A stretch of 16,607 nt of DNA from Arcobacter sp. GTDB lineage: Bacteria > Campylobacterota > Campylobacteria > Campylobacterales > Arcobacteraceae. The notes under the pieces are model-generated. The model searched no databases, was not told where the DNA came from, and saw only the letters and a list, made by a program, of their open reading frames with translations. Position numbers and translations under genes: made by a program. Within the stretch, counting starts at the first letter, position 1. Each line of letters opens with the position of its first letter. The DNA is taken from positions 2,462-19,068 of the forward strand of contig CBFIGT010000037.1 of NCBI GenBank assembly GCA_965662175.1, given 5' to 3'. This document shows positions 1-16,607 of the stretch, one piece after another.

Positions 1-1459
1 TAATTCTTTCTTTTCCTATTTCGGCTATTGTTTTATACCCTGCTTTGTAAGCTTCACTTTTTTCATCTGTAAGTTCTGGAAGTTGTACCATGATAAATTT
101 TCTATTTCCTCCATCTTGGGCATTTAAATCCATAACTGCGTGGGCTGTTGTTGCTGAGCCTGAGAAGAAGTCTAGGATTATTGAATTGTTATTATTATCA
201 ATTATTCTATTCATAAACCAACTTATGTATTCAATAGGTTTTGAATAATCAAAGATTTTTTTTTCAAATAATTTTGCTAATTTTTTAGTAGATTTTGTTG
301 TACTATATTCATTTATTACTCCTAATGGGGTTTTTCTTCTCTCAATAGGATTACCTTCATTATCTGCTTTTAAATATATCTTATTATAAACTGATAATTC
401 TCCTTTACTATCTGGCTTTATTACTATGTATCCATTTTCTTTTCCCCATATAACTTTCTCTTTTCCCCACATCCATCTTCTAACTTTTTCACCGTTTTTA
501 TTTGGATAAACAACATTACCATAATCATCTTCAATTGGAAAATCAAGACTTTCTATATATCCTAAACCATTATCTGCAAGTTTTCTTAATAAATATTTTC
601 CTCTAATATCAATATATTCATCACTTTCCGTATATCTACTTTCATTATCTATCTCCTCACCAATAATATTTAATAAATTTATATTTTTAGAATAAACTAA
701 ACAATATTCATGTTTTATTCTAAATAATTTAGAGTCTGAACCACCACCACCTTCTTTATTTTCCCAAACTAAATCTGCAACAAAATTCCCCTCCCCAAAA
801 ACCTCATCACAAATCTTCCTTAAATTATGCACTTCATTATCATCAATAGATATAAAAATAACTCCATCATCTTTTAGTAAATCTCTTGCTACTAATAGTC
901 TTTCATACATCATACTTAGCCAATCACTATGAAATCTTCCATTTGAGTCTGTATTTTTAAAGAGTTTATTTCCCTCTTCATCTCTTAAGTTTATATCATC
1001 TTCAAAATCAACTTTGCTTTTTGTGAAGTTATCACGATAAACGAAATCTTTTCCTGTGTTGTATGGTGGGTCTATATATATCATTTTGATTTTGTTTAGG
1101 TAGCTTTCACTTAAAATCTTTAGCACTTCAAAGTTATCGCCCTCGATATATAGATTTTGAGTATTATCAAAATCTACACTCTCTTCTTTACAAGGTCGGA
1201 GGGTTTTATTTATAGATGTGTTTGCTTTTAGCAATGATGCTTTTTTACCAGGCCAATCAAGTCTATATCTCTCTTCATCACCCTCAACTATATCTTCACT
1301 TAGCATTTGTTTTAAAAGGTCAAAATCTATGGCTTTTTTACCATCTATTTCTGTGCTTACATTTGGAAATAGTTTTAAAATATTTTCAATATTTTCATTT
1401 GTTTTATTTGGTGTTTGCATTTTTAGCTTATTTTGCTTATCTAAATTTAATTCATTCAT
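1..1459 (-). CDS. mod: Type III restriction-modification DNA adenine methyltransferase (Mod subunit), 3' end truncated by window edge
   Basis: Not in the ORF track. My manual translation is open from ATG 1459 to the left edge: MNELNLDKQNKLKMQTPN...LDWPGKK...NLYIEGDNFEVLK...IYIDPPYNTG (motif IV at 1061-1072)...HSDWLSMMYERL...VIFISIDDNE...TRD...DFFSGSATTAHAV (motif I at 155-172)...KTIAEIGKERI. The beta-class order IV-TRD-I is typical of Type III Mod. The start overlaps the upstream stop (ATGAATGA). Confidence 0.93.
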   Translation of the reverse strand, partial: MNELNLDKQNKLKMQTPNKTNENIENILKLFPNVSTEIDGKKAIDFDLLKQMLSEDIVEGDEERYRLDWPGKKASLLKANTSINKTLRPCKEESVDFDNTQNLYIEGDNFEVLKILSESYLNKIKMIYIDPPYNTGKDFVYRDNFTKSKVDFEDDINLRDEEGNKLFKNTDSNGRFHSDWLSMMYERLLVARDLLKDDGVIFISIDDNEVHNLRKICDEVFGEGNFVADLVWENKEGGGGSDSKLFRIKHEYCLVYSKNINLLNIIGEEIDNESRYTESDEYIDIRGKYLLRKLADNGLGYIESLDFPIEDDYGNVVYPNKNGEKVRRWMWGKEKVIWGKENGYIVIKPDSKGELSVYNKIYLKADNEGNPIERRKTPLGVINEYSTTKSTKKLAKLFEKKIFDYSKPIEYISWFMNRIIDNNNNSIILDFFSGSATTAHAVMDLNAQDGGNRKFIMVQLPELTDEKSEAYKAGYKTIAEIGKERI

Positions 1460-2075
1460 CTATTTGTATTTCCTTTAGTATAGTTTGGAGTTGATTTTCT
1501 TTTGGTTTGAGTAATGTTGAGTGTTCTAGTTTTTTCTTAAACTGCTTCTCTTTTGATATTTTGTTTTCTAAAGCTTGTATCTCTTTTTGAAGTGTTTCTA
1601 TTGTATTTTCAATCTCATAAGATTTAATAAAATCATTTTTGATATTTCTTGCAGCTGTTTTAAAAAATGTTTGGATTATATTTTCATACACTTTTTTCAA
1701 ATTTGTTTGTGAAAAATCAAACTCTTTTTCTTCATCCCATTGTGAAAAAAAGTATTGATTTTTTTCTTTATAAAATATTGCAAAACAAAAGCTATCTTCA
1801 TAAATAAACTTATAAAGTATTGGAGTGTTTACTAATTCATCTATATTTTTTATAGCTATTTTTGGTAGTGCTTTTTCTTTTAATACTATTTCAAAGATCA
1901 ATATCTCAACTATTTTTTCTGTTTTTTCTATATTTATAGTTGCTGGGGAGAGTTTATATTTTAATGTTATTTTTTCAATATTTTCAAATATTCTTTTCCC
2001 ATTTATAATTTTTGTTTCAAAAGATTTTTTAGGTAAAAACCTATTTGCAAAACATGAAGATGGAAGATTAAACAT
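1452..2075 (-). CDS. DUF4391-like protein associated with Type III R-M loci
   Basis: 207 aa. N-terminal MFNLP..PKKSF, central KITLKYKLSPATINI/EILIFEIVLK, C-terminal coiled coil ending LENKISKEKQFKKKLE. These resemble DUF4391 proteins as I recall them. The ATG directly abuts the helicase TAG (TAGATG). Confidence 0.75.
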   Translation of the reverse strand: MFNLPSSCFANRFLPKKSFETKIINGKRIFENIEKITLKYKLSPATINIEKTEKIVEILIFEIVLKEKALPKIAIKNIDELVNTPILYKFIYEDSFCFAIFYKEKNQYFFSQWDEEKEFDFSQTNLKKVYENIIQTFFKTAARNIKNDFIKSYEIENTIETLQKEIQALENKISKEKQFKKKLEHSTLLKPKENQLQTILKEIQIDE

Positions 2076-5000
2076 CTATTTTACCACCACAAAAGCAATA
2101 AGCTCAAAATCTTCAAGTCCATTTAGTTCATTTTCTAAAAAAGTTGTAGCTCCACCACTAAATAGTGATTCAATATCACTTTGCTCTTTTGTATCTATTA
2201 TTGAAGATATTGCGTTATTTAGTAAAGATGAGTAAGTACTCATATCTTTTCCATCATTTGTTTCATCATTAAAGAGTGTATAAACTTCTCTTAGTGGCTC
2301 ATCATTTGTTTTACATAATACTCTTAAAGTATCTAAGATATTTTTTACATTTAGATGATTTAATTTCACCTCGCCATCTTGTGAAATATATACTAAATAA
2401 AAAGGATGAAGTTGATTTATATTGTCTATATTTACATCACTATTGATATTTTTTAGTACAAAGATTACACCCTCTTCTATATTTTTACTTATATCTTTTT
2501 TACATACACTATGAACTCCACAACTCACATCTTTTATATCACCTTTTGTTTGCAAAAAGTTGATTAAGTCCATACGAAAATCATTTAATCCCAAATCTGT
2601 AATAGAGATAGAACTATCCATATCTTCAATATCCACAACTTCATTTTGTAGTTTTTGAAGCTGTTGTTTTCTAAAATCCATTTGAGAAGATTTATTTGTT
2701 AAAACATTATCTTCACCTGTTGCGGTTGTATCAACCATAAACATACGAGTCTCTACTCTATTTTTTAAGTTGATATACTCATCTAGGCTTATTTGTGGCC
2801 AAAAGTTTATGAGTTGAATAAACTCATTTTGACTTCCGATTCTATCAACTCTACCAAATCTCTGAATAATTCGTACAGGATTCCAGTGAATATCGTAGTT
2901 TATAAGTGTGTCACAATCTTGTAAATTCTGTCCTTCACTTATACAATCAGTTGCTATTAGGATATCTAGCTCTTTTTCATTTGCTTTTAGTTTTTTATTT
3001 TTTGATAGCGGTGAAAAATGACAAAGGATATTATTGAATTCATTATGAATATTGAGTGTTGATTTATTTGCACCACTTCCTGTGATTTTTGCTGTTTGAA
3101 GATTTAGTGATAAATTAAAATCTTTTAGTTGTTCATATAAATAGTTCGCAGTATCTGCAAAAGCTGTAAAGATTATGATTTTTTTATTTGCTTTATTGTT
3201 ATTATGGTTTATTGGATGTTCTATTTTTTCTATTATTTTTGATTTTAGGATATTTAGTTTTTTGTCATTTTTAGAATCTACTTTTTTCATATCTTCTAAA
3301 ATAAATAAAGCTGTTTGCAAATCCTCTTCCAAATCTTGCTTCCAACCTGTTGTATTCATATCACATAGATTTATTTTGACTTTTTTACCTATGCTAAACT
3401 CATCATCAAGCCACTCTTCACTCTCCATATCCTCAAGTTCTATAATATTTTCATCATCTATTGAAGATTCAATACCACTTTCAAACTCTTCTATTTTTTG
3501 TAAAATATTTTTGATATTTCTTGCAAAATTATCTAAAGTAATTCTAAAACTATCAACAGAACTTTCAAGTCTTTTTAGAAAGTTTACTCTCATCAAGATT
3601 TTTAGATTGTTTTCTCTATTTTTTTGTTTTAGTGTTGCGTTGTTATTTACTTTATCATCATAAAGTTTACTATAAAACTCTTCTCTTGATTCTAAAATAT
3701 AGTTAAAAGGAGTGTAAACACCCATATTAAAAGTAGATAGTTTTTTATATATTTCCTCGATTTTCATAACATTTTCAAGTGCTGTAATATCACATCTTAA
3801 TGTTTGAGGTTCTAATCTTGTAGGGAATTTTCCAATCTCACCCATATCATAATATTTTTCAATATGTTTTCTACTTCGTGCTATTGTTACACTATCAAGA
3901 AGTTTAAAGAAATCAAAGTTAAGATTAAGTTCATCTAAGAGTTTTTTGCTTGTTCTCTCACTTGCACTTAGTTTTGACCAAGTATTAAAAGTAAGTTGTG
4001 CTTTTCTTAGAATACTATCAATAGAAGCACTTACATTTAGTTTGTCATTTTTTAAGTGAGTATAGCCCTCAAAAGCCAAAGCTAATTGGTTTTTCAAATC
4101 TGTAAAACGATTGTTTACAGGTGTTGCACTTAGCATCAAAAGTTTTGTTTTTACACCTGTTTTTATAGTATTTAGAAGCTTTTGGTATCTTGTAGTTTTC
4201 TCTTTTCTTGCATCATTGTTTCTAAAATTGTGAGATTCATCTATTACTATCAAGTCATAATTTGACCAATTGATTCTTGATAAATCAATACCATTAGAGA
4301 AGCCTCTTTCTCTTAAAATATCAGTATGATATAGAACATCATAGTTTAGTCTATCAAGTAAGAGTGGGTTATCTTCATAGTTATTTAAAAAGGTTTTCCA
4401 GTTGTCCCCTAATTTTTTTGGACAAAGGACTAAAATAGATTTGTTTCTCTCTTGATAATATTTTATCACTCCAAGTGCTGTAAAGGTTTTACCAAGTCCC
4501 ACTGAATCAGCCAAAATACAACCATTGTATCTTTCAAGTTTATTTATAAGAGCTAAAACTGCATCTTTTTGAAAATCATAAAGCTTATTCCAAACGATAC
4601 TATCTTTGAAACCTGTTTTTTCATTTGCTAATTCGTCTTCATTTAAATCTTCTAAAAACTCATCAAAAATATGATACAAGATAAGATAATAAATAAATTC
4701 AGGTGAATTTTCTTTATAAAGATTATCAATATAAGCTATCACTTCAGGTGTTATATCTTTTAAGATATTTTCATCATTCCAAACACTATTAAAACTTTTT
4801 AAGAACTCTTTTGTAGTGTTATTATCTTCTATTTTGTTTATAAGTCTTAGGGCTGAGTCATCTTTTTTGTAGCCAAATCCAGCACTACTAAACTCATCCA
4901 TTCCAAGATATGTGGATTTATCTTCTTCATTATCAACTATTAGCATAGCTTGAATTGAGTTTTTACCACGATTAGATTTAAATTTCACTTTCTTTTCAAC

Positions 5001-5327
5001 CCAAGCTCTACACTCTTTGGCTATCGTTCGCCCTTTTAGTTCATTTTTTAGATTTATTTCAAAAGAGGTTCCACTTATTGATTTTTCTATATTTGCTTGA
5101 TTTATTGTGAAATATTTGCTTTTTTTGTTTTCATTATCTGTTTTTATAAAAGTTGGGTCTGTAAATATAAAACGAAGATTTTCAATTTTTCCTAACTCTT
5201 TTTTCAAACTCTCAAATCCATAAATTGAAAAAAGTGATGAAGCAACCGCTATTTTAGAACTTTTATTAATAGTACTTTTTAAATCATCACCTACAATGTT
5301 TATTTTATTATCGAAAGTTTTTATCAC
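2076..5327 (-). CDS. SNF2-related superfamily 2 helicase/ATPase with N-terminal degenerate PLD-like domain
   Basis: 1083 aa, GTG start. Walker A-like LADSVGLGKT (aa 272-281), motif II IDESH (aa 362-366), motif III LSATP, motif V SEGQNLQ, WNP and motif VI QRFGRVDRIG. The N-terminal ~190 aa has a PLD-like layout (FSIYGF...LRFIF...F..VWND) without HxK. Confidence 0.9.
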   Translation of the reverse strand: MIKTFDNKINIVGDDLKSTINKSSKIAVASSLFSIYGFESLKKELGKIENLRFIFTDPTFIKTDNENKKSKYFTINQANIEKSISGTSFEINLKNELKGRTIAKECRAWVEKKVKFKSNRGKNSIQAMLIVDNEEDKSTYLGMDEFSSAGFGYKKDDSALRLINKIEDNNTTKEFLKSFNSVWNDENILKDITPEVIAYIDNLYKENSPEFIYYLILYHIFDEFLEDLNEDELANEKTGFKDSIVWNKLYDFQKDAVLALINKLERYNGCILADSVGLGKTFTALGVIKYYQERNKSILVLCPKKLGDNWKTFLNNYEDNPLLLDRLNYDVLYHTDILRERGFSNGIDLSRINWSNYDLIVIDESHNFRNNDARKEKTTRYQKLLNTIKTGVKTKLLMLSATPVNNRFTDLKNQLALAFEGYTHLKNDKLNVSASIDSILRKAQLTFNTWSKLSASERTSKKLLDELNLNFDFFKLLDSVTIARSRKHIEKYYDMGEIGKFPTRLEPQTLRCDITALENVMKIEEIYKKLSTFNMGVYTPFNYILESREEFYSKLYDDKVNNNATLKQKNRENNLKILMRVNFLKRLESSVDSFRITLDNFARNIKNILQKIEEFESGIESSIDDENIIELEDMESEEWLDDEFSIGKKVKINLCDMNTTGWKQDLEEDLQTALFILEDMKKVDSKNDKKLNILKSKIIEKIEHPINHNNNKANKKIIIFTAFADTANYLYEQLKDFNLSLNLQTAKITGSGANKSTLNIHNEFNNILCHFSPLSKNKKLKANEKELDILIATDCISEGQNLQDCDTLINYDIHWNPVRIIQRFGRVDRIGSQNEFIQLINFWPQISLDEYINLKNRVETRMFMVDTTATGEDNVLTNKSSQMDFRKQQLQKLQNEVVDIEDMDSSISITDLGLNDFRMDLINFLQTKGDIKDVSCGVHSVCKKDISKNIEEGVIFVLKNINSDVNIDNINQLHPFYLVYISQDGEVKLNHLNVKNILDTLRVLCKTNDEPLREVYTLFNDETNDGKDMSTYSSLLNNAISSIIDTKEQSDIESLFSGGATTFLENELNGLEDFELIAFVVVK

Positions 5328-5351
5328 TAGAATACTCTTATTTTGGAAAAT

Positions 5352-5370
5352 TTAGGAATATATATCCTAA
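5352..5370. promoter_or_regulatory. Inverted repeat TTAGGA-N7-TCCTAA, candidate operator downstream of the predicted helicase-operon promoter
   Basis: TTAGGA 5352-5357, ATATATA spacer, TCCTAA 5365-5370. A further half-site TTCCTAA lies at 5394-5400 and a minus-strand TATAAT at 5384-5379. Confidence 0.45.
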
Positions 5371-5466
5371 TGTTTTTAATTATATACATTATTTTCCTAA
5401 TTTATGGTAAATAGCATACATATCTTTCTGAATTTTTTATATAGATTTCTTTTTGTAAAGTTACTT

Positions 5467-5670
5467 ATGAAATTAACCCAACAAGATAAAGCAAGATTAT
5501 TAGGTATAGATCCAAGAACATTAAGAAATTGGAGAAAAGAAAAACCCTATTTATATAAGATTATCATGCAAGGATTTGCAATAGAAGAAGCAATTGAAAA
5601 AACTCAGAAAAATTTAGATGAGTTAAAAGCAATATCAGAATTAAAGATAAATTCAAATACAAAAAATTAA
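5467..5670 (+). CDS. Small HTH DNA-binding protein (excisionase/MerR-like HTH, hypothetical)
   Basis: MKLTQQDKARLLGIDPRTLRNWRKEKP is an HTH pattern (A..LG...TL..W) followed by a coiled-coil tail. ATG 5467 is preferred over 5404 because the extension is low-complexity and crosses the divergent promoter region. Confidence 0.65.
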   Translation: MKLTQQDKARLLGIDPRTLRNWRKEKPYLYKIIMQGFAIEEAIEKTQKNLDELKAISELKINSNTKN

Positions 5671-5695
5671 GAAAATAGTTATTACTAGGTAAATA

Positions 5696-5956
5696 TTGAG
5701 AACAATTGAAGACATTGATGAAAATCAAATTGATGATTTTTATAAAACTATCGGCTTAAATGTTAAAAAGAAGAGAATGGAAAAAGGTTTAACTCAACTT
5801 CAACTCTCACAAGCATTAGGTCATAAATCAGTAGGATTAGTTTCTCAATCTGAGCTTTATTTAAAAAAGCAACATTTTAATATTAAACATTTATATCAGA
5901 TTGCATATATTTTGGAGTGTGATATTAGTGATTTTTTAAAAAATAAGATAAGTTAA
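5696..5956 (+). CDS. XRE/Cro-family HTH transcriptional regulator (controller-protein-like)
   Basis: 86 aa, TTG start with AGGT upstream. IGLNVKKKRMEKGLTQLQLSQALG...VSQSE...HLYQIAYILECDISDFL is an HTH_3 signature. Confidence 0.85.
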   Translation: MRTIEDIDENQIDDFYKTIGLNVKKKRMEKGLTQLQLSQALGHKSVGLVSQSELYLKKQHFNIKHLYQIAYILECDISDFLKNKIS

Positions 5957-5987
5957 AACTTCCTAACTAATCCCTAATTTGAAAAGT

Positions 5988-6320
5988 TTATTCACTCATT
6001 TGCTCTTTTAATATTTTTATTAAGATTTCTTCTTTTATATTTGGTATTTCTGTTTTTGAGTATATTTTTAATAAATATAAATTTTCATTTTTATCTATGA
6101 AATAATAAATAACTCTAAAACCACCACTTTTACCTACTTTTGATGATGAATTTTCTAATCTTATTTTGTATAGACTATTTGAGAGTTCAATACCTGCTTT
6201 TGGATTTTCTTTTAAGCTATCATTTAGTGTTTTTAAATCTATTGCTAATTTTTTATTCTTTTTATATAGTTTTTTTACATCTTTTTTAAAAGATTCTAAA
6301 CTAATTATTTTCAAGTTCAT
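5988..6320 (-). CDS. Type II toxin, RelE/ParE superfamily (HigB2-like)
   Basis: 110 aa, basic. FKKDVKKLYKK...YKIRL...GKSGGFRVIYY...LLKIYSKTE is the RelE/HigB2 subfamily signature. It overlaps the antitoxin gene by 20 bp. Confidence 0.88.
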   Translation of the reverse strand: MNLKIISLESFKKDVKKLYKKNKKLAIDLKTLNDSLKENPKAGIELSNSLYKIRLENSSSKVGKSGGFRVIYYFIDKNENLYLLKIYSKTEIPNIKEEILIKILKEQMSE

Positions 6321-6570
6321 TTATCAAATCTTCTAAGCTATCTTCTTTTTTATTATTAGAAATAGCTGTTTTTAACTCTTTAATAGAGTCTTCAAATTCA
6401 TTATAAAAAATATTTTCTTTTTGGGTTTCAACATAAGACCTTATAGCTTCGATTATAACTTCACTTCTATTAACAGAGTATGTTTTTGTAAACTCATCTA
6501 TCTCATCAAGTAAATATTTTGGAACTCTTAAACCAACTTGTTGTTTTTCCAAAGATGATAAGGTATTCAT
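6301..6570 (-). CDS. Ribbon-helix-helix (CopG-like) antitoxin
   Basis: 89 aa. QVGLRVPKYLLDEIDEF...NRSEVIIEAIRSYV is an RHH pattern, followed by an acidic C-terminus. RBS AAGGA at 6580-6576. Lies upstream of the toxin. Confidence 0.85.
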   Translation of the reverse strand: MNTLSSLEKQQVGLRVPKYLLDEIDEFTKTYSVNRSEVIIEAIRSYVETQKENIFYNEFEDSIKELKTAISNNKKEDSLEDLINELENN

Positions 6571-6582
6571 ATCTATCCTTTT

Positions 6583-6612
6583 GTTTTACTATATTATATA
6601 ATATAGTAAAAC
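6583..6612. promoter_or_regulatory. Perfect 30-bp palindrome, probable TA autoregulatory operator
   Basis: GTTTTACTATATTAT|ATAATATAGTAAAAC is its own reverse complement and overlaps the -10 box of the TA promoter. Confidence 0.8.
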
Positions 6613-6621
6613 TATTGTCAA
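6593..6621 (-). promoter_or_regulatory. Sigma70 promoter of the TA operon (TTGACA-17-TATAAT)
   Basis: Minus-strand TTGACA at 6621-6616, 17-bp spacer, TATAAT at 6598-6593: an exact consensus, followed by RBS and ATG 6570. Confidence 0.88.
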
Positions 6622-7844
6622 ACTATAATACTCTTCCCAACCAAATACCCACTAGCCCAGGCAAAGTGTAGATTATAGCCTCCCCTATTTCCAACGATAT
6701 CTAAAACCTCTCCTGCTAAATATAAGCCTTTGCATTTTTTGCTTTCATAGGTTTTGTTGTCTACCTCATCAACTCTAATACCTCCACCACTGGCTTCTGC
6801 GTGTTTGAAGCCTTGGGTGTCTGTGATTTTAAATCTCCAATTTATTAGTGTGTTTATTATGGCTCTTATTTGTTTTGCACTTATATCTTTTGCTTTTGTT
6901 TCTTTATCTATATTATTTACTTGTAGGATTATTGGGGCTAGTTTATTTGAGATTATTCCTGTTAGAAGTAGACTTGCACTACTATTTGGTACTGTTTTAA
7001 ATAGTGTTTCTATTGCTGATAAAAGTTCATTTCTATTTTGATTTGGAAAAAGATTTATGCTAACTTGTACATCTTGATATAAAGACAAAGGATAAACTGC
7101 ATATTGTGAGATATCAAGTATGGCAAAACCTGATAAGCCATATTTTGTAAAAAGTACATCTCCATATATTTCACACTCTTTTTGTCCATCTATAAAAAGT
7201 GACACACTACACTCTTTTTTTACACCTTGTAGTCTTGAGTTTTGTTCAAAATTGGTATGAAGTCCTACAAGTGATGGGTATGTTAGATTAAAGCTATGAC
7301 CGAGTTTTTGAGCTATATTCATACCATCTTCTGTGGCATTTAGTTGTGGAGCTGCTGCTAATCCTGAGCTTATAACTACTTTATCATAATTTTTAAACTC
7401 TTTTGTTTCACTTTTTACTATAAACTTATCAGCTTTTTTCTCTATATCAAGAACTTTTGTCTCCAAAATTAGATTTATTCCTAAGTTCTCTAACTCATTT
7501 TCAAGTAGATTTACAACTGATTTTGCTTCATTTGATAAAGGGTATACTTTATTTGTCTCTTTTATATCAAGCAACAATCCAATAGATTTACAAAACTTTT
7601 CAAAGGCTTTAAAATCAAACTCTTTTAAAGCATAACTTGCAAAATTTGGGTTTTCACCTATAAAGTTTTCTACTTTTGCACTTGTATTTGAGATATTACA
7701 TCTTCCATTTCCTGAGGCTAATATCTTTTTCCCTATGGCATTGTTTATATCAAACAAATCAATTTGTAGTTTTTTATTTAATCTTTTAGCTGTAATTGCA
7801 GCTATTATCCCAGCAGCTCCTGCGCCTATTATTGCGATTTTCAA
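6618..7844 (-). CDS. HI0933/YhiN (BaiN-like) family NAD(P)/FAD-dependent oxidoreductase
   Basis: 408 aa, TTG start with AAAGGGT upstream. Family motifs GAGAAG, GKKILASGNGRCNISN, LFTKYGLSG and GLYLAGEVLDIVGNRGGYNLHFAWASG. A candidate -10 TATAAT lies at 7876-7871. Confidence 0.92.
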   Translation of the reverse strand: MKIAIIGAGAAGIIAAITAKRLNKKLQIDLFDINNAIGKKILASGNGRCNISNTSAKVENFIGENPNFASYALKEFDFKAFEKFCKSIGLLLDIKETNKVYPLSNEAKSVVNLLENELENLGINLILETKVLDIEKKADKFIVKSETKEFKNYDKVVISSGLAAAPQLNATEDGMNIAQKLGHSFNLTYPSLVGLHTNFEQNSRLQGVKKECSVSLFIDGQKECEIYGDVLFTKYGLSGFAILDISQYAVYPLSLYQDVQVSINLFPNQNRNELLSAIETLFKTVPNSSASLLLTGIISNKLAPIILQVNNIDKETKAKDISAKQIRAIINTLINWRFKITDTQGFKHAEASGGGIRVDEVDNKTYESKKCKGLYLAGEVLDIVGNRGGYNLHFAWASGYLVGKSIIV

Positions 7845-7958
7845 AATTACCCTTTTTCTTATCTTGGGTGATTATACTATTTTTATGGTTTATTTTTATT
7901 TTGTTGTTTTGGTATAGATATTGCAAACAGTTAAAAATAACGATTATAAAGGCTTATT

Positions 7959-8960
7959 ATGAATCCCCAAAGCGCCAAACGAGCAATCACACATCTATGC
8001 AAAAGAAAAGTTCCAATCTTTTTATGGGGACCTCCTGGTATTGGAAAATCTTCAATTGTTGCTCAAATAGCTAAAGAAGAAGAAATAGAGTGTATTGATT
8101 TACGTTTATCTCTTCTTGATCCAACAGATTTAAGAGGTATTCCTTTTTTTAATACAAATGATAATAGTGCTGTTTGGGCTCCTGCTTCATTTTTACCTGA
8201 TGGTTCAAAGGAAAAAGGTATTCTTTTTTTGGATGAGCTTAATACAGCAGCACCCATGGTTCAAGCATCTGCTTATCAACTAATCCTTGATAGAAAAATA
8301 GGTGAATATACTTTGCCTGAGGGTTGGAGTATTGTTGCTGCTGGAAATAGAGAGAGTGATAAGGGTGTAGTTTTTCGTATGGCTGCTCCACTTGCAAATA
8401 GATTTGTGCATTTGGAGATGGAAGTTGATGCAAATGAGTGGAAAAAGTGGGCAATAAAAGCAAATATTGATACCTCTATTATTGCATTTATCTCCTATAG
8501 ACCCGATGCACTTTTTGCTTTTAATACTCAAAAAGATGAAAAAGCTTTTGCAACTCCAAGAACTTGGGAGTATGTAAATGAGATTTTAGCTTCAAAACCT
8601 GATGAAGATTTACTTTTGACTATGATTAAAGGCTCTATTGGAGAAGAGTTAGCGGCCTCTTTTTTAGGATTTAGAAGTGTTGAAAAAAACTTACCTGATA
8701 TTGAAGATATTTTAAATGGCAAAAAAGTAGAAGCTCCACAAGATAGCTCCTCTTTACATATTTTATCAACAGCACTTACTATGAGAATTGATGATGAAAC
8801 AAGAGCAAAAGAGTTAAACAATCTCATAATGTTTACCCTTGATATTCCAGGAGAGTTTGCTGTTATGATTATCCAAGATTTAAGAGATAGAAGTATTGAG
8901 CTTGATTATTTGAGTAATTGGCCTTTATGGATGAAAAAATTTAATAAACTTTTACACTAA
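7959..8960 (+). CDS. MoxR-like AAA+ ATPase (AAA_5-type)
   Basis: 333 aa. Walker A GPPGIGKS, DLRG insert, Walker B LFLDELN, sensor I AAGN, Arg finger LANRF and sensor II TPRTW. Confidence 0.9.
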   Translation: MNPQSAKRAITHLCKRKVPIFLWGPPGIGKSSIVAQIAKEEEIECIDLRLSLLDPTDLRGIPFFNTNDNSAVWAPASFLPDGSKEKGILFLDELNTAAPMVQASAYQLILDRKIGEYTLPEGWSIVAAGNRESDKGVVFRMAAPLANRFVHLEMEVDANEWKKWAIKANIDTSIIAFISYRPDALFAFNTQKDEKAFATPRTWEYVNEILASKPDEDLLLTMIKGSIGEELAASFLGFRSVEKNLPDIEDILNGKKVEAPQDSSSLHILSTALTMRIDDETRAKELNNLIMFTLDIPGEFAVMIIQDLRDRSIELDYLSNWPLWMKKFNKLLH

Positions 8961-8964
8961 TATT

Positions 8965-10074
8965 ATGAATCAAGATACTCTTCTTCTAACAAAAGCAAAA
9001 AGCCAATTAACAGCAAAACATCCATATTTTGGTATTTTAGCTTCAAGATTAAAGCATGAACAAAGTGAAAAGCTTAGATTTTATGCAAGTAATGGAAAAA
9101 GATTTATCTATAATCCTAACTTTATAGAAAATTGCTCTATAGATGAACTTATGTTTATTCTTACAAATTGTGTAATGCACCATATCTTAGCCCATAGTCA
9201 GCGAAAACTAAATAGAAAAGGTGCCCTATGGCAACTAGCTACTGATTTTGCCATAAATAATTTACTTAAAAAAAATGGCTTAAAAATCCCAAAAGGTGCA
9301 AACTTTAATAATGAGTTTAAAAATATGTACGCTGAAGAGATTTATGAGATTTTAAAAGAGCAAAATAATCTCTCTTCAACTAATAGTTTTGAAGATAATG
9401 AAGAAGAAAATGTTTTTTCAGCACTTTCTAAAGTAGATGAAAACTTAAAAGATACAGATGAGGCTGAGTGGGAGTATGCAGCTAGTTTAGCAAAAGAGGT
9501 TGCCCAAAGAAAAAGTAGTACTCCTTTAGGTCTTGAAAGATTAGCTAAAAAAATGGAGACTAAAAATATTGATTGGAAGTTTGAACTTTATAATGCCATA
9601 AATAGACATATGAGAAATAACTATGCTTTTATGCCTCCAAACAAAAAACATATATATAGAGGAATAGCACTTCCAAGTCTTACAAGTGATACTTTGAGTT
9701 TGGTGGTTGCTATTGATACATCAGGAAGTATCAATGATGAACTTTTAGGTGCTTTTATAGATGAGTTTAAATCTATTATGCAAAACTTTCCATCTATTAT
9801 AGTTGAGCTTATAATTGCAGATGCAAAAGTTCAAGCTCATTATACTTTTAGGGGTGCTGATGAGATTGATTTTGAGACAAGAGGTGGTGGGGGAACTGAT
9901 TATAGGGTTGTGTTTGAGTATATTGATTCAAACTTACCAATGAGTTCTATGCTTTTATATTTTACTGATGGGGATGGAATTTTTCCAAAAACTCCACCCT
10001 CATATGAGGTTTTATGGGCACTTTCTCAAAATAAAGAGCGTTTGCCTTTTGGAAGAGGATTACAAATTATTTAA
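8965..10074 (+). CDS. DUF2201-family protein: N-terminal metallopeptidase-like domain (degenerate) plus C-terminal vWA domain
   Basis: 369 aa, 4 bp after the ATPase stop. N-terminal HPYFG...ASNG...YNPNF...NCVMHHILAH...WQLATDFAIN. The vWA MIDAS is intact (IDTSGS, GGGGTDY, FTDGDG). Confidence 0.85.
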   Translation: MNQDTLLLTKAKSQLTAKHPYFGILASRLKHEQSEKLRFYASNGKRFIYNPNFIENCSIDELMFILTNCVMHHILAHSQRKLNRKGALWQLATDFAINNLLKKNGLKIPKGANFNNEFKNMYAEEIYEILKEQNNLSSTNSFEDNEEENVFSALSKVDENLKDTDEAEWEYAASLAKEVAQRKSSTPLGLERLAKKMETKNIDWKFELYNAINRHMRNNYAFMPPNKKHIYRGIALPSLTSDTLSLVVAIDTSGSINDELLGAFIDEFKSIMQNFPSIIVELIIADAKVQAHYTFRGADEIDFETRGGGGTDYRVVFEYIDSNLPMSSMLLYFTDGDGIFPKTPPSYEVLWALSQNKERLPFGRGLQII

Positions 10075-10078
10075 ATTT

Positions 10079-10432
10079 TTAATCAAATCCTATTACATTG
10101 TAATCAGTCATAACAATAACTTGGTTATCATCCATAATTATTTGATGTTTGATATTATCTAAACCACATTTACTAAATTTTTCCTCTTTTGCATACTTTT
10201 TAGCATCTTTTACAGCATCATTAATATGCTGTGATTTTTTATCTATAATATATTGATAGATTTCAATATTGTTGTTAAGTAAATATAAACGACCTGCACT
10301 ATTAATAGCTTGAGCTGGATAGTTATTCCATTTTGTCATTTTCTCTTTAATATCCCCATAATAAGCACCATAATATAATGGCTCAGCAAACAGAACTCCC
10401 ATACTCAAAAAAAGAAATAATAACTTTTTCAT
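10079..10432 (-). CDS. Hypothetical exported protein
   Basis: Start reassigned to ATG 10432 (RBS GGAGAA at 10441-10436). MKKLLFLFLSMGVLFA is a typical signal peptide. 117 aa, no family recognised. Confidence 0.7.
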   Translation of the reverse strand: MKKLLFLFLSMGVLFAEPLYYGAYYGDIKEKMTKWNNYPAQAINSAGRLYLLNNNIEIYQYIIDKKSQHINDAVKDAKKYAKEEKFSKCGLDNIKHQIIMDDNQVIVMTDYNVIGFD

Positions 10433-10701
10433 ATTTTCTCCAAATAAAAATTTCATAACATTTTATAAAAATATTAATTAAATTATATTTATACATTTTA
10501 AAAATTATGTTTTTTAATCTCTATATTTTTATATTCAAACTCTAATATTACAAAACTCTCTAAAACAAAAATAACTCTGCACTATTTTTATTAATATTTA
10601 TATTCACAAATAGATTTTATATACTTTTTACCATCAATTTAATACTATATTAAATTAATCAACTTTAATTTTATAGAGTTTTTTATAAAATTTTTATTGG
10701 A

Positions 10702-10764
10702 ATAATAGACCATTTTAAGGGACTTTTAGAAATTATATTAAACCCAAGTAGTTTAATCACTATT
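10702..10764. promoter_or_regulatory. Two candidate 25-bp Rrf2 (IscR/CymR-like) binding sites
   Basis: ATAATAGACCATTTTAAGGGACTTT (10702-10726) and AAACCCAAGTAGTTTAATCACTATT (10740-10764) resemble the IscR type-1 motif. They sit just upstream of the -35 of an operon encoding an Rrf2 protein. Confidence 0.5.
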
Positions 10765-10771
10765 AAAACAC

Positions 10772-10800
10772 TTGACATAGATAAAAAAATATATTACAAT
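10772..10800 (+). promoter_or_regulatory. Sigma70 promoter of the metY-cys operon (TTGACA-17-TACAAT)
   Basis: TTGACA 10772-10777, 17-bp spacer, TACAAT 10795-10800, RBS AAGGA 10831-10835, ATG 10842. Confidence 0.82.
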
Positions 10801-10841
10801 TTCACCATATAATTTAACATGATATACAAAAAGGAATAAAT

Positions 10842-12110
10842 ATGCAAAAAGATACTATTGCAGTTCACGCAGGATATAACAATAAAGAGGGATGGGGAAC
10901 AATGTCTGTGCCTATTGCTCAAACTACAGCTTATGCTTTTAGAGATGCTGAGCATGCTGCAAATTTATTTGCACTTAAAGAGTTAGGATCAATTTATACA
11001 AGACTTACAAATCCTACTACTGATGTATTAGAGCAAAGATTTGCTCAACTTGAGGGTGGTGCTGCTGCTATTTGTGTAGCATCTGGTCAAAGTGCTATTT
11101 TTTATGCTATTGCAAATGTAGCAGCAGCAGGTGATAATATTTTAATTTCTGACAAACTATATGGTGGAGCTGTTACACTTTTAACACACACAATTAAAAG
11201 ATTTGGAATAGAAGCTAGAGTATTTAGTGTTTCTGATGCTTCAAATTTAGAAGAGCAAATTGATGATAAAACAAAAGCTATTTTCTTTGAATCTTTATCA
11301 AACCCTCAAATCGCAGTTGCTGATGTTGAAGGTATTGTTGAAATAGCTAAGAAAAAAGGTGTTTTAACTGTATGTGATAACACAGTTGCAAGTGCAGCTT
11401 TATTTAACCCAATCAAATGGGGTGTTGATGTTGTTGTTCATTCAACTTCAAAATATACAAATGGTCAAGGTACTGCTATTGGTGGTATTATTGTTGAAAG
11501 AGATGGATTAGCTGAGTTCTTTAAAGAAAATGCTTCAAGATATCCAGAGTTTACACAACCTGATGAGTCTTACCATGGTTTAGTTTATGTTGATGTTCCT
11601 CTTCCAAACTTTTGTTTAAGAATTAGATTAGCACTTCTTAGAGATATTGGAGCAGCACAATCTCCTCATAACTCTTGGTTATTATTACAAACAATAGAAA
11701 CACTATCTTTAAGAATGGAAAAGCACTCTAATTCTACATTAGAAGTTGCTAAATTCTTAGAATCAAATCCTAAAGTTAAATCAGTTAACTATCCAGGATT
11801 AGAGTCAAATAAAGATTATGGAAAAGCACAAAAATATTTCAAAGATGGGAAAGCTAGTGGTCTTATCTCATTTGAATTAGAATCATATGATGCAGCTAAA
11901 GCTGTAATTGATGCTGCAAAACTATTCTCAGTTGTTGTAAATATTGGGGATAGCAAATCATTAATCGTACATCCAGCATCTACAACTCATTCACAAATGA
12001 GTGAAGCTGAGTTATTAAAAGCAGGTGTTAATCCTACAACTGTTAGGTTATCTATTGGACTTGAAGACCCTAAAGATTTAATTGAAGATTTAACTCAAGC
12101 CTTAAACTAG
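10842..12110 (+). CDS. metY: O-acetylhomoserine/O-acetylserine sulfhydrylase (Cys/Met metabolism PLP enzyme)
   Basis: 422 aa. IYTRLTNPT, LEGG...ASGQSAI, DNT, PLP-lysine motif HSTSKY, NIGDSKSLIVHPASTTH and VRLSIGLED. Confidence 0.92.
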   Translation: MQKDTIAVHAGYNNKEGWGTMSVPIAQTTAYAFRDAEHAANLFALKELGSIYTRLTNPTTDVLEQRFAQLEGGAAAICVASGQSAIFYAIANVAAAGDNILISDKLYGGAVTLLTHTIKRFGIEARVFSVSDASNLEEQIDDKTKAIFFESLSNPQIAVADVEGIVEIAKKKGVLTVCDNTVASAALFNPIKWGVDVVVHSTSKYTNGQGTAIGGIIVERDGLAEFFKENASRYPEFTQPDESYHGLVYVDVPLPNFCLRIRLALLRDIGAAQSPHNSWLLLQTIETLSLRMEKHSNSTLEVAKFLESNPKVKSVNYPGLESNKDYGKAQKYFKDGKASGLISFELESYDAAKAVIDAAKLFSVVVNIGDSKSLIVHPASTTHSQMSEAELLKAGVNPTTVRLSIGLEDPKDLIEDLTQALN

Positions 12111-12120
12111 GAAAGAGATT

Positions 12121-12534
12121 ATGCCTTTAATTTCTTCAAAAGGTGTGTATGGACTTGCTGCCATGCACGAGTTACTTCAAAATGAAGAAGACAAGCCAAT
12201 GCAAATAAGAGAGATATCAGCAAGAGCTGATATTCCTCAAAACTATTTGGAACAACTTTTAAGCAAACTAAGACATGCAGGATTAGTTAAAAGTATAAGA
12301 GGTTCAAAGGGTGGCTATTTATTAGCTCACGATGCAAAAGATATACTTGTAAAAGATATTATTATTGCTTTGGAAGATGATATAAAGATTATCGACACAA
12401 AAAGTAATAGTCCTATTTTAAATATATTTTTTGATGAAACAAAAGAGAAAATGACTAAATTATTTAACTTATCGTTAAAAGATTTAAAACAATATCAAGA
12501 TAAATATAATCAATATTTACACTATAGTATTTAG
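12121..12534 (+). CDS. Rrf2-family transcriptional regulator, CymR-like (no cysteines)
   Basis: 137 aa. [34 protein letters not shown]. It has no Cys, so no IscR-type Fe-S ligands. C-terminus YLHYSI. Confidence 0.9.
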
Positions 12535-12544
12535 GAGAAAAATT

Positions 12545-13474
12545 ATGAAATATGCAAACGATGTAACAGAATTAATTGGGAATACACCTTTAGTAAAATT
12601 AACAAAAGCAAGCTCAACTGGAGCTACAGTTTTAGGTAAATGTGAGTTTATGAATCCATCACATTCAGTAAAAGATAGAATTGGTTTTAATATGATTAAT
12701 GAAGCTATCAAGGCTGGGAAAATCGTAGAGGGAACTACTGTTATTGAGCCAACAAGTGGAAATACTGGTATTGCATTAGCTTCTGTTTGTGCAGCAAAAG
12801 GTATTAAACTAATTCTTACAATGCCATCAAGTATGAGTATTGAAAGAAGAAAACTTTTAAAAGCACTTGGAGCTCAAATTGTATTAACTGAACCTGAAAA
12901 AGGGATGAAAGGTGCTGTTGAAAAAGCAAATGAATTAGCTGATTCAATTGATAACTCTTTTGTACCGCAACAGTTTGCAAATGAAGCAAATCCTGCAATT
13001 CATAGAAAAACAACTGCTCAAGAGATTTTAAAAGATACAGATGGGAAAATTGATATTTTAGTTGCAGCTATTGGGACAGGTGGAAGTATCACTGGTATTT
13101 CTGAGGTTTTAAAAGAGCACAACCCTGATATTAAAGTTATTGCTGTTGAACCTAAAGATTCACCTATTTTATCAGGTGGGAATCCAGGTCCTCATAAAAT
13201 TCAAGGTATTGGAGCAGGATTTATTCCAGCTATTTTAAATACTAAAATTTATGATGAAGTTGTAACTGTTTCAAATGATGAAGCAATGGAAACTTCAAGA
13301 AACTTAGCAAAAGAAGAGGGATTGTTAGTAGGAATTAGTGCAGGAGCAAATGTTTATGCTGCTGCTGTAGTTGCTGCAAGAGATGAAAATAAGGGAAAAA
13401 CTATAGTTACTATTTTATGTGACACAGGTGAAAGATACCTAAGTACTCCTTTATATCAATTAGATGATGAATAA
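12545..13474 (+). CDS. cysK: Cysteine synthase A (O-acetylserine sulfhydrylase)
   Basis: 309 aa. IGNTPLV, SVKDR (PLP Lys), [13 protein letters not shown], the CysK-type loop [13 protein letters not shown], and GERYLST. Confidence 0.96.
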
Positions 13475-13489
13475 AAAAAGATAGGTAAA

Positions 13490-13714
13490 ATGCAAGAAAA
13501 AGCTTATAGATCAGTAGTTAAAACCATTTCGTGGAGAACTTTAGGAACTTTAGACACAATTATTATTTCATACTTTATCACAGGCAACCTAATAATGGCT
13601 GCCTCGATAGGTTCTATTGAAATTGTTACGAAAATGATTTTATACTATTTTCATGAAAGAGCTTGGAATAAAATCTCTTTTGGAAAAATTAAAGAACCAG
13701 ATTATCAAATTTAG
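13490..13714 (+). CDS. DUF2061 small membrane protein
   Basis: 74 aa. RSVVKTISWR...two hydrophobic segments...YYFHERAW is the DUF2061 signature. It carries an extra tail KEPDYQI. Confidence 0.85.
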   Translation: MQEKAYRSVVKTISWRTLGTLDTIIISYFITGNLIMAASIGSIEIVTKMILYYFHERAWNKISFGKIKEPDYQI

Positions 13715-13724
13715 GAATTAACTT

Positions 13725-14426
13725 TTGAAAAAAGAGATTGAAGAATTAAATAAAAAATTAGAAAATAAAACTGCCCAAGAGATTTTAGAATATTTTTTAA
13801 ATAAATACAAAAATGAAGCAGCTTTGTCTTCTAGCTTTGGTGCTGAAGACCAAGTTTTAACTCACATGATGTTAAATATTGATAATAATGCGAATATCTT
13901 TACACTAGATACAGGAAGAGTTCCTTATGAAACATATAGTGTAATGGATAATACAAATTTAAAATATAATATAAAAGTAAATGTATTTTTTCCAAATAAT
14001 GAAGATATTGAAAAGTTATATAAAACTCAAGGAATAAATGGCTTTTATGAATCAATTGAGAATAGAAAAGCTTGTTGTAATGCTAGAAAAATAGAGCCTT
14101 TAAAACGTGCTTTAAAACCACTAAAAATTTGGATTACCGGATTAAGAGCAGCTCAAAGTATCACAAGAGTTGATATGCCAGTTGTTGAATGGGATAAGAA
14201 TTTTGAAGTTATTAAAGTAAACCCTTTGATTAACTGGAGTGAAGGTGATGTTTGGGAATTTATAAAATCAAATAAAATTCCATATAACAAACTTCATGAC
14301 CTTGGATATCCAAGTATTGGATGTGCCCCTTGTACAAGAGCTGTTAAAGAGGGTGAAGATATTAGAAGTGGAAGATGGTGGTGGGAATCCCCTGAGCATA
14401 AAGAGTGTGGTTTACACGCAAAATAA
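13725..14426 (+). CDS. cysH: Adenylyl-sulfate (APS)/PAPS reductase, [4Fe-4S] APS-reductase type
   Basis: 233 aa, TTG start. SSFG, LDTG, CC (aa 117-118), [14 protein letters not shown] and RSGRW...ECGLH. Confidence 0.95.
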
Positions 14427-14439
14427 TATAGGAGAAAAA

Positions 14440-15354
14440 ATGAAAATAAGTCAAGATAGACTAACACACCTAAAACAACTAGAAGCTGAATCTATGCATA
14501 TTATGAGAGAAGTAATAGCTGAATTTCAAAACCCTGCAATGCTTTACTCAGTAGGAAAAGATAGCTCTGTAATGTTACATATATTACAAAAAGCCTTTTA
14601 TCCAGCACCTCCACCACTTCCATTAGTTCATGTTGATACTAAATGGAAATTTAAAGAGATGATTGAGTTTAGAGATAGACGTGCAAAAGAGGTTGGAATG
14701 GAACTAATCACTTACTCTAATCCAAAAGGAATAGAAATGAATATCTCTCCTTTCACTCATGGATCTGCCGTACATACTGATATCATGAAAACTGAGGGTT
14801 TAAAAAATATGTTAAATATCCAAAAGTTTGATGCTGTATTTGGTGGAGCAAGACGTGATGAAGAGAAATCAAGAGCAAAAGAGAGAATCTACTCTTTTAG
14901 AGATGAAAACCATAGATGGGATCCAAAAAACCAAAGACCAGAACTTTGGAATATTTATAATGGAAGACATACTAAAGGTGAATCAATTAGAGTATTCCCA
15001 TTATCTAACTGGACAGAATTAGATATCTGGCAATATATTTATCTTGAAAATATTTCTATTCCTGATTTATACTTCTCAAAAGAGCGTGAAGTAGTAGATT
15101 ATATGGGTACAAAAATCATGGTAGATGATGAAAGAATGCCTGAAGAACTTAGAAAAACAGCAAAAAAAGAAAAAGTAAGATTTAGAACACTTGGGTGTTA
15201 TCCACTAACTGGTGCAGTTGAAAGTGAAGCTACAACATTACCTGAAATTATTCAAGAAATGCTTGTTTGTACAACAAGTGAAAGACAAGGTAGATTAATT
15301 GACTCTGATGGTGATGCATCAATGGAGAAAAAGAAACAAGAAGGGTATTTTTAA
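14440..15354 (+). CDS. cysD: Sulfate adenylyltransferase subunit 2
   Basis: True start is ATG 14440 after RBS AGGAG; the ORF track's upstream extension overlaps cysH. Motifs [40 protein letters not shown] and [10 protein letters not shown]. Confidence 0.97.
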
Positions 15355-15355
15355 G

Positions 15356-16607
15356 ATGGCACATCAATCAGATTTAATAGAAAAAGATATAGAACAATAT
15401 TTACACGAACATGAGAATAAAGAAATATGTAGATTTATCACATGTGGTAGTGTAGATGATGGTAAAAGTACTTTAATTGGTAGACTACTTTATGATTCAA
15501 AAATGATTTTTGAAGATCAATTAGCAGCTATTGAAAAAGATTCTAAAAAAAGTGGAACTACTGGTGATAAAATAGATTTAGCACTTTTAGTTGATGGTCT
15601 TGCAAGTGAGAGAGAACAAGGTATTACAATCGATGTAGCTTATAGATTCTTCTCAACTGAGCGAAGAAAGTTTATCATAGCAGATACTCCAGGTCATGAA
15701 CAATATACTAGAAATATGGCAACAGGTGCTAGTACTGCTGATATTGCTATTATTTTAATAGATGCAAGACAAGGTATTTTAACTCAAACTAAAAGACACT
15801 CTTATATTGCTTCATTATTAGGTATTAAAAACTTAGTAGTTGCTATTAATAAAATGGATTTAGTTGACTTTAGCCAAGATGTATTTGAAGGTATTAAAAA
15901 TGACTATAAAGAAATTATTCCAAATCTTCCACATAATGAAGATTTAAATATTGAGTTTATTCCTATTTCTGCATTAGATGGAGATAATATTTTAACTAAT
16001 ACTCCAAAAGCACCTTGGTATAAAGACAAGCCTTTAATGGAATTACTTGATACTATTTCTATACATGAAAAAGAGAATAACTCATTTAGATTACCAGTTC
16101 AATATGTAGTTAGGCCTCATTTAAACTTTAGAGGATTCTCTGGAACGATTGCAAGTGGAAGTGTTAGTGTTGGTGATGAAATTACAGTATTACCATCAGG
16201 TAAAACATCTAAAGTAAAATCAATAGTATCAAATGATATTAAAGATTTAAGACCAATTGGAAAAGATGAAACAGTAGAAACGATTCCTAAAGCATTTGCT
16301 CCAATGGCTACAACTATTACACTTGAAGACGAGATTGATATCTCACGTGGAGATATGATTGTTAAATCAAGTGATATTCCACAAGTTTCAAATCATTTAA
16401 CTGCAATGGTAGTATGGATGGATGAAACTCCGTTAACTCTAAATCAGAATTATGTAATTAAAAGAGCAACTTCAGTACTTAATGGTGCATTTAATGAAAT
16501 TCAATTTAAAAAGAATATTAATACATTTGAAGAAATAAATGCAGAAAAATTAGAATTAAATGATATTGCACAAGTTACAGTTTCACTAGATAGAGAAATA
16601 GCCGTAG
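15356..16607 (+). CDS. cysN: Sulfate adenylyltransferase subunit 1 (GTPase), truncated by window edge
   Basis: Not in the ORF track. ATG 15356: MAHQSDLIEKDIEQYL...CGSVDDGKSTLIGRLLYDSK...EREQGITIDVAYRFF...DTPGHEQYTRNMATGAST...NKMD...DEIDISRGD. Confidence 0.97.
   Translation, partial: MAHQSDLIEKDIEQYLHEHENKEICRFITCGSVDDGKSTLIGRLLYDSKMIFEDQLAAIEKDSKKSGTTGDKIDLALLVDGLASEREQGITIDVAYRFFSTERRKFIIADTPGHEQYTRNMATGASTADIAIILIDARQGILTQTKRHSYIASLLGIKNLVVAINKMDLVDFSQDVFEGIKNDYKEIIPNLPHNEDLNIEFIPISALDGDNILTNTPKAPWYKDKPLMELLDTISIHEKENNSFRLPVQYVVRPHLNFRGFSGTIASGSVSVGDEITVLPSGKTSKVKSIVSNDIKDLRPIGKDETVETIPKAFAPMATTITLEDEIDISRGDMIVKSSDIPQVSNHLTAMVVWMDETPLTLNQNYVIKRATSVLNGAFNEIQFKKNINTFEEINAEKLELNDIAQVTVSLDREIAV

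Follow-up and report, generated by a model that had tools for sequence, protein, structure and literature searches.

A Type III restriction-modification locus of Arcobacter sp. with an optional SNF2-DUF4391 module possibly derived from a PLD-SNF2/Type IIG-like system

Restriction-modification (R-M) of Type III is taught as a two-gene arrangement. The asymmetric recognition site is hemimethylated, and ATP-dependent cleavage occurs 25-27 bp away and needs inverted sites. In the classical enzymes (EcoP15I/EcoP1I, Mod2Res; PDB 4ZCF) mod is followed by res, the methyltransferase (MTase) is of the beta class with a DPPY motif, and Res carries an SF2 ATPase and a C-terminal PD-(D/E)XK nuclease. EcoP15I diffuses (PMC4490356), and nucleosomes are displaced by a Type ISP translocase and not by diffusing EcoP1I (bioRxiv 10.1101/2025.01.15.633181). 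Swi2/Snf2 motors are described in other methylation-based systems. A pair formed by a PLD-SNF2 protein and a Type IIG-like (Cj0031-homologous) MTase is noted in Table 3 of Milman et al. 2023 (PMC9881135). Rakesh & Krishnan 2026 (PMC12839542) treat DISARM class 1 (DrmD + DrmMI), BREX type 3 (BrxHII) and Type-2 BR/DUF499, which share a RapA-type motor coupled to an N6-adenine MTase; the Type-2 BR motor bears an N-terminal HKD domain. DUF4391 does not occur in PMC12839542.

The window analysed here is a stretch of 16,607 nucleotides from Arcobacter sp. (GCA_965662175.1, contig CBFIGT010000037.1, positions 2,462-19,068 of the forward strand). Its minus strand codes for a SNF2 protein of 1083 amino acids (aa) with a GTG start (2076..5327; Pfam SNF2-rel_dom and Helicase_C), a DUF4391 protein of 207 aa (1452..2075; Pfam DUF4391, E 4.5e-30) and the N-terminal 486 of the 630 aa of a Type III Mod (1..1459, continuing leftward past the window; Pfam N6_N4_Mtase). 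The initial annotation described these genes as translationally coupled, and this holds. At 2076/2075 the TAG stop codon of SNF2 directly meets the ATG of DUF4391, while the stop of DUF4391 and the start of mod share 8 bp (ATGAATGA, 1459-1452). The coupling goes beyond chance, the DUF4391 start lying -13 to +17 nt from the SNF2 stop in 57 of the 71 loci with a DUF4391 call (counted by hand). The res gene predicted to the left of the window is present. It stands behind a passenger, a 134-aa PemK/MazF-like gene that follows mod, and its N-terminal part (487 aa) runs to the end of the contig (C37). The C-terminal 272 aa of Res, with the nuclease motif, form the end of contig C34 (RE_endonuc, E 1.4e-29); we infer the C37-C34 join, as about 250 aa from the middle of Res are unassembled. 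A promoter scan gave no more than chance would (36 vs 37.4), and RNA contigs (run X18) cover small pieces only.

No named system matching SNF2-DUF4391-Mod-Res was found in a check of defence-system profiles, in line with the initial view of an uncharacterised arrangement. Nor is the cassette described in the literature covered, which took in a minority of subscription journals and main texts only; the supplementary tables of the 2023 and 2026 studies cited above may list such loci. The cassette differs from classical Type III by its two additional upstream genes, by a Res that falls in a separate clade (FastTree) and by a mod-res spacer that often holds passenger genes; P1/P7 Res is only about 32% identical over 54%. 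DISARM class 1 was rejected, since DrmD is sub-threshold (NF038317, 161 vs 610) and the neighbours are DUF4391, Mod, MazF-like and Res genes, with no DrmA/B gene. BREX and BR were rejected as the stretch from the divergent HTH genes to res has no PglZ, BrxC or DUF499, and the BrxHI/II matches are partial (88 bits or less). Membership of Zorya, Dpd or Hma was discarded for the same kind of reason, all matches being partial and sub-threshold, and the PLD anti-phage profile scored 123 vs 1100. The likeness of the Milman pair to the sister loci treated below is one of pair architecture. The cassette departs from it in two respects: HxK...GSxN is lost, and SNF2 is followed only by a 207-aa homologue of the MTase N-terminal domain. 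Type ISP (LlaBIII) offers a functional analogy, in which a nuclease, an SF2 translocase and an MTase-TRD converge between inverted sites. It is one polypeptide, with helicase and nuclease of a different kind, whereas the cassette has two ATPases and four genes.

The SNF2 protein matches the PADLOC profile C3a139 "HKD+Snf2" (441 bits). Its AF2 model has a pLDDT of 73, and the closest folds among the top Foldseek matches are RapA structures. The ATPase motifs are intact. K280 is the Walker A lysine, as originally proposed (ADSVGLGKT; 4488..4490, minus strand), and is invariant in 73/73 homologues, as are Walker B DESH (aa 363-366; 4230..4241) and the Q, R, G, R, D and R of motif VI with its arginine fingers (QRFGRVDR, aa 822-829; 2841..2864). 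We assume from its family that the protein translocates on DNA. The N-terminal PLD/HKD domain (about aa 1-200 according to alignments; 4728..5327), absent from the initial account, is degenerate. The HxK...GSSN of sister proteins is replaced by IQA...GMDEFS (aa 125-147), and an in-register HxK is found in none of the 73 cassette SNF2s and in 19/19 sisters partnered with a IIG MTase. Two cassette SNF2s have out-of-register HxK matches. An active second nuclease on SNF2 was rejected.

The sister loci (G556, G068, L196-L237) code for SNF2 proteins that are 45-50% identical to the one in the window and have an active HxK. SNF2 is directly followed by an Eco57I/IIG-type MTase of ~1100-1650 aa, and no match to DUF4391, Mod or Res was found in these loci. 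In both arrangements SNF2 precedes a gene bearing a DUF4391-type domain, N-terminal in the sister MTase. In the sister pair the HKD nuclease is active and the MTase-TRD forms a single chain, whereas in the cassette the PLD is dead and Mod/Res recognise and cut. The sister system reads as a split version of Type ISP. In trees of the motors the Type III-linked SNF2s group as a single clade (99 SH-like with 29 rows; 99 SH-aLRT with 13 rows), which appears nested among the IIG-linked motors, a placement that depends on the root on long branches.

DUF4391 consists of an alpha/beta domain (about aa 1-140) and a C-terminal coiled-coil hairpin (aa 146-207; 1455..1640, minus strand; helices 149-175 and 179-206); the AF2 model has a pLDDT of 92.9. 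Profile comparison shows homology between DUF4391 and the first ~225 residues of the sister MTase. HHalign with a profile of 12 basal DUF4391s gave 96.0% (E 4.3e-9, 174 columns); the window-led DUF4391 profile alone gave 53.7% (E 1.3e-4) and the deep profile 37.7%. The best of 49 control windows reached 23.5 vs 65.7, and the reversed control 17.3. The MTase N-termini match PF14335 in 14 of 16 cases (best E 4.1e-5, all below the Pfam cut-off) and only two other Pfam families, by one member each. When 5172 pooled ORFs (duplicates included; 333 are DUF4391) were searched by HMM, the 21 rows that followed three self-matches were all DUF4391. The ESM Atlas returned only its own family for DUF4391 and low-score unnamed clusters for the IIG N-terminus, without linking the two domains. 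Nothing meaningful was found with the IIG-N-terminus profile against PADLOC, nor anything in 281 Bacillota-group genomes (a search without positive control), and PDB sequence searches with both profiles gave nothing significant. The DUF4391 profile had zero matches to Mod and Res profiles. Foldseek matched nothing in the PDB at E 0.001 or below. Bearing on a putative inactive PD-(D/E)XK (REase) fold of the N-terminal domain, its weak rows (E 0.4-1) include a splicing endonuclease and a Holliday-junction resolvase, among others. In both VIA lists for DUF4391 the coiled-coil hairpin accounts for the matches, which are generic (highest Z 8.6 and 8.3). No fusion was found among 8000 longer candidates; among the best 150 representatives, P0288 resembles an internal-deletion SNF2-DUF4391 join and P0245, P0281 and P0310 resemble read-throughs, and all four were set aside as evidence. 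The hairpin tip E-x-Q-F is conserved (E176, Q178 and F179 each at 90% or more) and the hairpin is predicted to be a protein-binding arm. The hairpin weakly resembles one within the sister MTase (E 0.0035), a likeness that may be generic to coiled coils. The family comprises 4107 clusters at 50% identity. A literature mention of DUF4391 for Goslar was discarded as a slip for DUF7941.

Co-occurrence was studied in 77 GTDB loci found with SNF2. DUF4391 accompanies SNF2 in all 68 loci whose sequence continues for 600 nt or more downstream (66 by HMM, 2 by tblastn) and, where the contig allowed, Mod (62/62) and Res (53/53) are found downstream. SNF2 and DUF4391 thus essentially never occur without mod/res. 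The suggestion of one unit is supported in the sense of co-inheritance, by the presence of res and by the co-variation of pairwise identities of the four genes (Spearman, 45 loci: SNF2-Res 0.92, SNF2-DUF4391 0.89, Mod-Res 0.76; 0/500 permutations as high, the figures being inflated by relatedness). The motor is strongly conserved (median identity 58%, higher than Res and Mod). The term "subunits" does not hold in an obligate sense. Searching 401 Campylobacterota and 280 Pseudomonadota genomes for Res yielded 38 Res genes of the clade (own genome and search centre excluded): SNF2 is adjacent in 15 cases, on another contig in 5, a 97-aa stub in 2 (G190, G466) and was found nowhere in the genome searched in 16. 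Full-length Mod and Res are present in 6 of these 16. Truncated SNF2s were found in G116, G170, G472 and G509. The module has been lost repeatedly from Mod-Res, and dependence is one-way: the module needs Mod-Res and Mod-Res does not need the module. An obligate four-subunit enzyme was therefore rejected. The cassette of four genes is mobile and occurs widely. Plasmid records that hold it number 117 (Listeria, Enterococcus, Bacillus, E. coli, Acinetobacter), archaea have it too, and the gene order is identical on annotated plasmids from E. coli, Raoultella, Enterococcus and a methanogen; among relatives, 2 of 61 (this genome included) and 0 of 7 congeners exceed the Pfam cut-off. Passenger genes are inserted in 33 of the 57 loci having both SNF2 and Res. 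Those scanned (52) include RhuM (6), Schlafen (6), Fic (3) and AAA_21 (3), as well as GmrSD, Abi_2 and PIN; they are mutually unrelated.

Three observations are new here: the homology between DUF4391 and the MTase N-terminus, the loss of the PLD motif in a clade that appears nested, and the one-way dependence. Together they make it likely that the cassette is a chimera, in which a nuclease-dead translocase and a detached docking domain were placed on a self-sufficient Type III enzyme. The idea that DUF4391 is an adaptor, part of the initial annotation, is retained as a proposal and gains real support, since the MTase partnering the sister motors has a homologous N-terminal domain. In the ancestor, the MTase-TRD would have read the site, the MTase N-terminus would have docked the PLD-SNF2 motor, and the PLD would have cut. 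Type III mod/res would then have replaced the MTase, the docking domain persisting as DUF4391, and the PLD would have decayed because Res supplies the nuclease. In the present cassette DUF4391 might bind SNF2 through the old interface and link it to Mod2Res through the coiled-coil hairpin. At an unmethylated site SNF2 would translocate with force and clear bound RNA polymerase, phage DNA-binding proteins or anti-restriction proteins; alternatively, it might drive together two site-loaded complexes, which a merely diffusing Res cannot. As Res would still cleave and still need inverted sites, self DNA would be spared. We consider the chances evenly balanced that the locus is a Type III Mod-Res with an optional two-gene module, probably from the sister PLD-SNF2/IIG system, acting as an accessory ATP-driven DNA motor. 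A stronger version, held only tentatively and judged rather unlikely, is a motorised four-subunit Type III enzyme, with the captured, nuclease-dead PLD-SNF2 tethered to Mod2Res by the docking domain taken from a Type IIG MTase, and with forceful directional convergence in place of passive diffusion; the dead PLDs would dimerise on collision and pair two Res nucleases. Restriction would in that case withstand protein roadblocks and DNA-shielding phage proteins.

The module could instead serve self-protection, SNF2-DUF4391 stripping or restraining Mod2Res on host DNA, such that the cassette establishes in a naive unmethylated host or survives replication stress, and being lost after domestication. 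RapA-like motors strip bound proteins, and the module stands first in the operon of a mobile cassette and depends on Mod-Res without the reverse. Yet the classical Type III systems of P1/P7 are mobile without such genes, and the very strong conservation of the motor suits a core defence activity equally; we regard this reading as unlikely. It is a little less probable still that SNF2-DUF4391 is a second-line sensor that watches Mod-Res or anti-restriction proteins and triggers passenger toxins or nucleases, or site-independent Res. The frequent inserted genes, MazF-like at this locus, would suit such a role, but 24 of the 57 loci are passenger-free, the passengers are unrelated to one another and the motor's own nuclease is dead. 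Repeated loss, stubs and truncated SNF2s would be expected of an independent passenger (e.g., for RNA-polymerase recycling) or of a decaying relic hitch-hiking with Type III R-M. That is improbable, as a full-length cassette SNF2 never stands without a downstream Mod where the contig allowed, and its divergence in step with Res in both bacteria and archaea, together with invariant ATPase motifs, points to long-term selection in a Type III context.

In the two phyla sampled, roughly half the members of one large Res clade carry the module. A motorised enzyme, if real, would amount to a widespread Type III subtype so far unrecognised, and would clearly exemplify how the motor of one defence system can be rewired onto another via a detachable adaptor. 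The placement of DUF4391 as the detached N-terminal domain of the sister MTase supplies a large unexplained family with an origin and with a specific prediction about what it binds, and it turns the PLD-SNF2/IIG pair into a candidate for a split Type ISP system. Natural alleles with the module, without it and with stubs, together with an intact, passenger-free copy on an E. coli plasmid (CP099103.1), make the question directly testable.

Mod and Res motifs are intact across the family. Mod matches PADLOC MTase_III (568 bits; DPPY at aa 130-133, positions 1061-1072); DPPY is present in 55/55 family members and precedes motif I, as in beta-class N6-MTases. Family Res proteins have the nuclease motif (49/49), Walker B (49/49) and Walker A (47/49), and the Res profile matches 4ZCF chain C (E 2.4e-110) and PADLOC REase_III (943 bits). 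The activity of the Arcobacter copy is uncertain because its mod crosses a 10-N scaffold gap to the left of the window, before reaching 630 aa, and has a four-residue deletion that includes a Gly-Phe pair found without exception in the 42 aligned Mods. These four residues are present in a ~97%-like contig.

On sequence grounds, the SNF2-DUF4391-mod-res cassette is a real and widespread Type III R-M variant carrying an optional motor, whose accessory role is putative. The initial annotation had left room for an already named system; our literature search of main texts found no published description, and the cassette is apparently undescribed so far. In the sections consulted of Milman et al. 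2023 (PMC9881135), pairs of PLD-SNF and Cj0031-like Type II genes are reported as inversion targets. The BREX/BR systems covered in the consulted part of Rakesh & Krishnan 2026 (PMC12839542) combine RapA-type motors with MTases but appear there without the DUF4391 that the cassette has. Nothing further on the cassette was found in the portions consulted of PMC10853773, PMC2292703 and PMC3459991.

ORF reading of the window bore out exactly the coordinates assigned to SNF2 (2076–5327, minus strand), DUF4391 (1452–2075, minus strand) and mod (from 1459 leftwards), and to both junctions between them. On its contig the window corresponds to G000:C37:2462-19068. The res gene predicted left of the window is present there, with 487 aa up to the contig end. 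Beyond the left edge of the window Mod extends to a total of 630 aa, crossing a 10-N scaffold gap, and is followed by a 134-aa PemK/MazF-like gene and then by res. The C-terminal 272 aa of a Res, carrying the nuclease motif, lie at the start of contig C34 of the same genome and are followed by unrelated genes. This fragment and the gene series on the window's contig C37 therefore give the order SNF2–DUF4391–mod–(mazF)–res, with a C37–C34 join that we infer. The PemK/MazF-like gene (locus L001; G000:C37:1556-1960 in contig coordinates) has a GC content of 0.205 vs 0.278 in its neighbours and two paralogues on contig C4; no antitoxin ORF was seen beside it. In the window copy, four Mod residues are missing immediately left of the window, among them a Gly-Phe pair invariant across 42 aligned Mods (45/55 with a looser regular expression). 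A ~97%-like contig has these residues and reads in frame through the scaffold gap. A 99%-like run over the deletion site shows no insertion, but it may derive from the source sample itself. The ~97%-like relative also diverges in mid-mod, as it should if its target-recognition domain had been swapped. Activity of this Mod and cassette copy is uncertain.

The cassette is bounded at window positions 5404–5956 (plus strand) and 5988–6570 (minus strand) by two small HTH ORFs and by a toxin of the ParE/RelE type that has a putative antitoxin. The HTH ORFs, with weak HTH_23 and HTH_3 matches, run divergent to the SNF2 gene; a related contig misses ~336 nt of this upstream region, and other cassettes have a WYL regulator in the upstream position. 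Genes labelled by eye follow on the plus strand: a MoxR-like AAA ATPase and then a metallopeptidase/vWA-like protein (7959–10074), and a sulfur assimilation cluster (10842–16607; O-acetylhomoserine sulfhydrylase, Rrf2 regulator, cysK, cysH, cysD, cysN) that is ordinary housekeeping.

Every SF2 motif of the 1083-aa SNF2 protein is invariant in the alignment (73/73 homologues). Its top library match is PADLOC C3a139 "HKD+Snf2" (near full length, 441 bits); matches to DrmD, BrxH, DpdE, HmaA and ZorD are partial, and those to NCBIfam fall well under cut-off. With the structure model (pLDDT 73, pTM 0.54) Foldseek ranks RapA first, but at an rmsd of ~21, and coverage by VIA is confined to the ATPase core. 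The N-terminal ~200 aa are alignable with PLD domains and have lost HxK and GSxN.

Dependence between the proposed extra subunits, SNF2 and DUF4391, and the Type III pair runs one way. In the best 77 of at least 613 GTDB matches to SNF2, a sample biased towards close relatives, DUF4391 is found at 68/68 loci with enough sequence, Mod at 62/62 and Res at 53/53. Starting from Res, we ran profiles of Res and of SNF2 against 401 Campylobacterota and 281 Pseudomonadota genomes, inspected the regions, and counted 38 Res genes of the SNF2-linked clade (37 by tree, one by score; own genome and search centre excluded). SNF2 adjoins 15 of them (DUF4391 looked at in all but 6), lies on a different contig for 5, persists as a 97-aa stub with DUF4391 at 2, and was not found for 16 in these genomes. 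Among those 16, Mod and Res are full length in six, and Mod is split, short or missing in another six. The module requires Mod-Res; Mod-Res does not require the module. In a FastTree phylogeny of 106 Res rows, all 64 SNF2-linked Res fall within one 90-row clade, SNF2-less Res are scattered tips of it, and a further 16 Type III Res branch outside it; with a midpoint root the tree suggests that the module was gained once and lost many times. Across 45 loci, pairwise identities co-vary among all four genes.

The two stub loci, L124 (genome G190) and L168 (G466), belong to separate lineages and keep the last ~97 SNF2 codons directly 5′ of intact DUF4391, Mod and Res. DUF4391, Mod and Res are also intact at L179:10000-16452 (G651), where an in-frame fusion places the cassette SNF2 after a RecD-like AAA_30/UvrD_C helicase (2150 aa). 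Tandem duplicate mod genes upstream of res in L170 (G474) and L177 (G518) suggest specificity stacking.

A sister system points to where DUF4391 came from. The SNF2 of genome G556 (1010 bits) has a recognisable PLD and no DUF4391, Mod or Res; a frameshifted Eco57I/TaqI_C-type MTase gene follows it, and G068 has the same pair, as do many of 44 metagenome loci. The HxK...GSSN motif is kept in 19/19 MTase-paired motors on the tree and absent from all 29 Type III-linked ones, which group together as one clade (support 99) embedded among the former, the outgroup carrying long-branch warnings. DUF4391 can be aligned collinearly with the ~225 N-terminal residues of the partner MTase. Profile comparison scored 53.7% (E 1.3e-4) with a window-led profile, 37.7% with a deeper one, and 96.0% (E 4.3e-9, 174 columns) with 12 basal DUF4391s, a best case, as this set was picked after the tree had been seen. 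The basal proteins and the window protein are one family (E 4e-45), and that of G050 scores 194.6 bits on PF14335. Among controls, 49 unrelated windows reached at most 23.5 vs 65.7, and a reversed profile 17.3. Pfam DUF4391 was matched independently by 14/16 MTase N-termini, under the gathering cut-off (best E 4.1e-5). The top control windows in both tests pair an internal helical hairpin of the MTase with the C-terminal hairpin of DUF4391 (E 0.0035), which may be a generic coiled coil. The DUF4391 model is confident (pLDDT 92.9), and no clear PDB match for its fold was found. By these comparisons the putative adaptor now has an identifiable origin in the sister MTase N-terminus.

We give about an even chance to SNF2-DUF4391 being an optional ATP-driven motor for Type III R-M. 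The N-terminal domain of the sister MTase would dock the motor; DUF4391 would retain this role and connect the motor to Mod2Res, and a RapA-like translocase would provide the force absent from the Type III enzyme. In the consulted parts of the sources, Type III enzymes communicate via diffusion (PMC4490356) and do not displace a nucleosome, which a translocating Type ISP enzyme does (10.1101/2025.01.15.633181). It is unlikely that SNF2-DUF4391 instead restrains Mod2Res on host DNA for self-protection, quite improbable that it acts as a second-line trigger, a backup sensor, and very doubtful that it merely hitch-hikes with Type III R-M. Nor do we favour abandonment of the inverted-site requirement, because, by established Type III logic, newly replicated self DNA would then be exposed.

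The cassette is patchy among relatives: DUF4391 exceeds the cut-off in 2/61 related genomes, the window's own included, and in 0/7 congeners. Among named homologues, the nearest belong to Arcobacter and Sulfurimonas. Annotated plasmids, one of them archaeal, show matching co-occurrence; the matching records comprise 117 plasmid and 5 phage entries. Passenger genes are common, being present at 33/57 loci; 52/54 of these genes were scanned. A passenger-free set of the four genes adjoins repA at locus L005 (CP099103.1) and on similar E. coli IncFIB records of ~110 kb; these replicons also carry recA and dnaE homologues and offer a convenient source for experiments. Another contig of the window's genome (G000:C128:1-6136) has a second and different SNF2 + Type III-like pairing, in which an SNF2 motor may have been coupled independently to a Type III MTase. 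By local HMMs and motifs picked out by eye, its genes are a partial RapA-like SNF2, a Mod of 977 aa whose N-terminus is extended by ~400 aa, and a PHP + ATPase-like gene.
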